Source of the DNA: an uncultured Blastocatellia bacterium
GTDB taxonomy: Bacteria > Acidobacteriota > Blastocatellia > HR10
DNA: 64,000 nt
Direction: 5' to 3'
NCBI GenBank assembly: GCA_937934295.1
Contig: CALHAI010000013.1
Coordinates: 5,865 to 69,864 of the forward strand
Under the pieces are notes generated by a model that saw only the letters and a list, made by a program, of their open reading frames with translations, was not told where the DNA came from and made no database searches. Each line of letters opens with the position of its first letter. Position 1 is the stretch's first letter. Below are positions 1 through 64,000 of the stretch, one piece after another. A program made the position numbers and the translations under genes.

Positions 1-60
1 CAAGCATCGCGCCCACCCCCCACCGCCCCCGCACGCCGGTCCTCACTTCGCGTTTGGCCC

Positions 61-1773
61 TCATTGGGAACCTTCCGCCAAGATGCGCGTGAACCGTGTG
101 AGCACGCCGAAAAGGGAGGACTCCGGAGTCCCCGAGCGAATCGTCAAGAGCGCATCCAGAAGGATGAGGGAGCCAAGCGCTGAGGTGAGCGTCCCCTTCA
201 GGCCGGATGGATCGCTGACGCCGAATCCGGCCAGCAGTTGAGGGGGGAGGTTTTCGACCGCGCGCGCATCGGCGACAAGCGGCCGCAGCCACGGCAGGCG
301 AAAGGCCGCGCGCGTCGCATAAATGCCCAGCGCCACCGGCGACGGTCGCTCGCGCATCCACTGCGCGAATTCCGGCGTGCGCCCGAGGACTCGACCGCGT
401 TCGCGCTCCTCCAGAAGTTGCTGCACGCGTTCGGGGCGAGCGACGATGGCTTCCGCCGTGGTGACCGCGATCGACGCGTCATCCGTGAGGGGGTAGATCG
501 TGTACGACTTGTCGGTGATGGGGCGCTGCCCCTGTCGCGCAGCGACTTTCTCTAAAATGGTGCGCAGAAGATCGGGATTGCGCACGGAGAAGATGAGAGC
601 GCGCTCGGTAGGCTCGACCGACGACGACCACGCGATGGCCAGCTCGGTCCCAAGCGCGGCCAACAATTCGCCTTTGATGCGGAACCCAAGCTGCGTCTCC
701 AACAGCGCGATAGCCGCTTCCGGCGATTGCCCGCCGAGTTGAGCCGTGAGGAGTGGTCCGAGCGTTGCCACGGTGGCCTCGTAGAGGCGAATGAGATCCA
801 GCCCCGCGAAGATCACGAGCGCCGTGTCTTCAGGGATCGCATGCGCCGTCACGAATTCGATGGCCGGCAGCTCCGTCAAAGCCGCGATCATCGCGTTGTG
901 TCCTCGCTCAATGAGCACGCACTGCTCTTCGCGAACCACGCTCCTCTCGAACGCGAGCGAAAAGCCCGCAGCTTTGAAGGCCGAGAGCCCGATGAACTGG
1001 AGGATTGGGACCACAAGCGAGATCGAACCACTTGCCGGGCGCGCCGTCAATCGGCTGATCAGATACGGCGTGATCCGTTCGAGATTGAGGAAGGCGAAAG
1101 CCGTTCCTCCAGCGCATCGTTCGCGAAGGAGACGAAAGCTGGACGATTCCGCGAGCTTCGGTCTCGTCGCCTGATCCTCCGTCAGGCGTTCAATGGACAT
1201 CGTCGGCCCGAAAAGGAGCACGCGGCCGAACCGAGCGAATCCGAGGGGCTCGCCGTGGAGAAGTTGGCTCGCTTGCAGGATCGGGACAGATGGTCCCTTG
1301 CGCTGACGCACGGGGCCCAGGCGCCCCAGCGCCGCGCGCAGCCGTTCGACGGCGCGTGCCGCACGCTCATTTGATGCCGCCTCTGCGAGCACAACGGCCC
1401 GAAGAGGGTCTGTGGCTTCCGGGATGACGAGCGCATATCGAACGCCCGCACCGAGAGCGGCCGCGCTGGAGAGATCGGGTTGATCCGCAAGCTCACGAAG
1501 ATAGTGAGCCAGAGGGAGCGAAGTCCCGATGACGGCGCGCGCCAGTGCACTCTGTCGCACGCCTTCTCGGAACGTCGAGAGATCGCGAAGGAAGACGGCG
1601 GCCACCACGTCTTGAGGGATGAGCGATTCGAGCATCATTCCTTGTGGCTTCAGGGGCCGCGCGCGCTGAGGACGTAGCGAGGCACTCGCCGACTCCTCGC
1701 GCGCGAGTCCTGTCGTCGGCCCGAGCGCAAAGAGCCCCACCAAAAATCCGCTCCAGAAGATCCGCGCCTTCAT
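61..1773 (-). CDS. hypothetical secreted protein (start trimmed to MKARIF...)
   Basis: Long ORF. An internal ATG at 1771-1773 is preceded by a GGAGG RBS and followed by a hydrophobic signal-peptide-like N-terminus (MKARIFWSGFLVGLFALG). No recognisable catalytic motif. Confidence 0.45.
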   Translation of the reverse strand: MKARIFWSGFLVGLFALGPTTGLAREESASASLRPQRARPLKPQGMMLESLIPQDVVAAVFLRDLSTFREGVRQSALARAVIGTSLPLAHYLRELADQPDLSSAAALGAGVRYALVIPEATDPLRAVVLAEAASNERAARAVERLRAALGRLGPVRQRKGPSVPILQASQLLHGEPLGFARFGRVLLFGPTMSIERLTEDQATRPKLAESSSFRLLRERCAGGTAFAFLNLERITPYLISRLTARPASGSISLVVPILQFIGLSAFKAAGFSLAFERSVVREEQCVLIERGHNAMIAALTELPAIEFVTAHAIPEDTALVIFAGLDLIRLYEATVATLGPLLTAQLGGQSPEAAIALLETQLGFRIKGELLAALGTELAIAWSSSVEPTERALIFSVRNPDLLRTILEKVAARQGQRPITDKSYTIYPLTDDASIAVTTAEAIVARPERVQQLLEERERGRVLGRTPEFAQWMRERPSPVALGIYATRAAFRLPWLRPLVADARAVENLPPQLLAGFGVSDPSGLKGTLTSALGSLILLDALLTIRSGTPESSLFGVLTRFTRILAEGSQ

Positions 1774-1977
1774 GACCTCCCCCCTTGGTGTACCCATCGA
1801 ATTATACCATGCCACCGATTGAGCGCCCACTCGCTGCACGTCCACGCCGAGGGAAAAGCCGTAAGAGGTCCACCGGATGAAGCCCTTGCTCTGCCCATAA
1901 GCCCACGCGCGCACGAGCCTCCGCATCGAACTCCAGGAGATGCGACTTCATCTCAAGGCCGAGAAGGGGGACTCGTC

Positions 1978-3297
1978 TCAAGGACGGCGAATCCCGTAAC
2001 GTTTCATCTTCCGCCAGAGGGTCGTGCGATTCATGCCGAGCAATTCCGCGCAGCGCGTGATCTCCCAATTGCACGCTTCTAAGGCGGCGCGTAATCGGAG
2101 GGGCTCGCTGATGATCTCAGCGGGCACCGGGTGTTCGAGCCAGGGTTCACGAAGGCCGGGTGGCAGATCCGTAGCGTGGATCGTCGTCCCTTCGCAGACG
2201 ATGGCGGCATATTCGAGGGCGTTCTTCAGTTCGCGCACATTGCCGGGCCATCGGTAGCGCATCATCGCGCGCAGCGCATCGTGACCGAGGCGCAACGCCC
2301 GACCGGTGGCGCACCGCAGCTTCTCCAGAAAATGTTCGGCCAGAAGCGGGAGATCCTCCATGCGCTCCCGTAAGGGGGGCAAGAAGATCGGGACGACGTT
2401 GAGCCGGAAGAAGAGATCCTCTCGAAATCGGCGTTCGGCGACGGCGGCGCGCAAGTCTTTGTTGGTCGCCGCGATGATCCGGACATCCACATGGCGCGTT
2501 CGCGGATCGCCCAGACGTTCGAATTCTCCCGTCTCGAGGACTCGCAAGAGCTTGGCTTGAACGGCCGGACCCAACTCCCCAACTTCGTCCAGAAAGAGCG
2601 TCCCCCCGTTGGCCAGCTCGATGCGTCCCGGTTTATCGGAGACGGCGTCGGTGAACGCCCCACGCACATGCCCGAACAACTCGTCCTCCACCAAAGGATC
2701 GGGCAAAGCCGCGCAGTTCACTCTGATGAATGGGCCTTCGGCTCGCGGGCTGGTGAAATGAAGGGCTTCGGCGACCAGCTCCTTCCCCGTGCCAGTCTCT
2801 CCTTGGATCAAAACTGTGGCCGTCGAATCCTTGAGCAGCTCGATGAGCCGATAGACTTGCTGCATCGCGCGGCTTTTGCCGATGAGGCGGCCAAAGCGCT
2901 CTGGCTCGCGGAGCTGCCGCTCCAACTCGCGCAATGCGGTCACGTCGCGAAGGATGCGCAAGGCGCCCGTGATAGCTCCCCTCGAATCGCGCAGGGTGAC
3001 CGTATGGATGCGGACGATGCGCGTTCGTCCATCTTTAGTCCGAATCGTCGTCTCGAACTCCTCGCACGGGCGCCCGGTCGTGAAGAGTGCCATCACATCG
3101 CAATCCTCTTTACAATACCGACCGGCGCAGATCTCAAAGCACCGAGCGTTGAGGGCTTCTTCTTTCCGGTATCCGGTGATGCGGGCGGCCGCTTCATTGA
3201 AGCCGACGATCCAGAAGTCCCGATCAATGATCATCACGCCATCCTCCATGGCGTCGAGGATGGCCCAGAGGTGATCCTTTTGGTGCTGCCCGAACAT
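1978..3297 (-). CDS. PAS-domain sigma-54-dependent transcriptional activator (NtrC-family AAA+ with C-terminal Fis-type HTH, no receiver domain)
   Basis: N-terminal PAS-like region. Walker A GETGTGKE. GAFTDA and ESELFGH-like sigma-54 interaction motifs. C-terminal HTH (TRCAELLGMNRTTLWRKMKRYGI). AGGGAGGA RBS in front of the ATG at 3297. Confidence 0.8.
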   Translation of the reverse strand: MFGQHQKDHLWAILDAMEDGVMIIDRDFWIVGFNEAAARITGYRKEEALNARCFEICAGRYCKEDCDVMALFTTGRPCEEFETTIRTKDGRTRIVRIHTVTLRDSRGAITGALRILRDVTALRELERQLREPERFGRLIGKSRAMQQVYRLIELLKDSTATVLIQGETGTGKELVAEALHFTSPRAEGPFIRVNCAALPDPLVEDELFGHVRGAFTDAVSDKPGRIELANGGTLFLDEVGELGPAVQAKLLRVLETGEFERLGDPRTRHVDVRIIAATNKDLRAAVAERRFREDLFFRLNVVPIFLPPLRERMEDLPLLAEHFLEKLRCATGRALRLGHDALRAMMRYRWPGNVRELKNALEYAAIVCEGTTIHATDLPPGLREPWLEHPVPAEIISEPLRLRAALEACNWEITRCAELLGMNRTTLWRKMKRYGIRRP

Positions 3298-3865
3298 CCC
3301 GTCCTCCCTGCATGTGCGCGCGATCAATTTTAGGTCGGATATACATGGCGCGACAAGGTGCCCTCGCTCGCGCCGCGAACGCGTTCGCGCTCAGCAGCGA
3401 GGCCGATAGCTCCTCACCCTCGTTGAGCCTGTTGGTGCGCGCGCGCCACATGCGCGATGACGCGCTCGCTCAGATCGAGCGCGTAGACGCAAAGGGCGCG
3501 TTCGTCAGCCAGATCAAGCGACGGAGAAACTCCTCGGCCGGCGTGCCGCTCCGCTCGGCTTCCTGCGCAGCGCGCGAGCGCTCGTTGCTCCACGAACAGG
3601 CGCGCCAGGGTCCTCGGGAAGGACGATCCGCGGCAGCCGTCGGGATGCCCAGGTAGGCACGCGTCCAGATCCCCAGCTCGCCAGAAGCCCCAGCGCGAGC
3701 GCGAGGCCGAGACATCGCCGTCAGATGCGTGTGTGACGACAGCTCGCGTCGAGGGAGCTTAGAGATCGCCGTCGGAGAAGTCAAGCGTGGTGTTGTTCGA
3801 GCCGCACAGTTCGTTTAAAATTGGCCTTCTTGATGGTGATGCGGGATCGTACGTGAAAGGCAGAT

Positions 3866-4285
3866 ATGAGGAAGGTCGCGATCATCGTGTCCAATGGCAG
3901 CTTCAACAATCTCTTTCAAGTGAGCACGCTCATTCGCGCGTTGACGGCATCGCTGGAGACCTCCGTGCGCGTCTTCTTTCGCGACGAAGCCGTCGTGAAA
4001 GTCACCCGAGCGCGCATCAACGAGCTGAATCTCTCGGACCTTGTTCGCCCGATGGAGTCGGAGATCGTGCGACGGCTTCGGGAAGCTGACTTCGTGGATT
4101 TGCACTCCTTTCTACGTGATTCCAAAGAACATGGCGATGACGTGAAACTCTTCGCCTGCACGTCCTCGATGTACATGTACGGCGTCCGGGAGGAGGATTT
4201 GATCCCGGAGATTGACAGCGCGCGCACGCTCACGGACTTCCTCCTGGAAGACGTGAGCGATGCGGAGAGACTCTTCACGTTCTGA
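3866..4285 (+). CDS. DsrE/DsrF-like (sulfur-relay fold) family protein
   Basis: 139 aa. Begins VAIIVSNGSFNN and contains ACTSSMY, which resembles DsrE/TusD-like small proteins. Assignment is from motif recall only. Confidence 0.35.
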   Translation: MRKVAIIVSNGSFNNLFQVSTLIRALTASLETSVRVFFRDEAVVKVTRARINELNLSDLVRPMESEIVRRLREADFVDLHSFLRDSKEHGDDVKLFACTSSMYMYGVREEDLIPEIDSARTLTDFLLEDVSDAERLFTF

Positions 4286-4291
4286 CTGGCG

Positions 4292-5158
4292 ATGAACGGA
4301 GCGAAGAAGAGCTTTCGCATCGGAGATCTGGTGCTCGGAGGGATGGATCTGCTCGTCATCGCCGGGCCCTGCGTCATCGAGAGCGAGGAGCATGCCCTTC
4401 GGATGGCCGAGCATCTGGCGCGCATTGTGGGGCGGCTGGGGCTTCCCTACATCTTCAAGGCCTCCTACGACAAGGCGAATCGGTCTTCGATCCATTCCTT
4501 TCGCGGGCCGGGGTTGGAAGCCGGGTTGAAGATTCTGGCACGGATCAAGCGCGAGGTGGGCGTGCCCATCCTCACCGATGTGCATGAGAGCGCTCACGTC
4601 GGACCCGTGAGCGAGGTCGTAGACGTCCTGCAAATTCCGGCCTTCCTCTCGCGGCAGACGGATTTGATCGTCGCCGCGGCGCGGAGTGGGCGCGCCATCA
4701 ACATCAAGAAGGGGCAATTTCTGGCGCCGTGGGACATGAAGTACGTGATCGAGAAGGCGACCACTGTCGGCTGCGAGCGCATCCTGGTGACGGAGCGGGG
4801 CACGACCTTCGGCTACAACAATCTCGTCGTGGATATGCGTTCACTGCCGATCCTGCGGACGTTCGGGTATCCGGTCATCTTGGACGTCACGCACAGCGTG
4901 CAGTTGCCGGGAGGAGCGGGCGGCCGCAGCTCCGGGCAGTCGGAGTTCATCGAACCCTTAGCGCGCGCAGGGGTCGCCTGCGGCGTGGATGGCGTCTTCA
5001 TGGAGGTGCACGATCAACCGGAGCGCGCGCTCTCGGATGGTCCGAATTCGCTCCCCTTGGAGCGTGTGGCTTCGTTGCTTGCCGTGCTCAAGGCGATTCA
5101 TCAGCTCGTTCGTTCCATCGAGGCGTTGCCCGGAGATGAGACGACGGTGGCCGCATAA
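4292..5158 (+). CDS. kdsA: 3-deoxy-8-phosphooctulonate (KDO8P) synthase
   Basis: LLVIAGPCVIESEEHALRMAEHLARI...LPYIFKASYDKANRSS...VPILTDVHE is a DAHP/KDO8P synthase fold with KdsA-specific motifs. Confidence 0.85.
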   Translation: MNGAKKSFRIGDLVLGGMDLLVIAGPCVIESEEHALRMAEHLARIVGRLGLPYIFKASYDKANRSSIHSFRGPGLEAGLKILARIKREVGVPILTDVHESAHVGPVSEVVDVLQIPAFLSRQTDLIVAAARSGRAINIKKGQFLAPWDMKYVIEKATTVGCERILVTERGTTFGYNNLVVDMRSLPILRTFGYPVILDVTHSVQLPGGAGGRSSGQSEFIEPLARAGVACGVDGVFMEVHDQPERALSDGPNSLPLERVASLLAVLKAIHQLVRSIEALPGDETTVAA

Positions 5159-7469
5159 GCTTGGGATTGGGCTTCTCGCGCTTTTCGGAGTGCCGGGGCG
5201 CTCTTTCGCGCAAGAGCCTGCGGTGCCAGCCCATTTGCTCTTGCGGGTGGAGCGCTATGAGGGGCATGTGAGCCTCATGCCGACCGAAGGACGCGCGGCC
5301 GTACAGATGACGCTCACGGTCACGAATCCCTCGTCGCAGGCCGTGGACCGCATCACGCTGCGCTTGGGGGCGATCGCGGAGGTCACGGAGATTCGCCTTG
5401 AGGGGACGCCGCTCTCTTTCACCTCGCGCAAGGATGAGATGACGGGGCTTGTCGGCTATGCCCTCGCGCTTCCGGAACCGGTGCGCCCCGGGCAGTCGGT
5501 TCGAATCTCGCTCACCTATGGTGTGCACGCGGAGGAGGCGACGCCGCGTGCGGCGTTGACGCCGGAGGAATGCGTGCTCCTGCCCGAGAGCCTCTGGCTG
5601 CCGATGATTCATACACCGTTTCAGATCGAATACCGCGTAGACCTGTCGCCCTTCACCTTGAGCATCGAGAGCCCGAGCGCGCTCTTTGGTCTCTCTTCGG
5701 GGCGATTTGTCACGGAGAGGGTGGAGGGGGGGAAGCGCCTGGTGACGTTCGAGGAGCCGATGCGCTCGCAGCCCGTCTTCATCGCGCGCGATTTCGAACG
5801 GGTCAGGGAGGATCGTGAAGGGGTGGAATTTTACGTGCCACGCGGATTCGCCGTGCTTCGCCCGGGGATGCTCGAACGCCTGCGGGCGGAGATCGTTCGC
5901 CTTCGCGAGTTCTACACGGCGTTCTTCGGCGTCCCCCTGGAGCGGACGATTCGAGTGATCGCTTCGAGCGAGGTCCCGGCCTATGGCGCACCCGGGCTGC
6001 TGATCTTCGACGAGCGCATCTTCGCTCGCGATGTGCTCGATGAGGACGTGCTCTTCTTCTTGGCCGCTCAAGTGGCGCGGCTGTGGATGGGTGCCCGCGT
6101 GGACATTCGAGGCGTTGGACATGCCGTGCTGGACCAAGGGATGCCGAGCTATCTCGCTTTCCTCTATCTGGAGCAGCGGTTTGGGGCATCCGGATGGAAG
6201 CGGGCGATCGAGCGCTTCCGGCGCGCTTACGCGACGTTGGTGAGTGGGGGGAGCGCCTACGATGTCCCGTTGCTGCGGCAGACGCTGTTGGCGCGTCAGT
6301 ATTACACGAGCGTCTTCAACAAGACGCCAATGGTGATGCGGCTGTTGGCGCGCGCGCTTGGACCTGAGCGCTTTCATGCATTCGTGCGCGAGTTGTTCGC
6401 GCGTCCGGACAGGAGCCTCGCGTTTGAGGATTTCCAGCGCGGGTGTGTGGCGCTCGATGCGTCGGAAGTCGTGAGGGGCATCTTCGATCAGTGGTTCGCC
6501 GAGGTCGTGCTCCCGGATTTCGCCGTGGGGAAGCCCGTGGCGGAAGGGGAGATGTGGACCGTTCAGGTGGCGAATTTCGGCAGCGGCGAGGCGACCGTTG
6601 ACGTGGAGGTGCTCACGGCTCAGGGGAACCGTCTGCGGCAATCGGTGCGCGTTGAAGCGCAAGGGTACGGGCAAGTGCGGTTTCGCGAGGAGCCCGTGTC
6701 CGTCACGGTGGATCCGGATCGGCTTTATCTTCAGGCCGATTACACGAACGATACATGGCCTCGACGTCCCGCTGTGGATCGGCTCGTGAGCCAGGGGACG
6801 CTGGCCTTGGTGCAAGGGAGGGTCCAAGAGGCGGAAGCGACGTTGCGTCAAGCGCTCGCGCAAGACCCGGATCGTCCTCTCGCGCAGGCGGCGCTGGCTC
6901 GGGCGCTCGCGCTTTTAGGGAAAGGGGATGAGGCCGAGGGATATGTGCAGCAGGCGCTTGCTCAGGAGCCGCTGGCACTCGGAGGGTACGCGTGGGCGCA
7001 GATGGCGCTTGGCGAGATCGCCCTGGCGCGCGGGCAACCGGCGCTGGCGGTCGAGCATTTTCGCCAGGCGAGTTTCGCCTTCGCCGAGGACATCTCGCTG
7101 CTCATGGCTCGCGATGCGCTCATTCGCGCCGAGAGTGCCGCGCAGAAGCTTCCGGCGGTCGAACGTTCCGCTCAGGAGTTCATTCGTCAACTCGACAGCG
7201 CGCTCAGCACTGGACGACCGGCCGCTGTGCGGGAGCTCATCACCCCGCAGAATCTGAAGCGATTCATCACGGGGGCGTCTTTCCTCAAGGAATGGAAGAC
7301 GGAGATCCTGCGCGCGGAGGCCCTCGATCGAAATCGCGTCCTGGTTGACGCTCGGATCGTGGCGACGACGATCGGCGGGAAGCAAACGTCGTCGCGCGCC
7401 CTCTATGTCTTGCGGCGGAGTGACGGACGTTGGACCTTGTATGACATCCCCGTTTTCCTCGAACGCTGA
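5136..7469 (+). CDS. M1-aminopeptidase-like secreted protein with substituted zinc/catalytic residues and C-terminal TPR repeats (pseudopeptidase)
   Basis: ATG at 5136 behind GGAG, overlapping the kdsA 3' end. Signal peptide MRRRWPHKLGIGLLALFGVPGRSFA. YGAPGLLIFDE...FLAAQVARLWMG aligns to the M1 GAMEN...HEXXHXW region with H->A, E->Q, H->R. LDQG replaces the downstream NEG(F) glutamate. C-terminal TPR-like repeats are present (ALAQDPDRPLAQAALARALALLGKGDEA...). Confidence 0.5.
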   Translation: MRRRWPHKLGIGLLALFGVPGRSFAQEPAVPAHLLLRVERYEGHVSLMPTEGRAAVQMTLTVTNPSSQAVDRITLRLGAIAEVTEIRLEGTPLSFTSRKDEMTGLVGYALALPEPVRPGQSVRISLTYGVHAEEATPRAALTPEECVLLPESLWLPMIHTPFQIEYRVDLSPFTLSIESPSALFGLSSGRFVTERVEGGKRLVTFEEPMRSQPVFIARDFERVREDREGVEFYVPRGFAVLRPGMLERLRAEIVRLREFYTAFFGVPLERTIRVIASSEVPAYGAPGLLIFDERIFARDVLDEDVLFFLAAQVARLWMGARVDIRGVGHAVLDQGMPSYLAFLYLEQRFGASGWKRAIERFRRAYATLVSGGSAYDVPLLRQTLLARQYYTSVFNKTPMVMRLLARALGPERFHAFVRELFARPDRSLAFEDFQRGCVALDASEVVRGIFDQWFAEVVLPDFAVGKPVAEGEMWTVQVANFGSGEATVDVEVLTAQGNRLRQSVRVEAQGYGQVRFREEPVSVTVDPDRLYLQADYTNDTWPRRPAVDRLVSQGTLALVQGRVQEAEATLRQALAQDPDRPLAQAALARALALLGKGDEAEGYVQQALAQEPLALGGYAWAQMALGEIALARGQPALAVEHFRQASFAFAEDISLLMARDALIRAESAAQKLPAVERSAQEFIRQLDSALSTGRPAAVRELITPQNLKRFITGASFLKEWKTEILRAEALDRNRVLVDARIVATTIGGKQTSSRALYVLRRSDGRWTLYDIPVFLER

Positions 7470-7487
7470 TGGCGCGGAGGGAGAGCG

Positions 7488-8045
7488 ATGGATGAGGAGG
7501 TGAAACGTCGTGCGCAAGCTGTTCGCGTGCTCCTCATGGATTGCGACGGAGTGCTCACGGACGGGCGCATCATCCTGCTACCCGACAGCGATGACATCAA
7601 GCTCTTCGATGCGCACGATGGTCAAGGGTTGAAGCTCGCCGCGCGCGCCGGACTCCGCACAGGGGTGATCACGATCCGACATTCGCGCACGCTGGAGCGG
7701 CGCGCGGCCGAAGTCGCCATACACTATCTGCACCAAGGTGTCGAACGCAAGCTCGAAGCTTACGAGCGCATCCTTCGTGAGGAAGGCGCGCGCGATGAAG
7801 AGGTCGCCTACATCGGGGATGATCTCCCCGATCTCCCCCTGATGCGGCGCGTGGGCTTAGCCGTGGCCGTCGCCAATGCCGTCGAGGATGTCAAGCGCGC
7901 GGCGCACTATGTGACTCGATGCGCGGGCGGGCGCGGTGCCGTGCGCGAGACGATCGAGTTGATCCTCAAAGCGCAAGGGAAGTGGGAGCGCGTGCTCGCC
8001 GACTATCTCGAAGCGTCGCCGCGCGAAGAGCGTTCGACGCCGTGA
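7488..8045 (+). CDS. kdsC: KDO 8-phosphate phosphatase (HAD family)
   Basis: VRVLLMDCDGVLTDGRIIL...DAHDGQGLKLAARAGLRTGVITIRHS...IGDDLPDLPLM has HAD motifs I-III in the KdsC arrangement. Confidence 0.8.
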   Translation: MDEEVKRRAQAVRVLLMDCDGVLTDGRIILLPDSDDIKLFDAHDGQGLKLAARAGLRTGVITIRHSRTLERRAAEVAIHYLHQGVERKLEAYERILREEGARDEEVAYIGDDLPDLPLMRRVGLAVAVANAVEDVKRAAHYVTRCAGGRGAVRETIELILKAQGKWERVLADYLEASPREERSTP

Positions 8046-8181
8046 GTCGCTCGTTCGAAGTCGGCGCGAGCCGTACCGTTCGTCTCGCGCTCTGGTGTCG
8101 TGCTGTCCCCCTCCCCTGCTGGTCTCAGTCCGCGCCAGTATGGTATAAAGGTGGGTGAGTTAGCATACTGGGGCTCCGGCG

Positions 8182-9039
8182 ATGGAGGTCGATCGCAAAC
8201 TCGTGGTTGACATCACCGAGGCCATTTTGGCCAAGCTGCGAGAACTGGATCTTCTTGAGGGACCGGGGCCGAGCGAGTGTTTCCGACAACAGCCTGATCT
8301 GTTACGCGATGCGGTCGCCCTGGGGGCGGAGCGTCTGGGCGGGAAACCGGAGCCGGCTGAGGCGGCGCGCGATTTGGCTCGATACATTGATCATACGCTG
8401 CTGCGGCCGGAAGCCACGCGCGAAGAGATCATTCGGGTGTGCGAGGAAGCGCTCGCGTACGGGTTCGCAGCTGTCGTGGTCAATCCTTATTGGGTGCGTG
8501 ACGTGGCGCGACGGCTCGAAGGCTCGGCGGTCAAACCGTGCACAGTCGTGGGATTCCCATTGGGGGCGACGTTCTCCGATGTGAAGGTCTACGAGACGCG
8601 ACGCGCGATCTTCGAGGGCGCGCGCGAGATTGACATGGTCATCAACATTGGGGCGTTGAAATCGGGACAGGATGAGGTCGTCGAAGGAGATATTCGCGCG
8701 GTGGTCGAGGCGTGTCACGAGTTCGGCGTCCTCTGCAAGGTCATCCTCGAGACGGCGCTGTTGACCGAGGAGGAGAAAGTGAAAGCGTGCGTCTTGGCCA
8801 AGCGCGCGGGAGCGGACTTCGTGAAGACGTCAACGGGATTCGGCAAGGGCGGGGCGACGATCGAGGACATCATGCTCATGCGGCGTGTGGTCGGGCCGGA
8901 GATGGGGGTGAAGGCGGCTGGCGGCATCCGCGATGCCGAGATGGCGCGCCGCTTGCTCCAGGCCGGTGCGACGCGTCTTGGTGCGAGCGCGGGCGTGAAG
9001 ATCGTGCAAGAGGCCGCTCAAAGGACGCGCGGAATGTGA
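8182..9039 (+). CDS. deoC: deoxyribose-phosphate aldolase with a roughly 65-aa N-terminal extension (start uncertain)
   Basis: [38 protein letters not shown]...[35 protein letters not shown] is a DeoC class I aldolase with the Schiff-base lysine context. Confidence 0.75.
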
Positions 9040-9112
9040 GCGAGGCATCCGTAGGCAAGTCGTTTGACAGTCCGGGGGGGGGAGTCTAAGATAAGTCGCG
9101 TCGGACGAGCAC

Positions 9113-9832
9113 ATGTTCAGCGGGGTGGTCGGAAAATATGGCGGGATCGCGCGCGATGCCCTCGCCCGATGGTTGGCGGGCTATCGTTTGCATCCGAATC
9201 TGCTGACGGTCATCGGCCTGCTGGTTACGATCTGGGCCGCCGTGCTCTTCGCCCGCGGGCAGTTCATCGCCGCCGGATTGGTGCTCCTGGTCGCCGGAGC
9301 CTGCGACATCCTCGATGGCGCGCTGGCGCGTCTGACCCGTCAGGTGACGCGGTTTGGCGCCTTCTTGGATTCGGTCTTGGATCGCTATTCGGACGTCAGC
9401 ATCTTCCTTGGCCTGATCGTCTACTTCGCTCGTCCGACGCCTGATCAAAGCCTCTTCTACGTCGTGCTGACTGGGATCGCGATGATCGGCTCGCTCATGA
9501 CCAGCTATGTGCGAGCGCGGGCCGAATCGTTGATCGCTCATTGTCGCGTCGGGTTCCTGGAACGTCCGGAGCGACTGACGCTCCTGATCATCGGAGCCTT
9601 GACGGAGGTGCCTGGAGCGGAAGGGAGCTATTTCCTTCATAAGATGCCTGCCGTGCTGTGGCTCATCGCGATCCTCTCGCACTGGACGGTCGCGCAACGT
9701 GTCTACTACACATGGAAGATGACGCGGGCTCTCGACGCGGAGACGTTCTCCTCGGCGGAGGTGACGCCACGGGCCTTCTCCCAATCGGCCTTCGCGGGAG
9801 GAGCGGGCGTGGAGAAGGAGGCGGAGTTATGA
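9113..9832 (+). CDS. CDP-alcohol phosphatidyltransferase family protein
   Basis: DILDGALARLTRQVTRFGAFLDSVLDRYSDV matches the D(x)2DG(x)2AR...G(x)3D(x)3D signature. Multiple TM helices. Confidence 0.75.
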   Translation: MFSGVVGKYGGIARDALARWLAGYRLHPNLLTVIGLLVTIWAAVLFARGQFIAAGLVLLVAGACDILDGALARLTRQVTRFGAFLDSVLDRYSDVSIFLGLIVYFARPTPDQSLFYVVLTGIAMIGSLMTSYVRARAESLIAHCRVGFLERPERLTLLIIGALTEVPGAEGSYFLHKMPAVLWLIAILSHWTVAQRVYYTWKMTRALDAETFSSAEVTPRAFSQSAFAGGAGVEKEAEL

Positions 9833-10605
9833 AGCGCGAGTCGGAGAAAGCCTGTCCGAGCTGCGGGCGAAGGGTCGCTCATGCAGCGACTGCGTGTGTG
9901 TGTGGCGCGCGATGGGTGGCCCCTCACCCGCCAGGGCCCGAATTCCGAGTGCCGCGCATGGGTAAGCCCATCACGGCGGTGAGCGTGATTGCCCTGACTG
10001 TGCTCATCGAGGCGATCATCCTCGTGCACGAGGTGTATGTGAGTCCGTTTGTCTGGACGGAAGCGATCGGCTCCATGCTTGTCGATCTGGCGCGCGTCTT
10101 CGTGCCGGTGATCTTGGTCGCGGCCTATCTCGCTTATCGAGGGGGCCGAGAGGCGCGGCGCGCGCCCGACCAATATGGTGGGGAACGGGTGGCGCGGGCG
10201 GGGCTGGTGGCCGCGATGCTCTTGCTCGCCGTTCACGTGGGCGTCTTCGTGGCGCATGTCCCCCGCATGATCGAAAACAAACGCCTCCGGCAGGAGGCAG
10301 CCACGCGGGCAAACCTCTATCGCTTGGCGTGGGCTCTCGAAGCGTATCGGCAGCAGTACGGCACGTATCCGCGCCGGCTCATTGATCTGCAGGAACTGGA
10401 TCCCAATTTGAAGCCGGTCGTGGATGCCTGGGGACGCGAGTTCATCTACAGCGCCATCTCGGGAGATGTCGCGGCGGCGGCACCGATGCCCTTCCAGCGC
10501 TACCAGCTCGTCTCGAAGGGCCCAGACGGGGTTCTGGGAACGGCGGATGACATCGTCCTACGCGATGATGTCTTGCTGCGGGGGAGAGAGAGCAGGGCGC
10601 GATGA
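9829..10605 (+). CDS. membrane protein: N-terminal zinc-ribbon (CPSCGRRV...CVCG), three TM helices, C-terminal GspG (type II secretion pseudopilin)-like globular domain
   Basis: ATG at 9829 overlaps the upstream stop (ATGA). The C-terminus (ANLYRLAWALEAYRQQYGTYPRRLIDLQELD...DAWGREFIYSAISGD...YQLVSKGPDGVLGTADDIV) resembles the T2SS GspG C-terminal domain. There is no prepilin leader. Confidence 0.5.
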   Translation: MKRESEKACPSCGRRVAHAATACVCGARWVAPHPPGPEFRVPRMGKPITAVSVIALTVLIEAIILVHEVYVSPFVWTEAIGSMLVDLARVFVPVILVAAYLAYRGGREARRAPDQYGGERVARAGLVAAMLLLAVHVGVFVAHVPRMIENKRLRQEAATRANLYRLAWALEAYRQQYGTYPRRLIDLQELDPNLKPVVDAWGREFIYSAISGDVAAAAPMPFQRYQLVSKGPDGVLGTADDIVLRDDVLLRGRESRAR

Positions 10606-12116
10606 TGTTTCGGAAGATCCTCATCGCCAATCGGGGAGAGATCGCCGTGCGCGTGATTCGCGCGTGCCGCGAGTTGGGGATCTCTCCGGTGGTCGTCTAT
10701 TCGGAAGCGGACGAGCGCTCGCTGCACGTTCGGTTGGCCGACGAGGCGTATCTGATCGGCCCGCCTCCTTCGGTGGAGAGTTATCTGCGCGGCGATCGCA
10801 TTATCGAGGTGGCGCGGCGGGCCGGAGCCGAAGCCATCCATCCCGGGTATGGGTTCTTGGCGGAGAATGCGGAGTTCGCGCGCGCCGTGGCAGACGCGGG
10901 CTTGGTCTTCATTGGACCGAATTGGCAGGCGATGGAGCAATTGGGGCAGAAGACGCAAGCGCGCGCATTGGCGCGTGTGGCGGAGGTCCCCGTCGTGCCG
11001 GGGACGGAGGAACCGGTTCGAGATCTCGCGCATGCGCAAGCGATCGCCGAGCAAGTGGGGTATCCGGTGATGTTGAAAGCGGCGGCCGGCGGCGGAGGAA
11101 AAGGCATGCGCCTGGTGCGCTCCCCCGAAGAGCTGCCGAACGCCCTGGCCATGGCGCAAGCGGAAGCACAAGCAGCGTTCAATGACCCTTCCGTCTACAT
11201 CGAGAAGGCGATCGAGCGTCCGCGTCACATCGAGATGCAGATCCTGGCCGATCGCTATGGGCAGGTCGTGTATCTCGGAGAGCGCGAGTGTTCCCTGCAG
11301 CGGCGCCATCAGAAGGTGATCGAAGAGGCGCCGGCGAGCTGGAATGATCCCCAACTGCGACGGCGGATGGGGGAAGCGGCCGTCCGTCTCGCCCGAGCGG
11401 CCGGTTATACGAATGCCGGGACGGTCGAATTCCTCGTGGATGAGGAGCGCAACTTCTATTTCCTCGAAGTGAATGCCCGCATTCAAGTCGAACATCCGGT
11501 GACGGAGATGGTCACCGGCGTGGATCTGGTACGTGAGCAGATTCGTCTGGCGGCGGGCGAACCGCTGCGCCTGCGACAGAGCGACATTCAGTTGCGCGGA
11601 TCGGCCATCGAATGCCGCATCTACGCCGAGGACCCGGAGAACGATTTCTTCCCCTCGGCGGGTCGGATCGAGACGCTTCGGCTGCCCGCCGGACCAGGCA
11701 TTCGCGTGGACAGCGGCGTATATGCCGGGTGGGACGTCTCGATCCATTACGATCCGCTTCTGCTGAAACTCATCGCGTGGGGGGAGACGCGCCAGCAAGC
11801 ACTTGAGCGCATGCGGTGGGCATTGGAGGAGACGGTCATCACGGGGATTCGCACGACCGTCCCCCTCTATCGCGAGATCTTTCGCGATCCCGATTTCCTT
11901 GCGGGGAAGATCGACACGGGCTATCTCTCGCGCTTCCTCGCGACTCGCGGAGAGGCGCTTCGTTCGAGCGGTGAGCTCCTCTCCCGAGACGCCGCGTTGA
12001 TCGCGGCCGCGCTTTTCGCCGCGAGCGAGCGGGAATCGCGCGAGCCGGCGCCAGCGACGCCCCCGAGCATCTGGAAGTGGCAGGGGCGATTGTTTCGGCT
12101 CATGTCGCGGTTATGA
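10602..12116 (+). CDS. accC: biotin carboxylase (acetyl/propionyl-CoA carboxylase biotin carboxylase subunit)
   Basis: KILIANRGEIAVRVIRACRELGI...HPGYGFLAENAEFA...YPVMLKAAAGGGGKGMR. ATP-grasp motifs and BC N- and C-domains are present. Confidence 0.85.
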   Translation: MMFRKILIANRGEIAVRVIRACRELGISPVVVYSEADERSLHVRLADEAYLIGPPPSVESYLRGDRIIEVARRAGAEAIHPGYGFLAENAEFARAVADAGLVFIGPNWQAMEQLGQKTQARALARVAEVPVVPGTEEPVRDLAHAQAIAEQVGYPVMLKAAAGGGGKGMRLVRSPEELPNALAMAQAEAQAAFNDPSVYIEKAIERPRHIEMQILADRYGQVVYLGERECSLQRRHQKVIEEAPASWNDPQLRRRMGEAAVRLARAAGYTNAGTVEFLVDEERNFYFLEVNARIQVEHPVTEMVTGVDLVREQIRLAAGEPLRLRQSDIQLRGSAIECRIYAEDPENDFFPSAGRIETLRLPAGPGIRVDSGVYAGWDVSIHYDPLLLKLIAWGETRQQALERMRWALEETVITGIRTTVPLYREIFRDPDFLAGKIDTGYLSRFLATRGEALRSSGELLSRDAALIAAALFAASERESREPAPATPPSIWKWQGRLFRLMSRL

Positions 12117-12610
12117 GGATCGAGCTCGAATCCGAAGCCGCCCAACATCTGGTGGAGATCGAGGAACGCGATGGCGGTCTCATCGCGCAAGTGGACGGGC
12201 GCTCTTATGAGGTGAAGGTCTTCACGCCGGAGCCCGGCGTCTACACATTGCTTTTCGGCCAGCAGGTGATCGAAGCGCGCGTGGAAGGGAACGCACAGGC
12301 CGGATCCGTGACGGTGACGGTTCGCGAGCACGCCTGGCATCTGCGCGTGCGGGATCGGCGGCATCGGCGGCGGGCGAGCGAGATGGGAGCGGAAGGGCGC
12401 GTCGCGCTCACGGCTCGCATGCCGGGGAAGGTCGTGCGCCTGTTGGCCGAGGTGGGAAGCCCGGTGCAGGCCGGGCAGGGAATCCTCGTGCTGGAAGCGA
12501 TGAAGATGCAAAACGAGGTGCGGGCCCCGAAGTCCGGGCGCCTCGCCGAAGTCCACGTCCGCGAGGGGCAGACCGTCGGAGCCGGCGAGCTGCTCGCGGT
12601 GATCGAATAG
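12113..12610 (+). CDS. biotin carboxyl carrier / biotin-lipoyl attachment domain protein
   Basis: EAMKMQNEV biotinylation motif near the C-terminus. ATG at 12113 overlaps the accC TGA (ATGA). Confidence 0.7.
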   Translation: MRIELESEAAQHLVEIEERDGGLIAQVDGRSYEVKVFTPEPGVYTLLFGQQVIEARVEGNAQAGSVTVTVREHAWHLRVRDRRHRRRASEMGAEGRVALTARMPGKVVRLLAEVGSPVQAGQGILVLEAMKMQNEVRAPKSGRLAEVHVREGQTVGAGELLAVIE

Positions 12611-12618
12611 GGAGGCGT

Positions 12619-12891
12619 ATGCCTACGAAACCGCGCATCGAGTTTCAGGTCGGCGATGAGGTCCTGTACGCCGGAGCGGCGAGTGTGCGCTATGGGACGA
12701 TCATCCGCGTCATCGGAGCGGGCAACGCGCAGATGGTTGAAGTCGAATTCGAGGACGGGAAGCGGGAGCTGAAGAAAGCCAGCGATCGCGCGCTGCGCTT
12801 GCTGCGGCGGAAGGGGATCGAGGAGGTGCGTCGGGAATTCCGCGATCGCGAGGTCGAAGAGGTGCGCCGCAGCGAGACCCGTCGCCGATGA
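12619..12891 (+). CDS. small hypothetical protein (90 aa, KOW/Tudor-like N-terminus, Arg/Glu-rich tail)
   Basis: ORF immediately downstream of the BCCP gene on the same strand. No motif recognised. Confidence 0.3.
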   Translation: MPTKPRIEFQVGDEVLYAGAASVRYGTIIRVIGAGNAQMVEVEFEDGKRELKKASDRALRLLRRKGIEEVRREFRDREVEEVRRSETRRR

Positions 12892-12912
12892 GGCGACCAC
12901 GCCACATGTGAC

Positions 12913-14367
12913 TCACGGCTTCGCGTGCGCCGGAGGCGAATTCTCCGGACGCGCGCGCTCGCTGAGCGTGATGGCGATATCGCTGTAGAGGACGTACCCC
13001 ATGAGCAAGAGGATGAGCGCCAGCCCCACCGTTTGAATCTTCTCCCGAAGCGACATCGTCAGCTCTTTCCCCGCCAACCCCATCACCCATTCCACGAAGA
13101 GCATGAGGATGAGTCCTCCATCGAGCACCGGGATGGGGAAGAGGTTGAAGAGGCCGAGGCTGAGGCTGATGAGGCTCATGACGACGAGCAACTCTTTCAG
13201 CCCACGTTCGGCCGCTTTCCCTGACAAATCGGCGATGCGCACGGGACCGGCGAAAGTCTCGCGCACGGTCCGTTGGCCGCGGAGGACTTCGACGAGCGCT
13301 TCCAACGTGAGGCGCGCGTAGAAGAGGTTTTGCCGAAACGATTCTCGCAGCGCCGCGCCCATCCCCATGCGCACGGTCCCGCGCTGAAGCGGTTCGGGCT
13401 CCGGAGCGATGCCGATTCGCCCTCGCCCGCGGTCATTGAAGGGGACGACTTTCACCTCTCGGCGCTTTCCTTCGCGCACGTAAGTGAGCGTCAATTCCTT
13501 CCCGATGCTCCGGCCAACGAGAGCCACGAGAATGGGGAAGGCCGTGATCTCCACCTCATCAATGCGAACGATCTTGTCTCCCGGTCGCAGTCCGGCCGCT
13601 TCCGCGGGTGATCCGCGTTCGACCTGCGCGATGACCACCCCATCGGTAGTCGGAGGAGGGAGCAATCCCGATTCACCGACGATGTCGAATCGGCCCTGAA
13701 CCGCCTCGAGCGAAAGCGGGACATGCAGGCGTTGTCCCTCGCGTTCGACGACGACGACGATCGTTTGGTTTGGCTTCGCGAGCGTGAGGTCTTCCACTTC
13801 CCCCCAGGTAGGGTTCTGATGACCGTCGAATTCGACGATGACATCCCCTGGACGCAGGCCCGCGCGTTCGGCGGGAGAGCCGGGGACGATCGCCCCGATG
13901 CGCGCTTTCTCGACCCGATAGGCCGGGCCCGGATAGCTCACCATGAAGAGCGCAGCCGGGAGCGCGAGCGCCAGCAGGAGGTTCATCGCCGGACCAGCTA
14001 GCGCGACCAGGAACCGTTGCCACTTCGGTCGCGCCAGGAACGCCTCCGGCGGAAGGGGTCCGAGTTTCGCCTCCTCGGGGTTCTCGCCGAGCATCTTCAC
14101 ATAGCCACCCAGCGGAATGGCCGAGACACGATAGTCCGTCCCGCTGCGTCGCACGCCGAAAAGACGCGGGCCGAAACCGAGGCTGAAGACCTCAACCCGA
14201 ATCTTGAAGAGCTTGGCGACCGCGAAGTGGCCCAACTCGTGGACGAAGATGAGGACCCCAATGACGAAGATGAATACGGTGAGCGTCGTCACAAAGTCCA
14301 ACACGTCTGACTCCCCTTTCAGCGCCTCACGGAACAAAGTGTACTCGACGCGCGCGCCCTTGTCCAT
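12913..14367 (-). CDS. rseP: RIP metalloprotease RseP (site-2 protease, M50 family, PDZ domains)
   Basis: HELGHFAVAKLFKIRVEVFSLGFGP is the M50 HExxH motif. Internal PDZ-like GSPAERAGLRPGDVIV and GSPAEAAGLRPGDKIV. C-terminal LDGG motif. Confidence 0.8.
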   Translation of the reverse strand: MDKGARVEYTLFREALKGESDVLDFVTTLTVFIFVIGVLIFVHELGHFAVAKLFKIRVEVFSLGFGPRLFGVRRSGTDYRVSAIPLGGYVKMLGENPEEAKLGPLPPEAFLARPKWQRFLVALAGPAMNLLLALALPAALFMVSYPGPAYRVEKARIGAIVPGSPAERAGLRPGDVIVEFDGHQNPTWGEVEDLTLAKPNQTIVVVVEREGQRLHVPLSLEAVQGRFDIVGESGLLPPPTTDGVVIAQVERGSPAEAAGLRPGDKIVRIDEVEITAFPILVALVGRSIGKELTLTYVREGKRREVKVVPFNDRGRGRIGIAPEPEPLQRGTVRMGMGAALRESFRQNLFYARLTLEALVEVLRGQRTVRETFAGPVRIADLSGKAAERGLKELLVVMSLISLSLGLFNLFPIPVLDGGLILMLFVEWVMGLAGKELTMSLREKIQTVGLALILLLMGYVLYSDIAITLSERARPENSPPAHAKP

Positions 14368-14368
14368 G

Positions 14369-15223
14369 TCAGTCGGACTTCGGCGCCGCTTTGTCCTGAA
14401 GCGCGATGGCTTCGTTGAGCGCTCCCGTGCGATATCCTTCCAGATCCAGCGTCACGAATGCGAAGCCGAGCGCCTTGAATTCCCGTATCAGGCGCTCGAG
14501 CGTCGCTGGCTCCACGGCGCGACCGAGTTCGTCGCGACCCAGCTCCAGACGCACCAACGGACCATGATGGCGGACGCGAAAGATCCGAAAGCCCAGCCCG
14601 CGCAGGATCTCCTCTCCTCGTTCGATGGTTCGGAGCTTCTCCACCGTCACCTCCATGCCATAGGGGATACGAGAGGCCAAGCAGGCCGAGGCCGGTTTAT
14701 CCCAGGTCGGGAGACCATGCCGTCGAGACAGCTCCCGGACCTCGGCCTTAGTGAGGTGGCATTCGATGAGCGGGCTGCGGATGCCGAATTCTCGGGCGGC
14801 CTGGCGGCCCGGTCGAAAATCGTCGAGATCGTCCACATTTGCTCCGTCACACACGGCGCGAAAGCCGCGCTCACGCGCTAATCGGGTCAGCTTCTCATAG
14901 AGCTCGCGTTTGCAGTAGTAACACCGGTTGGGCGGATTGCGGCGATAGTCGGGATCGTCGAACTCTTCGGTCCGAATCAGCAAATGTGGGATGCGAAAGC
15001 GTCGGGCGAATGCGATCGCCTCCTCGCGATGCCGCGCGGCCAGGCTCGGGCTCTCGGCGGTCACCGCGAGCATCCGCTTGCCAAGTACGCGAGCGGCGAT
15101 GAAGGCGACATAGGCGCTGTCCACGCCTCCGGAATATGCGACAACCGCCGATCCCAACTCGCGGAACACCGCGCACACGCGCTGTTCCTTCTGCTCCACT
15201 TCCTCCCACCTCGCCCCGCTCAT
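14369..15223 (-). CDS. PP-loop ATP pyrophosphatase of the LarE/TIGR00268 family
   Basis: VVAYSGGVDSAYVAF contains the SGGxDS PP-loop. Size and CxxC-containing region are consistent with LarE-like sulfur transferases. Confidence 0.55.
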   Translation of the reverse strand: MSGARWEEVEQKEQRVCAVFRELGSAVVAYSGGVDSAYVAFIAARVLGKRMLAVTAESPSLAARHREEAIAFARRFRIPHLLIRTEEFDDPDYRRNPPNRCYYCKRELYEKLTRLARERGFRAVCDGANVDDLDDFRPGRQAAREFGIRSPLIECHLTKAEVRELSRRHGLPTWDKPASACLASRIPYGMEVTVEKLRTIERGEEILRGLGFRIFRVRHHGPLVRLELGRDELGRAVEPATLERLIREFKALGFAFVTLDLEGYRTGALNEAIALQDKAAPKSD

Positions 15224-15359
15224 CTTGCCGAGTCAGTATATCGCACTCTCGAGCGCTTGATCAATGCGCCGCTCTCGCGCCAAAATGACCAACTTGATCT
15301 CGTGAGGCGAAGCTGAAGAGGCGAGCCGTCGCCGGGAGACCAACTCGAGGAGGAGGCCG

Positions 15360-16865
15360 ATGGCTGCGAGCAGAAGAGGGCGAATCGTCATCATCGCGCT
15401 GGTGCTTATCGGCATCAGCAGCTGTGCTGTGGGGGGCTTGGCGCAGCCGCCGCGTCGGACCCTTCGGCAGCTTGAGCGGCATTTTGAGGAGATCCTTCGA
15501 CGGCCCGAGTTCGCGACGACACGATGGGGGATTCTCGTCGAATCGTTGGATCGGCGGATGGTCCTTGTCCAGCGTGAGGCGGATCAGCTCTTCACGCCAG
15601 CCTCGAACATGAAGCTCTACACGACGGCAGCGGCGCTGGTGCGCCTTGGGCCGAATTTCCGATTCCGCACGTCGGTCTATGCGCTGGCGCGACCGGATGA
15701 GCGCGGACATGTGGAGGGAGATGTGATCCTCTACGGGCGCGGCGATCCGAATCTCAGCACGCGCACGCTCGCCGGGGGGTATCTGACACCGTTCTTCGAC
15801 CTGGCCGATCAACTCGCGCGGGCCGGTGTGCGCGAAATCTTCGGCGACATCGTTGGGGACGAGAGCTACTTCGTGGGGCCGCGCTTGGGCGTCGGTTGGG
15901 AATGGGATGACCTGCAATGGTATTACGGCGCGGAGGTGAGCGCGCTCTCCGTGGACGATAACTTCGTGGACGTGACCCTTCGTCCGGGCGAGCGCGAGGG
16001 CGATCCTGTACAGGTGATTCTTTCGTCCCCCTCTGTGGCCATCGTCAATCGCGCTGTGACGGCCGTTGACGGGACGCCACAGCGGATCGAGATCGAGCGC
16101 GGGTTGCAAGACAATATTGTGGAGATTCAAGGCGTGATGCCTCGAGACAGCCTGGGGTATCGAGCGGCCGTCGCCATGCACCATCCGGCATTGTATGCGG
16201 CCACGTGCTTTCGCGAGGCACTCCTGCGGCGCGGCATTCACGTGCACGGGCGCGCCGTCGCGGCCGATTGGAAAGTGCGGCGCGAGCGTCCGCTCGATCT
16301 TCGACAGATGATCGAGCTGGCGGCCATCGAGTCCATCCCTTTGAGCGAGGTGATTCGCACGGTGAACAAGATCAGCCAGAATTTGCACGCGGAGATCCTC
16401 TTGCGGGTCCTCGGAGCGGAGGTGAAGGGCGAGGGATCGGACGAGAAAGGGCTCGACGTCATTCGCGAATTCCTGAGCGAGATCGGGGCGCGAACCTCGG
16501 GTGTGCGCGTGCGAGACGGATCGGGCCTCTCGCGCCTGAATCTGGTGACGCCGGCGACGACGGTCGATCTGCTCCGCTTCATGAGTCGGCACGAACATGG
16601 CGCGATCTATCACGCGTCGCTTCCGGTCGCTGGTGCAGATGGGACACTCGAACGACGCATGACGGGGACGCCAGCGGCAGGGAACGTGCGGGCGAAAACG
16701 GGAACGCTCGCCTATACCTTCACGCTCTCCGGATACGTGACGACGATGCGGGGAGAGCGACTCGTCTTCAGTTTCATGGTCAACCATCATACGGGCGAAG
16801 CGGCGCATGTGCTTTCGGCATTGAATGAGCTGTGCGCGACATTGGCGGCCTTCGCCGGGCCATGA
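15360..16865 (+). CDS. dacB: D-alanyl-D-alanine carboxypeptidase/endopeptidase (PBP4, peptidase S13)
   Basis: Signal peptide. ASNMKL contains the SxxK motif. Length and KTGT-like KTGTLAY (KTG box) fit S13. Confidence 0.75.
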   Translation: MAASRRGRIVIIALVLIGISSCAVGGLAQPPRRTLRQLERHFEEILRRPEFATTRWGILVESLDRRMVLVQREADQLFTPASNMKLYTTAAALVRLGPNFRFRTSVYALARPDERGHVEGDVILYGRGDPNLSTRTLAGGYLTPFFDLADQLARAGVREIFGDIVGDESYFVGPRLGVGWEWDDLQWYYGAEVSALSVDDNFVDVTLRPGEREGDPVQVILSSPSVAIVNRAVTAVDGTPQRIEIERGLQDNIVEIQGVMPRDSLGYRAAVAMHHPALYAATCFREALLRRGIHVHGRAVAADWKVRRERPLDLRQMIELAAIESIPLSEVIRTVNKISQNLHAEILLRVLGAEVKGEGSDEKGLDVIREFLSEIGARTSGVRVRDGSGLSRLNLVTPATTVDLLRFMSRHEHGAIYHASLPVAGADGTLERRMTGTPAAGNVRAKTGTLAYTFTLSGYVTTMRGERLVFSFMVNHHTGEAAHVLSALNELCATLAAFAGP

Positions 16866-16869
16866 GGTC

Positions 16870-18576
16870 TCACCGCCGTCGGATCAGGAATTGATCCATG
16901 ACCAGATAGTCCATCTCCGAGCGAAGGAAGCAGTCCACGGCATCCTCGGGCGTGCAAACGATCGGCTCTTGGATATTGAATGAGGTGTTCAGCAAGACCG
17001 GAACGCCCGTGAGACGTTCGAACTCGCGGATGAGCTTCCAGTAGCGCGGATTCGTCTTGCGGCTGACCGTTTGCGGACGCGCTGTTCCGTCCACGTGGAC
17101 GACGGCCGGGATCACAGGCCGCATCTCCGGGACGACCGGGTGTACGGTGATCATGAAGGGGGCATGCAGGCGGCGACCGAAGACGATCTGGACGCGTTCC
17201 TCGAGGACGGAGGGGGCGAAGGGGCGAAAGGGTTCGCGGAGCTTCACCTTGCGATTGAGCACATCGCGAATCTCCGGTCGTCGGGGATCGGCGAGGATCG
17301 AGCGGTTGCCGAGCGCACGCGGTCCCCACTCCATGCGCCCTTGAAACCAGGCGATGATCTTCCCTTTGGCCAGGAGCTGGGCGACGCGGCCAATGAGCAC
17401 CTCTTCCTCAAGCTCCTCCCACTGCCCTGGCATCATGGCCAGAGCGCGGTGATAGTCCGCGCGCTTGAATTGAGGCCCCCAATACGCGTGCTCCATCACG
17501 AAGTGTCGGGGATGGCCGAGGATCACATGAGCGATGTAGAGTGCGGCGCCGAGGGCACCACCGGCATCATGGGCCGCCGGCTGAATGTACACGGCCTCGA
17601 AATCCGATTCGCGCTCGATGCGCCCGTTGAGCACGGCGTTGAGTGCACAGCCGCCGGCCAGGCACAGGGCGCGCTCGCCCGTGACCCGTTTCAACCAGCG
17701 CAAGAGGTGAAGGACGGTCTCCTCGAAGACCTTCTGGGCGCTGGCCGCGATATTGAAGTGGCGTTCGGTGAACGGTTCGTCGGGGCGACGCGGTGGACCG
17801 AGCACGCGCGTCAGGGCTTCGGGGAAGCGATAGTGCTTCGCCAGATGGTGATCGAGCAGCGCCGTGTTCAACTGGAAATCGGCCTCGCCCGTCAGACGCA
17901 GGACGTTCTGACGGAAGAAGTCATAGAATTCGGGTTCGCCGTAGGCGGCCGCACCCATGACCTTGTACTCGTCGCCCTCGAACATATCGAAGCCGAGGAA
18001 GTTCGTGATGGCCGAGTAGAACTGCCCCAGCGAGTTGGGCAGGCGGATCTCCTTCACCTTTCGAATGCGCGTCCCTTGTCCGTGAGCGAAGAGTGTCGTC
18101 GTGGCTTCGCCCGTCCCGTCGAAGGTGAAGATGGCCGCCGACTCGAACGGGGAGCAGAAGAAAGCGCTCGCCGCATGACAGAGGTGGTGTTCGAGATAGT
18201 GGAATCGGAAGTCGCGGCCGCCGTACTGTTCGCGCAGCAGGCGCGGCAGGCGCATCATCGGGAAGTAGTGACCGGAGATCTGTTCGCGGCCGCGCACGAC
18301 GCGTCGGACGAAATGCTCGGGCGAGCGCGTGAGCGCCGCCAGTGTCGTCCGAATTCGATGGCCGAGCACCCAAGGACGCCAGTACAAGCCCACGTGTGCG
18401 ATATCAGCCATGCTGATTCGGGCTTCTTCCAGGACGTAGCGCAGGGCATTATGGGGGAAGCCGACGTGATGTTTGATTCGCGAGAAACGCTCCTCTTCGG
18501 CGGCGGCGACGAGATCGCCGTCGCGAAGCAGAGCCGCAGCGGCTTCTCCCATTGTGGTCAGGCCGAGGATGTACAT
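16870..18576 (-). CDS. carbamoyltransferase (NodU/CmcH family)
   Basis: MYILGLTTMGEAAAALLRDGDLVAAAEEERFSRIKHH is typical of the NodU/CmcH carbamoyltransferase N-terminus. About 570 aa. Confidence 0.7.
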   Translation of the reverse strand: MYILGLTTMGEAAAALLRDGDLVAAAEEERFSRIKHHVGFPHNALRYVLEEARISMADIAHVGLYWRPWVLGHRIRTTLAALTRSPEHFVRRVVRGREQISGHYFPMMRLPRLLREQYGGRDFRFHYLEHHLCHAASAFFCSPFESAAIFTFDGTGEATTTLFAHGQGTRIRKVKEIRLPNSLGQFYSAITNFLGFDMFEGDEYKVMGAAAYGEPEFYDFFRQNVLRLTGEADFQLNTALLDHHLAKHYRFPEALTRVLGPPRRPDEPFTERHFNIAASAQKVFEETVLHLLRWLKRVTGERALCLAGGCALNAVLNGRIERESDFEAVYIQPAAHDAGGALGAALYIAHVILGHPRHFVMEHAYWGPQFKRADYHRALAMMPGQWEELEEEVLIGRVAQLLAKGKIIAWFQGRMEWGPRALGNRSILADPRRPEIRDVLNRKVKLREPFRPFAPSVLEERVQIVFGRRLHAPFMITVHPVVPEMRPVIPAVVHVDGTARPQTVSRKTNPRYWKLIREFERLTGVPVLLNTSFNIQEPIVCTPEDAVDCFLRSEMDYLVMDQFLIRRR

Positions 18577-18634
18577 CGGGGGCAACTGTAGCCAACGCCG
18601 TCGCTCCCCGTCAACACATCGGCTCCTCCCATGC

Positions 18635-18664
18635 TTGACACTCCGGCCTTGAGTTCGCTATCTT
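18635..18664 (+). promoter_or_regulatory. sigma-70-like promoter candidate for rplM-rpsI (TTGACA-18 nt-TATCTT)
   Basis: TTGACA at 18635-18640, 18-nt spacer, TATCTT at 18659-18664. GGGGGAG RBS about 8 nt before the rplM ATG. Confidence 0.4.
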
Positions 18665-18700
18665 TAACGCTCGCTTTGAAGTCGAGCATCGAGGGGGAGC

Positions 18701-19135
18701 ATGAAGACTTACGTTCCGAGCGGGAAGGATTTGGACGCGCAGCGGAAATGGTACGTCGTGGACGCGGCGGGCATGACTGTTGGCCGATTGGCCTCGCGCG
18801 TGGCGCGGATCCTCATGGGGAAGCATAAGCCGACATATACTCCTTTTCTGGATCTGGGTGATCATGTGATCGTCATCAATGCGGCCAAGGTGCGGTTCAC
18901 GGGGCGGAAGTGGGAGCAGAAGATCTATCGGTATCACACGGGGCATCCCGGCGGATTGAAGGAGATTCCGGCCAAGCGGATGCTGGCCGAGCATCCGGAG
19001 CGGATCGTGGAGTGGGCGATCCTGGGGATGTTGCCCAAGACGAAATTGGGCAGGAAGAAGGCGAAGAGGCTGCGCGTCTATGCCGGGCCGGAGCACCCGC
19101 ATGAGGCGCAGCGACCGGAACCTTTGACCGTGTAA
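18701..19135 (+). CDS. rplM: 50S ribosomal protein L13
   Basis: [49 protein letters not shown]. Confidence 0.9.
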
Positions 19136-19144
19136 GGAGTCGCT

Positions 19145-19540
19145 ATGGCGGAGTTGATCCAATATTGGGGGACGGGACGGCGCAAGACCTCGACGGCGCG
19201 CGTCATCTTGCGTCCGGGGGCGGGGCAGATCACGATCAATGGGCGTCCGCTTGAGGCCTATTTCCCACTCGAGCGGCATCGCGCCGTCATTCGGCAGCCG
19301 CTGTTGTTGGCCGATGCCTTGGGCAAATTCGATATCCGCGTGAACGTGCGAGGCGGGGGGATCACCGGGCAGGCTGAGGCGATCCGACACGGGATCGCGC
19401 GCGCTCTGCTTGAATTCAATTCCGATCTGCGCCCCCGCTTGAAGGAAGCGGGGCTGCTCACCCGCGATGCGCGCATCAAAGAACGCAAGAAATATGGGCA
19501 GAAAGGAGCCCGAAAGCGATTCCAATATTCCAAGCGGTGA
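19145..19540 (+). CDS. rpsI: 30S ribosomal protein S9
   Basis: C-terminal [17 protein letters not shown] and central [19 protein letters not shown]. Confidence 0.9.
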
Positions 19541-19724
19541 GTGTTCGAGAGCGACTCTCCCCGGACATCGTGGGCGATCTCTGGCGAGGTTCGCGCGCAT
19601 GATTCCAGGGGGGCCTCCGTGGGCTTCCCGACCCTGCTTGGCCGTCGTCGCGATGGGAGATCCGCGCGCGACCGAGTGCGGGCGGCCGAGCGCGAAAATC
19701 ATATCGAGGAGGTGAGGGACGGCG

Positions 19725-20531
19725 GTGGTCACGATCACGATGAAGGAGCTGCTCGAAGCGGGTGTCCACTTCGGCCATCAGACGCACCGTTGGAATCCGA
19801 GGATGCGCAAGTTCATCTTCGGCGAACGCAACGGTATCCACATCATCGACCTGCAGCAGACGCAGCGGTATTTCCGCGAAGCCGTGAAGTTCGTGACCGA
19901 GATGGCGGCGCAGGGCAAGACCTTCCTCTTCGTGGGGACGAAGCGACAGGCGCAGGATGCCATCGCCGAAGAAGCCACGCGATGCGGCCAGTTCTATGTC
20001 AACCATCGTTGGCTGGGCGGCTTGCTGACGAATTTCCAGACGATTCGGAAGTCCATTCAAAAGCTCCACGAGCTGGAGCAGATGAAGGCCGATGGGCGGC
20101 TGGAACAGCTTCCCAAGAAGGAGGCGATTCGCCTGGAACGCAAGCGGGCGGCGTTGGAGAAGAACTTCGCCGGCATCCGCAACATGACCAGATTGCCTGA
20201 CGTGCTCTTCGTCATTGATACGGAGAAGGAGGAGCTGGCCGTTCGGGAGGCCAAGCGGATGGGCATCCCTATCGTCGCCGTCGTGGATACGAATTGCGAT
20301 CCGGCGGGGATTGAGTATCCCATTCCGGGCAACGACGACGCGCTGCGCGCCGTGCGTCTCTTCGTCTCCAAGATCGCCGACGCCATCATCGAGGGGCGGC
20401 AAATGTTAAAGGAAGCGGCGCCGGAGGTGGTCGAGGCGGCTGCGACACCATCGGAGGCGGAAGCCTCGCTGACGAGTGACACGGGGCACTTCTTGGAGGA
20501 GATAGAGGAGGAGATTCCCGAGCGGGAGTGA
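19725..20531 (+). CDS. rpsB: 30S ribosomal protein S2 (start GTG 19725 or ATG 19740)
   Basis: [41 protein letters not shown]. Confidence 0.9.
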
Positions 20532-20536
20532 GGACT

Positions 20537-21172
20537 ATGGCTGAGATCTCCGCACAGGCGGTGAAAGCGCTTCGCGAGAAGACCGGCGTGGGGATCATGG
20601 AGTGCCGCGCGGCCTTGATCGAGGCCGAGGGGGATGAGGAGAAGGCCATTGAGATCCTCCGCAAGCGCGGTCTGGCGGCGGCCAAGCGAAAGGAAGGACG
20701 GGTGACCGCCGAAGGGATCATTGGTGCCTACGTCCATCATGGGAGCAAGATCGGCGTCCTCGTCGAGGTGAATTGCGAGACCGATTTCGTCGCCCGCAAT
20801 CCCGAATTCCACCAGTTCGTGAAGGACGTGGCCATGCATATTTGCGCGGCCGAGCCTCGGTACATCCGCAAGGAGGATGTGCCCGAAGACGTGCTCGCCA
20901 AAGAGCGCGAGATCGCCCGCGAGCAGGCGTTGGCCGATCCAAAGATGGCGGGGAAACCCGAGCGCATCTTGGAGCAGATCATCGAGGGGCGCTTGGCGAA
21001 GTTCTATGCCGAGGCGGTGCTCCTGGAGCAGCCTTTCATCAAGGACCCGAGCCGAACGGTCTATCAGTTGCTCGCGGAGCTGATCGCGAAGTTCGGGGAG
21101 AACATCCGCATCCGGAGATTCACGCGTTACAAGCTGGGAGAAGATGCCACGCTCTCGGCCAAAAGCGGGTGA
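20537..21172 (+). CDS. tsf: elongation factor Ts (short form)
   Basis: [48 protein letters not shown] at 20537 behind GGGAGTGAGGA. Confidence 0.85.
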
Positions 21173-21181
21173 GCCACAGCG

Positions 21182-21207
21182 GCCCCTCCTTCGCGAGGGG
21201 CTTTTTT
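21182..21207 (+). terminator. rho-independent terminator after tsf
   Basis: GCCCCTC-cttcgc-GAGGGGC hairpin followed by TTTTTT, 10 nt after the tsf stop and about 18 nt before the pyrH RBS. Confidence 0.6.
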
Positions 21208-21212
21208 ATTAG

Positions 21213-21995
<783 letters not shown>

Positions 21996-22010
21996 GAGGG
22001 AGGAGGGGAT

Positions 22011-22568
22011 ATGATCAAGGACGTCTTGAACAACGCCAAGACCCGCATGGACGCGGCGGTCGAGGATTGTCGGCGAAAGCTAGCGGCCGTGCGGACGGGT
22101 CGGGCGTCGCCGAGTCTCCTCGATCAGATCACCGTCGAATACTACGGGACACCCATGCCGCTCACGCAGTTGGCCCAGGTGCACGCCCCGGAGCCGGCAC
22201 TGCTGACGGTCCAGCCCTACGATCCTTCGCTGCTGTCGGCGATCGAGCGCGCCATCTTGACCTCCGATCTCGGATTGACGCCCTCCAACGACGGGCGCAT
22301 TATTCGGATCCCCATCCCGCCGCTCACGGAAGAACGCCGGCGGCAGTTGGCGAAAGTCGTCAGGGAGATCGCCGAGGACCATCGCACGGCCGTGCGGAAT
22401 ATCCGGCGCGATGCCAACGAGCGCCTGAAGAAGCTGTGCAAGGATAAGCTCATCTCCGAGGACGATGAGCGGCGCGCTCTGGACGAAGTGCAGAGGCTGA
22501 CGGATGCCGCCATCGAGCGGATCGATGAGTTGGCGAAGAAGAAGGAAGAGGAATTGCTCGGCCGTTGA
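22011..22568 (+). CDS. frr: ribosome recycling factor
   Basis: [51 protein letters not shown]. Confidence 0.9.
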
Positions 22569-22572
22569 AAGC

Positions 22573-23748
22573 TCACAACCGGTGGGCCGTGCCCGTATTT
22601 GAGGCCGCGCGCGTTCGCTCTCGCGCGGCGATGGTTTCAAAGGTGGCCGATTCGTTACTGAGGGGGGAAGATCTCACAAGTGCTCCTCCGACTTCTTTAG
22701 CGAAGATCAGTCGCGTCGGGTCCTTCGTATCCACGTCCACGATCACGACATCGCCCGTCTCGATCTGCCGCGTCGCCACTAAGTTCGAGAGCGGGAAGAC
22801 CAGAAATCGCTCCAGCGCCCGCCGGAGATGGCGCGCCCCGTACTTGTAATCGGTTCCCTCGCGCAGGAGCAGCTCCTTGGCTGCCTCCGTGCACGTGAAG
22901 ACGAACTTTGGCGCGGGAGATTTCATGATCCGTTGCTGAATGAGTTTGAGCTCAATCTCCAAGATCTGCCGCAGGTGCTCCTCCTTGAGCGAGCGGAAGA
23001 CGACGACCTTATCAATGCGGTTCATGAACTCGGGGGAGAAGCGACGGCGAGCGGCCTCCAGAGCCGTGCGATAAATCTTCTGATCCACGACCGAATCCTG
23101 CTGCCCCTGTTTCGGGGCGAATCCGATCCCGCCCGAGATCAGCTCGGCCATCTCTTTGGCCCCGAGATTCGAGGTCATGATGATGATGCAGCGGGAGAAG
23201 TCCACCTTGCGATTGTCTCCGAGCGTGAGCGTCGCCCGATCCAAAATGCCCAACAGGAGCTGCCAGAGCGCGTCCGAGGCCTTCTCGATCTCATCAAACA
23301 GCACGAAGGTGAGTTGCAACGTCTCTGTGTGATAACGATCCAGGTTCTCTTGGCTCAGAAGCGGTGGGGTCTCGCGGTGCCCGAGGTAGCCGGGCGGCGA
23401 GCCGATCAGCTTGGCGATCTCGTGGCTGTGTTGGAACTCTGCGCAGTCGATCTTCACCAGGGCGTTGGGATCGCCGAAGAGGATCTCCGCGCAGGCCTCG
23501 ACAATACGGGTCTTGCCCGATCCCGTCGGTCCCAGGAACAGGAGCGATCCGATCGGCCGTCCCGGTGGACAGAGTCCGGAGAGATAGACTTGGTAGAGAT
23601 TGGCCAGACGCCGCACGGCCCGATCTTGACCGACGATGCGCTCCAGAAGCTTTCGCTCGAACTCCTCGACCTGCGGGTGCCGCCGCTCTGGATTGAGCAG
23701 GACTCGCGTTGGCGCCGCCATGTTGTCAGTCCTCCCTCGCCGTTGCAC
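22573..23748 (-). CDS. stand-alone ClpA/ClpB D2-type AAA+ ATPase (AAA_2 plus D2-small domain; no N-domain, D1 or middle domain)
   Basis: ERIVGQDRAVRRLANLYQ...LLFLGPTGSGKTRIVEACAEILFGDPNALVKIDCAEFQHSHEIAKLIGSPPGYLGH...IIIMTSNLG...FSPEFMNRIDKVVVFRSL is a canonical ClpB-D2 motif series. Only 391 aa. Confidence 0.6.
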   Translation of the reverse strand: MQRRGRTDNMAAPTRVLLNPERRHPQVEEFERKLLERIVGQDRAVRRLANLYQVYLSGLCPPGRPIGSLLFLGPTGSGKTRIVEACAEILFGDPNALVKIDCAEFQHSHEIAKLIGSPPGYLGHRETPPLLSQENLDRYHTETLQLTFVLFDEIEKASDALWQLLLGILDRATLTLGDNRKVDFSRCIIIMTSNLGAKEMAELISGGIGFAPKQGQQDSVVDQKIYRTALEAARRRFSPEFMNRIDKVVVFRSLKEEHLRQILEIELKLIQQRIMKSPAPKFVFTCTEAAKELLLREGTDYKYGARHLRRALERFLVFPLSNLVATRQIETGDVVIVDVDTKDPTRLIFAKEVGGALVRSSPLSNESATFETIAARERTRAASNTGTAHRL

Positions 23749-23886
23749 TTCACCACCGCCTTAGACGTCGGCTCCGCGCGCGATGTTGCCTCCGAGACGA
23801 TTATAGAAAGCGCGGCGCGGGGCTCGTCAAGAACCGGTTGGGCGAACAGCTTGGGTGACAAGTTCCCGGAGGGGGAATTTTTTCGC

Positions 23887-23913
23887 TTGACAACCCGTGA
23901 TCTTGCCTATAAT
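23887..23913 (+). promoter_or_regulatory. sigma-70-like promoter candidate for the 24.1-33.0 kb operon (TTGACA-15 nt-TATAAT)
   Basis: Perfect -35 at 23887-23892 and perfect -10 at 23908-23913, but a short 15-nt spacer. About 225-nt leader to the KAS III ATG. Confidence 0.3.
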
Positions 23914-24139
23914 CTTCGTTACTCGCCGGTGCTCGGTCTCGCGAGTATACGGCTGCTCCGCAAATGGGCGGAGTCAGAGAACCGGTCGAAGGAGCTGAGA
24001 ACGTGCATCTACGGAAGCGACGGTGTGGGGGACAGTTCGCTCATGGCGGGAGTCCCCGCGCGATCCCTTGTCTGTGGATTGACCTTCACCCGCGGCCAGA
24101 TCTTCGGCACGTGGGACCCCTCTCTCAGGAGAAGCGGCG

Positions 24140-25123
24140 ATGATCTACACCTACGCGAACATTCCAGCGCGAATTGCAGCGACGGGCTCGTACTTACCAG
24201 AGCGCGTGATCACGAACTCGGAGATCCTCGGGCTTGAGGAATCGGATGGACAGATTCGGCGACTCCTGGGAGCCGTGGAACGCCGTGCGGTGAGCGAAGA
24301 GGAGGCTTGCTCGGATATCATCGTCAAAGCGGCGCGGCGCATTTTGGAAACGGCCCGCCTCTCGCCTGAAGAATTGGATCGCATCATCGTCAGTGCGACC
24401 CCAGGTGATTACCATGAGCCCTCGACGGCCAGCGTCGTTCAATATAAGCTCGGAGCCTATTGTCCGGCCGTAGACGTGGGCATGTCCTGCGTCGGATGGG
24501 TCGCCGGGGTGGATTACGCCTTGCGCTGCATCGCCACGGGAGAGCGGCGCGTCCTCGTCTTGGCCGGGACGATCGTCTCCCGTGGGAATCCCTTTCGCAA
24601 TCCGATGCATCGGGCGATCTTTGGCGATGGCGCTGGCGGAGTCCTGCTCGAAGCGGCCGATCGCGGATACTTCTTCTCGGGCGGGCTTTGGACCAAGGGA
24701 GAGTACTACGACGTGATCACCATGCCGCATGAAACGTCCCTGCCTTCGTCCCGCATCCCGCCTGAGTATCGGGGGAGTTTCTACATGGGGCGGCGCGAGA
24801 TCATGTTCGAGGCCTTGCGCAATAACTTGGGGGCGTGCATCGAGGGGGCGTTGCACGCGGCCGGGATCTCGCGCGAGGAGATTGACGTGGCCTTCATCCA
24901 TCAACCGAGCAAGCCGCTCTTTGAGGAAGCGGCGCGAGTGGCCGGCATTCCGCGCGAGCGCATCATCCAGGATTACGAGCGCTACGGGAATACGATCTCG
25001 GCGGAACTCCCCATCTCGCTCGATGAGAACGTGCGTCGCGGTCGCGTGAAGCGAGGGGATAAGATCCTGATGGTGACCTTTGGCGCGGGATTCAATGCGG
25101 GCATTTTGGTCTTCGAGTATTGA
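24140..25123 (+). CDS. 3-oxoacyl-ACP synthase III (FabH-like KAS III)
   Basis: Thiolase-fold KAS III. Cys in VDVGMSCVGWVAG, His in AFIHQPSK, Asn in YGNTISAELP. 327 aa. Confidence 0.75.
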   Translation: MIYTYANIPARIAATGSYLPERVITNSEILGLEESDGQIRRLLGAVERRAVSEEEACSDIIVKAARRILETARLSPEELDRIIVSATPGDYHEPSTASVVQYKLGAYCPAVDVGMSCVGWVAGVDYALRCIATGERRVLVLAGTIVSRGNPFRNPMHRAIFGDGAGGVLLEAADRGYFFSGGLWTKGEYYDVITMPHETSLPSSRIPPEYRGSFYMGRREIMFEALRNNLGACIEGALHAAGISREEIDVAFIHQPSKPLFEEAARVAGIPRERIIQDYERYGNTISAELPISLDENVRRGRVKRGDKILMVTFGAGFNAGILVFEY

Positions 25124-25252
25124 AGCCTCTGCGACATTGATCCCTCTGTCTGGACATCGGTCGGCTCCACTGATGGCCGATGACCATGCGACAGCGTGCA
25201 TGCGCCGGTCACATAGCGGGAGATGTTGCGCGAGCGATCTTCGAGGAACAGC

Positions 25253-26551
25253 ATGAAGGGACGGATCCTCTTCGCCCCGGCTTCGACGGTCCTCGCTCAT
25301 GCCGGACGCTGTCTGATGATCGCGCGCGAGCTGGACCGGCGCGGCCATCATGTCCTTTTGGCAGGTGCCGCTCGATTCCTTCGGGAGTGGACGCTTCAGG
25401 ACCCGCGCCTCAGCTATGTCGAGCTGCCGGACGTTCCGGCCGGCGAAGGGCTTCGCATCCTGCGGTCGCTCTGGAAAAGGCCCGATGAGCGATGGCTCCA
25501 CGCGCATGTGCGCGCGGAGCTGGAGTTGCTCGATCGTGCGCGACCTGATTTGGTCGTCGTGGATTTTCGGTTGACGATGTTCATCTCGGCAAGGGTGCGA
25601 AGAATCCCCATTGTTTCCCTTCTTGGGGGACGATGGCTTTATCCCTATGCCGCAAGACCCTATCGGGCATTCCGGACGGCGCCAGCCTTTTGGGTTCGGC
25701 GTCTACTGCGAGAGCACATCAGCGACGTGGTGATCCCCTGGGGCTTCCGCTGGCTCCTGCGTTATAAGATTCGACCCTATCGGCGCTTGCTCGCGCACTA
25801 CGGCTTGGAGCCGAAGCGTGACCTGTGGGAGCTTTTTCTGGGCGATCTGAACCTGGTTTTGGACAGCGAGCTTCTGGCGCCGACGCATCCGTTGCCGGAG
25901 AATTTCGTGCGCGTCGGCCCTGTGCATTGGGAACCGTCATTGCCGGAACCGGAATGGCTGGCAGAGTGGACGAGCCGACGCCCGGTCATCTACGTGACGC
26001 TCGGCAGCACGGGACATCCTCGGTTATTTCGACGAGTGCTCGATGTCCTCGGCCGCACGCCGTATCGCGTCATCTTGACGACGGGGGGGCAGATCAGCTT
26101 CGCACCGGAGGAGATCCCGGAGAATGTGCGCGTCGAGGCATTTCTGCCTGGACGCCTGGTGATGGAGCGCTCAGATCTGGTGATCTGCCATGGTGGAGCC
26201 GGGACCATCTATCAAGCCATCGCCGCGGGGACACCCTGCCTGATTGTCGCCACGCATTTCGAGCAGGAGTTGCTCGGACAAGAGGTCGAGGAGCAAGGAG
26301 CGGGACGGATGCTCGCTCTTCCTGAGATCTTGGCAGACCCGATGCGGCTCAGTCGGACCCTGGAAGAAATGCTCGAGCATCGGGAAGCGTACGCGCAGAA
26401 CATACGGAGATTGCAGCGCGCCCATCGCGCTCTCGATGGGGTGAAGGCGGCGGCGGCGGCGATCGAGACGTTTTTGAGCGATCGGCTTGGGAATCGCGAA
26501 CCCGTCAGCACATCCGCTCGACTTGTTCTTGAAGCAGGAGGAGGGCCGTGA
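25253..26551 (+). CDS. GT1-family (MGT/UDP-glycosyltransferase-like, GT-B) glycosyltransferase
   Basis: N-terminal RILFAPASTVLAHAGRCLMIARELDRRGHHVLLAG and C-terminal VICHGGAGTIYQAIAAGTPCLIV...EQELLGQEVEEQGAG match macrolide/MGT-type GT1. Confidence 0.7.
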   Translation: MKGRILFAPASTVLAHAGRCLMIARELDRRGHHVLLAGAARFLREWTLQDPRLSYVELPDVPAGEGLRILRSLWKRPDERWLHAHVRAELELLDRARPDLVVVDFRLTMFISARVRRIPIVSLLGGRWLYPYAARPYRAFRTAPAFWVRRLLREHISDVVIPWGFRWLLRYKIRPYRRLLAHYGLEPKRDLWELFLGDLNLVLDSELLAPTHPLPENFVRVGPVHWEPSLPEPEWLAEWTSRRPVIYVTLGSTGHPRLFRRVLDVLGRTPYRVILTTGGQISFAPEEIPENVRVEAFLPGRLVMERSDLVICHGGAGTIYQAIAAGTPCLIVATHFEQELLGQEVEEQGAGRMLALPEILADPMRLSRTLEEMLEHREAYAQNIRRLQRAHRALDGVKAAAAAIETFLSDRLGNREPVSTSARLVLEAGGGP

Positions 26552-27816
26552 TGGAGCTGCTCTTGTGGGGGATCGCCGCGTTCTGGCTCGCGCTCCTTAC
26601 GATCGGGACGGTTCTGTGGCGGTATCGGCCTTCTCTCTGGCCAGCGGAGCCGATGGAGCGAGGTCTGGCAGAGGTGGCTTTCGAGTGGCCTTTAGTCTCA
26701 GTCCTGGTCCCGGCACGGAATGAGGAGCATCGAGTCTTGCGCGAGGCCATCGGGGCGCTCCTGCGGCAAGACTATCCTCGGTTGGAGATCATTGTCGTCA
26801 ACGATCGTTCGATCGATCGCACATTGGCAATCCTGAAGGAGATGGCGCAACGAGACTCCCGATTGCGCGTCATTGATGGGGAAGAGCCGCCTCCCGGATG
26901 GCGAGGGAAGCCGTTTGCGCTTCAGCAAGCGTTGGCTGAAGCCAGAGGGGAATGGATCCTGGCCGTAGATGCCGATGTCATCGCCCATCCGGCTGCCGTG
27001 CGGACGGTGCTGGCGCTGGCGCGCGAGCGCGCCCTGGATGCCTTATCCCTGCTGCCGAAATTCGAGTACGTGAGCTTCTGGGATCGCGTCATCGAACCTC
27101 AAGCGCTGAACCTCTTGCGCTTGGGCATGCTTATCGCCGCATGGCGGGAGAAGAGGCGTGGAGCTCGCTCGCCTGAAGGAGCGCGGCGACGGTGTTCGTC
27201 TCATCCCCTGGCACTCCTGTCGGCTTATGTGGGTGATCCGGCGTTCACCATCGGCGCGTTCACGCTCGTGCGACGGGAGGCTCTGGAGGACATTGGCGGA
27301 TACGCCGCGATTCGAGGAGAAGTGCTCGATGAGACGATCCTTGGCATGCGGTTGAAGCAGCTCGGGTATCGCGTCTTCGCCATGGAAGGCGCTCCCCTGG
27401 TGCGCACGTCGGCGCGCGTGACGCTGGCGGAGATCTGGGAAGCCTACAGCCGTTCGATCTGTTCGGCTGTCGGGCGGAGGTGGCTCGTCGCGCTCATCGG
27501 AGGCGGCGTGATCGTGCTGCTTGCTGTTTTCCCACCGCTGGTGCTCATTGGGGCTCTCATGGAGATTGTGAGGGTGGGGAGCCCTTCGGTGTCCGAAGCG
27601 ATCCCGGCGGCCATCGCTTACGTGGCGATGAGCAGTCTGAGTTTCCGATTGAGCGCAGCCGATCGCCCGACCCTTCTCTCGGCCAGTCTCGCCTTCCTCG
27701 GCTATGCGATCTTCGCGGCCATCGCCTTTGCCGTGCCGTGGCGTCTCTGGTCCGGCGTGGGCGTCATGTGGCGCGGACGATGCGTCTACGGGGTAGGGGA
27801 AGATGTATCGGGGTGA
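26551..27816 (+). CDS. membrane-embedded family-2 glycosyltransferase
   Basis: LVSVLVPARNEE...IIVVNDRSIDRT...AVDADV (DxD) form the GT2 core, flanked by N- and C-terminal TM helices. tgATG overlap with the upstream stop. Confidence 0.7.
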   Translation: MELLLWGIAAFWLALLTIGTVLWRYRPSLWPAEPMERGLAEVAFEWPLVSVLVPARNEEHRVLREAIGALLRQDYPRLEIIVVNDRSIDRTLAILKEMAQRDSRLRVIDGEEPPPGWRGKPFALQQALAEARGEWILAVDADVIAHPAAVRTVLALARERALDALSLLPKFEYVSFWDRVIEPQALNLLRLGMLIAAWREKRRGARSPEGARRRCSSHPLALLSAYVGDPAFTIGAFTLVRREALEDIGGYAAIRGEVLDETILGMRLKQLGYRVFAMEGAPLVRTSARVTLAEIWEAYSRSICSAVGRRWLVALIGGGVIVLLAVFPPLVLIGALMEIVRVGSPSVSEAIPAAIAYVAMSSLSFRLSAADRPTLLSASLAFLGYAIFAAIAFAVPWRLWSGVGVMWRGRCVYGVGEDVSG

Positions 27817-28414
27817 GGAGACGACGACCAGTTGGGCGTACTTCGAGTACCTCCTGGGAGTGGGGTATCCGCGATGGCTCGTGCGCTTGGTCTTCGCCGT
27901 GTTGGAGCGGTCGTTTCGGCCTCACCTCCGGGAATTTCACGGGCGCGTGTTGGATGTCGGATGTGGCATCGGGCATTTCTTCCGCGTCTACCCGGATGCC
28001 TTCGGCGTGGATCACAACTTCTACTGTGTGCGATATTGCGTCGAGCGGGGATATCGGTGCGTGCAGGGCGATCTTTACCGCCTCCCCTTTCCGGCGGGGT
28101 CATTCGATGGCGTCCTGCTCTGCCACGTCTTGGAACATCTGGAGGCTCCGGAAGCGGCGCTGGAAGAAGTCCATCGCGTTCTCCGGCCAGGTGGCGTGCT
28201 GAGCATTCGCGTGCCGACGGTGACCGGGTTCAAGGTGGATCGCACGCATAAGACCTTCTTCGATTATCCGCGTCTGGCGCGCGCGCTCGCGCCGTGCGGA
28301 TTCTCCATCGTGGCCAAGCGCTACTATCCGATCCCGTGGCGTTGGCTCGGTGAGTTGATCGTGTACAACGAGCTGCGTGTTCTGGCCGTCAAGCGAGACG
28401 TGATAGAGTCCTGA
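27803..28414 (+). CDS. class I SAM-dependent methyltransferase
   Basis: VLDVGCGIGHF (motif I) ... VLLCHVLEHL ... LRPGGVL. Confidence 0.7.
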   Translation: MYRGEETTTSWAYFEYLLGVGYPRWLVRLVFAVLERSFRPHLREFHGRVLDVGCGIGHFFRVYPDAFGVDHNFYCVRYCVERGYRCVQGDLYRLPFPAGSFDGVLLCHVLEHLEAPEAALEEVHRVLRPGGVLSIRVPTVTGFKVDRTHKTFFDYPRLARALAPCGFSIVAKRYYPIPWRWLGELIVYNELRVLAVKRDVIES

Positions 28415-28425
28415 GGCAACGGGAG

Positions 28426-29328
28426 ATGGTCCGACGCTTCATCGTCGAACATGCGGCGTGGCATCTGCTCGCGCGGGCTTGGAGCATCACCCGCGCTGTC
28501 GTCGGAGCGCTTCCGGAGGGCCGGCTCATCCTTCTGGACGCGCGCGTGCGGCCGATCCCCCGATACGGCTATGGGAAGCCGCCGCATGCCACGCTCTATG
28601 AGTTGTTGGACCGGAATCGGCGGGCATATCGAGAATTCCTGGAGCGTTTCTTGGACTTTCGGGAGGACCTCTGGCGTATTCCCACGTTCACGTTCGATCC
28701 TCAAAGGCCCTGTTGGCGAGGGGGGAACCTTTGGATTCCGGCTTTAGATGCCGTGAGCCTCTACGGTTGGCTTCGTCTGTTGTCGCCGCGCCGATACGTC
28801 GAGATCGGCTCCGGCTATTCGACGCGCTTCGCGCGTCAGGCCATTCGAGACGGGGGGCTGACGACGCAGCTCATCGCCATCGATCCACGCCCGCGGGTCG
28901 CCGTGGGCGCGCTCTGCGACGTCGTCCTCCGCGAGCGCCTCGAAGCGCTAGACCTTCGGCTCTTTGACGAACTAGAAGCTGGCGACATCCTCTTCATTGA
29001 CGGTTCGCACCGATGCTTCATGAATTCGGACGTGACGGTCGTCTTCCTCGAGATCTTGCCGCGCTTACGGCAAGGAGTGCTCGTGCAATTCCACGATATC
29101 TTTCTGCCTTACGATTATCCCCCCCATTGGGGGAAGCGGTATTATTCGGAGCAGTATCTGCTGGCCGTACGGCTACTGGCGCGCGAACCAGGCTTTGAGG
29201 TCCTTCTTCCCAATGCCTTCATCAGCCGGGATCCGGAGCTGTCGCACGTCCTGGATCCGCTTTGGGAACATCCGGGAATGCAGGGGGTGAACCGAAATGG
29301 AGCCTCGTTGTGGATTCGAATCGCTTGA
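28426..29328 (+). CDS. methyltransferase-fold protein (Methyltransf_24/CmcI-TylF-like), function unclear
   Basis: YVEIGSGYSTRFARQAI...ILFIDGSH is a Rossmann MT-like motif. Weak recall-based call. Confidence 0.4.
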   Translation: MVRRFIVEHAAWHLLARAWSITRAVVGALPEGRLILLDARVRPIPRYGYGKPPHATLYELLDRNRRAYREFLERFLDFREDLWRIPTFTFDPQRPCWRGGNLWIPALDAVSLYGWLRLLSPRRYVEIGSGYSTRFARQAIRDGGLTTQLIAIDPRPRVAVGALCDVVLRERLEALDLRLFDELEAGDILFIDGSHRCFMNSDVTVVFLEILPRLRQGVLVQFHDIFLPYDYPPHWGKRYYSEQYLLAVRLLAREPGFEVLLPNAFISRDPELSHVLDPLWEHPGMQGVNRNGASLWIRIA

Positions 29329-30217
29329 GCGCGCGCCGACGGCGAGCCTCTCGACGAACGTTCGCTCCCAGAGAGAGGTTGATGTCGAGCCCATCCGGAC
29401 GCTGAAGGCGCCGCTTCTCATCCTCGGCATGCACCGTTCGGGGACATCGGTGCTGACACATCTCTTGAGCGAGCTTGGCCTGATCACCGGATGGCGTCTC
29501 AATAATGAGGAATCGGCTTTTTTCCACCGCTTGAACCTCTATATCGAGCGGAAGACAGGCGGACGTTGGGACGATCCGGAACCGATCGCGCGAGCGGTCG
29601 AGGATCCCGCCCTCATGTCGCGCCTCTTGTGGCACCTGCGGCGAGAGGCCCTCAGCCCGAAGGTTGTCCTCTATTTCGGGCTGCGGCTCTTCAGACGCTA
29701 CAAGACGCTGGAGCGCATAGATCGACCTTGGGGCTGGAAGGATCCACGGAACACGTTCACCTTCGACATTTGGCGGCATTTATTCCCCGAGGCGCGTATC
29801 CTCCACATTTATCGTCATGGGGTAGACGTCGCGGCGAGTCTTCGAGCGCGGGAGTTGAATTCGCGCGTTCACGCCTTATCCCGCTATGCCTCGGCACGCT
29901 GTCGTACGCTCTCCGGGGCCTTCCGGTTATGGCGCCTCTATGTGGAGAAGGCGTTCTCCCTTTGCCCGAGTGGAGGACAAAAGGCCATCTTCCACGTGCG
30001 GTATGAAGATTTGCTCAGTGATCCAGAGCCGACCTTGAAACGACTTCTCGAATTTTGTGGGCTTCAGCCCACTTCGAGTGATCTCCGCAGGCTCCTGAAG
30101 AGCGTAGATGCCGGGCGAGCCTTCGCCTTTCGCCGGGATCCGGAATTGCGGGCCTTTTACGAGCGTGTGAAGGATGATCCGTGGATGCGCTCCTTGGGAT
30201 ACGCTGACGTGGAGTGA
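29297..30217 (+). CDS. sulfotransferase family protein (PAPS-binding 5'-PSB loop)
   Basis: PLLILGMHRSGTSVLTHLL is a P-loop-like 5'-PSB motif typical of sulfotransferases. Confidence 0.6.
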   Translation: MEPRCGFESLERAPTASLSTNVRSQREVDVEPIRTLKAPLLILGMHRSGTSVLTHLLSELGLITGWRLNNEESAFFHRLNLYIERKTGGRWDDPEPIARAVEDPALMSRLLWHLRREALSPKVVLYFGLRLFRRYKTLERIDRPWGWKDPRNTFTFDIWRHLFPEARILHIYRHGVDVAASLRARELNSRVHALSRYASARCRTLSGAFRLWRLYVEKAFSLCPSGGQKAIFHVRYEDLLSDPEPTLKRLLEFCGLQPTSSDLRRLLKSVDAGRAFAFRRDPELRAFYERVKDDPWMRSLGYADVE

Positions 30218-30220
30218 GTG

Positions 30221-31141
30221 ATGGGGATTCGGGGCACGATCGTCGCCTCCATGTATAACGCTCGGCCCGATGTGCTGGAGGTGATCGAGCGACTTTTCTT
30301 TCCGAGCCTGATCCGCAATGCGTCCCCACAGTTGCAGTTCATTCTGCTCGATGATGCGTCTCCACTTCGGGAGGAGACCGAGCGCCTGGTCGCGCGATTC
30401 GCTTCGGATTTGCGCCGGGCGTTCGGCGACTTTCAATTCCTGCGAAATCCTCGCAATTTGGGATTCGCCGGCAGTTACAATCGCGGGATGCGCCGAGCCG
30501 AGGGGGAACACGTGATCCTCATCAATGACGATGTCTATCTTCCCCAAGGGTCGTTGGAAAGTCTGCTGGACATTTTGCACAGCGAGGTGGGCGTTGGACT
30601 TGTCGGCCCGGTGACCAATTGGGTGTGCGGGTATCAGAACACGCGCCTTTTCCCCCGCTTGAAGGATTTCTCGCCCTCGGAGCTGGAGCGCATCGAGGCA
30701 TTCGCCCGCGAGTTGCGGCGGCGCGTCGGGCGCCGCGTGATTCCCGTCACTCGGCTCATCGGGTTCTGTCTCGCCATCTCGGGCGATCTTATTCGCGAGA
30801 TTGGGTATTTGGATGAGTCCTTCACGCATGGCCTCTACGAAGATGACGATTATTGTCTGCGGGCGCGTAAGGTCGGGTACCGGGTGCTTGTGGACGTTGC
30901 GACGTTTGTCGAGCACGGAGGGCCGCGGGGTGGGGGGATGTCGTTTCGGCAAAGTTTCCTGAAGACGCTCGTGGCGGCGTTCACCAACGGGGTACGTCTG
31001 GCGAGGAAACACGATCTCCCCCTCTCGGCCATCGCGCGACAGAGCCTGGAGGGCTTTTTGCAGTTCTTCCTGGATCGCCATACCGTCACTGCGTATCTGA
31101 AGCCCTATCTGACCGATGGAGTGGAAGGACGCCATGCCTGA
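30221..31141 (+). CDS. family-2 glycosyltransferase (soluble)
   Basis: ILLDDASP...ILINDDVYLP (DxD)...EDDDYCLRA. GGAG RBS 7 nt before the ATG at 30221. Confidence 0.7.
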   Translation: MGIRGTIVASMYNARPDVLEVIERLFFPSLIRNASPQLQFILLDDASPLREETERLVARFASDLRRAFGDFQFLRNPRNLGFAGSYNRGMRRAEGEHVILINDDVYLPQGSLESLLDILHSEVGVGLVGPVTNWVCGYQNTRLFPRLKDFSPSELERIEAFARELRRRVGRRVIPVTRLIGFCLAISGDLIREIGYLDESFTHGLYEDDDYCLRARKVGYRVLVDVATFVEHGGPRGGGMSFRQSFLKTLVAAFTNGVRLARKHDLPLSAIARQSLEGFLQFFLDRHTVTAYLKPYLTDGVEGRHA

Positions 31142-31979
31142 GCGCGATGTCCTCCTGACGGGGATCCCGCGATCCGGGACGACGCTCGCGTGTTGGTTGC
31201 TCAACCACCTCCCCAACGCCGTCGCGCTGGTGGAACCGCCAATGGGCGTCCGATTTTGGCTCGGCCGCTGGGATCGAAGGCAAGCGAGCGCGAGCGTTCG
31301 CCAATTCTTCATGAGGGTCCGCAAGCGCATCGCTGCGCGGCGCCCGGTTCCATCTTTCCACATTGATGGAGAGGTTCCGGCCAATACCGTGGAGGAGCGG
31401 CGCATGGGGGTATCGCGCCGACGGTTGGCTCGGCCTGGGAAGGTTCTCATGGCGAAACGCCTTTCCGCGCACTTCTGGCTCATCGTGAAGCATCCGGCTC
31501 CTTTCACCGCGCTCTTGAGTGAGCTCACGGGCCATTTCTCCATCTACGCCCTTGTTCGCAATCCTCTGGCCGTCCTCGCCTCGTGGAACTCCGTCCCCTT
31601 GCCGGTGAATAGAGGGCATGTGCCCGCGGCCGAATGGTTCGATCCCTCCCTCCGGAAAACGCTCTCCCGGATCGCGGATCGATGGGAGCGGCAGCTCGCT
31701 CTTCTCGAGTGGTTTTTCGAGATCTATCGGCGCACCCTTCCCAAGACGGCGATCCTTCGCTACGAAGACATCGTCGCCTCAGGCGGGCGCGCGCTCAGCG
31801 TGATCGTCCCGGAGGCCGCCGAGCTCAACGTCCCTTTGCCGAACCGGAATACGAGTCCGCTCTACGATGTCTCGCTCATGTGCGCTCTGGGCGAGCGATT
31901 GCTCAAGACCGATGGGTCGTATTGGGATTTCTACTCGCGGGAGAGTGTGGAACGAGTGATCGCTGAAGTGAGGGGGTGA
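31134..31979 (+). CDS. sulfotransferase family protein (second copy)
   Basis: VLLTGIPRSGTTLACWLL 5'-PSB motif. ATGCCTGA start/stop overlap with the upstream GT2. Confidence 0.6.
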   Translation: MPERDVLLTGIPRSGTTLACWLLNHLPNAVALVEPPMGVRFWLGRWDRRQASASVRQFFMRVRKRIAARRPVPSFHIDGEVPANTVEERRMGVSRRRLARPGKVLMAKRLSAHFWLIVKHPAPFTALLSELTGHFSIYALVRNPLAVLASWNSVPLPVNRGHVPAAEWFDPSLRKTLSRIADRWERQLALLEWFFEIYRRTLPKTAILRYEDIVASGGRALSVIVPEAAELNVPLPNRNTSPLYDVSLMCALGERLLKTDGSYWDFYSRESVERVIAEVRG

Positions 31980-33001
31980 TGCGCCTGGCCGTCGTGGTGC
32001 GTTCGGTGGATGCGCCGAGTCATCGGGTCTATCGGGAGAACGTGGTCCGGGCCCTTGCGGCTTCGGGGATCCATGGGATTCCGATCCGGAGACACGGGCC
32101 GATCCCTCCCGAGTGTGACGTGGTGTGGGATCCTGGACTGGGAATGCGCCCGATTCCCCCGATCTTGCGGGAGAGCCGCGTTCCTGTCGTCGTGACGTTC
32201 CACGGCGCGCGCATCTTCTCGCCCGCTTATGTTCGGAAGGCGGAATGGGTGGTCGCCCGCTTCTACCATTCATGGTTGAAGTCCCGAATTCTGCGGGATC
32301 GAATATGGTTCCGAGAGGTCGTGACGGCGGTGATCGCGCCCTCGCAGTTCGCCGCTCAGGAAGCTGCGGAAGTTTTCAATGTCCCGCTTGAGGGAGTTCA
32401 TGTCATCCCGCACGGCGTTGATCACGCGCTGTTCAGGCCCGACGGAGCGAGGTTCATGCGGGAGCGCCCGTATCTGCTTCATATCTTCGGGGGGAATCCG
32501 ATGAAGAACACCGAGCGGGTTGTTGCGGCGTATGCCCGGCTGCCGGAATCGTCCCGCCCCGATCTCATCGTGATCTCACCCTGGGACTGGCGCATTCTCG
32601 GAAAATTTCGGGTTCGGGGAGTGAAGGTCATCCGACGGCTTGTTCCCCAACCCGAGCTCGCCAAGTGGTATCGAGGAGCCCTCGCGCTGGTCGCGCCTTC
32701 GCTGCGAGAGACGTTCGGGCTCTCGCTCCTGGAGGCCATGTCCTGCGGATGCCCGGTGATCACCTCCAATCGCACGGGCTGTGCGGAAATAGTGGGTGAC
32801 GCCGCCCTGCTTGTGGACCCATGTTCGACTGAGGAGATCGCCGAGGCAATGTGGCGGTTGAGTGCGGACGGTTCCCTGCGGCGGTACTTGCGGGAACAGA
32901 GCCTGAGGCGCGCGCAGGCATTCAGTTGGAGTCGTTCGGCGGCCGAGCATGCGTGGGTCTTTCAGAGCCTCCTGGCCGGAGCCTCCCTCAGATCGGCATG
33001 A
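31979..33001 (+). CDS. GT4-family (GT-B, retaining) glycosyltransferase
   Basis: E(x)7E region FGLSLLEAMSCGCPVITSN and preceding Rossmann halves. tgATG overlap with the upstream stop. Confidence 0.7.
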   Translation: MRLAVVVRSVDAPSHRVYRENVVRALAASGIHGIPIRRHGPIPPECDVVWDPGLGMRPIPPILRESRVPVVVTFHGARIFSPAYVRKAEWVVARFYHSWLKSRILRDRIWFREVVTAVIAPSQFAAQEAAEVFNVPLEGVHVIPHGVDHALFRPDGARFMRERPYLLHIFGGNPMKNTERVVAAYARLPESSRPDLIVISPWDWRILGKFRVRGVKVIRRLVPQPELAKWYRGALALVAPSLRETFGLSLLEAMSCGCPVITSNRTGCAEIVGDAALLVDPCSTEEIAEAMWRLSADGSLRRYLREQSLRRAQAFSWSRSAAEHAWVFQSLLAGASLRSA

Positions 33002-33103
33002 GCGACTTCGTGCGATCCGTGCCATTCTCCGCATCCGTTCCCTTTCCTCCGGTCACCCTGTACAATTACCTCTGTGTGGACTCTGATCGAAGGAGCGTGA
33101 ACC

Positions 33104-34201
33104 TTGCTGCGCGTTGGGATCATCGGGCTTCCGAACGTCGGGAAGTCCACGCTCTTCAACGCTCTCATGCGCGGGCATGTGGCCGAAGTCGCGAGTTATC
33201 CCTTCTCGACGGTGGCGCGCAATGTCGGGATCATCGCCGTGCCGGATGAGCGGCTGGTGCCGCTCGCGCGCGTGTACAAGACCTTGGTGACCGTCCCCTC
33301 GACGATCGAGTTCGTGGACATCGCCGGCTTGGTGCGCGGCGCGCATCGGGGCGAGGGTTTGGGGAATCAATTCCTCGCGTACATCCGCGAGATGGATGCC
33401 TTGGTTGAAGTCGTGCGCTGTTTCGAGGCTGAGAGCGTTGCACACGTAGAGGGGGCGCTCGATCCGATTCGCGACATGGAGACAGTGGAGATCGAGCTGG
33501 CACTCGCGGATCTGGCGACGGTGGAACGGCGCAAGGAGAAGGCGCAACGGCAGGCGAAGGTCGGCGACAAGGCGGTCGCCTTCGAGCTGGCGGTTCTGGA
33601 GAAGCTGGAGGCGGCCTTGAACGTTGGGATCCCGGTGCGCCGATTAGACCTCTCCGAGGAAGAGCGAGTCGTCGTTCGGCAACTTTTCCTTCTGACGGCC
33701 AAGCCGAAGCTTTACGCAGCGAACGTTGGCGAAGAGGATCTCGGGCGCGAGATCCCCTGGGTCGCGCGCGTGCGCGAGCGCGCGCGTGCAGAGGAAGCGG
33801 AGGTGGTCGTCCTCTGCGCCCAACTGGAGGCGGAGCTTGCTGATCTCACCGAGGAGGAAGCGGCCGAATATCTGGCGAGCCTCGGCGTAACAAGCACGGG
33901 CGTGCGCGAGCTGATTCACGCCGCCTATCGGCAACTGGGGCTCATCACGTTCTTCACCGGCAACGAGAAGGAGGTGCATGCGTGGGCCGTGCGGGCGGGG
34001 ACGAAGGCTCCGCAGGCGGCCGGGTTGATCCACTCCGATTTCGAACGCGGATTCATCGCTGCCGAAGTGATCCCCTTCAAAGATCTCATCGCTGCCGGTT
34101 CCATCACCAAAGCGCGCGAGCACGGCTTGATTCGCCTTGAGGGGCGCGATTACGTTGTGCAGGAAGGCGACGTGATCTACTTCCGGTTCCACGTCTGCTG
34201 A
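33104..34201 (+). CDS. ychF: ribosome-binding ATPase YchF (TTG start)
   Basis: LRVGIIGLPNVGKSTLFNAL... plus the C-terminal TGS domain. GAAGGAG RBS. Confidence 0.85.
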   Translation: MLRVGIIGLPNVGKSTLFNALMRGHVAEVASYPFSTVARNVGIIAVPDERLVPLARVYKTLVTVPSTIEFVDIAGLVRGAHRGEGLGNQFLAYIREMDALVEVVRCFEAESVAHVEGALDPIRDMETVEIELALADLATVERRKEKAQRQAKVGDKAVAFELAVLEKLEAALNVGIPVRRLDLSEEERVVVRQLFLLTAKPKLYAANVGEEDLGREIPWVARVRERARAEEAEVVVLCAQLEAELADLTEEEAAEYLASLGVTSTGVRELIHAAYRQLGLITFFTGNEKEVHAWAVRAGTKAPQAAGLIHSDFERGFIAAEVIPFKDLIAAGSITKAREHGLIRLEGRDYVVQEGDVIYFRFHVC

Positions 34202-34242
34202 AGAGGTGGCGCGGACGCCCCTTGGGATTCGCCGGCGGAGGC

Positions 34243-35433
34243 TCAATATACGCTGATCTCCCCCTCGATCAGCCGGCGCCAGAGGGAAGGCAGCTCATCG
34301 AGCTTCGCCATCGCCAGTTGGGAAGCGCGACCGCGCAAGCCGCGTGTGAGCCGCCGCGCGCGCAGCTTCAGGTTCACGACCTGAGGCTGCGTGATCGGCC
34401 GGCCGATTTGGCTGAGGATATAGCAGTACGCTTCCTCGACCTCCTCGATCTCTTCGAGGACCTGTTCGGCAATGCGTCGGGCCGTGATGTTGTAGAGCTT
34501 CCCCACGTGGCTGATGGGATTTTTCCCGGCCGTCGCTTCCAGGCTCATCGGGCGAAAGGGCGTGATCAGCCCGTTGACCCGATTCCCACGCCCGACTTGC
34601 CCATCGTCGCCCGCTTCGGCGCTCGTCCCCGTGAGCGTGAGATAGACCGAGCCCTTCGCCTCATCATCGGCGGGATTGACATGCACGGTGACCGGATGCT
34701 CCACAAGCTGTTCGGCGAAGTGCGCGATCTCGCTCTGAATCGCCTGCTTCTTCTCCTGATAATCCGAGAGATCGCGAACATGAGCGGAGACGAAGGCGAT
34801 GGCGACTGTGAGCGCGATATCCTCGCCTCGCCGCATCCCCATCACCTTAATATCCTCCCCGATCTCCGGATAGGTGGCCTTGAGCGGCTCTGAGTTCAGA
34901 AATCGTTCTGTCTCGTAAACCACTCGTTCGAGGCGAGTCAGCGGGGCATAGCCGACGCCGAACGATGTGTCGTTGGCAAGCGGCGTCGTCGTGGCACGTT
35001 GAAAGAGATCCACGAGGTCGGCGCTTCCCGGTCGGATCACGCACTGGAAACGCATGTGCCGCTCGGGATCGAGATGCCGAAAATGCCCCGCGATCCACGC
35101 CGCTGCGGCTTCGCGGTACAATTCCTCGATTGGGACGCGCCGGTTCGCGACGTCGAGCGTCGCGCGCCCGACGAGCATGAAGAGGATAGGATCGAGCATC
35201 TCCCCCCCACCGAAGTGCGAGATCGTGCGCCCGCCGACGAGCAAGGCCTTGTCGAGATTGTAATGGAGGACGCGCCCGAACTCTCTCTCATAGTAGCGGC
35301 AAAGGGCGACGCTCGTGGCCTCGGCGATCCCGTCGCACATTGTATCCGGGTGCCCGACCCCTTTCCGCTCGACGATCTCAACTTCCAGCGCTTCGACTTT
35401 CGGAAAATTCAGATGGTCCACGACGATCATCAT
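34243..35433 (-). CDS. archaeal-type S-adenosylmethionine synthetase (MAT, PF01941-like)
   Basis: [50 protein letters not shown] closely matches the archaeal MAT N-terminus (ERKGxGHPDxxCDGIAE) and not bacterial MetK (GHPDKxCDQISD). AGGGGGG RBS before the ATG at 35433. Confidence 0.7.
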
Positions 35434-35619
35434 CCGCCCCCCTGCTTCGGCGCTCGTTAAACTGTATACCACGCTGAGGGTTTTCGTCCAGGTGGTCTTC
35501 ACAGCTCTTCAGGAGGAGGCGCTCTTGACTCTGCACGATGCGCGTGATAGAAGGTAGCACCTTACTGTCAAGGCGAGGGAGTTGCTGGAAGTTTGACATC
35601 TCTTTACGGAGGTTGGGCG

Positions 35620-37263
35620 ATGCATGTGCTGCGCTGGTTCATCGGCATCCTCGTCTTCGCCGCCTTCGTCGCTGCCTTCTCCGGCGGACCGCGTCCTGGA
35701 TTCACGGGCGCTCCGGGAGAACCGACGTGCACGTCCTGCCATTGGGGATTCCGGGTGAATCCCGATGATCGGGGGAGAGTGCGACTTGAGGGACTGCCCA
35801 TCGGCTATATTCCCGCCGAGCGATATCTCCTGAAATTATTGGTGACCCATCCTGATCCGGATCGTCAGCGATGGGGATTTCAACTGACGGCGCTCACCAA
35901 CCCAGGGGATGATCCGGTTGGAGAGTTCCTCGTCGTCGAAGGGGATCTGGGATGGGCCGATCCAATGCGGACACGGCGGGAGATCGGCGGACCCGGAGGT
36001 CGGCGACAGTACATGTCCCATACCTCGGGAAGCACTCTGGTTTTCCCGAAGTCTGGAGGCGATCATTGGCGGATCGCCTGGAAGGCACCGATGTCGGGCG
36101 TCGGAGGCGTGACGTTTTACGCCGCCGGGAATGCCGCCAATGGAGATAGGGCGCCGACTGGAGACAAGATCTTCACAGCCTCATTCACGATCCCTGGAGC
36201 GCTTCGTTTCTCTCAGGAGGAGGCTTTCGCCATGCCTTTCGCTCGCTGGATCCGGGCGCTCGCGTGGGGCGATTTCGATGGGGATGATTTCCCCGATCTC
36301 TTCCTCATTGGAGAGGGGGAGTATTTTCTCTTCCGAAATGACCGCGGGAAGCTCGTGGACGTGACCGAAGCCTCTGGGATCCCGCGTTTCGGCAGGGGGC
36401 GCGCCGCTGCGTGGGGGGATTTCAACGGCGATGGGCACCTGGATCTCTATGTCGTCAATGAGGGGCAAGATTTCCTGCTCCGCAATGAAGGAGGGACATT
36501 TCGCGAAGTCGCCGCCGCTTCGGGAATCGTCGAGCACGCTTCCGGCCGCGCTGCCGTATGGGGCGATTTCAATGGCGATGGGCATTTGGATCTCTACGTC
36601 GTCAATGACGGGCAGGATGTCCTCTACCGGAACAGGGGCGATGGAACGTTCGCCGCGCTCGATCCAACTTCAGCCGGTCTCACGGAAGATGCGAAGGGGC
36701 GCGCGGCCGCATGGGGAGATTTCGACAAAGACGGACGCTTAGATCTTTACGTGGCGAATGAAGGGCCAGACTTCCTCTATCGCAATCTTGGTGGCGGAAG
36801 GTTTCAAAACATCGCGCCCTCAGCCGGAATCCTTCAGGAAGGGATCAGCACGGACGTTGCTTGGTTCGATTTCGATGGAGACGGCCGCTTGGACGTCTTC
36901 GTGGTTCGGGAGGGGCAAGATGTCCTATATCGGAATCGAGGCGATGGGACGTTCACTGTCGTTGACCCGGAGGTCGCCGGATATGCGGATGAGGGAAGCG
37001 ATGGGGTGCTCGCCGTCGCCGATTTCGATGGAGATGGGCGCCCTGACGTTTTCGTCGCGAAGGCCGGAATTGTTTTCCTCTTCCGCAATCGGGGTGATGG
37101 GACGTTCGGTCAGATCGTGGGGAAGCCCGGATTCGCGATAGTGCCCGTGTCTCTCCCTCGTGGGGCGGCATGGATTGATTTCGATCGCGATGGGCGGATG
37201 GACCTTTTCCTCGCCGGTGATGATGGAACACATGCGCTCTATCGTGGGCAGGTCGGCGGATGA
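35620..37263 (+). CDS. secreted ASPIC/UnbV-type FG-GAP repeat beta-propeller protein with an N-terminal CxxCH motif
   Basis: Signal peptide MHVLRWFIGILVFAAFVAAFS. CTSCH at the mature N-terminus. At least 8 repeats of AAAWGDFNGDGHLDLYVVNEGQDFLLRN type. Confidence 0.6.
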   Translation: MHVLRWFIGILVFAAFVAAFSGGPRPGFTGAPGEPTCTSCHWGFRVNPDDRGRVRLEGLPIGYIPAERYLLKLLVTHPDPDRQRWGFQLTALTNPGDDPVGEFLVVEGDLGWADPMRTRREIGGPGGRRQYMSHTSGSTLVFPKSGGDHWRIAWKAPMSGVGGVTFYAAGNAANGDRAPTGDKIFTASFTIPGALRFSQEEAFAMPFARWIRALAWGDFDGDDFPDLFLIGEGEYFLFRNDRGKLVDVTEASGIPRFGRGRAAAWGDFNGDGHLDLYVVNEGQDFLLRNEGGTFREVAAASGIVEHASGRAAVWGDFNGDGHLDLYVVNDGQDVLYRNRGDGTFAALDPTSAGLTEDAKGRAAAWGDFDKDGRLDLYVANEGPDFLYRNLGGGRFQNIAPSAGILQEGISTDVAWFDFDGDGRLDVFVVREGQDVLYRNRGDGTFTVVDPEVAGYADEGSDGVLAVADFDGDGRPDVFVAKAGIVFLFRNRGDGTFGQIVGKPGFAIVPVSLPRGAAWIDFDRDGRMDLFLAGDDGTHALYRGQVGG

Positions 37264-37396
37264 ACGGCAGTGGCGCTTGGCTGTGCGCACGTCTGACGAT
37301 GCCCGCCGTCAATCATGAGATCGCGTCTTCGCATCGGGTACTCGGGTCCTTGCGGGGAGATCGAACACCTAAGCGAGCCCGCGAGCGGGCGTCCGA

Positions 37397-38659
37397 TTGC
37401 GTCCCTTCTTCTTGAAGCGGCGCCATGGGTTTGGTATCGTATCGCCCGTGGTTCCGGTCGAGGAGGCGCAAGCGATCATTTTGCAGAGCGTCGCTCCAGT
37501 CGGCGAGGAGGCGGTTCCACTGGCCGAAGCGTTAGGGCGGGTCTTGCGTCAGCCGATTCGTGCTGATATAGATCTCCCCCCTTTCGATCGCGCGATGATG
37601 GACGGTTACGCCGTGCGGGCCGAGGACACGGCGAGGGCGCCCGTGCGCTTGCGCGTGGTGGGGGAGGTGTTGGCCGGGATGACCTTCCCCGGCTCGATCG
37701 CTCCGGGTGAGGCGGTGAAGATCATGACGGGAGCGGCCGTCCCACCCGGGGCGGATGCCGTCGAACGTGTCGAGAAGACGGAGCGCGAGGGCGAATGGGT
37801 GATTCTTCGCGAACCCGTTCAAGTGGGACAGCACATCACGCGACGTGGGAGTCAGGCGCGGGAGGGGGAGATCGTGCTCGAGCCAGGGATTCGCATTGGT
37901 CCGGCAGAGATCGCGGTCCTCGCTTCCTTCGGCTCTGCGACGGTTCGCGTCGCGCGCCGGTTGACACTGGGTGTGCTCTCGACCGGGAGCGAATTGGTGG
38001 AAGTCGGCGCGCGTCCTTCGCCCGTTCAAATTCGCGATTCCAATAGCCCGACGCTTCGCGCCTGCTTGACGATGGCAGGTGTGGGGGCGCATCCATTGGG
38101 GATCGTCGCTGACGATCTCTCGGGGATCGAATCTTCCATTCGTTCGGCTTTGGAGCACTTCGATGGACTCCTCATCACCGGTGGGGTTTCGATGGGCGAG
38201 GCCGATTTGGTGAAGGTCGCGCTGCGCCAGATTGGCGCGCGCCTGTTCTTCGAGCGGGTGCGCCTTCATCCGGGCAAACCGTTCTGTTTTGCCCTCTTCG
38301 AGGGGAAGCCCATCTTCGCCTTGCCTGGCAATCCCGTCTCCGTCGTCGTGACGTTCCTTCTCTTCGTCCTTCCGGCGCTCCGCCGCATGCTGGGATACCG
38401 GGAAGAGCACCTCCCCCTCTTCGAAGCGACGATGACCGAAGATGCTCGGCATTCGCCCGAGCGACGGAGTTATCTGCCGGCCTTCGTGTGGTTCGCCGAA
38501 GGCCAGGCGTTCGTTCGACGCGTCCCTTGGGAAGGGAGTTCCGATCTCGTGGGATTTGCCCGCGCGAACGCGCTGCTCATCGTCCCGGAAGGCGTGGTGT
38601 CGGTGAAGGCGGGGGAGCGCGCGCGCGTGCTCCTGCTGCCGTGGGAGGGATTGCCGTGA
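37397..38659 (+). CDS. moeA: molybdopterin molybdotransferase (start uncertain; ORF begins with TTG, GTG alternative at about 37448)
   Basis: [56 protein letters not shown] is a MoeA N-terminal signature. GGVSMGE...PGNPVS. Confidence 0.75.
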
Positions 38660-39135
38660 AAGACCTCACCCACGTGGACGCCGAAGGGCGAATTCAAATG
38701 GTGGACGTGAGCGCTAAGCCTGTGACCGAACGGCGGGCTGTAGCGAGCGGCTTCGTGCGCCTGCGCAAGGAGACGCTGCGGGCCATCCGAGAGCGGCGGA
38801 CGCCGAAGGGCGATCCGCTGGAGGCAGCTCGATTAGCGGGGATTCTCGCGGCCAAGCGGACGGCGGAGTTGATCCCCCTTTGTCATCCGCTTCCGCTCAC
38901 GCACATCGATGTCGAAGCTGAGGTGAAAGCGGACGGCATCGCCCTTACGGCCTCGGTGGCGACGACGGCACAAACGGGCGTGGAGATGGAAGCGCTTGTG
39001 GCTGTGAGCATCGCCGCGCTCACACTCTACGATATGTGCAAGGCCATAGATCGAGAGATGACGATCACGGATATTCGTTTGGAGCAAAAGACTGGGGGGA
39101 CGTCGGGGGATTTCGTGCGAGAGGAGGACGGGTGA
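38656..39135 (+). CDS. moaC: cyclic pyranopterin monophosphate synthase accessory protein MoaC
   Basis: [27 protein letters not shown]...[38 protein letters not shown] at 38656 overlaps the moeA TGA (GTGA). Confidence 0.85.
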
Positions 39136-39197
39136 GTCGGTCTCTCATTCGAGAGCCGAAGCGTGATCTTCCGCGAGATCGCTTTGGGGCGGAGAAG

Positions 39198-40853
39198 ATG
39201 AAGCGAGCTCTTTTGAAAGATGCGAGCGCTCTTGTCCGAAGGGTTGCCGTGCTCGCCGTGTCGAGTCAGATGCTCTTTGTATGGGGCATCGGCGCGGGAT
39301 GGGGGCAACAGACGACGCCGCCGACGATCGATCTCGGCACGCCGGGTGCCGTTCACGTCACCCTCAACGGCGCGTCGAGTGGCGATCGCTTGGAGATCCT
39401 TCGCGTGGCCGATGTCAATGGCGATGGCGTGGACGACGTCGTGGTCGCCGGGCGATTGGCCAACGGGCCGGAGGGGTTTCGTTTCGATGCCGGCGGCGTG
39501 TTCATCGTGTTGGGAGGGGTGGACTTGATTCGCGGGACGATGCGGGATCTGCATGATCGCCCTGACATCATCATCCATGGGGCGGATGCGAATGACCGCT
39601 TGGGCACGTCGCTCGCCGTCGGCGACGTCAATGGGGATGGTATTGCGGATATCATTGTGGGCGCTCCGGGAGCCGATGGACCCGGAGAGCTGCGATCGGG
39701 CGCCGGAGAGATTTACGTTGTCTTCGGCGGTCCGCATTTGGCGCGCGGAACCATACGTGACATGGCGGGCTTGGTCGCCCCCGGGGCCGACGTGGTGATC
39801 TTCGGGCCGGAACCCACAGCTTCACTGGGCGCCTCACTCGCCGTCGGCGATGTCAATGGGGATGGCGTCGCGGACATTCTCGCGGGAGCGGCGACGTCGT
39901 CTCAGCCGCGAGGTGACCGCCTCTTTGCCGGGGCGCTCTACGTGATCTTCGGTGCGCGCGAGTGGATGAGTGGTCTGGCGCGCGACCTGGCCGATCCGGC
40001 GAGCGCGGACGTGACGATCTTTGGCCCTAGCTCTCTCAGCTTCTTCGGATTTCAGATCGCCGTTGGGGATGTGAACGGGGATGGCGTGCCTGATATTGTG
40101 ACGAGCGCGCCGCTGGCCGATGGTCCGCAGAACGAGCGATCAGAAGCGGGAGAGGTCTACGTGATCTTCGGGGGGGTTCACTTGGTTCGGGGAACTGTGC
40201 GCGATGTCGCACCGGGATCGGCTGCCGGATCCGATGTCGTGATCTTCGGCGCGGCGGCTCAGGATCTGCTCGGATATACGCTGCTTCTGGCCGATGTGAC
40301 CGGAGATGGCGTCCTCGATCTCATCGTCGGCGCACTCCAGGCGGATGGGCCGGAACGAAAGCGACCGGATGCGGGCGAAGTGTATATCTTCTTCGGGGGG
40401 GTAACGTTCGCCTCCTCGGCCACGCGCGATGTCGCGGGGCTTGTGGCGCCGGCGCCGGATGTGGTGCTCTATGGGGCTGAACCCTTCGATGAGTTCGGAG
40501 CGGCACTCGCCGCCGCGGACCTGGATGGGAATGGCGTTGCGGATCTCGTGGTCGGCGCTCCTGGGGGGGATGCCAAGGAGAATCAGAAGATTGACGCCGG
40601 CGAGGTCTATGTCTTCTTCGATCGGAGCATAGCTCAAAGTGGCACGGTGCGCGATGCCGGAAACCCGGACTTCATCCTCTTCGGCGCGAATAACGGAGAG
40701 CGCACGGGGAGTTGCATCGCCTTCGGCGATGTCAATGGAGATGACGTTCTCGATCTCTTGGTGAGCGCTCCAGAAGGAGGCGGCGTTCGCCTGAGCGCTG
40801 GATCGGTGTACATCGTCTTCGGCCCCCTTGTGCCCCTTGGGGGAGGAGGATGA
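39198..40853 (+). CDS. secreted integrin-alpha-like FG-GAP repeat protein (about 9 repeats)
   Basis: Repeated GDVNGDG(V/I)(A/D)D..VGAPGADGP....AGE(I/V)YV(I/V)FGG units. GGAGAAG RBS before the ATG at 39198. Signal peptide. Confidence 0.65.
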   Translation: MKRALLKDASALVRRVAVLAVSSQMLFVWGIGAGWGQQTTPPTIDLGTPGAVHVTLNGASSGDRLEILRVADVNGDGVDDVVVAGRLANGPEGFRFDAGGVFIVLGGVDLIRGTMRDLHDRPDIIIHGADANDRLGTSLAVGDVNGDGIADIIVGAPGADGPGELRSGAGEIYVVFGGPHLARGTIRDMAGLVAPGADVVIFGPEPTASLGASLAVGDVNGDGVADILAGAATSSQPRGDRLFAGALYVIFGAREWMSGLARDLADPASADVTIFGPSSLSFFGFQIAVGDVNGDGVPDIVTSAPLADGPQNERSEAGEVYVIFGGVHLVRGTVRDVAPGSAAGSDVVIFGAAAQDLLGYTLLLADVTGDGVLDLIVGALQADGPERKRPDAGEVYIFFGGVTFASSATRDVAGLVAPAPDVVLYGAEPFDEFGAALAAADLDGNGVADLVVGAPGGDAKENQKIDAGEVYVFFDRSIAQSGTVRDAGNPDFILFGANNGERTGSCIAFGDVNGDDVLDLLVSAPEGGGVRLSAGSVYIVFGPLVPLGGGG

Positions 40854-40894
40854 GCGCACGCGGCGCCCGCAGATTCCCACCGAGGAGGAGCCAT

Positions 40895-43036
40895 ATGCTC
40901 GAGCGAATGGGGAGACGCGCGAAGATGCTCGCGCTCATCAGCGGGTATCTCGTGGGGCTCTCTCACGGTGTCCTGCCGCTTCGCGCGCAGGAGACGCCAC
41001 CGTTGATCATCGAGACGATTGCCGGAGGGGGGATCGGCGAGGGCGAGAGCGCCCGCGATGCCACATTGGCGTCGCCCTGGGCGCTTTTGGTGACCGAGGA
41101 GGGGGAACTGCTGATTGCGGACACGGAGAACCATCGCATTCGCAAGGTCGATCGCGATGGGATGATTGCGACGATTGCCGGGACGGGAGTCAACGGATTC
41201 GGTGGCGATGATGGGCCGCCGGATAAGGCACAGCTCTGGTCGCCGCGCGGTCTGGCCTTCGATCCAGATGGGAATGTGCTTATCGCCGATACGGCGAATC
41301 ACCGGATTCGTCGGATCGAGCGTAGGGCTGAGGCGCTCGTCATCACGACGATCGCGGGGACAGGATCTGCAGGCTTCGGAGGGGATGGAGGATCGGCCAA
41401 GAACGCGCAGCTCAGCAGTCCGCGCGGCCTCGCCGTGGATGCAGCCGGTAACATCTACATCGCCGATACGGGCAATCACCGGATTCGGAAGATCGATGGG
41501 AGCGGGAACATCTCGACGGTCGCCGGCGATGGGACGCGTGGATTCGGAGGCGATGGGGGAGCAGCGACCTCGGCGCAGTTGAACTCGCCGGTGGCCGTCG
41601 TCGTTTCGCCCTCGGGCGATCTCCTCATCGCCGACGCCAGGAATCATCGCATTCGCAAAGTCTCCGGGGGGACGATCACGACGGTCGCCGGAACGGGCTT
41701 GCCGAGGTTCTCCGGAGATGGGGGGCTGGCCGCGCAAGCGAGTTTGAACGTCCCCATGCATCTGACCTTCGACAGCGCCGGGAACCTCTACGTGGCCGAT
41801 TCCGGGAACAATTGCGTGCGCAAGATTGATCCGTCGGGCATGATCGCGACGGTGGCTGGAAGCCGCGTTCGGGGATTCGCCGGAGATGGTGGGAGCGCGC
41901 TGGAGGCGCGGTTGAACATGCCGGTGGCTCTCGCTCTGGGCACTGATGGGACGATCTTCATCGCCGATGCCGGGAATAATCGGGTGCGCGCTGTTGATCC
42001 GCAGGGAGTGATCCGCACGGTGGCCGGCGGGGGGATCGGGGATGGAGGAGATCCGCGTCAGGCGGTGCTCAATCTGCCCTATGGTGTGGCCGTGGACGCG
42101 CAGGGTCGCCTCTATATCGCCGATACGCAGCATCATCGTATTCGCCGCATGAGGTTGGACGAGGAGAATCCGCGCATCGAGACGATCGCGGGCACGGGCG
42201 TCTCCGGATTCAACGGCGATGATCGGCCGGCCGTCGAAGCGCAATTGAACTTCCCCCGCGGGCTCGCCGTAGATGCGGCCGGGAATCTCTATGTCGCTGA
42301 TATGTTCAACCATCGCGTGCGCAGGATCACTCCGGAGGGCGTGATCACGACGGTCGCCGGATCAGGTCGAGCCGGATTCTCTGGAGATGGGGACTTGGCC
42401 ACGCGCGCCGAGCTGCGATTTCCGCTGGCCATCGCTGTGGACGCGGAGGGGCGGCTCTACATTGCTGATGCCGGGAATAATCGGGTGCGCCGCGTGGATC
42501 TGGACGGCACGATCACGACGATCGCGGGGACGGGGAAGCGCGGATTCGAGGGGGATGACGGACCGGCCATCGCGGCGGCGCTCGATACACCGGCGGCGCT
42601 CGCTTTCGATAAGGATGGTCATCTCCTCATCGCCGATATGGGCAATCATCGCCTGCGGCGCGTGGATCTCTCAACGGGCACGATCGTGACGATCGCGGGG
42701 AAGGGGACGCCAGGCTCCGGCGGAGATGGTGGCGCGGCCAAAGACGCCGAACTGAATACACCGGGTGGGCTCACCGTAGATGGTACGGGAACGATCTACA
42801 TCGCCGATTCCGGGAATCACCGCGTGCGAAAGATCGGCAGTGATGGGAACATCAGCGCGGTGACCGGGACGGGGACCGCCGGATTCGGCGGCGATGGCAC
42901 GCTCGCGAGCGTCGCGACATTGAATTTCCCGACGGGTTTGGCGATCGCCCCGGATGGACACCTGGTGATCGCCGATACGTTCAACCATCGCGTTCGCAAA
43001 TTGCGGCCGCAGCCGCAAGCGCCTTCGGAACCATAG
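40895..43036 (+). CDS. secreted NHL-repeat protein (about 14 NHL repeats, probably two beta-propellers)
   Basis: Fourteen-fold repeat of P.GLA.D..GNLYIADTGNHRIRKID..G.I.TIAGTG. Signal-peptide-like N-terminus. Confidence 0.7.
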   Translation: MLERMGRRAKMLALISGYLVGLSHGVLPLRAQETPPLIIETIAGGGIGEGESARDATLASPWALLVTEEGELLIADTENHRIRKVDRDGMIATIAGTGVNGFGGDDGPPDKAQLWSPRGLAFDPDGNVLIADTANHRIRRIERRAEALVITTIAGTGSAGFGGDGGSAKNAQLSSPRGLAVDAAGNIYIADTGNHRIRKIDGSGNISTVAGDGTRGFGGDGGAATSAQLNSPVAVVVSPSGDLLIADARNHRIRKVSGGTITTVAGTGLPRFSGDGGLAAQASLNVPMHLTFDSAGNLYVADSGNNCVRKIDPSGMIATVAGSRVRGFAGDGGSALEARLNMPVALALGTDGTIFIADAGNNRVRAVDPQGVIRTVAGGGIGDGGDPRQAVLNLPYGVAVDAQGRLYIADTQHHRIRRMRLDEENPRIETIAGTGVSGFNGDDRPAVEAQLNFPRGLAVDAAGNLYVADMFNHRVRRITPEGVITTVAGSGRAGFSGDGDLATRAELRFPLAIAVDAEGRLYIADAGNNRVRRVDLDGTITTIAGTGKRGFEGDDGPAIAAALDTPAALAFDKDGHLLIADMGNHRLRRVDLSTGTIVTIAGKGTPGSGGDGGAAKDAELNTPGGLTVDGTGTIYIADSGNHRVRKIGSDGNISAVTGTGTAGFGGDGTLASVATLNFPTGLAIAPDGHLVIADTFNHRVRKLRPQPQAPSEP

Positions 43037-43059
43037 TCGGATCCGGCTGCGGCCTTGAC

Positions 43060-44379
43060 TCAGCGCCTCCTTGGCTGATGCGCGCGCCGTAGCTCTTCTG
43101 CCATCGCCCGAATCTCCGTGAGCGCGCGCTTCATCTCGCTCCATCCGTACCAGAGTGCGTAATCGGGATTCGCGTGAAACGTCCCCTGAAATGTTCGCAT
43201 GCGATGCTCCAGATGCATGACGAAGAGCTTCTGTTCGATTGGCGTCGGCGCGTCGTGAAAGGCGAGGAGATCGGGGAAGGGATACGCATAGTGGGCCGGT
43301 TTTTTCAGGATGCCGTCCTTGTAGAGATCGGCGACGATGCGGATGGCTTCGGCCAGCAGGCGATCGGCCTCTCGGATCATCTGATCACCCTTCTCCAACT
43401 CGGCGCGCGCGAAGTGGAGCGAATGGCACTGATTGCAGATTCGGAGCATGCGCTCGCGTTCCTTCTGCCAGTCCTCTTGTGTGAGACGCGCGACATCCGC
43501 CTGCTTCACCAGGTCGAAGCGGGCCGTCGGCTTGCCCTCGGGATCGAGCACGCCGAGCGCCTGTAAGATCGTCGTCTGATCGGCTGCCCACTGTTTATCT
43601 TCCGGCAGCGGCAGCCGCACAGCGAGAAATCCCCAGGCCGTGCGCACGGCATGATTCCCCTCGGGCATATGACAGGTCTGGCAGGTGGGCGCGGCGACCG
43701 TCTCCGGCAGCGTCTTGTTCTGCTTCAGGAGGTATCGGACGCCATGCTTGGAGGACGAGTACATCTCCCACTGCGGATGATCGAAGCCCATGTGGCAGGT
43801 CTGACAGGCCTGCGGTTGGCGCGCTTCCTCCGTCGAGAAGAGATGTCGCGTGTGGCAGGCGTCGCAGGAGGCAACGCCGAAGCCTGCGCCTTGACGCTTC
43901 AACTCGCGGATCTCGGCCTCTGTCTTCAGTCCGATCTTATGACACCCTCCGCAGCCTTTCATCCCTTCAGTCAACGCCATCGGGAGCCAGTGCGTCGTCG
44001 GCATCGCCTTCATCGCCGCCCATCCGAGGGCGTGCTTACCCTGCTTGAATTGTTCGACCTGCACCTCATGGCACAGCGCGCATGTCTCCGGAGTCGGGAT
44101 GCGCACCTTCTCCACATCTTCGGCTGACATGTGCTCCTCGCCGTGGCAGACGGCGCAATCAATCCCGTTCCGACTGTGCTTGCTCAACTGCCAATCCGAG
44201 ACGATGTTGGGCGTGACCTTTTTATGGCATTCGACGCAGGCCGCCCCTTGTCGGGAACGCGCTTCGGAGAAGCGGGGGAGCCATCGCGGATCCCCTTGAG
44301 GCCCGCGCTCGGCTTCGCCAAAGGCGAGGATCATCCCGAACACGAACGCGATTCCAAGTATCCGTCGAAATCCAGACAT
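43060..44379 (-). CDS. octaheme c-type cytochrome, HAO-like/multiheme nitrogen-cycle family (exact family unresolved)
   Basis: Signal peptide plus eight CxxCH motifs (CVECH, CAVCH, CALCH, CGGCH, CDACH, CQTCH, CQTCH, CNQCH) in about 440 aa. AAGGAGGAG RBS. Confidence 0.6.
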   Translation of the reverse strand: MSGFRRILGIAFVFGMILAFGEAERGPQGDPRWLPRFSEARSRQGAACVECHKKVTPNIVSDWQLSKHSRNGIDCAVCHGEEHMSAEDVEKVRIPTPETCALCHEVQVEQFKQGKHALGWAAMKAMPTTHWLPMALTEGMKGCGGCHKIGLKTEAEIRELKRQGAGFGVASCDACHTRHLFSTEEARQPQACQTCHMGFDHPQWEMYSSSKHGVRYLLKQNKTLPETVAAPTCQTCHMPEGNHAVRTAWGFLAVRLPLPEDKQWAADQTTILQALGVLDPEGKPTARFDLVKQADVARLTQEDWQKERERMLRICNQCHSLHFARAELEKGDQMIREADRLLAEAIRIVADLYKDGILKKPAHYAYPFPDLLAFHDAPTPIEQKLFVMHLEHRMRTFQGTFHANPDYALWYGWSEMKRALTEIRAMAEELRRAHQPRRR

Positions 44380-44613
44380 GATGGGCTCCTCCTTACGCGG
44401 GACATTTTATGATGCAGTGCGAGGATGCGTCAATCCTTCGGAGCGCGTGAAGCGTCGGCGCCATCAGGGGACCGAAAGCTTCCTCCTTCCCGGCCTTCAG
44501 ATCGTCTACCAATCCCCTCTCTTCAATGAGCATCACAGCGAGGGAAGTCTATTTGCGAGAGAGGCGTGAGGCAAGGTGCGGCACACCTTTCATCCGTCGT
44601 GAAGAGCTGGCGT

Positions 44614-46026
44614 TTAACGGGAACGCGCGCGCAGATACCGATCGATGCCCGCCGCGGCATCGCGGCCATCTCGCAGAGCCGTCGCCAGAAGGTCCGCGCC
44701 TCGCACGACATCGCCTCCGGCGAAGACGCCAGGCCAGGAGGTCATCTTGTCCGCATCCACTTCGTACGTTCCCCAGGGTGTGCGCTTGAGTCGCGGATCC
44801 TCGAGCGAGACGGGCGATGGATCGAATCCGAAGGCGATGATCACCATATCCGCCTCCAGCTCGAAGTTGCTGCCGGGAATCGGGATGGGCTTTCGGCGTC
44901 CCTCCTCATCCGGCTCCCCCAACTCCATGCGGATACACTCGACCTTACGCACCCACCCGTTCTCATCGCCGATGAAGCGAATGGGATTCGTGAGCCAGAG
45001 GAATTCCACGCCCTCTTCTTTCGCGGCTTTCACCTCGCGGCGGCTGCCCGGCATATTCTCCTCGTCCCGGCGATAGGCGCAGATGACGCGCGCCGCCCCC
45101 AACCGCCGCGCCGTGCGCAACGAGTCCATCGCCGTATCGCCACCGCCGAGGACGACGACCGTCTTCCCGGTGAGATCATCCCGTCTCCAGTCACCGGAGG
45201 GGAGAAATCGCGGCTCCACATTATTCCGAATGAGGAAGGGGAGCGCATCGTGAATCCCCTTGAGTTCGATCCCCTCGATCTTCGGACGCTTAGGGACCGT
45301 CGCTCCCGTGCCCAAGAAAATGGCCGAATAGCCTTGCGCGAAGAGGTCATCCAGAGTCACGTGCTCCCCGATTCGGGTCCCGCAGACGAATTCGACGCCC
45401 AACGCGCGCAAGTATGCGATGCGGCGCTCGACGACCCACTTCTCCAGCTTGAAGCCGGGGATGCCATAGATGAGCAATCCGCCGGGGAAGGGCCACGCCT
45501 CGAAGACGGTGACCTGATATCCCCGCTTGACGAGTTCCTCAGCGCACGCGAGTCCTGCCGGACCGGCGCCCACGATGGCCACGCGCTCGCCGGTCGCTGG
45601 CGCGACCTCCGGACACGGAATGCCGCCGAGCTGTCGAAAGGCATACTCGTTGATGAACCATTCGATGGCACCAATGGCCACGGGTTCATATTTGATCCCC
45701 AGCACGCACGCGCCTTCGCAGAGCCGATCCTGCGGACAGATTCGCCCGCAAATCTCCGGCATGTTACTCGTCTGGCGCGAGCATTCGGCCGCTTCGAGAA
45801 ACCGCCCTTCGGCCGTCAGCACGAGCCAGTCGCGGATGCGATTGTTGAGCGGACAGGCCTGTTCGCACGCCGGATTCTTGCACTTAATGCATCGCGCGGC
45901 TTCACTCTGGGCCTCCTCAGCCGTGAGTTCAAGCGAGACTGCCAGAAAATCGCGAATCCGCTCCTCAGGCGGGCGCTTCCGCGGCTCGATCCGAGGTCGC
46001 TTGGCCGGAGCAACTCTTCCCGACAT
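44614..46026 (-). CDS. GltD/NfnB/SudA-family NAD(P)H oxidoreductase (FeS plus FAD/NAD(P) binding; glutamate synthase small-subunit-like)
   Basis: CIKCKNPACEQACPLNNRIRDW...CGRICPQDRLCEGACVL is an N-terminal FeS region. RVAIVGAGPAGLACAEEL and VVVLGGGDTAMD are dinucleotide folds. GAGGAGAGGGGA RBS before the ATG at 46026. Confidence 0.7.
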   Translation of the reverse strand: MSGRVAPAKRPRIEPRKRPPEERIRDFLAVSLELTAEEAQSEAARCIKCKNPACEQACPLNNRIRDWLVLTAEGRFLEAAECSRQTSNMPEICGRICPQDRLCEGACVLGIKYEPVAIGAIEWFINEYAFRQLGGIPCPEVAPATGERVAIVGAGPAGLACAEELVKRGYQVTVFEAWPFPGGLLIYGIPGFKLEKWVVERRIAYLRALGVEFVCGTRIGEHVTLDDLFAQGYSAIFLGTGATVPKRPKIEGIELKGIHDALPFLIRNNVEPRFLPSGDWRRDDLTGKTVVVLGGGDTAMDSLRTARRLGAARVICAYRRDEENMPGSRREVKAAKEEGVEFLWLTNPIRFIGDENGWVRKVECIRMELGEPDEEGRRKPIPIPGSNFELEADMVIIAFGFDPSPVSLEDPRLKRTPWGTYEVDADKMTSWPGVFAGGDVVRGADLLATALRDGRDAAAGIDRYLRARSR

Positions 46027-46199
46027 CGTTCCCCTCTCCTCATCCGAGGATTCTCCCATCTTGGGATCACAGGCATGGGGTAGCAAATCTCATGCCATCT
46101 CCCATGCCGCGCCAAACGCCCATGCGCTCAATCGGTTCTTCGTTGACCGGGGGAAGTCCGATTACACCTGGCGCGGCAAATGCCTCAACCGGTGCGCGA

Positions 46200-46225
46200 A
46201 ATCGCTTCGCGAGCGTGAAGCGATT
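46200..46225. promoter_or_regulatory. inverted repeat AATCGCTTC-N8-GAAGCGATT in a divergent control region
   Basis: 9-bp perfect arms, extendable to 12 bp with one G/T mismatch. Lies between the divergent oxidoreductase and cytochrome operons. Confidence 0.3.
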
Positions 46226-46270
46226 CGGGCAAGCGGCGGCCTCTTTCTTCGGCATGAGGCGAACCTTGGA

Positions 46271-46284
46271 GGGGGAATTCCCCC
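46271..46284. promoter_or_regulatory. 14-bp perfect palindrome GGGGGAATTCCCCC
   Basis: Exact palindrome in the same 410-bp divergent intergenic region. Followed by the half-site-like GGGAGAATTCAC. Confidence 0.3.
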
Positions 46285-46496
46285 AAGGGTGGGAGAATTC
46301 ACGTAGCGCGGCGAAGGCTCGCCCGGCTCTCCCCCTCATGCGACTAAGCTTGCACCAGGCATGGGCTTAAATCCGAAAGGCTGTGGCACGCTTGACCCCT
46401 TCAGGGCGATGCGGTACGGAATTTGCTTGACTCCGAGGCGGAGTTCGCGAAAGCTTGACGTCGGAGAGGGCGTAGGTCGTCAAGCGCGAGGGAGAG

Positions 46497-47671
46497 ATGG
46501 CGCGAAGAACGATGCCAAAGCTCTTTTTGGGAGGTTTTCTCCTTTGGGGCGTGGCGATCGTCGGGTGCCGTCGTTCGGAGATGTCCGAGCCAGTCGTCTT
46601 TCCCGCAGGACGCTTCACTTCAGCGCGGCAGTGCGGCACCTGTCACCGGGACATCTATGCAGCGTGGCGTGGTTCGCAACACGCGCGAGCCGCCGAGAAC
46701 CCCATCTTCCGTGAGTCCTATGAAGAGGCGGCGAAGATCGCCGGAGATGCGGTGGCCCGACTCTGCTTCATGTGTCATGCGCCGACGGTCGTGCTCACGA
46801 GCGATTACGCCCTCGCGCAGGAGGTGACGCGCGAAGGCGTCACGTGCGATTTCTGCCATTCCTTGACCGGGACGGACTTGGAGCGGCGCGAGCACCCGTT
46901 CCTGCTTGATGTTGGGGCGACCAAATACGGCCCATTCGCGATGCCGCTTCGACCGGACATCGCGTGGCCTTCTCCGAATTCCACCTCAGCTCGTTCCAGT
47001 GTGCGGGATGTCACGAGTATCGAAACGCGCACGGTGTGCCCATCCTCTCGACCTATTCGGAGTGGGAGCAGTATCGGCAGCGCGGGGGGGATAAGGAGTG
47101 TCAGCACTGTCACATGCCCCAGGTCCTGGCCAACATCGTGGATCCAAAGGTGAAACGGGTGCGCGGCGCCTTTGTGAATCTCCACGCGATGCCCGGGGGA
47201 CATGCTCGCGATCAACTCGTGCGCGCACTGGAGATGCGGATCATGGAGGCGCACCGCACGCCGCGCGGATTGCGCGTGAAGATTCGACTCCGAAACGTCG
47301 GTGCTGGCCATGCCGTGCCCTCCGGCAGTCCGATGCGAAAAGTGATCTTGCGCGTCGAGGTCGTGACCGAAAGCGGGCGACGCGTTCAGCAGGAGCGCAT
47401 CTATCAGCGCGTCGTGTTGGACAAACGAGGTGCGGCGATTCGTCGAGATAGCCTCCTCTTCACCGAGGCGCGAGCGATCGCCCGCGATACGCGATTGGCG
47501 CCGGCCGAAGAGCGCGTGGAGGAGTTCCTGCTGCCCATCTCGGTCGATGAGAACCTCACCCTCACGGCGGCGCTCATCTACCTCTACTCACCGCACGAGC
47601 GTCCGGAGACCGAGACGCGCATTGAGTTTCTCTCCGAGAAGAAGGAGTTGTTCTCTCGATGGGTTCGGTGA
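46497..47671 (+). CDS. pentaheme c-type cytochrome lipoprotein, interrupted by an apparent -1 frameshift near 46950-46966
   Basis: Frame A (46497-46947) has a lipobox-like AIVGC and the motifs CGTCH, CFMCH and CDFCH. Frame B (from 46964) continues with CAGCH and CQHCH. Frame A becomes Ser/Arg-rich junk downstream of the junction, which lies in a G-run (gcgtggcc). Confidence 0.5.
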
Positions 47672-47753
47672 GTCGTTCCTTCAGAGGCTTCATATTGGGG
47701 AGGATGCAGCGTGAGCCCCGTCACGCATGCGTTCCCCTTTGAGGAGGGAGACT

Positions 47754-48539
47754 ATGCGTCTTGTTGCGAGACAAAGCGCGTTTCGTTTTTTGCCCATGCT
47801 GCTTATGGGGATATTGGGCGGGATGCTCCCACAAGCCGCTTTGGCGCAGGAGATGATGGGGCGTCCCGTAATGGGGAAGGAGACCGTCGCCACGGGACCT
47901 GATGGGAGGATCTACGTCGTGGCTTCTCCGGCACAGCACCAGCAGTGGATGGGCCCCGCATTCGGGCGCACAGTGCTTTTCGCTTTGGACCCAACGACGT
48001 TTCGCGTTCTGTGGCGATATGTCCTTGAGGATGAAGACCTCGTCGCCTCTCGTCCGGTTGTAGGCGCGGATGGCACGGTCTATCTCACCATGTCCGAGAC
48101 GATGGAGTTCGGTCCGCCGCTGGATTCCCAGATGGCCTTGCGGAACGCTCGACTTTTGGCCGTTCGAGGGGGAACGCTCAAATGGGCTTATGAGTTCGAT
48201 GCGCCGTTCGCCTCTGATCCTGTACTCAGCTCGGAGGGGTTGATCTTTGTGACCACCAGTGCTGTTGGTCCAGTTGGGATGCCAGGGCCCTGGATGTTCG
48301 CACGCTCATCGTTTCTCGCCCTTGAGGATCGCGAGACTTCGCCCGTCGTACGCGCGCGTCTTGATCTTGGCTCGCTCGCTGTGTCCGCTCCCGTTGTCCA
48401 TTCGCGTCCGATGCGGTCATGGGTGGTCTACGTGACGGGAGAGGGGACCGGCAGGGGGCCGGGGATGGGGATGGGTCAGGGGACGGTGCTGTTTATCATT
48501 GGCCCGGACTTCTCCGTGACGCGCGTGTCCTTACGCTGA
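47754..48539 (+). CDS. secreted PQQ-like (BamB-type) beta-propeller repeat protein
   Basis: Signal peptide MRLVARQSAFRFLPMLLMGILGGMLPQAALA. Repeats of G.DG.IYV...LFALD..T..VLWRY type. GAGGAGGGAG RBS. Confidence 0.45.
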   Translation: MRLVARQSAFRFLPMLLMGILGGMLPQAALAQEMMGRPVMGKETVATGPDGRIYVVASPAQHQQWMGPAFGRTVLFALDPTTFRVLWRYVLEDEDLVASRPVVGADGTVYLTMSETMEFGPPLDSQMALRNARLLAVRGGTLKWAYEFDAPFASDPVLSSEGLIFVTTSAVGPVGMPGPWMFARSSFLALEDRETSPVVRARLDLGSLAVSAPVVHSRPMRSWVVYVTGEGTGRGPGMGMGQGTVLFIIGPDFSVTRVSLR

Positions 48540-48566
48540 GGCGCTGGGGAGGAAGGGAGGCACCAT

Positions 48567-49004
48567 ATGCCATTGTGGAGCGAGCAGCGTCGGAGACTCT
48601 TGAATCTCCTCTTGGGGACGAGCGTGGGGGCGACGCTGGTGGCCATCTTCTATCCGATCCTCAAGTTCATGATCCCGCCTGAGGTCATCGAGGCGACGCA
48701 GACGAGCGTCGTCGCTGGGCGCGTGAACGAACTGCCGCCGAATTCGGGGAAGATCTTCAAGTTCGGGAACAAGCCTGGCCTTCTGGTGCGCACGCCGACG
48801 GGGGAGTACAAGGCCTTCTCAGCCGTCTGCACGCACCTGGATTGCATCGTGCAGTATCGGCCGGACATGCAGCTGATCTGGTGCGCGTGCCATAATGGCC
48901 AGTACAGCTTAAGCGGGAAGAACATCGCCGGCCCGCCCCCGCGCCCCTTAGAGGAGTACGTCGTCAATATTCGCGGAGAGGAGATCGTCGTCTCTAAGGC
49001 GTGA
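48567..49004 (+). CDS. Rieske [2Fe-2S] subunit of a cytochrome bc/b6f-type complex
   Basis: N-terminal TM helix. CTHLDC...(15 aa)...CACHNGQY matches Rieske box I/II (CxH...CxxH). Confidence 0.85.
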
Positions 49005-49063
49005 TCTCGCCAGCGTGACTGGAGGATCCACCCCTCGTGCTCAAGGGGGAGAGAGCTGACGTT

Positions 49064-50137
<1,074 letters not shown>

Positions 50138-50144
50138 AGGGAGG

Positions 50145-51410
50145 TTGGCGATGGCGCGCGCGCGATGGGCTGTCTTGATCCTGACGATCGCCACGCTTGT
50201 TGGATCCGGCGCTGATTGGACGCGCGCCGAGCAGAAGAAGGATTCCTGCGTCGAATGTCACGCGGCTTTGGAAGGATCGCTCGCGGCTCCCGTCGAGGCG
50301 ATGCGAGAGGATATCCACCGAGCGCGCGGGTTTTCCTGCGCCGATTGTCACGGCGGGGATCCTTCGCGCGATGACCCTCTGGAGTCTATGGACCCGAAGA
50401 AGGGGTTCCTCGCACGGCCGTCACCGCGCGCGATCCCAGCGCTCTGTGGCCGCTGCCACAGTGATGCCGAATTCATGAAACGATACAATCCCGCCCTGCG
50501 CGTAGATCAAGAGCGGGAGTACTTCACGAGCGTTCACGGGAAGCGGCTTCGAGCCGGAGATACGCGCGTGGCGACCTGCACGAGCTGTCACGGGGCGCAT
50601 GGGATTCGCCCCGCCCACCACCCGCTCTCTCCCGTCTACTCCCTCCGCGTGGCCGAGACGTGCGCGCGCTGTCATGCTGATGTCGCGTACATGAAGGGAT
50701 ATCGAATCCCCTCCGACCAGTACGAGCGGTACAAGCGGAGCGTCCACGCGCGTGCGCTCTACGAGCGGCAGGACCTCTCGGCGCCGACCTGCAACGATTG
50801 TCATGGGAATCACGGAGCGGTGCCGCCCGGCGTCGCCTCGGTCGCGCATGTCTGCGGGCAATGTCATGTGCGGCAGTCCACGCTCTTTCAAGCGAGCCCG
50901 CATAAGGCGGCTTTCGATGTCATGCGATTGGCCGAATGCGTGTACTGCCACGGGAATCACGATGTCCCCTCTCCCACGGACGAAATGATTGGGACGGGAG
51001 AGAAATCCGTGTGCCTCTCCTGCCATCCGCCGGGAGATGTGGGGTATCAGGCGGCCGAGCGCATGCGCGCCATGTTGGACGAGCTCTCGCGCAATCTGGA
51101 GCGTGCCCAGGCGATCTTGGACCGTGCCGAACGGGCGGGCATGGAGGTGAGCCGGGCGAAGTTCGAACTGAACGAAGCGCGCGACGCGCTCACGCATGCG
51201 CGCGTGCTCATCCATGCCTTCTCAGTGAAGGAGTTGGAGAACGTCATCCGCCCGGGCCTGGAGGTCGCCCAGCGTGGGTATCACGCTGGGGAGCGTGCCC
51301 TCGCGGAGTTGAACTATCGGCGCAAGGGACTCGCCGTGTCGCTGCTGTTCATCCTCTTCCTCGCCTTCCTGCTCTATTTGAAGGTTCGAGAGATTGAAGG
51401 AACCAGATGA
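50145..51410 (+). CDS. nonaheme c-type cytochrome with a C-terminal transmembrane anchor
   Basis: Signal peptide. Nine CxxCH motifs (CVECH, CADCH, CGRCH, CTSCH, CARCH, CNDCH, CGQCH, CVYCH, CLSCH). C-terminal helix [17 protein letters not shown]. Immediately downstream of Rieske/cyt b. Confidence 0.7.
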
Positions 51411-51413
51411 ACC

Positions 51414-52247
51414 TCACTTCACTCGTATGAGCGTTGAGCTGGCACGGAACAGCTCCTCTTCCGGAAGCGCGAGGACCTCATCGGCTAAGAGCGCCGTCCA
51501 GCTCGGCCATCGCCGTCCCGGCTCCAGCAGCACGTAGTTGTAGACGCGGTCATTGCGAATGAAGCGAACGAAGGGCGCGCCGTGAAATCCAAGCGTCCCT
51601 CGACCGGGCGTCGCCCCGACAAGCACCATTACGGCATCGATCACGCAACCGGCATCCTCCGGGAGGATCACCTGCGTCCCCCAGGCTTCGGCGAAATCGA
51701 GGAAGGTCGAGCGGAAGTGTTCGACAAGGCGCGCGCCGAAGACCAGTCCGCCGCACCGCTCGCCGTGGAAATTCTCCGCCTGAAGGAGCAGCGATTCCAG
51801 GAGCGCCTGACGGTTGGCCGGCCGCCCGATCTGCTCGTTGCGCGCCGCGTAGATCGCGTCGCGGCTGCGAAAATACGGCTTCACGTCCACAACGGGCGTG
51901 CCATCTACGAGATCCAACCGATCCAGGTATAGGCATGTTCCCTCGATCCGCTCGATTCGCGCAGCCGTCATGGCGATGGGATTCGGACGCGTGGGCGAGC
52001 GCACGGCGAAGACCCCGTGCAAGCCCACTTCGCTTTTGTCACTCACGCCGCGCGGCGTCACCAGCAGCCGCGTGCGATCGGCTTCATGCAACCACGCCAG
52101 AATCCATACGTGCGTGTGCTTTTCCAGATGCCGCAGCCCCTCGGCGAACTCTGGGAAGATCTCGACCCGAGCGGGGACGCCGAACGTCGGCATCGCGTGC
52201 CGATCGGCGATCGGACTCCGTACGATGCCAATGGGCGTGAGCACCAT
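51414..52247 (-). CDS. tRNA (adenine37-N6)-methyltransferase TrmO/TsaA family protein with a C-terminal extension
   Basis: LTPIGIVRSP...EVGLHGVFAVRSPTRPNPIAMT...DGTPVVDVKPY is the TrmO (YaeB) signature. ATG at 52247 with a GAGGAG RBS, 19 nt after the nrdJ stop. Confidence 0.65.
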   Translation of the reverse strand: MVLTPIGIVRSPIADRHAMPTFGVPARVEIFPEFAEGLRHLEKHTHVWILAWLHEADRTRLLVTPRGVSDKSEVGLHGVFAVRSPTRPNPIAMTAARIERIEGTCLYLDRLDLVDGTPVVDVKPYFRSRDAIYAARNEQIGRPANRQALLESLLLQAENFHGERCGGLVFGARLVEHFRSTFLDFAEAWGTQVILPEDAGCVIDAVMVLVGATPGRGTLGFHGAPFVRFIRNDRVYNYVLLEPGRRWPSWTALLADEVLALPEEELFRASSTLIRVK

Positions 52248-52266
52248 GGGCGCGCTCCTCGCGCGC

Positions 52267-54048
52267 TCAGACGCGACACTCTTCAGGATCGCATCGGGAG
52301 GCGTGGTCATAGTGATGCGCTTCCTCATCAAGGCCAAGCTCCAATACCTGCGCCGATTTGCTGCCGTAGCGGTAAATCGTGATCCCTTTCAATCCTAACT
52401 CCCACGCGCGCCAGTAGGCCCGCGCGACATCCTCGACCGTCGCATCCTCGGGCATGTTGATCGTCTTGGAGACCGAATTGTCCACGGCGCGCTGGAAAGC
52501 CGCTTGGATCTGGAGATGGCGGTCAGGGGAGATCTCCAGAGCCGTCACAAAGAGCCGTTTCAGCTCCTCGGGGACCTGGGCGATGTCGCGCAATCGTCCT
52601 TGCGCGAGAACGGCCTCCAGCACCTCGTCCGCTTTGAGCCCATAGCGCTCCAAGTATTCGAGGAAGAGCGGATTCACCTCATAGAGCGTTTGCCCACCGA
52701 GCACATGCGTGCGCCGATAGGCCAGAGCGAAGAGCGGCTCGATGCTCGCGCTCGTATCGGCGATGATGCTGATCGTCCCTGTCGGGGCGATGGCCGTGAG
52801 CGCGGCATTACGCACTCGCCGATTGCGCGCTTCGTGCACGCTCCCCTTCCAGTTCGGGAAGACGCCGCGCTCCTTGGCCAGCTCGGTTGACGTCGCGAGC
52901 GCTTCTTCGGCGATCACCCGCATCACCCGTTCGGCCAGGTCCACGGCATCGTCCGAATCATAGGAGAGGCCAAGCCGAATGAGCATCTCGGCGAACCCCA
53001 TCACGCCAAGGCCGATCTTCCGATTCCCACGCGTCACGCGCTCGATCTCCGGGATCGGATATCGGTTCACCTCGATGACGTCATCGAGAAAGCGCACAGC
53101 CTTTCGAACGGTCTCGCGCAGCTTCTCCCAATCCACCTCCGTTCGTCCCCCGCGCTCGCGCAGCATGTGCTTCAAGTTGATCGAGCCCAGGTTGCATGAT
53201 TCGTAAGGGAGCAAGGGGATCTCCCCGCACGGGTTCGTCGCCTCAATGGGGCCGAGCTGCGGCGTCGGATTCGCGCGGTTGATGGCGTCGAGGAAGAGCA
53301 GTCCGGGATCGCCCGTCTGCCACGCCGCGCGTGCGATCTCCTCGAAGACGCGCCGAGCGTTCAATCGGCCGACAGCGCGCCCGGTTCGTGGATTGATCAG
53401 TTCGTAGTCGTCGCCGCGGTGAGCCGCATCCATGAACGCATCGGTCACGGCGACGGAGATGTTGAAGTTCTGAAGTGCTCGTTCATCCCGCTTGGCCGCG
53501 ATGAACTCTAAGATGTCCGGATGGTCCACGCGCAAGACACCCATGTTCGCCCCGCGCCGTTTCCCCCCTTGCTTGATGTGCTCGGTCGCGCTGTCGAAGA
53601 TCTTCATGAAGGAGACCGGCCCTGAGGCCTCTCCACCCGTCGAAGCCACGACGTCTCCCTTCGGGCGCAAGCGGGAGAAGGAGAAACCCGTGCCCCCGCC
53701 CGTACGCTGCACGAGCGCCATCTGCTTCACAGCCTCGAAGATCTCTTCCATCGTATCTCCGACCGGAAGCACGAAACAGGCGCTCAATTGTCCAAGGGGC
53801 GTGCCGGCGTTCATCAACGTCGGGCTATTGGGTAGGAAATCGCGCGAGGTGAGCAGCTCATGAAAAGTCTCCTCCCATCGTCGGGCGCGCTCGGCCGTTC
53901 CTAACAAAAGCTCCGCCTCGGCGATCGCTCGCGCCACACGCGCGAAGAGTTCCTCAGGGGTCTCTATGAGATGACGCTCAGCATCTCGCCGCAGATAACG
54001 AGCTTCCAGAACGCGACGGGCATTCGGCGAAAGCGGCAACTCCACCAT
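52267..54048 (-). CDS. nrdJ: adenosylcobalamin-dependent ribonucleotide reductase (class II)
   Basis: LSPNARRVLEARYLRRD...LPNSPTLMNAGTPLGQLSACFVLPVGDTMEEIFEAVKQMALVQRTGGGTGFSFSRLRPKGD matches class II RNR active-site and B12 regions. 593 aa. Confidence 0.8.
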   Translation of the reverse strand: MVELPLSPNARRVLEARYLRRDAERHLIETPEELFARVARAIAEAELLLGTAERARRWEETFHELLTSRDFLPNSPTLMNAGTPLGQLSACFVLPVGDTMEEIFEAVKQMALVQRTGGGTGFSFSRLRPKGDVVASTGGEASGPVSFMKIFDSATEHIKQGGKRRGANMGVLRVDHPDILEFIAAKRDERALQNFNISVAVTDAFMDAAHRGDDYELINPRTGRAVGRLNARRVFEEIARAAWQTGDPGLLFLDAINRANPTPQLGPIEATNPCGEIPLLPYESCNLGSINLKHMLRERGGRTEVDWEKLRETVRKAVRFLDDVIEVNRYPIPEIERVTRGNRKIGLGVMGFAEMLIRLGLSYDSDDAVDLAERVMRVIAEEALATSTELAKERGVFPNWKGSVHEARNRRVRNAALTAIAPTGTISIIADTSASIEPLFALAYRRTHVLGGQTLYEVNPLFLEYLERYGLKADEVLEAVLAQGRLRDIAQVPEELKRLFVTALEISPDRHLQIQAAFQRAVDNSVSKTINMPEDATVEDVARAYWRAWELGLKGITIYRYGSKSAQVLELGLDEEAHHYDHASRCDPEECRV

Positions 54049-54092
54049 GGCCTGTTTATCTTACCGCTTTCGCCCCTGACCGGCAATCAGCC

Positions 54093-54302
54093 TCATCCCT
54101 TCGCGCCGAGCCACTCGTTCAGCTCCCGAACGAGCCGTTCGAGGGCTGCCGCGTCATATCCCTTCTCCTGTGCGTTCTCCTCCAGCGTCCCCCATGCCGG
54201 TTCGCCGCATTCCAGGCATCGAATCCCCCTCTGCAGGAGGAACCGAACCGACTCCGGATACCGGGAGACCAGTTCCTCGATCGTGATGTCTTTCGTGACC
54301 AT
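54093..54302 (-). CDS. DUF1858 domain protein
   Basis: MVTKDITIEELVSRYPESVRFLLQRGIRCLECGEPAWGTLEENAQEKGYD matches the DUF1858 pattern (M.I.E...YPE....L...G..C..C......TLEE.A...G.D). Confidence 0.55.
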   Translation of the reverse strand: MVTKDITIEELVSRYPESVRFLLQRGIRCLECGEPAWGTLEENAQEKGYDAAALERLVRELNEWLGAKG

Positions 54303-54308
54303 GGCTGC

Positions 54309-55043
54309 TCACTTCTCCGGACCGATGGGGATTTTGATGCTCACCGCCCCCCGCAGATCGCCGGAGCGATACCCGGTCGCTCGGTCCTCGGGATATTTCT
54401 CAGCCAGGACCGCGCGCACCGAGAAGGGGATCATCTCCTTTGGTCCGTGACAGGTGATGCACATCGGACCGACGAGGATTGGCCTCATGTAGCGGAGATA
54501 CCGTCGGCTATCTTCGTACACGATGTCAAAGGATTCATCCGCGAGCGCTCGCACGCGATGTTGCTGCTCGAACTCTTCGAGCTTGCGTCGCTCGTACTCA
54601 TCGGGAATGTCCTTCGGATTGCGATACCGCAGGCTCACGCGCCGGATCGAAGCGCCCGTTCGCGCCTCGATCTCACGCGGGATCTCTTGCGCGATCTCCG
54701 AGCAGACGCGCACGGCGCCCTCGTATCCGCCCTTCTCCAGTTCCGCCATGAGGAGCCCTCGAACTTTCTCTAACAACTCGTCCGCAAGTCGCCGCGCTTG
54801 GCGAAGTGCGGATTCCACGGATTCCTTCTGCCCCTGTGGCTCATCAGAATAAACGCGCAGGGAGATCGCACTCATCCAAGCGAAGAGTCCCATCACGATG
54901 ATGAGAGCACAGCGCTTCGCCATTCGCAGATTCCTCCCCCTCACGGATGTCTGGCGCTTTCCTAGGGTGCGTACGAATGAAGCGAGCACGCTCGAAAAGT
55001 CCGGCGGGGGAGTGTCTTTCCCCCCCCGCCGCGCTGCGCTCAC
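54309..55043 (-). CDS. DUF3365-like c-type haem (single CxxCH) sensor-domain protein, secreted or anchored
   Basis: N-terminal hydrophobic segment. Single CITCHGPKE near the C-terminus in a DUF3365-like context (Y.RPI...CITCHG). Confidence 0.45.
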   Translation of the reverse strand: MSAARRGGKDTPPPDFSSVLASFVRTLGKRQTSVRGRNLRMAKRCALIIVMGLFAWMSAISLRVYSDEPQGQKESVESALRQARRLADELLEKVRGLLMAELEKGGYEGAVRVCSEIAQEIPREIEARTGASIRRVSLRYRNPKDIPDEYERRKLEEFEQQHRVRALADESFDIVYEDSRRYLRYMRPILVGPMCITCHGPKEMIPFSVRAVLAEKYPEDRATGYRSGDLRGAVSIKIPIGPEK

Positions 55044-55495
55044 TTCACCTTCAGCCTGAGCTCCTTACGCTTGGCCTCCTCGGCCTTGGGCAATCGAATC
55101 TCTAGGATCCCGTCCTTATACGTCGCTTCCGCCTTCTCGATGTTCACCTTCACAGGCAGGTCGATTGTGCGCGAGAATCGGCCGTACATCCGCTCAGCGC
55201 AGTAGTAGTCGGCCTCCTTCACTTCCTCCTCGCGCTTGATCTCGCCGGAGAGCGTGAGCGCGTCCTCGGTCAGCTCGATGTTGATGTCCTCTCGATTCAT
55301 CCCCGGCAATTCGGCCTTGAGCACGATCTCATCGTCCTTCTCGTACATATCCACGGCGGGCGCGAAGACGCGCGTGATCTCTCGCGCCCGGCGTGGAGCC
55401 GGGAATTCCCGCTCGAAGATCTCGTCGAAGAGACGATCGATCTCTCGTCGAAACATCTCCCATTCGCGGAATGGTCTCCATCGAACGAGCGCCAT
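55040..55495 (-). CDS. Hsp20/alpha-crystallin family small heat-shock protein
   Basis: MALVRWRPFREWEMFRREIDRLFDEI...VDMYEKDDEIVLKAELPGMNREDINIELTEDALTLSGE...GILEIRLPKAE. AGGAGG RBS. Confidence 0.8.
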   Translation of the reverse strand: MALVRWRPFREWEMFRREIDRLFDEIFEREFPAPRRAREITRVFAPAVDMYEKDDEIVLKAELPGMNREDINIELTEDALTLSGEIKREEEVKEADYYCAERMYGRFSRTIDLPVKVNIEKAEATYKDGILEIRLPKAEEAKRKELRLKVK

Positions 55496-55957
55496 AGGCA
55501 TTGCCCTCCTTATCTTATCTTTGAGGCCCGTCCCTTCAGGGCCAGATCCGGAGCTGGAATGTTCGCGCTCCGGAACGCCATGTTCAAGAGTGATGCCCCC
55601 CATCCGCGCTCCTTCGCCGGCTGCTTGGCACGTCCGCTGGAGCCGCGCAGTGGGTTTGAATCCGCCGGGCTCATCGCTCGTGAGGCGGACGCGCGCGCCC
55701 TTCCCGATGTTCGGGACCCATTTGGCCGCTCACCGCAATATCGGGCGCGTCGGAGGCCCATGGCGCGGCCGGCGCCCCGGCCGCTGTTCCGGGAAAGCGA
55801 ACGACGCAGCGCCGCCCACAAAGAAAAGATCAGCACGATCGTGTCCATCCTCGAGGAACCTTTCGCTCGCACATCCACCTCCTTTAGGGGAAGAGTATAC
55901 ACTGTCCTTCAAACCTCGGTCAACGTCACTTTGAGCGTCAGTCGAAAGTCTCCACCG

Positions 55958-55987
55958 TTGCTTCATTTTCTCCTTGTGGCCTAAAAT
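55958..55987 (+). promoter_or_regulatory. sigma-70-like promoter candidate (TTGCTT-18 nt-TAAAAT) for the DUF2934/ACD gene
   Basis: -35 TTGCTT at 55958-55963, -10 TAAAAT at 55982-55987, about 22 nt upstream of the ATG at 56010 (RBS AGGGAGGAG). Confidence 0.3.
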
Positions 55988-56009
55988 TGTGTACAGGGAG
56001 GAGATCGAA

Positions 56010-56513
56010 ATGGCTGTCGTTCGCGTTCATCCGTATTCGTCACCCATCCGCCAGGAGGCCGATCGGATTCGGGCTCGAATCGCCGAGCGGGCATACGAGT
56101 TGGCTGCACGGCGCGGATACGCGCCGGGACATGAATTGGACGATTGGCTGATGGCCGAGGGCCAACTGGTCTGGAAGCCAGAGCTGCGCTTGGAGGAGCA
56201 TCCGCACGAATTCGTCTTGAAATTCCGACTCCCCGGAGTACGAGCCGCAGACGTGTGCCTCTTGACCGAGGCCGAGCGCGTCCTCCTTCTCGGAGAAGCG
56301 CGCCTCGAGAGCGTCGCCGAAGACGTGCGCATCCACAGCGATGAATTCCGCTATGGACCCATCTTCCGCGAAGTGTGGCTCCCGCAACCCGTGGATCCAA
56401 CGCGCGCGAGAGCCCGTTTGAGCGAGGGCGTGCTCACGGTGACGCTCCCCAGGCCCAAAGCCGAGCGGCCCCTTCCTCGCCCGAAACGCTCGCGTCGGGA
56501 GAGCGCGACCTAG
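56010..56513 (+). CDS. DUF2934 domain fused to an Hsp20-like alpha-crystallin domain
   Basis: N-terminal IRARIAERAYELAARRGYAPGHELDDWLMAE (DUF2934-like). C-terminal FVLKFRLPGVRAADVCLLTEAERVLLLGE...GVLTVTLPRP is an ACD-like beta-sandwich. Confidence 0.45.
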   Translation: MAVVRVHPYSSPIRQEADRIRARIAERAYELAARRGYAPGHELDDWLMAEGQLVWKPELRLEEHPHEFVLKFRLPGVRAADVCLLTEAERVLLLGEARLESVAEDVRIHSDEFRYGPIFREVWLPQPVDPTRARARLSEGVLTVTLPRPKAERPLPRPKRSRRESAT

Positions 56514-56523
56514 GAGGAGTATT

Positions 56524-56829
56524 ATGGCGCTTGTCGAAGTCAGCGTCGTTCCCGTCGGGACCGGGACGCCGAGTCTCGGCGATCATATCGCCGCGGCCGT
56601 TCGCGTGCTGGAGAAAGCCGGGGTCTCCTATGAGATCTCCCCCATGGGGACGCTGTTTGAGGGGGAACTCAAAGACATCTTCTCGCTCGCCCGCAAGATG
56701 CACGACGCGGTCTTTCGTCACGGCGCACAACGCGTCATCACGACGATCATCATTGACGATCGTCGGGACAAGAGCGCGACGATGCGCAGCAAGGTCGCGT
56801 CGGTCAAAAGGCGGCTCGCGCGACAGTAA
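56524..56829 (+). CDS. MTH1187/YkoF family protein (DUF77; thiamine-binding fold)
   Basis: VEVSVVPVGTGTPSLGDHIAAAVRVLEKAGVSYEISPMGTLFEGE is typical of MTH1187/YkoF. Confidence 0.65.
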   Translation: MALVEVSVVPVGTGTPSLGDHIAAAVRVLEKAGVSYEISPMGTLFEGELKDIFSLARKMHDAVFRHGAQRVITTIIIDDRRDKSATMRSKVASVKRRLARQ

Positions 56830-56869
56830 GAACCCTTGCCCTTCAGGCACGCGCGTGGCGACATCTGAG

Positions 56870-56889
56870 CGCGGAGGATATCCTCCGCG
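56870..56889. repeat. 20-bp perfect palindrome CGCGGAGGATATCCTCCGCG
   Basis: Exact reverse-complement symmetry about 40 nt downstream of the MTH1187 gene stop. No adjacent T-tract. Confidence 0.5.
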
Positions 56890-57243
56890 ATCGTGAGACC
56901 GCTTATCGCATACTCTCACACCACGCGATCCGGAACTTCCCAACGAGAACCTCTCAGCGATCCGATGGAGTATCGGGTTGCAGGCCGATCTATCCGAAAT
57001 CTGTAAAGGGATGAGACGACCCATCATATCCCCTTCGCACTGTTCTCCGTGACTGTCTGTCAAGCGTGTTGGGGAATCGCGATGAGAATGCGAGAGAGGG
57101 GACCGTACGTCGGTCAGCCCCGCCGGTGATCACCGATCCGCCTGAAGAGCACCCCCCACAATGCCTCTGCGCATTGCCGATCTCCTCGTTCGGAGGGTAA
57201 ACTGAGAGTTTCATCAATTCTCGATGAGGGAGGAAATCGCGCA

Positions 57244-57825
57244 ATGGCATACGCGGCGAAGAACTACGAACACCTGTTGGGCATGGATGGGTTCAGCGAT
57301 CAACTCTTGAGGAATCATTTCGCCTTGTATCAAGGCTACGTGATCAACACGAACAAGCTGGTTGAGGCGCTCCGTGAGCTGGAGAAAACCGGAAAGGCGG
57401 GGACACTCGAATATGCGGAATTGAAGCGGCGCTTCGGCTGGGAATTTAACGGCATGCGGCTTCATGAGTTGTATTTCGATAACTTGACCCGAACGCCGGA
57501 GCCGCTTGAGGCGAATGCTCCCCTGGCGCGATTGATTCGCGAGCAATACGGATCGTTCGAAGCGTGGCGAGACGATTTCAAAGCGGCTGGGACCATGCGC
57601 GGGATCGGATGGGTCGTGCTCTATCACGATCCGGTCTCCGGTCGGCTCTTCAACGTGTGGATCAACGAGCATGATCTTGGCCATCTGGCCGGATGCACAC
57701 CGCTTCTCATCATGGATGTCTTCGAGCACGCCTATATGCTCGATTATGGGCTGAGGAAGGCGGACTACATCGAGGCGTTCGTCCAAAACATCAACTGGGA
57801 GGTCGTGGCGGCGCGCTTGAAGTGA
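57244..57825 (+). CDS. Fe/Mn superoxide dismutase family protein
   Basis: C-terminal DVFEHAYMLDY (D...H ligands) and GIGWVVL. The N-terminal HH.KHH motif is degenerate (RNHFALYQGYV). Confidence 0.65.
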   Translation: MAYAAKNYEHLLGMDGFSDQLLRNHFALYQGYVINTNKLVEALRELEKTGKAGTLEYAELKRRFGWEFNGMRLHELYFDNLTRTPEPLEANAPLARLIREQYGSFEAWRDDFKAAGTMRGIGWVVLYHDPVSGRLFNVWINEHDLGHLAGCTPLLIMDVFEHAYMLDYGLRKADYIEAFVQNINWEVVAARLK

Positions 57826-57921
57826 GCGAACGCGCGGCCTGATCGGGGGAGTCAGGAGGGCGACACGGCGAGCGAAGGAACGCGCGTCTCCGCACGAGCG
57901 CGGCAAGGAAGGGATCGCGGA

Positions 57922-58677
57922 TCAGGAGAGCGCGGCCCGCGCCATCTCCTCGGCCGGGATGTCAAAGTTCGCCGAGACGCGCTGCACATCATCGTGCTCT
58001 TCGAGCGCGTCCATGAGCTTCAGCATCAGGGCGGCGTCCTTTCCCTCCAAGCGCACGGAGGATTGTGGGATCATCGTGATCTGAGCTGTGAGCGGCTGAA
58101 TCCCCGCTTGCTTGACCTGCTCCAGGACGCGGTCGAAATCCTCCGGCGCGGTGAGGATCTCGTAATTCCCCTCATCATCTACGCGCACGTCTTCGGCCCC
58201 CGCCTCCAGCGCGAGATCGAAGATCGCGTCCTCGGAGAGGATGCCTTTCTCGACGGCGATATAGCCCTTCTTCTGGAACATCCAGGCGACGCAGCCGCTC
58301 TCGCCCAAGTTCCCACCATATCGGGAGAAGATATGCCGCAACTCGGAGACGGTCCGATTCCGGTTACTCGTGAGCGCTTCGACCAGGACGGCGACGCCGC
58401 CGGGGCCATATCCCTCATAAATCGCCTCCTCGTATTGTTCGCCGGCGATCTTCCCCGTGCCGCGATCAATGGCCCGTTGGATGGTCTCCTGCGGCATATT
58501 ATTGGCCTTCGCTTCGGCGATCGCCTTCCGCAAGCGTGGATTCGCCTCCGGATCCCCGCCACCCAGCCGGGCCGCGACGCTGATCTCACGGATCAGCTTG
58601 CTGAAGAGCTTCCCCCGCTTGGCGTCGGCGGCGAGCTTCTTATGTTTGATTTGGTGCCACTTCGAATGTCCCGACAT
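57922..58677 (-). CDS. yebC: YebC/PmpR family DNA-binding transcriptional regulator
   Basis: [62 protein letters not shown]. Confidence 0.85.
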
Positions 58678-58777
58678 CAGTCCATCCCCTGGTTCGAGGT
58701 CTTCTCGGACGAGGTTCCCTCGTCGGGATTTTTAATCATATCATGGTCTGCAAATGAGCGCCAAGCGCCTCTCTCGG

Positions 58778-58912
58778 CTACTTCGGAGCGAACTTCCGGT
58801 AGAGAGCATAGGCCACGAGAAACGAGATGAGGAAGATCAAAGCCGGCACCACGATCCCCCAGAACACGCTCTGCGGTCGCGCCAGCTCCAAAAGGAGCAC
58901 CCCTTCAGGCAT
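58778..58912 (-). CDS. small single-TM protein (44 aa), not in the ORF track
   Basis: MPEGVLLLELARPQSVFWGIVVPALIFLISFLVAYALYRKFAPK. ATG overlaps the TGA of the upstream small gene (ATGCCTGA). Confidence 0.35.
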   Translation of the reverse strand: MPEGVLLLELARPQSVFWGIVVPALIFLISFLVAYALYRKFAPK

Positions 58913-59045
58913 GATCTCCCTCCTTCCTCGCCCGGGCGCGTTCGCGTTGTCGTCGGCGATAAGAGATATAAGCGAAGAGCATTCCCAGAGACGAGGCCAC
59001 GTAGGCGATGGAGAGACCGATCAGCACCGAAAGCCCCTCGTTCAT
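58905..59045 (-). CDS. small single-TM protein (46 aa), not in the ORF track
   Basis: MNEGLSVLIGLSIAYVASSLGMLFAYISYRRRQRERARARKEGDHA. GGGAGGAGG RBS. ATG overlaps the transporter TGA (ATGA). Confidence 0.35.
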   Translation of the reverse strand: MNEGLSVLIGLSIAYVASSLGMLFAYISYRRRQRERARARKEGDHA

Positions 59046-60922
59046 CGCACCTCCTCCCAGCGCAGGATCTTATCCAGGTGCTCCAGGTAAGCCTTTTGCT
59101 TCTTCTCATACTCCGCCGAGACGGCCTTGAGCTTCGGGTCAATGATCCAGTGCATGATCGCTGTCAGCAGGATGCCCACGATGAAGACCAACACGCCACC
59201 CTTCGTCTGAAGGAGCACGAGTGCGACGCCGAGCATCAGGGCTATGTACGCGAGCGGAGAGATGAGGATGGTCAGCCAATCCTCGCGCGTCCACTCCTCG
59301 GCTTCTTCGGCCGACCACTCGCGCTTAAGCAGCGAATGGCGCGTCACGTTGCGCGGGGGGATCAAGCCCAAGCGCTCGGCCTCCGCGCGCACAGGCCCCC
59401 ACCAGCCGATGGGGCGCGACATGACGTAGTAGCGCACGAGTTGTCGCATGTCCTCGGGCGGCGTCAGATACGTCACCGGCACATAGACGAGTGCTCCCAA
59501 TCCCATCAGGATCCAGAATTGCAAATAATCAGGCAGGTTCGGGAACACGCCGAAAGCCGGCAGGACCCAGACGATGAGCCAGCTCAGACCCAGATTCGCG
59601 ATCCACGAGATCAAATACCCCCACGCGTTAAAGCGCCACCAGACGACCTGCAAGATGTTAGGCAGCCAGACGCCCGCGGCCATAATCCAAAGGGCGAAGA
59701 TGAGCCATTTCGTGATTTCCTTCATCATCAGGCCATAGAAGAACGAGCCGATGAGTACCAGAAGCGTCGAGATCCGTCCCACCCAAACGAGTTCGCGTTC
59801 GGAGGCCTGCGGCCGGATATAGTGGTGATAGAGGTCGCGCGTCGCATACACGGCACCCAGGTTCAAGTGCGAGGCGATCGTCGAGAGATGAATAGCGACG
59901 ATCGCCGCGAAGAAAAAGCCCAGCATCCCCCCGGGAAGGAATTCCAACCCCAAGCGGTACCACCCCAGTTCGTATTGGGCGCGATCGGGGATGTTCGGAT
60001 AAAGGACGTAGAAGCCCAAAATGGCGACAGCCCAGAGCGCATTCCGCGTGAGCACAAGCATCGTCCCCCACCAAATTGAGTATGCCGCATCGCGAACGGT
60101 TCGAGCCGATTGAATCCGTTGCGCCTCAACATACCAATCAATGGCCGTGCCCATGCCGAACCCCCCGATGATGGCGATCACCAGCATCGTCGCGAACCAC
60201 GCGATGGGAAAATCGCCCGAGAATAGGCCCGTGAACGCGAAGGGATCGGTGCGCCACCCTTCGCCCATTGCCCGAAGCTTCGAGAGGATCCCCTGTGGCC
60301 CCCCAGCCTCGAAGATCCCCCAGAAGGAGACGATCAGAATCGCGATGAAGGCGATGATGCCCTGCTGGAAATCGGCCATGACGACTCCCCAGTATCCGGC
60401 CGCCAGGACGTAGACGGCGCAGACGGTCGAAAACAGCACCAGGCCGACCCAATCCGGCCAGCCGAAGATCAGGTGACAGAGCTTCCCCATCGCGATGCCG
60501 ACCCAACCGAGGATGAACATGTTCATGAAGACCATCCAACCGGCGATCCATCCGCGCAGGAGTTCGCTGCCCAGCCCACTGAAGCGTAAGCTCTGCCATT
60601 CGGCTTGACTATAGGCAAGCGAGCGGCGGAAGATGCGTGCGCTGACGAAGGCGCTGATGGCGCACCAGGCGGAAAAGAATGTGTACCAGAGGCCGCGCAA
60701 GCCGTGCTGGTAGACGATGCCGGTGACCCACATCGGGGTGTCCGTGGCCGTATGCGTCGCATAGACTGAGGTGGCCGGCAGCCACCACGGCAGGCCTCGC
60801 CCGGCCAGGAAGAAATCCGCCTCCGAGCGCTTGCCCAAGCGATAAAAGAGCGCGCCGCATCCTACCATCAACAGCAAGTACACCAGAACCCATACCCAAT
60901 CGAGCGTCGTGAAGCGCACCAT
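59042..60922 (-). CDS. sodium:solute symporter (SSS) family transporter
   Basis: Thirteen or more TM helices. SEADFFLAGRGLPWW matches the SSS N-terminal signature. 626 aa. Confidence 0.7.
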   Translation of the reverse strand: MVRFTTLDWVWVLVYLLLMVGCGALFYRLGKRSEADFFLAGRGLPWWLPATSVYATHTATDTPMWVTGIVYQHGLRGLWYTFFSAWCAISAFVSARIFRRSLAYSQAEWQSLRFSGLGSELLRGWIAGWMVFMNMFILGWVGIAMGKLCHLIFGWPDWVGLVLFSTVCAVYVLAAGYWGVVMADFQQGIIAFIAILIVSFWGIFEAGGPQGILSKLRAMGEGWRTDPFAFTGLFSGDFPIAWFATMLVIAIIGGFGMGTAIDWYVEAQRIQSARTVRDAAYSIWWGTMLVLTRNALWAVAILGFYVLYPNIPDRAQYELGWYRLGLEFLPGGMLGFFFAAIVAIHLSTIASHLNLGAVYATRDLYHHYIRPQASERELVWVGRISTLLVLIGSFFYGLMMKEITKWLIFALWIMAAGVWLPNILQVVWWRFNAWGYLISWIANLGLSWLIVWVLPAFGVFPNLPDYLQFWILMGLGALVYVPVTYLTPPEDMRQLVRYYVMSRPIGWWGPVRAEAERLGLIPPRNVTRHSLLKREWSAEEAEEWTREDWLTILISPLAYIALMLGVALVLLQTKGGVLVFIVGILLTAIMHWIIDPKLKAVSAEYEKKQKAYLEHLDKILRWEEVR

Positions 60923-61129
60923 AGGACTTCATCCCCCCCTCGTTTTCGCCATGAGCATCGCGTGTGCCCTATATCGCCCCAGGCGAAGTCAACTTCGCTT
61001 CGCTCGGGAGCTGAGGCCAAAAACTGAAGCCGTCATTATAGCACTTCGCCCTCAAGGGAAGAAACCCGGTGGCGGCTGGCTTTCCGCTCGCCCCTCCTCG
61101 TACACTGAGAAAGACAAGGAGAGGAACCG

Positions 61130-61648
61130 GTGCCTCGGGCAAGGACTCATGACGCGATCACACTGGCGCTCGCTCCGCCGACGTTTCTGCTCACGCAGGC
61201 GCTCACGGGAAGTCGCGATCTGGCCTGGTTGGTGACGCTCGCGATGCTCTTCTCCGGCTTCCTGTTCAATCCCGATCTGGACATTCGGAGTAAGCCCTAC
61301 GCCCGCTGGGGCCCATTTCGTTTCCTCTGGTGGCCGTATCAAGTACTCGTCCGCCATCGCTCGCAGCTCTCGCATGGACTCTTACTCGGCACATTCATTC
61401 GCACCGTGTATCTCTTGATCATACTCGCCCTTCTCGGCGCAGTGGGAATCCTCCTTTGGCACGCGCTTCAAGAGCAGTCCGGAAGCGAAAGCGCGCGTCA
61501 GGCCCTGGCTTTGCTGAAGCGATGGCTTCTGTCTGTGGAACGCCGATATTGGCTCGCTCTCTTCTTCGGCCTCTGGTGGGGTTCAGCCGCGCATACGTTC
61601 GCTGACTGGCTCGGGAGCCTCTGGACCCAGACCAAACGTCTCCTATGA
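61130..61648 (+). CDS. DUF2227-like putative metal-binding integral membrane protein
   Basis: THDAITLAL...HRSQLSHGLLLGT is a His-rich motif in a 4-TM protein. GTG start behind AAGGAGAGG. Confidence 0.45.
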   Translation: MPRARTHDAITLALAPPTFLLTQALTGSRDLAWLVTLAMLFSGFLFNPDLDIRSKPYARWGPFRFLWWPYQVLVRHRSQLSHGLLLGTFIRTVYLLIILALLGAVGILLWHALQEQSGSESARQALALLKRWLLSVERRYWLALFFGLWWGSAAHTFADWLGSLWTQTKRLL

Positions 61649-61666
61649 GCCGAAAGGGCGGATGGT

Positions 61667-63988
61667 TCAGTTCAGGGCGAGCCGATAAATCACCAACCGC
61701 GAGTCCGCTTTGAGAACCGCCCCCACGAAGACGACACGCCCTCCGATCGCCAGAAGCAGCGGGATAGGCGTCAGCCGCTCTCCTTCCGGCCCAAGCTGCC
61801 GAGCGGCGATGAGCCGTTGGAGCGTCCCCTGCTTCCAGAGATAGAGATTCGGCTCATCGAGCTCGGGACTCAAGAAGACGATCTCCCCCGTCGGAGCCAT
61901 GCTGTGAACTGGCGGAAGCTTGATCGGCACACTCTCGGGCGTCGGATCACCGTCGGCCACCACTTTCACGAGCGATCCGCCTGAGTACAAGAAGAGCGCA
62001 CGCACTTCGCTCCCGCTTGGTTGACTCACCACTCCGATGAAGCTGACAGCCCCTTGAGGATTGATCTGAAGGGAGGAGAAGACCTCCGGCGCGAACGCCC
62101 CGATCTGCAATTCCGAACCGCGGCGGAAAGTTCCCCCAATGGGCGTCGCACCGCCGCTCTCGGCGATCTTCTGGAAGGTATACCCCGTCTGTCGAGGCGT
62201 CGCGAGGACAACCCCCTCCTCGCGCGGTGCGCGCGCGGCGAGGGCGAGTCTCCCATCATCGGCAAGCGCCACATCCATGACGAAGATGGCCTCCGTATTC
62301 CGAATGCGAGGGAGCGAGGTCACATCAATGGTCCGAGAAGGATCAATGCTGTATCTTCCGGTCGTCGGTCGAGCCACCAGCACGAGATTCCGCACGTTCG
62401 CGCCCGTACTCTCGGCGAGGTTCACAACGAACGCGATTTGACCCGCCTCGTTCAAGCTGATGTCGAAGATGTCAACCACAAGCCGACCGAGGACGGCGTC
62501 CCCAGAAGCCACCACCTTTTGGAACGATCCCCCTTGGTGGACGAAAAGCGCCGATCCGTCCTCGATCTCCACCTGGATGGCGATCACTCCCGCATCATTG
62601 ACCGCCGCTTCGGTGACAGAACGAATCTTCATGCCTTCGATCACCTGACCCTGATAGACCACAAGCTCAATGGCTCCCTCTCGAACTCGGAAGAGGTGTC
62701 GGCCTCCGCCCACGTTCCCGATGAAGAATAGATCGCCGTTTCGGCTGGCGATGAGATTCGAGAAGCCAAGGAAGGGACTATCGGAAGGGGCAGACTCGAC
62801 CGGGCCAAGGAGCGTTTCCGAAGACGCCGATCCCGTATGAAGCCGAAGCGAGATGTTCAGTCCGAAGGCAGGTTTGTCGAAGAAACCACTCGGCACCATG
62901 AAGTTCGCGTTCAGGGCGATGGCGATGTGGTCATACACGGCCTGACCTTGGCGGTTGATCGCGTAAGGCGGCAAGTTCTCCTCCGTCTGAGAGGCTCCGG
63001 GAAACTCTTGCGACTGTCGCTGGCTTCCCGCGAAGCGGAGAATCCCTCCGCCGAGGATGGCTCGCGAAGCCGCACCGCAGTAGATCACCCCGCCGTCGCC
63101 GAGTGTCGGCGCTGTGAGAAACTGCACGTTGAAGCCACCGACGTTCTGTCCCGTGCGGATGATCTCCTGAAGACCGCTTCCGACCGTGAAACGATAGAGC
63201 GCGAGGGTCGGATTCTGCTGATTCGGCCGACGAAATGCGCCAATGAAAACGAGATCGCCGCCTGGAGCGAGCGAATTCGGGGAGACGAGGAAAGGCACAG
63301 CGGGGAAGATCGTGTTGACAGGTGGGAGGATGTCCACGAACGTTCCCCCCGAAGTGTTTGGCGCCACATCGCCGATCTTCACGACGCGAATCGCCGAAGC
63401 GCCAGTCTTCACGTAGAGCGCCCGCTCTGCATGATCCAAGAAGGCGATCGCATCCCCTTGTGGGTTCACAGCCTGAAGAGCGAGCGTGACGATGGTCCCC
63501 CCCACGTTGTTCAGATCGCCTTTCCGCACAAGCACCTCATGCGTTCCCTCTGCAGAGCGGAAGATCGCCGCTTCGATGGCCCCTTGCGCCGTGCGTACCA
63601 ACGCCGTGAAGTACGCCTGGCCGTCGCTCGTCAGTCGCGGATTCGAGAAGCTGAGGATCGTTCCGACCGAGGTCGTCGTTCCCGTCTTGAGCACCGTGGC
63701 GATCGTCCCCCTCTCAGCCAAGAACAGCCCGGCACTCGGATATCCCTCCTCGGGCGGTGGTCCCGAAGTCTCTGCCGCAAAGAGTATTTGCCGTCCATCG
63801 TTGAGGGAGAACTCTATAAGACGCGTGAAGACCTCGCCTTCCGGCGTGCGATCCCCAATCTGAACGATCCGCCGTAACTTGCGGGTTATCGCCTCGCGAA
63901 GGAAGATCGCTCCGCGCAGCGTGCCCGACTCTTCGGCGACGGCGAAGGCGACATCCTTCGCTGCATTTATCTGATGCTCACGCAACAC
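61667..63988 (-). CDS. large hypothetical repeat-rich protein, probably extending beyond the window end
   Basis: 773-aa ORF with no signal peptide at the listed M. The reading frame stays open to position 64000. Low-complexity beta-rich repeats (G.I.F...V...GG). Confidence 0.4.
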   Translation of the reverse strand: MLREHQINAAKDVAFAVAEESGTLRGAIFLREAITRKLRRIVQIGDRTPEGEVFTRLIEFSLNDGRQILFAAETSGPPPEEGYPSAGLFLAERGTIATVLKTGTTTSVGTILSFSNPRLTSDGQAYFTALVRTAQGAIEAAIFRSAEGTHEVLVRKGDLNNVGGTIVTLALQAVNPQGDAIAFLDHAERALYVKTGASAIRVVKIGDVAPNTSGGTFVDILPPVNTIFPAVPFLVSPNSLAPGGDLVFIGAFRRPNQQNPTLALYRFTVGSGLQEIIRTGQNVGGFNVQFLTAPTLGDGGVIYCGAASRAILGGGILRFAGSQRQSQEFPGASQTEENLPPYAINRQGQAVYDHIAIALNANFMVPSGFFDKPAFGLNISLRLHTGSASSETLLGPVESAPSDSPFLGFSNLIASRNGDLFFIGNVGGGRHLFRVREGAIELVVYQGQVIEGMKIRSVTEAAVNDAGVIAIQVEIEDGSALFVHQGGSFQKVVASGDAVLGRLVVDIFDISLNEAGQIAFVVNLAESTGANVRNLVLVARPTTGRYSIDPSRTIDVTSLPRIRNTEAIFVMDVALADDGRLALAARAPREEGVVLATPRQTGYTFQKIAESGGATPIGGTFRRGSELQIGAFAPEVFSSLQINPQGAVSFIGVVSQPSGSEVRALFLYSGGSLVKVVADGDPTPESVPIKLPPVHSMAPTGEIVFLSPELDEPNLYLWKQGTLQRLIAARQLGPEGERLTPIPLLLAIGGRVVFVGAVLKADSRLVIYRLALN

Positions 63989-64000
63989 GGGTCCAAGCCA

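What the first reader, a model, noticed from the sequence alone, without database searches (positions are those of the whole stretch)
43060..44379. Compact octaheme cytochrome c (8 CxxCH in about 440 aa) with a signal peptide
Eight canonical haem-binding motifs are packed into a short secreted protein, which gives an HAO/ONR-like haem density. It is encoded directly downstream of the NAD(P)H-oxidoreductase-like gene. Whether it carries the Tyr cross-link of oxidative HAOs cannot be judged by eye. A short reductive-type HAO paralogue would be functionally interesting, for example in nitrite, hydroxylamine or NO reduction.
Basis: partly seen in the sequence, partly recalled or inferred. Interest (0 to 1): 0.6.

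Follow-up and report, generated by a model that had tools for sequence, protein, structure and literature searches.

The report
Tyrosine-less HAO-family octahaem reductase
This gene really does encode a compact, exported eight-haem cytochrome of the hydroxylamine-oxidoreductase family that lacks the tyrosine oxidative members need, so it is most likely a nitrite or hydroxylamine reductase of a type already known from many anaerobes.

Summary
ORF 43060-44379 (minus strand, 439 aa) has eight CxxCH motifs, no other cysteine and an N-terminal signal-like segment.

It belongs to the HAO family. A profile search of solved structures gives E 7e-60 to 1e-44 for Kustc0458/HAOr, KsHAO, NeHAO, HDH and IhOCC. 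ONR scores 2.5e-4, NrfA about 1e-5, MccA 8e-3 and OTR does not appear. An AlphaFold model (pLDDT 86) matches only HAO-family folds.

The cross-linking Tyr of NeHAO and KsHAO aligns with Leu409 or Trp410, not Tyr. The Asp-His catalytic pair is kept.

The protein sits in a very large and very conserved clade: about 415 aa, 74-94% identity across more than 15 phylum labels, with saturated synonymous sites. The clade carries a 19-residue insertion next to the catalytic haem motif.

The GltD-like neighbour is a lineage-specific insertion and is absent from a syntenic relative. The conserved partner is a divergently encoded pentahaem / Rieske / cytochrome b6-like / nonahaem cluster, which forms one same-strand array with the gene in Cytophagia MAGs.

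Likely function: a quinol-fed periplasmic nitrite (or NH2OH/NO) reductase. This is a new member of a known kind and of moderate-to-low interest.

The parts
43060..44379 (-). HAO-family octahaem cytochrome c gene (439 aa), tyrosine-less (reductive) type
44314..44379 (-). Residues 1-22, MSGFRRILGIAFVFGMILAFGE: Sec-type signal peptide or N-terminal anchor
   Evidence: Hydrophobicity scan and translation. Homologues are not conserved before about residue 45. Cleavage is inferred, not tested.
44224..44238 (-). Haem 1 motif CVECH (C48-H52)
   Evidence: Invariant in alignments A1 and A2.
44143..44157 (-). Haem 2 motif CAVCH (C75-H79)
44068..44082 (-). Haem 3 motif CALCH (C100-H104)
43939..43953 (-). 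Haem 4 motif CGGCH (C143-H147), the predicted catalytic haem (P460 position in oxidative HAOs)
   Evidence: It aligns with the fourth motif of Kustc0458, KsHAO and NeHAO. The catalytic role is inferred from family knowledge (PMC8042395).
43870..43938 (-). Residues 148-170, KIGLKTEAEIRELKRQGAGFGVA. They contain a clade-specific 19-residue insertion between haem motifs 4 and 5 (Cys-to-Cys spacing 29, against 10 in NeHAO and Kustc0458).
   Evidence: Gaps appear in all four solved HAOs shown in the alignments (Kustc0458, KsHAO, Brocadia fulgida HAO, NeHAO). Spacing table. K148, G150, K152, G166, F167 and G168 are invariant in the clade.
43852..43866 (-). Haem 5 motif CDACH (C172-H176), followed by the HAO hallmark TRHxFS
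43792..43806 (-). Haem 6 motif CQTCH (C192-H196). The haem 5 to 6 spacing is 20, as in all 45 family representatives and the solved HAOs.
43777..43782 (-). Asp200-His201, equivalent to the distal catalytic pair Asp267-His268 of NeHAO
   Evidence: CHMGFDHPQWEMY aligns with CHSGVDHNNWEAY (NeHAO), CHMGIDHDEWAMY (KsHAO) and CHMGPDHPDAESY (Kustc0458). Invariant in the clade.
43669..43683 (-). Haem 7 motif CQTCH (C233-H237)
43423..43437 (-). Haem 8 motif CNQCH (C315-H319)
43147..43155 (-). Leu409-Trp410-Tyr411: the position of the cross-linking Tyr of oxidative HAOs is Leu or Trp here
   Evidence: HMMER places NeHAO Y467 and KsHAO Y415 on L409. Counting His+8 gives W410 (H459 to Y467 in NeHAO, H407 to Y415 in KsHAO, H402 to W410 here). 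Kustc0458 has Trp at both positions (WWW). Y407 and Y411 are invariant flanking residues.
44404..44433 (-). Sigma-70-like promoter match TTGACG-18-TAAAAT (10 of 12), upstream of the HAO-like gene
   Evidence: This is a consensus match only: 1 was found and 0.6 expected in shuffles.
44386..44394 (-). Shine-Dalgarno sequence AAGGAGGAG
44614..46086 (-). GltD/NfnB-type NAD(P)H-FAD-2x[4Fe-4S] oxidoreductase gene, upstream neighbour. It is a lineage-specific insertion and probably not a functional partner.
   Evidence: Pfam Fer4_20 + Pyr_redox_2 and TIGR01318 at 495 bits. PDB GltD 8e-121 and NfnB 2.5e-116. Absent from the syntenic L083/L084.
46497..47671 (+). Pentahaem cytochrome c gene, first gene of the divergent Rieske/cytochrome b cluster. 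In the window it is frameshifted by a 1-nt deletion near 46934.
   Evidence: The gene is an intact 391 aa in the ENA copy L001. Present in L002 and L083/L084.
47727..48539 (+). 270-aa protein of unknown function with a hydrophobic N-terminus (weak PQQ_2/BamB-like match)
   Evidence: Present in L001 and L002; no match in L083/L084.
48567..49004 (+). Rieske [2Fe-2S] subunit with a PetC-type transmembrane anchor
49037..50137 (+). Cytochrome b (fused b6-like and subunit-IV-like parts, 366 aa)
   Evidence: The best PDB matches are cytochrome b6, 2.4e-58.
50145..51410 (+). Nonahaem cytochrome c with a signal peptide and a C-terminal transmembrane helix. It stands in the place of cytochrome c1/f and is the likely electron donor to the HAO-like protein.
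   Evidence: Nine CxxCH motifs and a C-terminal hydrophobic helix. No solved relative. It follows HAO-Rieske-cyt b on the same strand in L004, L005 and L008.

Best explanation
The gene encodes a Sec-exported periplasmic octahaem cytochrome c of the hydroxylamine-oxidoreductase (HAO) family, of the tyrosine-less reductive type.

By analogy with solved and characterised relatives, it should form a non-covalent trimer. Seven bis-His haems would wire electrons to a five-coordinate haem 4 (C143GGCH), where Asp200/His201 supply protons.

Its most likely reaction is reduction of nitrite, and also of hydroxylamine and NO. Six-electron reduction to ammonium, as in the Campylobacterota epsilon-Hao enzymes, is the most probable outcome. 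One-electron reduction to NO, as in anammox HAOr, is the alternative.

In this genome the electrons most likely come from the menaquinol pool through the divergently encoded Rieske / cytochrome b6-like complex. The haem-c subunits of that complex are a membrane-anchored nonahaem and a pentahaem cytochrome.

Shown here: family membership, the haem motif set, absence of Tyr at the cross-link position, a conserved Asp-His pair, and recurrent linkage to the Rieske/cyt b/nonahaem genes. Inferred: trimer, substrate, product and electron route.

The confidence of 0.6 is for the whole statement. It is about 0.95 for HAO-family membership, about 0.85 for the Tyr-less reductive type, about 0.6 for a nitrogen-oxide reductase function and about 0.45 for electron supply through the Rieske/cytochrome b complex.
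For: Family membership:
- Pfam PF13447 scores 3e-32.
- phmmer against PDB gives Kustc0458/HAOr 1.4e-33 and NeHAO 1e-25.
- The profile search gives the eight best distinct PDB sequences as HAO family (7e-60 to 1e-44), and the next hit at 1.7e-10.
- The AF2 model has pLDDT 85.9 and pTM 0.82. Its top 11 Foldseek hits are all HAO family, with E 6e-13 to 1e-9 and TM 0.55-0.64. NrfA follows at E about 0.6.

Haem chemistry:
- There are eight CxxCH motifs and no spare cysteine.
- The haem 5-6 block CxxCHTRHxFSxxEARQPxxCxxCH keeps the family-wide spacing of 20.
- Seven widely conserved non-motif histidines (68, 83, 116, 179, 212, 243, 402) fit seven bis-His haems.
- The Asp200-His201 pair is conserved.

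Reductive type:
- The cross-link Tyr of two oxidative HAOs aligns to Leu409/Trp410.
- Characterised Tyr-less members are reductases: HAOr (nitrite to NO) and epsilon-Hao (nitrite and NH2OH reduction), both from PMC8042395.

Electron supply:
- HAO-Rieske-cyt b-nonahaem form one same-strand array in three Cytophagia MAGs.
- They lie within 10 kb in three further lineages.
- They are divergently adjacent in the window lineage and in a relative at 85% identity.
- The same idea was proposed for Caldithrix abyssi (PMC5317091).

Other neighbours elsewhere fit a periplasmic N-oxide reductase: NapC/NirT-type cytochromes, NorB-like COX1, hemerythrin-DUF438-PAS, and ResB/CcsA haem lyases.
Against: - No member of this tight clade could be tied to an experiment with the tools available.
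- The identity to solved HAOs is only 20-25%.
- No nitrate reductase, hcp or other nitrogen-cycle gene was seen in the parts of the window that were annotated. Roughly 19-37 kb of the window was not annotated.
- In about 70 of the 80 related loci the gene has no Rieske/cyt b neighbour and the context is very variable.
- Two invariant tyrosines (Y407, Y411) flank the cross-link position. The trimer geometry could not be modelled, so a cross-link is not strictly excluded.
- Three extra invariant histidines (130, 375, 392) leave the coordination of haem 4 formally open.
- The pentahaem gene of the partner cluster is frameshifted in this window.
Confidence: 0.6

Rival explanations
1. It is an oxidative hydroxylamine (or hydrazine) dehydrogenase, as the automatic name 'hydroxylamine dehydrogenase' given by JGI to several close homologues suggests.
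For: It belongs to the HAO family and keeps the Asp-His pair. JGI names appear on P0002, P0018, P0025, P0085 and P0096. Two invariant Tyr residues lie within two positions of the cross-link column.
Against: The cross-link column is Leu409/Trp410, not Tyr, in alignments to both NeHAO and KsHAO. The NCBIfam HDH model scores 95 bits against a cut-off of 900. The best solved match is the reductive Kustc0458. The hosts are mostly anaerobic lineages, and no amo or hzs genes were seen. Tyr-less members that have been tested show negligible NH2OH oxidation (PMC8042395).
Confidence: 0.04
2. It is mainly a nitrosative-stress detoxification enzyme that removes NO, hydroxylamine or nitrite in the periplasm, rather than a respiratory terminal reductase.
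For: In most loci it is a solitary gene with its own promoter-like site. Recurrent neighbours include hemerythrin-DUF438-PAS, NorB-like COX1 and desulfoferrodoxin. HSP20 and SOD genes lie in the same region of the window contig. No nitrate reductase was seen near it here.
Against: Linkage to a dedicated Rieske/cyt b/nonahaem quinol-oxidising module in several lineages points to a high-flux respiratory role. The chemistry is the same as in the best explanation, so this differs in physiology and not in mechanism.
Confidence: 0.2
3. It reduces a non-nitrogen substrate (sulfite, tetrathionate, polysulfide, metal oxides), or it is simply an electron-transfer hub for extracellular electron transfer.
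For: Nine loci have a large (about 715 aa) multihaem cytochrome upstream, whose representative carries an MtrC/MtrF-like domain. Others have deca- or polyhaem cytochromes nearby. The physiological substrate of the archaeal relative IhOCC (4qo5) is not settled (own knowledge).
Against: The invariant Asp-His distal pair and the open-haem-4 architecture are those of the nitrogen-oxide-converting HAOs. OTR and MccA features (Lys-ligated haem, CX15CH, extra Cys) are absent.
Confidence: 0.1
4. Together with the upstream GltD-like NAD(P)H oxidoreductase and the Rieske/cyt b cluster, it forms an anammox R/b-3-like (Kuste4569-4574) bifurcating complex. That complex would couple quinol oxidation to nitrite reduction and NAD(P)+ reduction.
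For: The gene inventory is the same within 8.4 kb: HAO-like octahaem, NAD(P) oxidoreductase of the GltD/Nfn type, b6-like cytochrome b, Rieske and multihaem cytochromes. This compares with the description of Kuste4569-4574 in bioRxiv 10.1101/2025.06.25.661457. The GltD-like protein matches the NfnABC subunit used there as a structural homologue (9bov/9bp5, 7e-81).
Against: The GltD-like gene is absent from the syntenic relative L083/L084, which keeps both the HAO-like gene and the Rieske cluster. It is also absent from 78 of the 80 related loci. It is an ordinary 470-490 aa GltD-family protein without the extra iron-sulfur (polyferredoxin-like) part described for Kuste4570. Cytochrome b is fused here and split in Kuenenia.
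Confidence: 0.06

Closest known systems
Kustc0458 (HAOr) of Kuenenia stuttgartiensis, PDB 6h5l; nitrite-to-NO reductase lacking the Tyr cross-link (PMC8042395)
   Same: It is the best solved match by sequence (1.4e-33), profile (7e-60) and fold (E 5.9e-13, TM 0.59). Both have eight CxxCH motifs in the same order, the Asp-His pair, no Tyr at the cross-link position, and the same loop length between the conserved His and Gly (10 residues).
   Different: Identity is only 25%. Kustc0458 is 517 aa with long loops between haems 1-2 and in the C-terminal domain that are missing here. It lacks the 19-residue insertion after haem motif 4. It works with a dihaem partner (Kustc0457), and no such gene is adjacent here.
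Epsilon-Hao of Campylobacterota (Haase et al. 2017, cited in PMC8042395 and PMC8940962); ammonium-forming nitrite/hydroxylamine reductases
   Same: Both are short Tyr-less HAO-family octahaem proteins in non-nitrifiers, proposed to replace NrfA. A Trp (W410) sits at His+8, where epsilon-Hao is reported to have Trp.
   Different: The reported Met eight residues before that Trp is His402 here. The usual epsilon-Hao partner gene haoC (NapC/NrfH type; own recollection of Haase et al.) is not present, and a Rieske/cyt b cluster is the neighbour instead. Sequence identity to a characterised epsilon-Hao could not be measured, because no such sequence was available to the tools.
Cabys_2556 'epsilon-Hao' of Caldithrix abyssi, encoded beside a Rieske/cytochrome b pair and the Nap cluster (PMC5317091)
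   Same: Both are Tyr-less HAO-like octahaem proteins next to Rieske and cytochrome b genes. The authors proposed the same electron route (quinol to Rieske/cyt b to multihaem to HAO-like). A Calditrichota MAG carries a 76% identical member of the present clade (L068).
   Different: No nap genes were seen here. The Cabys_2556 sequence itself was not compared. That work is also genome inference only.
Oxidative HAO/HDH (N. europaea HAO 1fgj/4fas, KsHAO 4n4j, HDH 6hif)
   Same: Same fold and haem order, the haem 5-6 block and the Asp-His pair.
   Different: There is no cross-linking Tyr. The protein is 60-140 residues shorter. There is an insertion after haem motif 4. The HDH model scores far below its cut-off.
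Anammox Rieske/cytochrome b complex R/b-3 (Kuste4569-4574)
   Same: Both have a b6-like cytochrome b, a Rieske protein and multihaem c subunits in place of cytochrome f/c1, with an HAO-like octahaem protein and an NAD(P) oxidoreductase gene in the same neighbourhood.
   Different: The NAD(P) oxidoreductase gene here is a plain GltD-type gene that is not conserved with the cluster. Cytochrome b is fused. The multihaem subunits differ (nona- and pentahaem). There is no evidence of a physical complex.

Membership tests
HAO family (octahaem, Pfam PF13447) | Eight c-type haem motifs in the conserved order, with significant sequence or profile similarity to solved HAOs | tested here: met
   Eight CxxCH motifs. 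PF13447 3e-32. PDB profile hits 7e-60 to 1e-44, restricted to the HAO family.
HAO family (octahaem, Pfam PF13447) | HAO fold | tested here: met
   For the AF2 model of pLDDT 85.9, the top 11 Foldseek PDB hits are all HAO family, with TM 0.55-0.64. NrfA and ONR score E > 0.5.
HAO family (octahaem, Pfam PF13447) | Conserved haem 5-6 block (CxxCHTRHxFS...CxxCH, spacing 20) followed by the distal Asp-His pair | tested here: met
   C172DACHTRHLFSTEEARQPQAC192QTCHMGFD200H201.
HAO family (octahaem, Pfam PF13447) | Seven bis-His haems plus one five-coordinate catalytic haem; homotrimer with a haem ring | not testable with these tools
   Seven widely conserved extra histidines are compatible with this. 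Coordination and oligomeric state need haem-loaded multimer modelling or experiment.
Oxidative HAO/HDH (P460 enzymes) | Tyr that cross-links to haem 4 of the neighbouring subunit | tested here: not met
   NeHAO Y467 and KsHAO Y415 align with L409 (HMMER) or W410 (His+8 rule). Leu409 is at least 90% conserved and Trp410 is invariant in the clade.
Hydrazine dehydrogenase (NCBIfam NF052343) | Score above the curated equivalog cut-off | tested here: not met
   95.5 bits against a cut-off of 900.
Epsilon-Hao subfamily | No cross-link Tyr, with Trp in its place | tested here: inconclusive
   Tyr is absent. Trp410 occupies the position only under the His+8 count, while HMMER places Leu409 there. The criterion is taken from PMC8940962.
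Epsilon-Hao subfamily | Conserved Met eight residues before that Trp | tested here: not met
   Residue 402 is His, invariant in all 45 sequences of A2.
Epsilon-Hao subfamily | haoC (NapC/NrfH-type tetrahaem) gene upstream of haoA | tested here: not met
   Upstream is a GltD-like gene. No NapC/NrfH-type gene lies within 10 kb. NapC/NirT-type cytochromes occur near the gene in 6 other loci. The criterion comes from own recollection of Haase et al. 2017.
Epsilon-Hao subfamily | Close sequence relationship to the four characterised enzymes | not testable with these tools
   No Campylobacterota sequence could be retrieved. Cluster look-ups gave no such names.
Octahaem nitrite reductase (ONR/TvNiR) and NrfA | CxxCK catalytic haem motif and an NrfA-like catalytic domain | tested here: not met
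   There is no CxxCK, since all Cys lie in CxxCH. Profile E 2.5e-4 (ONR) and about 1e-5 (NrfA) over short haem stretches only. Foldseek E > 0.5.
Octahaem tetrathionate reductase (OTR) | Similarity to the OTR fold or sequence | tested here: not met
   OTR is not listed at E <= 0.01 in the profile search, nor among the 50 best Foldseek hits listed.
MccA sulfite reductase | CX15CH haem motif and Cu-binding cysteines | tested here: not met
   There are no cysteines outside the CxxCH motifs. Profile E 7.8e-3.
Anammox R/b-3-type complex (Kuste4569-4574) | NAD(P) oxidoreductase subunit conserved with the Rieske/cyt b/HAO-like genes | tested here: not met
   The GltD-like gene is absent from the syntenic L083/L084 and from 78 of the 80 related loci.

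The most novel reading that the evidence does not exclude
Outside anammox bacteria, a b6-type Rieske/cytochrome b complex with nonahaem and pentahaem c subunits is dedicated to an HAO-like nitrite reductase. In this lineage it has recruited a GltD-type NAD(P)H oxidoreductase. The module would then work like the proposed anammox R/b-3 complex, bifurcating quinol electrons between nitrite reduction and NAD(P)+ reduction. A weaker version, without the NAD(P) branch, is an electrogenic quinol:nitrite oxidoreductase supercomplex that conserves more energy than NrfH- or NapC-fed ammonification. That weaker version is considerably more likely, at roughly 0.4.
Probability: 0.06. Interest if true: 0.75.

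Novelty: new member of a known kind. Interest (0 to 1): 0.3.

Why it matters
Tyrosine-less HAO-family cytochromes are proposed to carry out NrfA-independent nitrite ammonification or NO formation. Automatic annotation still calls them 'hydroxylamine dehydrogenase', which inflates apparent nitrification potential in metagenomes.

This window adds one more member. It also shows three things about the clade:
- The clade is huge and almost frozen in sequence across many phyla.
- It has a defined signature: haem-motif spacing 27-25-43-29-20-41-82, a 19-residue insertion after the catalytic haem motif, and LWYGW in place of the cross-link Tyr.
- Its one recurrent respiratory partner is a Rieske/cytochrome b6-like complex with a nonahaem subunit.

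A biochemical characterisation of one member would therefore annotate thousands of genes. It would also tell whether these organisms retain nitrogen (ammonium) or release NO.

Tried and rejected
1. The first AlphaFold run used 47 close homologues (74-90% identity) and gave a poor model (pLDDT 62, haem core below 50). Its Foldseek ranking still pointed to HAOs but with TM about 0.3. It was replaced by a model from a diverse alignment.
3. Two cluster-name look-ups of 20 family representatives were run to find Campylobacterota epsilon-Hao or Kuenenia sequences. They returned only MAG names: Deltaproteobacteria, Desulfobacteraceae, Dehalococcoidales, Chloroflexota and Euryarchaeota. The relation to characterised epsilon-Hao stays untested. 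Haase et al. 2017 is not held.
4. The idea that the GltD-like gene is a functional partner was rejected on synteny.
5. Recent horizontal transfer was considered as the cause of 75-87% identity across phyla and rejected. Four-fold sites are saturated and GC3 follows each host.
6. Two exact-protein look-ups for other window genes found nothing. The 5' third of the window was annotated by Pfam only in part, and one batch failed on a bad coordinate.
7. A search for an operator-like inverted repeat in the 234-nt spacer found only a weak hairpin after the GltD-like stop codon, with no U-tract.
Full report
**1. Observation**

The ORF at 43060..44379 lies on the minus strand, starts with ATG and is 439 aa long. 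A Shine-Dalgarno sequence AAGGAGGAG lies 6 nt upstream.

It has eight CxxCH motifs, at residues 48, 75, 100, 143, 172, 192, 233 and 315. These motifs contain all 16 cysteines of the protein. In 20,000 shuffles of the same residues the mean was 0.03 motifs and the maximum 2.

The N-terminus MSGFRRILGIAFVFGMILAFGE has the basic start and hydrophobic core of a Sec signal. Homologues align only from about residue 45 onward.

**2. Family**

- Pfam gives PF13447 at 3e-32.
- The best NCBIfam model is hydrazine dehydrogenase, but at 95 bits against a cut-off of 900.
- phmmer against all PDB chains finds only HAO-family proteins at significant E-values. Kustc0458 (6h5l_A) scores 1.4e-33. NeHAO, HDH, IhOCC and KsHAO score 1e-25 to 2e-23.
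- A profile built from 45 diverse family members separates the families more clearly:

| Target | E-value |
|---|---|
| HAO family (eight distinct sequences) | 7e-60 to 1e-44 |
| Next unrelated multihaem protein | 1.7e-10 |
| NrfA | about 1e-5 |
| ONR (TvNiR) | 2.5e-4 |
| MccA | 7.8e-3 |
| OTR | not listed |

- An AlphaFold model from close homologues alone was poor (pLDDT 62). A model from the diverse alignment reached pLDDT 85.9 and pTM 0.82.
- The top 11 Foldseek PDB hits of the better model are all HAO family, with E 6e-13 to 1e-9 and TM 0.55-0.64. NrfA follows at E about 0.6.

**3. Oxidative or reductive type**

In oxidative HAOs a Tyr cross-links to the catalytic haem of the next subunit. 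Tyr-less members that have been tested are reductases (PMC8042395).

HMMER aligns NeHAO Y467 (…HVNPGGWTYTEGW…) and KsHAO Y415 (…HMSMYNQTYGNG…) with Leu409 of the query (…H402ANPDYALWYGW…). In both oxidative enzymes the Tyr is the eighth residue after a conserved His. Counting that way gives Trp410 here. The loop is one residue shorter than in NeHAO and has the same length as in Kustc0458, which reads WWW at these positions.

Neither candidate position is Tyr. Leu409 is at least 90% conserved and Trp410 is invariant in the clade.

One caveat remains. Tyr407 and Tyr411 are invariant flanking residues, and the trimer could not be modelled.

The distal Asp-His pair of HAOs (NeHAO D267/H268) is present as D200/H201. 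Seven widely conserved non-motif histidines (68, 83, 116, 179, 212, 243, 402) fit seven bis-His haems.

**4. What makes it compact, and what is peculiar**

The Cys-to-Cys spacings of the motifs compare as follows:

| Protein | Spacings between successive motifs |
|---|---|
| Query | 27-25-43-29-20-41-82 |
| Kustc0458 | 49-20-50-10-20-51-70 |
| NeHAO | 66-27-57-10-20-51-50 |

The value of 20 between haems 5 and 6 is found in all 45 representatives.

The protein lacks the N-terminal extension and the long loop between haems 1 and 2 that the solved HAOs have. It carries a 19-residue insertion immediately after the catalytic haem-4 motif, within residues 148-170 (KIGLKTEAEIRELKRQGAGFGVA). Lys and Gly residues in it are invariant. 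The insertion is absent from Kustc0458, KsHAO, Brocadia HAO and NeHAO.

**5. The clade**

The word-indexed search found 7,207 homologues. The 120 best are 76-90% identical and mostly 402-445 aa long. Sources name them only "multiheme c-type cytochrome", "cytochrome C" or, at JGI, "hydroxylamine dehydrogenase".

In one genome per species, 499 stretches encode a relative. The best 80 are 70-94% identical. By record titles they come from Acidobacteriota, Bacteroidota, Gemmatimonadota, Nitrospirota, Zixibacteria, Desulfobacterota, Aminicenantes, Calditrichota, Latescibacterota, Verrucomicrobiota, Actinomycetota, Bacillota and others. The closest genome is an Acidobacteriota MAG (94%, L002).

At 50% clustering the wider family has 254 representatives at E <= 1e-30.

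Four-fold degenerate sites between the window gene and the others are saturated (identity 0.18-0.47). GC3 follows each host (0.39-0.90). The window gene itself has the GC3 of its neighbours. The conservation therefore reflects strong purifying selection and not recent transfer.

Four distant representatives (P0142, P0150, P0152, P0153) carry Tyr in the cross-link column.

**6. Context**

The same sequence is on a 147-kb ENA contig.

Upstream on the same strand is a GltD/NfnB-type oxidoreductase gene: TIGR01318 at 495 bits, PDB GltD at 8e-121. The spacer is 234 nt and holds a promoter-like site, TTGACG-18-TAAAAT.

Diverging from that pair is a cluster of five genes:
- a pentahaem cytochrome;
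- a 270-aa gene of unknown function;
- a Rieske protein;
- a cytochrome b whose N-terminal part is most similar to b6 (2.4e-58);
- a nonahaem cytochrome with a C-terminal membrane helix and no solved relative.

A syntenic relative (L083/L084, HAO-like protein 85% identical) has the same NHL, FG-GAP, MoaC and MoeA genes on one side. On the other side it has pentahaem-Rieske-cyt b-nonahaem, RNR and TrmO. It has no GltD-like gene and no 270-aa gene.

Among the 80 genomic loci, GltD-like adjacency occurs only in L002. HAO-Rieske-cyt b-nonahaem form one same-strand array in three Cytophagia MAGs (L004, L005, L008). They lie within about 8 kb in L028, L031 and L076.

Elsewhere the gene is solitary or sits beside other genes:
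- ResB/CcsA haem lyases (11 and 8 loci);
- other multihaem cytochromes, including NapC/NirT-type;
- NorB-like COX1;
- hemerythrin-DUF438-PAS;
- NapH-like proteins;
- succinate dehydrogenase.

The GltD link is thus a lineage-specific insertion. The Rieske/cyt b/nonahaem link is the only recurrent respiratory association.

**7. Mechanism**

Most likely this is a periplasmic trimeric reductase. Electrons enter through the bis-His haem chain and reach haem 4. There nitrite (also NH2OH and NO) is reduced with protons from Asp200/His201.

The product is either ammonium, as in the epsilon-Hao enzymes, or NO, as in HAOr (PMC8042395). Sequence alone cannot decide between them.

In this genome the donor is probably the Rieske/cyt b6-like complex acting through its nonahaem subunit. 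The same route was proposed for Caldithrix abyssi (PMC5317091). It resembles the anammox R/b-3 cluster, Kuste4569-4574 (bioRxiv 10.1101/2025.06.25.661457).

No nitrate reductase or hcp gene was seen in the annotated parts of the window. A detoxification role therefore remains a serious alternative.

**8. Comparison with what is known, and novelty**

Tyr-less hao genes in non-nitrifiers have been described repeatedly: Nautilia and epsilon-Hao, Caldithrix, Deferribacteres (PMC6896113) and hypersaline mats (PMC8940962).

The mat study reports two epsilon-Hao signatures, a Trp at the Tyr position and a Met eight residues before it. Here Trp410 can be read as the former, but the latter position is His402.

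The protein is a clear member of the HAO family. It is not an oxidative HAO or HDH, and not ONR, OTR or MccA. It is not an orthologue of Kustc0458 (25% identity, no dihaem partner). Its relation to the characterised epsilon-Hao enzymes could not be tested.

This is a new member of a known kind. The points worth keeping are the clade's extreme conservation, its insertion next to the catalytic haem, and its link to an unusual Rieske/cytochrome b complex.

Noticed in passing
window 46497-47671 (+), indel near 46934: The pentahaem cytochrome gene is split into two overlapping frames in the window by a single-base deletion (GGCCC-ATTCG against GGCCCGATTCG) relative to the otherwise identical ENA contig, where it is an intact 391-aa gene. 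In the related L083/L084 this gene matches the window's two ORF pieces as several separate stretches and is called there as shorter products (185 and 300 aa), so it may be disrupted there as well (frames were not checked). This could be a sequencing artefact or decay.
   Followed up: partly
window 47727-51410 (+): A Rieske/cytochrome b cluster of unusual make-up. It has a fused b6-like plus subunit-IV-like cytochrome b, no cytochrome c1 or f, and instead a membrane-anchored nonahaem cytochrome with no solved relative, plus a pentahaem cytochrome and a 270-aa protein of unknown function with a hydrophobic N-terminus.
   Followed up: partly
loci L002-L081 compared with window 43060-44379: The HAO-like protein is 70-94% identical (mostly 74-87%) across more than 15 phylum labels, although four-fold degenerate sites are saturated and GC3 ranges from 0.39 to 0.90 with the host. 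It is more conserved than the adjacent cytochrome b (48-70%), Rieske protein (51-67%) and nonahaem cytochrome (36-52%) in the same loci. No explanation was found for such a strong constraint.
   Followed up: partly
proteins P0142, P0150, P0152, P0153 (representatives of the wider short-HAO family): These distant short HAO-like representatives (405-606 aa) carry a Tyr in the alignment column of the cross-link Tyr. They could be compact oxidative HAOs outside nitrifiers and anammox bacteria.
   Followed up: no
loci such as L051 6857-7502 and L061 2881-3693: Dedicated ResB and CcsA (system II cytochrome c synthase) genes lie directly downstream of the HAO-like gene in 11 and 8 of the 80 loci. This recalls the dedicated haem lyases of NrfA and MccA, although every haem motif here is a standard CxxCH.
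   Followed up: partly
window 39036-43036 (+): Two large repeat proteins with hydrophobic N-terminal regions lie next to the gene, one convergent with it: a 605-aa FG-GAP/VCBS-like protein and a 728-aa protein with 12 NHL repeats. Their order is conserved in L002 and L083/L084, together with MoaC and MoeA.
   Followed up: no
L085 10447-13963: In one relative (80% identical HAO-like protein) the gene lies beside phage-integrase fragments and ParE/RelB toxin-antitoxin genes, that is, at the edge of a mobile region.
   Followed up: no
L074 8460-9836 and L020 2646-3848: Two loci carry a second, distant HAO-like paralogue (24-26% identity), directly upstream of the clade member in L074 and about 4 kb upstream in L020.
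   Followed up: no
window about 54.3-54.4 kb region (L082 15999-16613), L083 1-586, L086 10061-10480: A Tll0287-like (PF11845) gene and HSP20 genes recur within a few kb of the HAO-like gene in several relatives, including one without the Rieske cluster (L086).
   Followed up: no

Follow-up and report, generated by a model that had tools for sequence, protein, structure and literature searches.

In E. coli, the gene for the small membrane protein YhdT (DUF997) adjoins an SSS gene, that of the pantothenate symporter PanF (yhdT-panF). Other small membrane proteins found beside SSS transporters include the DUF4212 proteins, which are about 80-90 aa in length with two TM helices, and the DUF485 proteins, which are about 100 aa in length. 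DUF485/YjcH is co-encoded with ActP-type carboxylate symporters, and has been proposed to be a required component of them. Mutant fitness data indicate that both DUF4212 and DUF485 small proteins are needed by the adjacent SSS transporters; in the DUF4212 case (PF13937/TIGR03647), the small hydrophobic protein stands beside a VC_2705-type large subunit (TIGR03648) (bioRxiv 10.1101/072470). The accessory protein MAP17 (PDZK1IP1) consists of one helix, which is bound to TM13 of SGLT2 (PMC10803289). Large membrane transporters of other kinds also have single-pass partners: KdpF, AcrZ, MgtS and CydX, each 30-50 aa in length, bind theirs by one helix face. Subunits and accessory proteins go unmentioned in a 2021 review of prokaryotic SSS transporters, and a literature search for the peptides described below, or for accessory subunits of the transporter family to which they belong, returned nothing specific.

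The locus described here lies on the minus strand of the window (the whole stretch of 64,000 nucleotides that was analyzed). An SSS transporter ORF of 626 aa (59042-60922) is followed by two small ORFs, each encoding a predicted single-pass protein: peptide A, of 46 aa (58905..59045), and peptide B, of 44 aa (58778..58912). The transporter TGA and the A ATG overlap as ATGA, and the A TGA and the B ATG lie within an 8-nt overlap inside ATGCCTGA. The Shine-Dalgarno motif of A, GGGAGGAGG (59050..59058, minus strand), is located within the codons for the conserved R-W-E-E at the end of the transporter, and that of B, AAGGAGGGAG (58916..58925, minus strand), within the 3' end of gene A, with a spacing from motif to ATG of 4-7 nt for both. 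Two coupled small single-TM genes 3' of the transporter, possibly for accessory subunits of it, had been proposed in a sequence-only reading of the window; its coordinates and overlaps were reproduced, and the observation is confirmed as real. The description of the two genes as unlisted holds for the 60-aa ORF track used in that reading, but not for the public assembly that contains this contig (ENA ERZ6864471), in which both small ORFs have already been called, without annotation. A 441-aa ORF on the opposite strand (58754..60079, plus strand), which covers part of the transporter and the small genes, had been dismissed as an antisense artefact, and rightly so. Its GC1 of 0.78 and GC3 of 0.58 are the mirror image of the values for real genes (GC3 of ~0.80), which identifies it as a shadow frame and not a gene, and the frame opposite to it has protein homologues at E=0; comparable shadow ORFs are present in other high-GC loci. 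The nearest genomes are Acidobacteriota MAGs, with transporter identities of 93% and 91%.

A scan by transporter alignment, with one genome per species, yielded 80 loci from at least ten phyla. These loci belong to the Acidobacteriota (including Aminicenantes), Gemmatimonadota, Rhodothermales, Ignavibacteriales/Melioribacter, Fidelibacterota, Krumholzibacteriota, Calditrichota, Latescibacteria, Elusimicrobia and Kryptonia. When the ORFs 3' of each transporter were listed, the same two peptides were found in the same order. HMMs for A and B, built from 12 seeds each, were run on 82 fetched loci and the window. The A model matched in the window and in 80 of the 82 fetched loci, and the B model in the window and in 78 of them; the two A misses and all four B misses are cut contigs that end at the transporter. 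Across all informative loci, the E-values range from 1e-9 to 1e-24. Nei-Gojobori counts over 22 closely related pairs gave dN/dS values of 0.02-0.37, and the pooled pN/pS is 0.19 for A and 0.29 for B. The sequence-only reading had named conservation of the peptides downstream of orthologous transporters, and a bias towards synonymous substitution, as the features to look for; both are present, the first in 80 loci and the second at the pooled ratios just given. A profile search of a collection of 5.8 billion proteins yielded 1055 A clusters and 807 B clusters; almost all are 28-65 aa in length and either unnamed or labelled "hypothetical". An exhaustive HMMER search for A left 131 representatives at 50% identity. 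A and B are thus real, widely conserved and selected protein-coding genes, with a specific linkage to a single SGLT-like SSS family and to its C-terminal extension module, hereafter ext (vide infra).

Family scans were conducted with 52 A and 48 B sequences against Pfam and NCBIfam, and with two ext sequences and several fusion proteins against Pfam. No family was significant for A or B in either database, or for ext in Pfam. The matches obtained are at noise level (LapA_dom, PspB, DUF485, sarcolipin and others, all with E > 0.001). DUF485/YjcH (PF04341) matched none of the 52 A sequences and neither ext sequence, and reached 7 of the 48 B sequences at sub-threshold values (E >= 0.018). DUF4212 (PF13937/TIGR03647) gave no match at E <= 0.1 for A or B in Pfam or NCBIfam, or for ext, and DUF997/YhdT (PF06196) likewise gave none at E <= 0.1 for A or B. 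No Pfam match to the MAP17 family was found among the 100 A and B members, and MgtS-like matches are confined to single members at E ~0.03. The sequence-only reading had seen no obvious match of the peptides to DUF485 or DUF4212, and the profile scans agree. One database protein (P0348) carries a JGI automatic label of "DUF485 family", which has no Pfam support and was rejected. A and B are therefore families absent from Pfam and NCBIfam.

Both peptides contain one hydrophobic stretch. The A consensus reads M-x-x-G-L-x-V-V-I-G-M-S-I-A-Y-x-A-S-F-L-G-L-x-L-A-(W/Y)-x-x-Y-R-K, followed by a basic segment and then an acidic tail, and its conserved face is a ladder of small residues (G10, A14, S18, G21 and A25) continued by Y29-R-K. 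The N-terminal segment of B is variable, often R-I-G-x-P. The remainder of B follows the consensus G-(I/V)(I/V)(I/V)-P-x-x-I-F-x-x-S-F-x-x-T-x-L-L-Y-R-H-F-S-(K/R), with S or A at the serine before the final (K/R); P23, L37 and F41 are invariant. The sequence-only reading had placed basic residues on both sides of the hydrophobic core, but most of them lie C-terminal to it: A has Lys+Arg counts of 5.4 (C-side) vs 0.5 (N-side), and B has 3.0 vs 0.5. Given the positive-inside rule, this excess predicts an N-out/C-in topology for both peptides, fixed by charge bias. Column conservation in A and in B is most strongly periodic at 95-105 degrees, and the conservation moment at 100 degrees exceeds that of shuffled columns (p=0.014 for A, p=0.0008 for B), which places the conserved residues on one helix face in each peptide. 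From this pattern we infer helix packing on a fixed partner, as it would not be expected of a generic membrane anchor.

In the great majority of loci, the A start follows the transporter stop at a spacing of -8 to +4 nt, with -4 the commonest value; between the A stop and the B start, the usual spacing is -4, and -8 or -1 nt come next. In most of the 80 loci, TGGGAGGA is found 5' of the A start, and GGAGG-like motifs occupy the equivalent place 5' of B. These spacings, together with the embedded Shine-Dalgarno motifs, indicate that coupled translation is conserved across loci and is no peculiarity of the window. A further observation concerns the dual use of coding sequence, which extends to L003-L082 as well as the window: the transporter R-W-E-E codons (TGGGAGGA) double as the Shine-Dalgarno motif of A, and the codons for the acidic tail of A (GAGGAGG) double as that of B. 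W622 of the transporter is at least 90% conserved, and protein-level conservation at the ends of the transporter and of A may be owed in part to these ribosome-binding sites.

The transporter matches PF00474 over residues 37-441 with an E-value of 6.8e-26 (91.5 bits vs a cutoff of 22.8). It also matches TIGR00813 at E=1.8e-30, yet falls under the 184-bit cutoff of that model, and it scores 26.4 bits against TIGR03648, where the cutoff is 320.75. An AF2 model of the window transporter (pLDDT 78.7, pTM 0.82) has as its best Foldseek matches human SGLT2-MAP17, SGLT1-MAP17 and vSGLT (E 1e-13 to 1e-11, TM 0.62-0.74), and comparison of the model with SGLT2, SGLT1, vSGLT, SiaT, NIS and SMCT1 gives E-values of 1e-13 to 1e-9. 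The solved structure nearest in sequence is vSGLT (E=2e-16). Profile, LeuT-type fold and Na2 residues all place the protein in the SSS family (PF00474, TC 2.A.21); its SGLT-like nature was not part of the sequence-only reading.

The Na2 residues S364/S365 of vSGLT (TM8) align with S347/T348 of the transporter, which are invariant in 69 homologues. Since this site is kept, sodium coupling is plausible on the basis of the alignment. The SGLT-type sugar ligands are largely replaced: vSGLT Q69 corresponds to T62 and E88 to T81, and only S91 is kept, as S84. In addition, TM1 contains the motif A-T-H-T-A-T-D-T-P (A55-THTATDTP-63, ~60734-60760, minus strand), which is invariant in the 69 homologues and occupies the position of the substrate and Na+ ligand region of vSGLT (A62...Q69). 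This motif appears to be a family signature and may define the substrate site. With the vSGLT sugar ligands replaced and a TM1 motif of its own, the family has a substrate that cannot be read from homology.

Transporter homologues fall into two length classes, of 626-640 aa and 525-533 aa, and the shorter class is without the last ~95 residues. These residues constitute ext, a component in addition to the two genes of the sequence-only reading. In the window, the transporter core comprises residues 1-528 (59339..60922, minus strand), with ~13 TM helices in an SGLT-like LeuT fold, and ext comprises residues ~529-626 (59045..59338, minus strand). In the AF2 model, ext is folded as a pair of TM helices plus a long helix in the cytoplasm, and the model helices at 546-570 and 574-622 have pLDDT values of 81-94. 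Elsewhere, ext is a separate gene of 96-98 aa between the core and A, as an overlapping or abutting ORF, in L069 (4601-4891) and L086-L092. A separate 96-aa ext gene is typical of Aminicenantes-type loci.

The order of the parts is not fixed. In L079, the gene order is ext-A-B-core, with ext separate. In L024, L033 and L045, the A and B genes sit together immediately 5' of the transporter gene and are transcribed divergently from it, and B is displaced by 0.5-1.1 kb from A in L052 and L059. Two database proteins, P0433 and P0439, are natural fusions in which an extra TM helix joins A to B. In 12 contigs, the gene for P0433 directly follows an SSF gene of 641 aa and overlaps it as ATGA. As A and B are both predicted to be N-out/C-in, joining them requires such an extra helix. 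The chief reason for thinking that core, ext, A and B act together is that their linkage persists through fission, fusion, permutation and change of strand.

Several other fusion-like ORFs were detected. Direct in-frame A-B fusions with no intervening helix occur in L012 (3438-3710, plus strand) and P0420. These clash with the predicted topology and were retained as weak evidence only; possible causes are an error in sequencing or assembly, or a topology of B that is more flexible than assumed. Three further candidates were rejected as probable artefacts: P0289 (a frameshifted transporter tail with B), P0385 (an FdhD fragment with A) and P0245 (an alternative start). In L097 (615-1250, plus strand), the A-type helix forms the C-terminal anchor of a ~210-aa protein with a signal peptide and a periplasmic domain; the order in this locus is A(+domain)-B-core, and the core belongs to the same transporter family. 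P0418, P0432 and P0449 are proteins of the same A-anchored type. The L097-type protein has no Pfam family match, and an AF2 model (three sequences, pLDDT 74) most closely resembles PsbP (2xb3, E=7e-7), with DcrB-like proteins also matched. In P0394, P0400 and P0404, an N-terminal A-type helix is fused to a further membrane domain with 3-4 TM helices and no Pfam match.

Taken together, these features suggest that the locus encodes a multi-component SGLT-like Na+/solute symporter composed of core, ext, A and B. In the proposed arrangement, the 13-TM SSS core is fused, in this genome, to the 2-TM ext, and A and B would be made from the transporter's mRNA by translational coupling and inserted N-out/C-in. 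Each peptide would then pack its conserved face on the transporter periphery, on the other peptide, or on both, with a zipper of small G/A/S residues as the face of A and P...F..S..T..LYRHF as that of B. A and B would thus serve as permanent accessory subunits, with 1:1 stoichiometry, that are required for assembly, stability or activity, a role that may be likened to that of MAP17 on SGLT2 or of DUF4212 and DUF485 on other bacterial SSS transporters. Two features expected of accessory subunits are observed directly: A and B co-occur with the transporter in all informative loci, and in most loci they are positioned for co-expression by overlapping or abutting codons. Purifying selection, surviving linkage, fusion and fission, one-face conservation and precedent point in the same direction, and we consider it probable that A and B are permanent subunits packed on the transporter. 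A single-pass helix with one conserved face could equally well have a different partner. The displacement of B in two loci, and the three loci in which the pair is not co-transcribed with the transporter, also indicate that strict stoichiometric coupling is not universal.

These exceptional arrangements are pertinent to the alternative that survives best, in which A and B are not structural subunits but regulatory small membrane proteins that tune or inhibit the transporter or another membrane protein, as SgrT, MgtS, AcrZ and MgrB do. An A-B pair with a divergent transcription unit of its own (L024, L033, L045), or a B gene set apart from A (L052, L059), is what might be expected of a regulator, and the size, single TM helix and one conserved face fit known bacterial small-protein regulators (PMC10710835). 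However, regulators of this kind usually have a narrow distribution and are expressed on their own, under particular conditions, whereas A and B are coupled to transporter translation in most loci of at least ten phyla, and join in fusion and fission with parts of the transporter. A regulatory role seems unlikely, though its probability is not negligible.

It is also conceivable that A and B help with the assembly or membrane insertion of an unusually large 15-TM transporter and are absent from the mature complex. Conservation restricted to one face over the whole TM span, and the stable fusions, suggest a lasting interaction instead, and an assembly helper would be without precedent among SSS transporters. 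Such a role, which co-translation from the transporter mRNA and the position of ext and both peptides as C-terminal add-ons to a standard 13-TM core would accommodate, is in our view improbable.

Genes outside the module are not conserved overall among the loci. Sugar-related genes are found near the module in several lineages, including GH92, GH38 and GH2 mannosidases, GH4, PfkB kinase, PIG-L deacetylase and PGI, with stretches of glycan-related genes in L083 (674-6982 and 9289-13870), L085 (10047-12353), L086 (1-2032) and L089 (6427-9006); GH92 lies within 3 kb of the module (<=3 kb) in 9 of the 80 genome loci. These neighbors provide a hint, and only that, of a mannoside or other sugar as substrate. 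In the window, no mannosidase or other sugar gene is found near the module, where the neighbors are a DUF2227 protein, a 773-aa protein, yebC and superoxide dismutase. The DUF2227 metal-binding membrane protein (61130-61648, plus strand) is divergent from and upstream of the transporter. The 773-aa protein, also upstream (61667-63988, minus strand), has no Pfam match and is 862 aa in the public gene call; it was considered as a homologue of the Tricorn/PD40 protein at the equivalent position in L083, and the two are not related.

On the other side of the module, the next gene after B is yebC (57922-58677), which starts 100 nt further on, behind a sigma-70-like promoter (58735-58764, minus strand) that reads TTGGCG-18-TATGAT with an upstream TG. 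No convincing minus-strand terminator was seen after B, so read-through into yebC is possible. A GC-rich hairpin at 58708-58724 (GACGAGG...CCTCGTC) has a T-run on the plus strand only, and a search of 57800-61800 for Rfam elements gave none at E <= 1.

A variable neighborhood, and peptides with no known domain, would suit a third alternative, namely that A and B do something unconnected with the transporter (for instance as a membrane-active or type I toxin-like peptide) and are simply encoded in the same operon. This proposal is difficult to reconcile with a tie to one transporter family that holds across phyla despite permutations and changes of strand, with strong purifying selection and with a fixed predicted topology. 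Neither an antisense RNA nor an Rfam element was found, and the second SSF gene in L089 is not followed by such peptides; we regard an unrelated function as highly improbable. Finally, the two small ORFs might be supposed, from their shortness and from the frequency of spurious ORFs at 62% GC (the many shadow ORFs among them), to be fortuitous reading frames in the transporter 3' untranslated region. This last alternative is refuted by the conservation data, namely the HMM matches in all informative loci, the pN/pS ratios, the more than 1000 (A) and more than 800 (B) database clusters, and the conserved Shine-Dalgarno and start positions, and its probability is vanishingly small.

Small membrane proteins are routinely missed or labelled "hypothetical". 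Here, two well-defined families, with >1000 and >800 clusters, and a third module accompany a single transporter family in many phyla that have received little study, and the A and B genes deserve names in annotation pipelines. If A and B are true subunits, the transporter expressed alone would probably be inactive or unstable, and the locus would offer a simple bacterial model of how single-helix partners of the MAP17 type support SGLT-type transporters. If the multi-subunit class proposed below is also real, two or three new small-protein families would be defined. No concept would be overturned, because small SSS subunits are already known in other forms.

The described systems differ from this locus in several respects. 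KdpF, AcrZ, MgtS and CydX have unrelated partners (a P-type ATPase, an RND transporter and cytochrome bd among them) and no sequence similarity to A or B. YhdT differs from both peptides in size and predicted topology. DUF485 has two TM helices and is encoded upstream, and DUF4212 genes are likewise upstream of their large subunits (bioRxiv 10.1101/072470), unlike A and B in the window. The closest likeness is to SGLT2-MAP17 and SGLT1-MAP17, in which an SSS/LeuT-fold Na+ symporter is accompanied by a separately encoded single-helix accessory protein at its periphery, an association that is predicted in the present case. Chains from these complexes are the best matches to the model of the window transporter (8hg7_A, E=1e-13, TM 0.63-0.68), although the transporter shares only 16-18% sequence identity with SGLT and does not retain the vSGLT sugar ligands. 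A and B are without sequence relation to MAP17, and the likeness is functional only. With a confidence a little above even, we favor the broader proposal of a new class of multi-subunit SSS symporter, widespread in the Acidobacteriota, Gemmatimonadota, FCB group and allied phyla, in which an SGLT-like 13-TM core would be functional only as a complex with ext, A and B, each of them a small membrane module able to evolve separately, and in which A would tether a PsbP-like periplasmic domain in some lineages. Such a system would be a more elaborate bacterial counterpart of SGLT2-MAP17, operon-encoded and with three add-on modules (the 2-TM ext, A and B, which together contribute four extra helices) in place of one.
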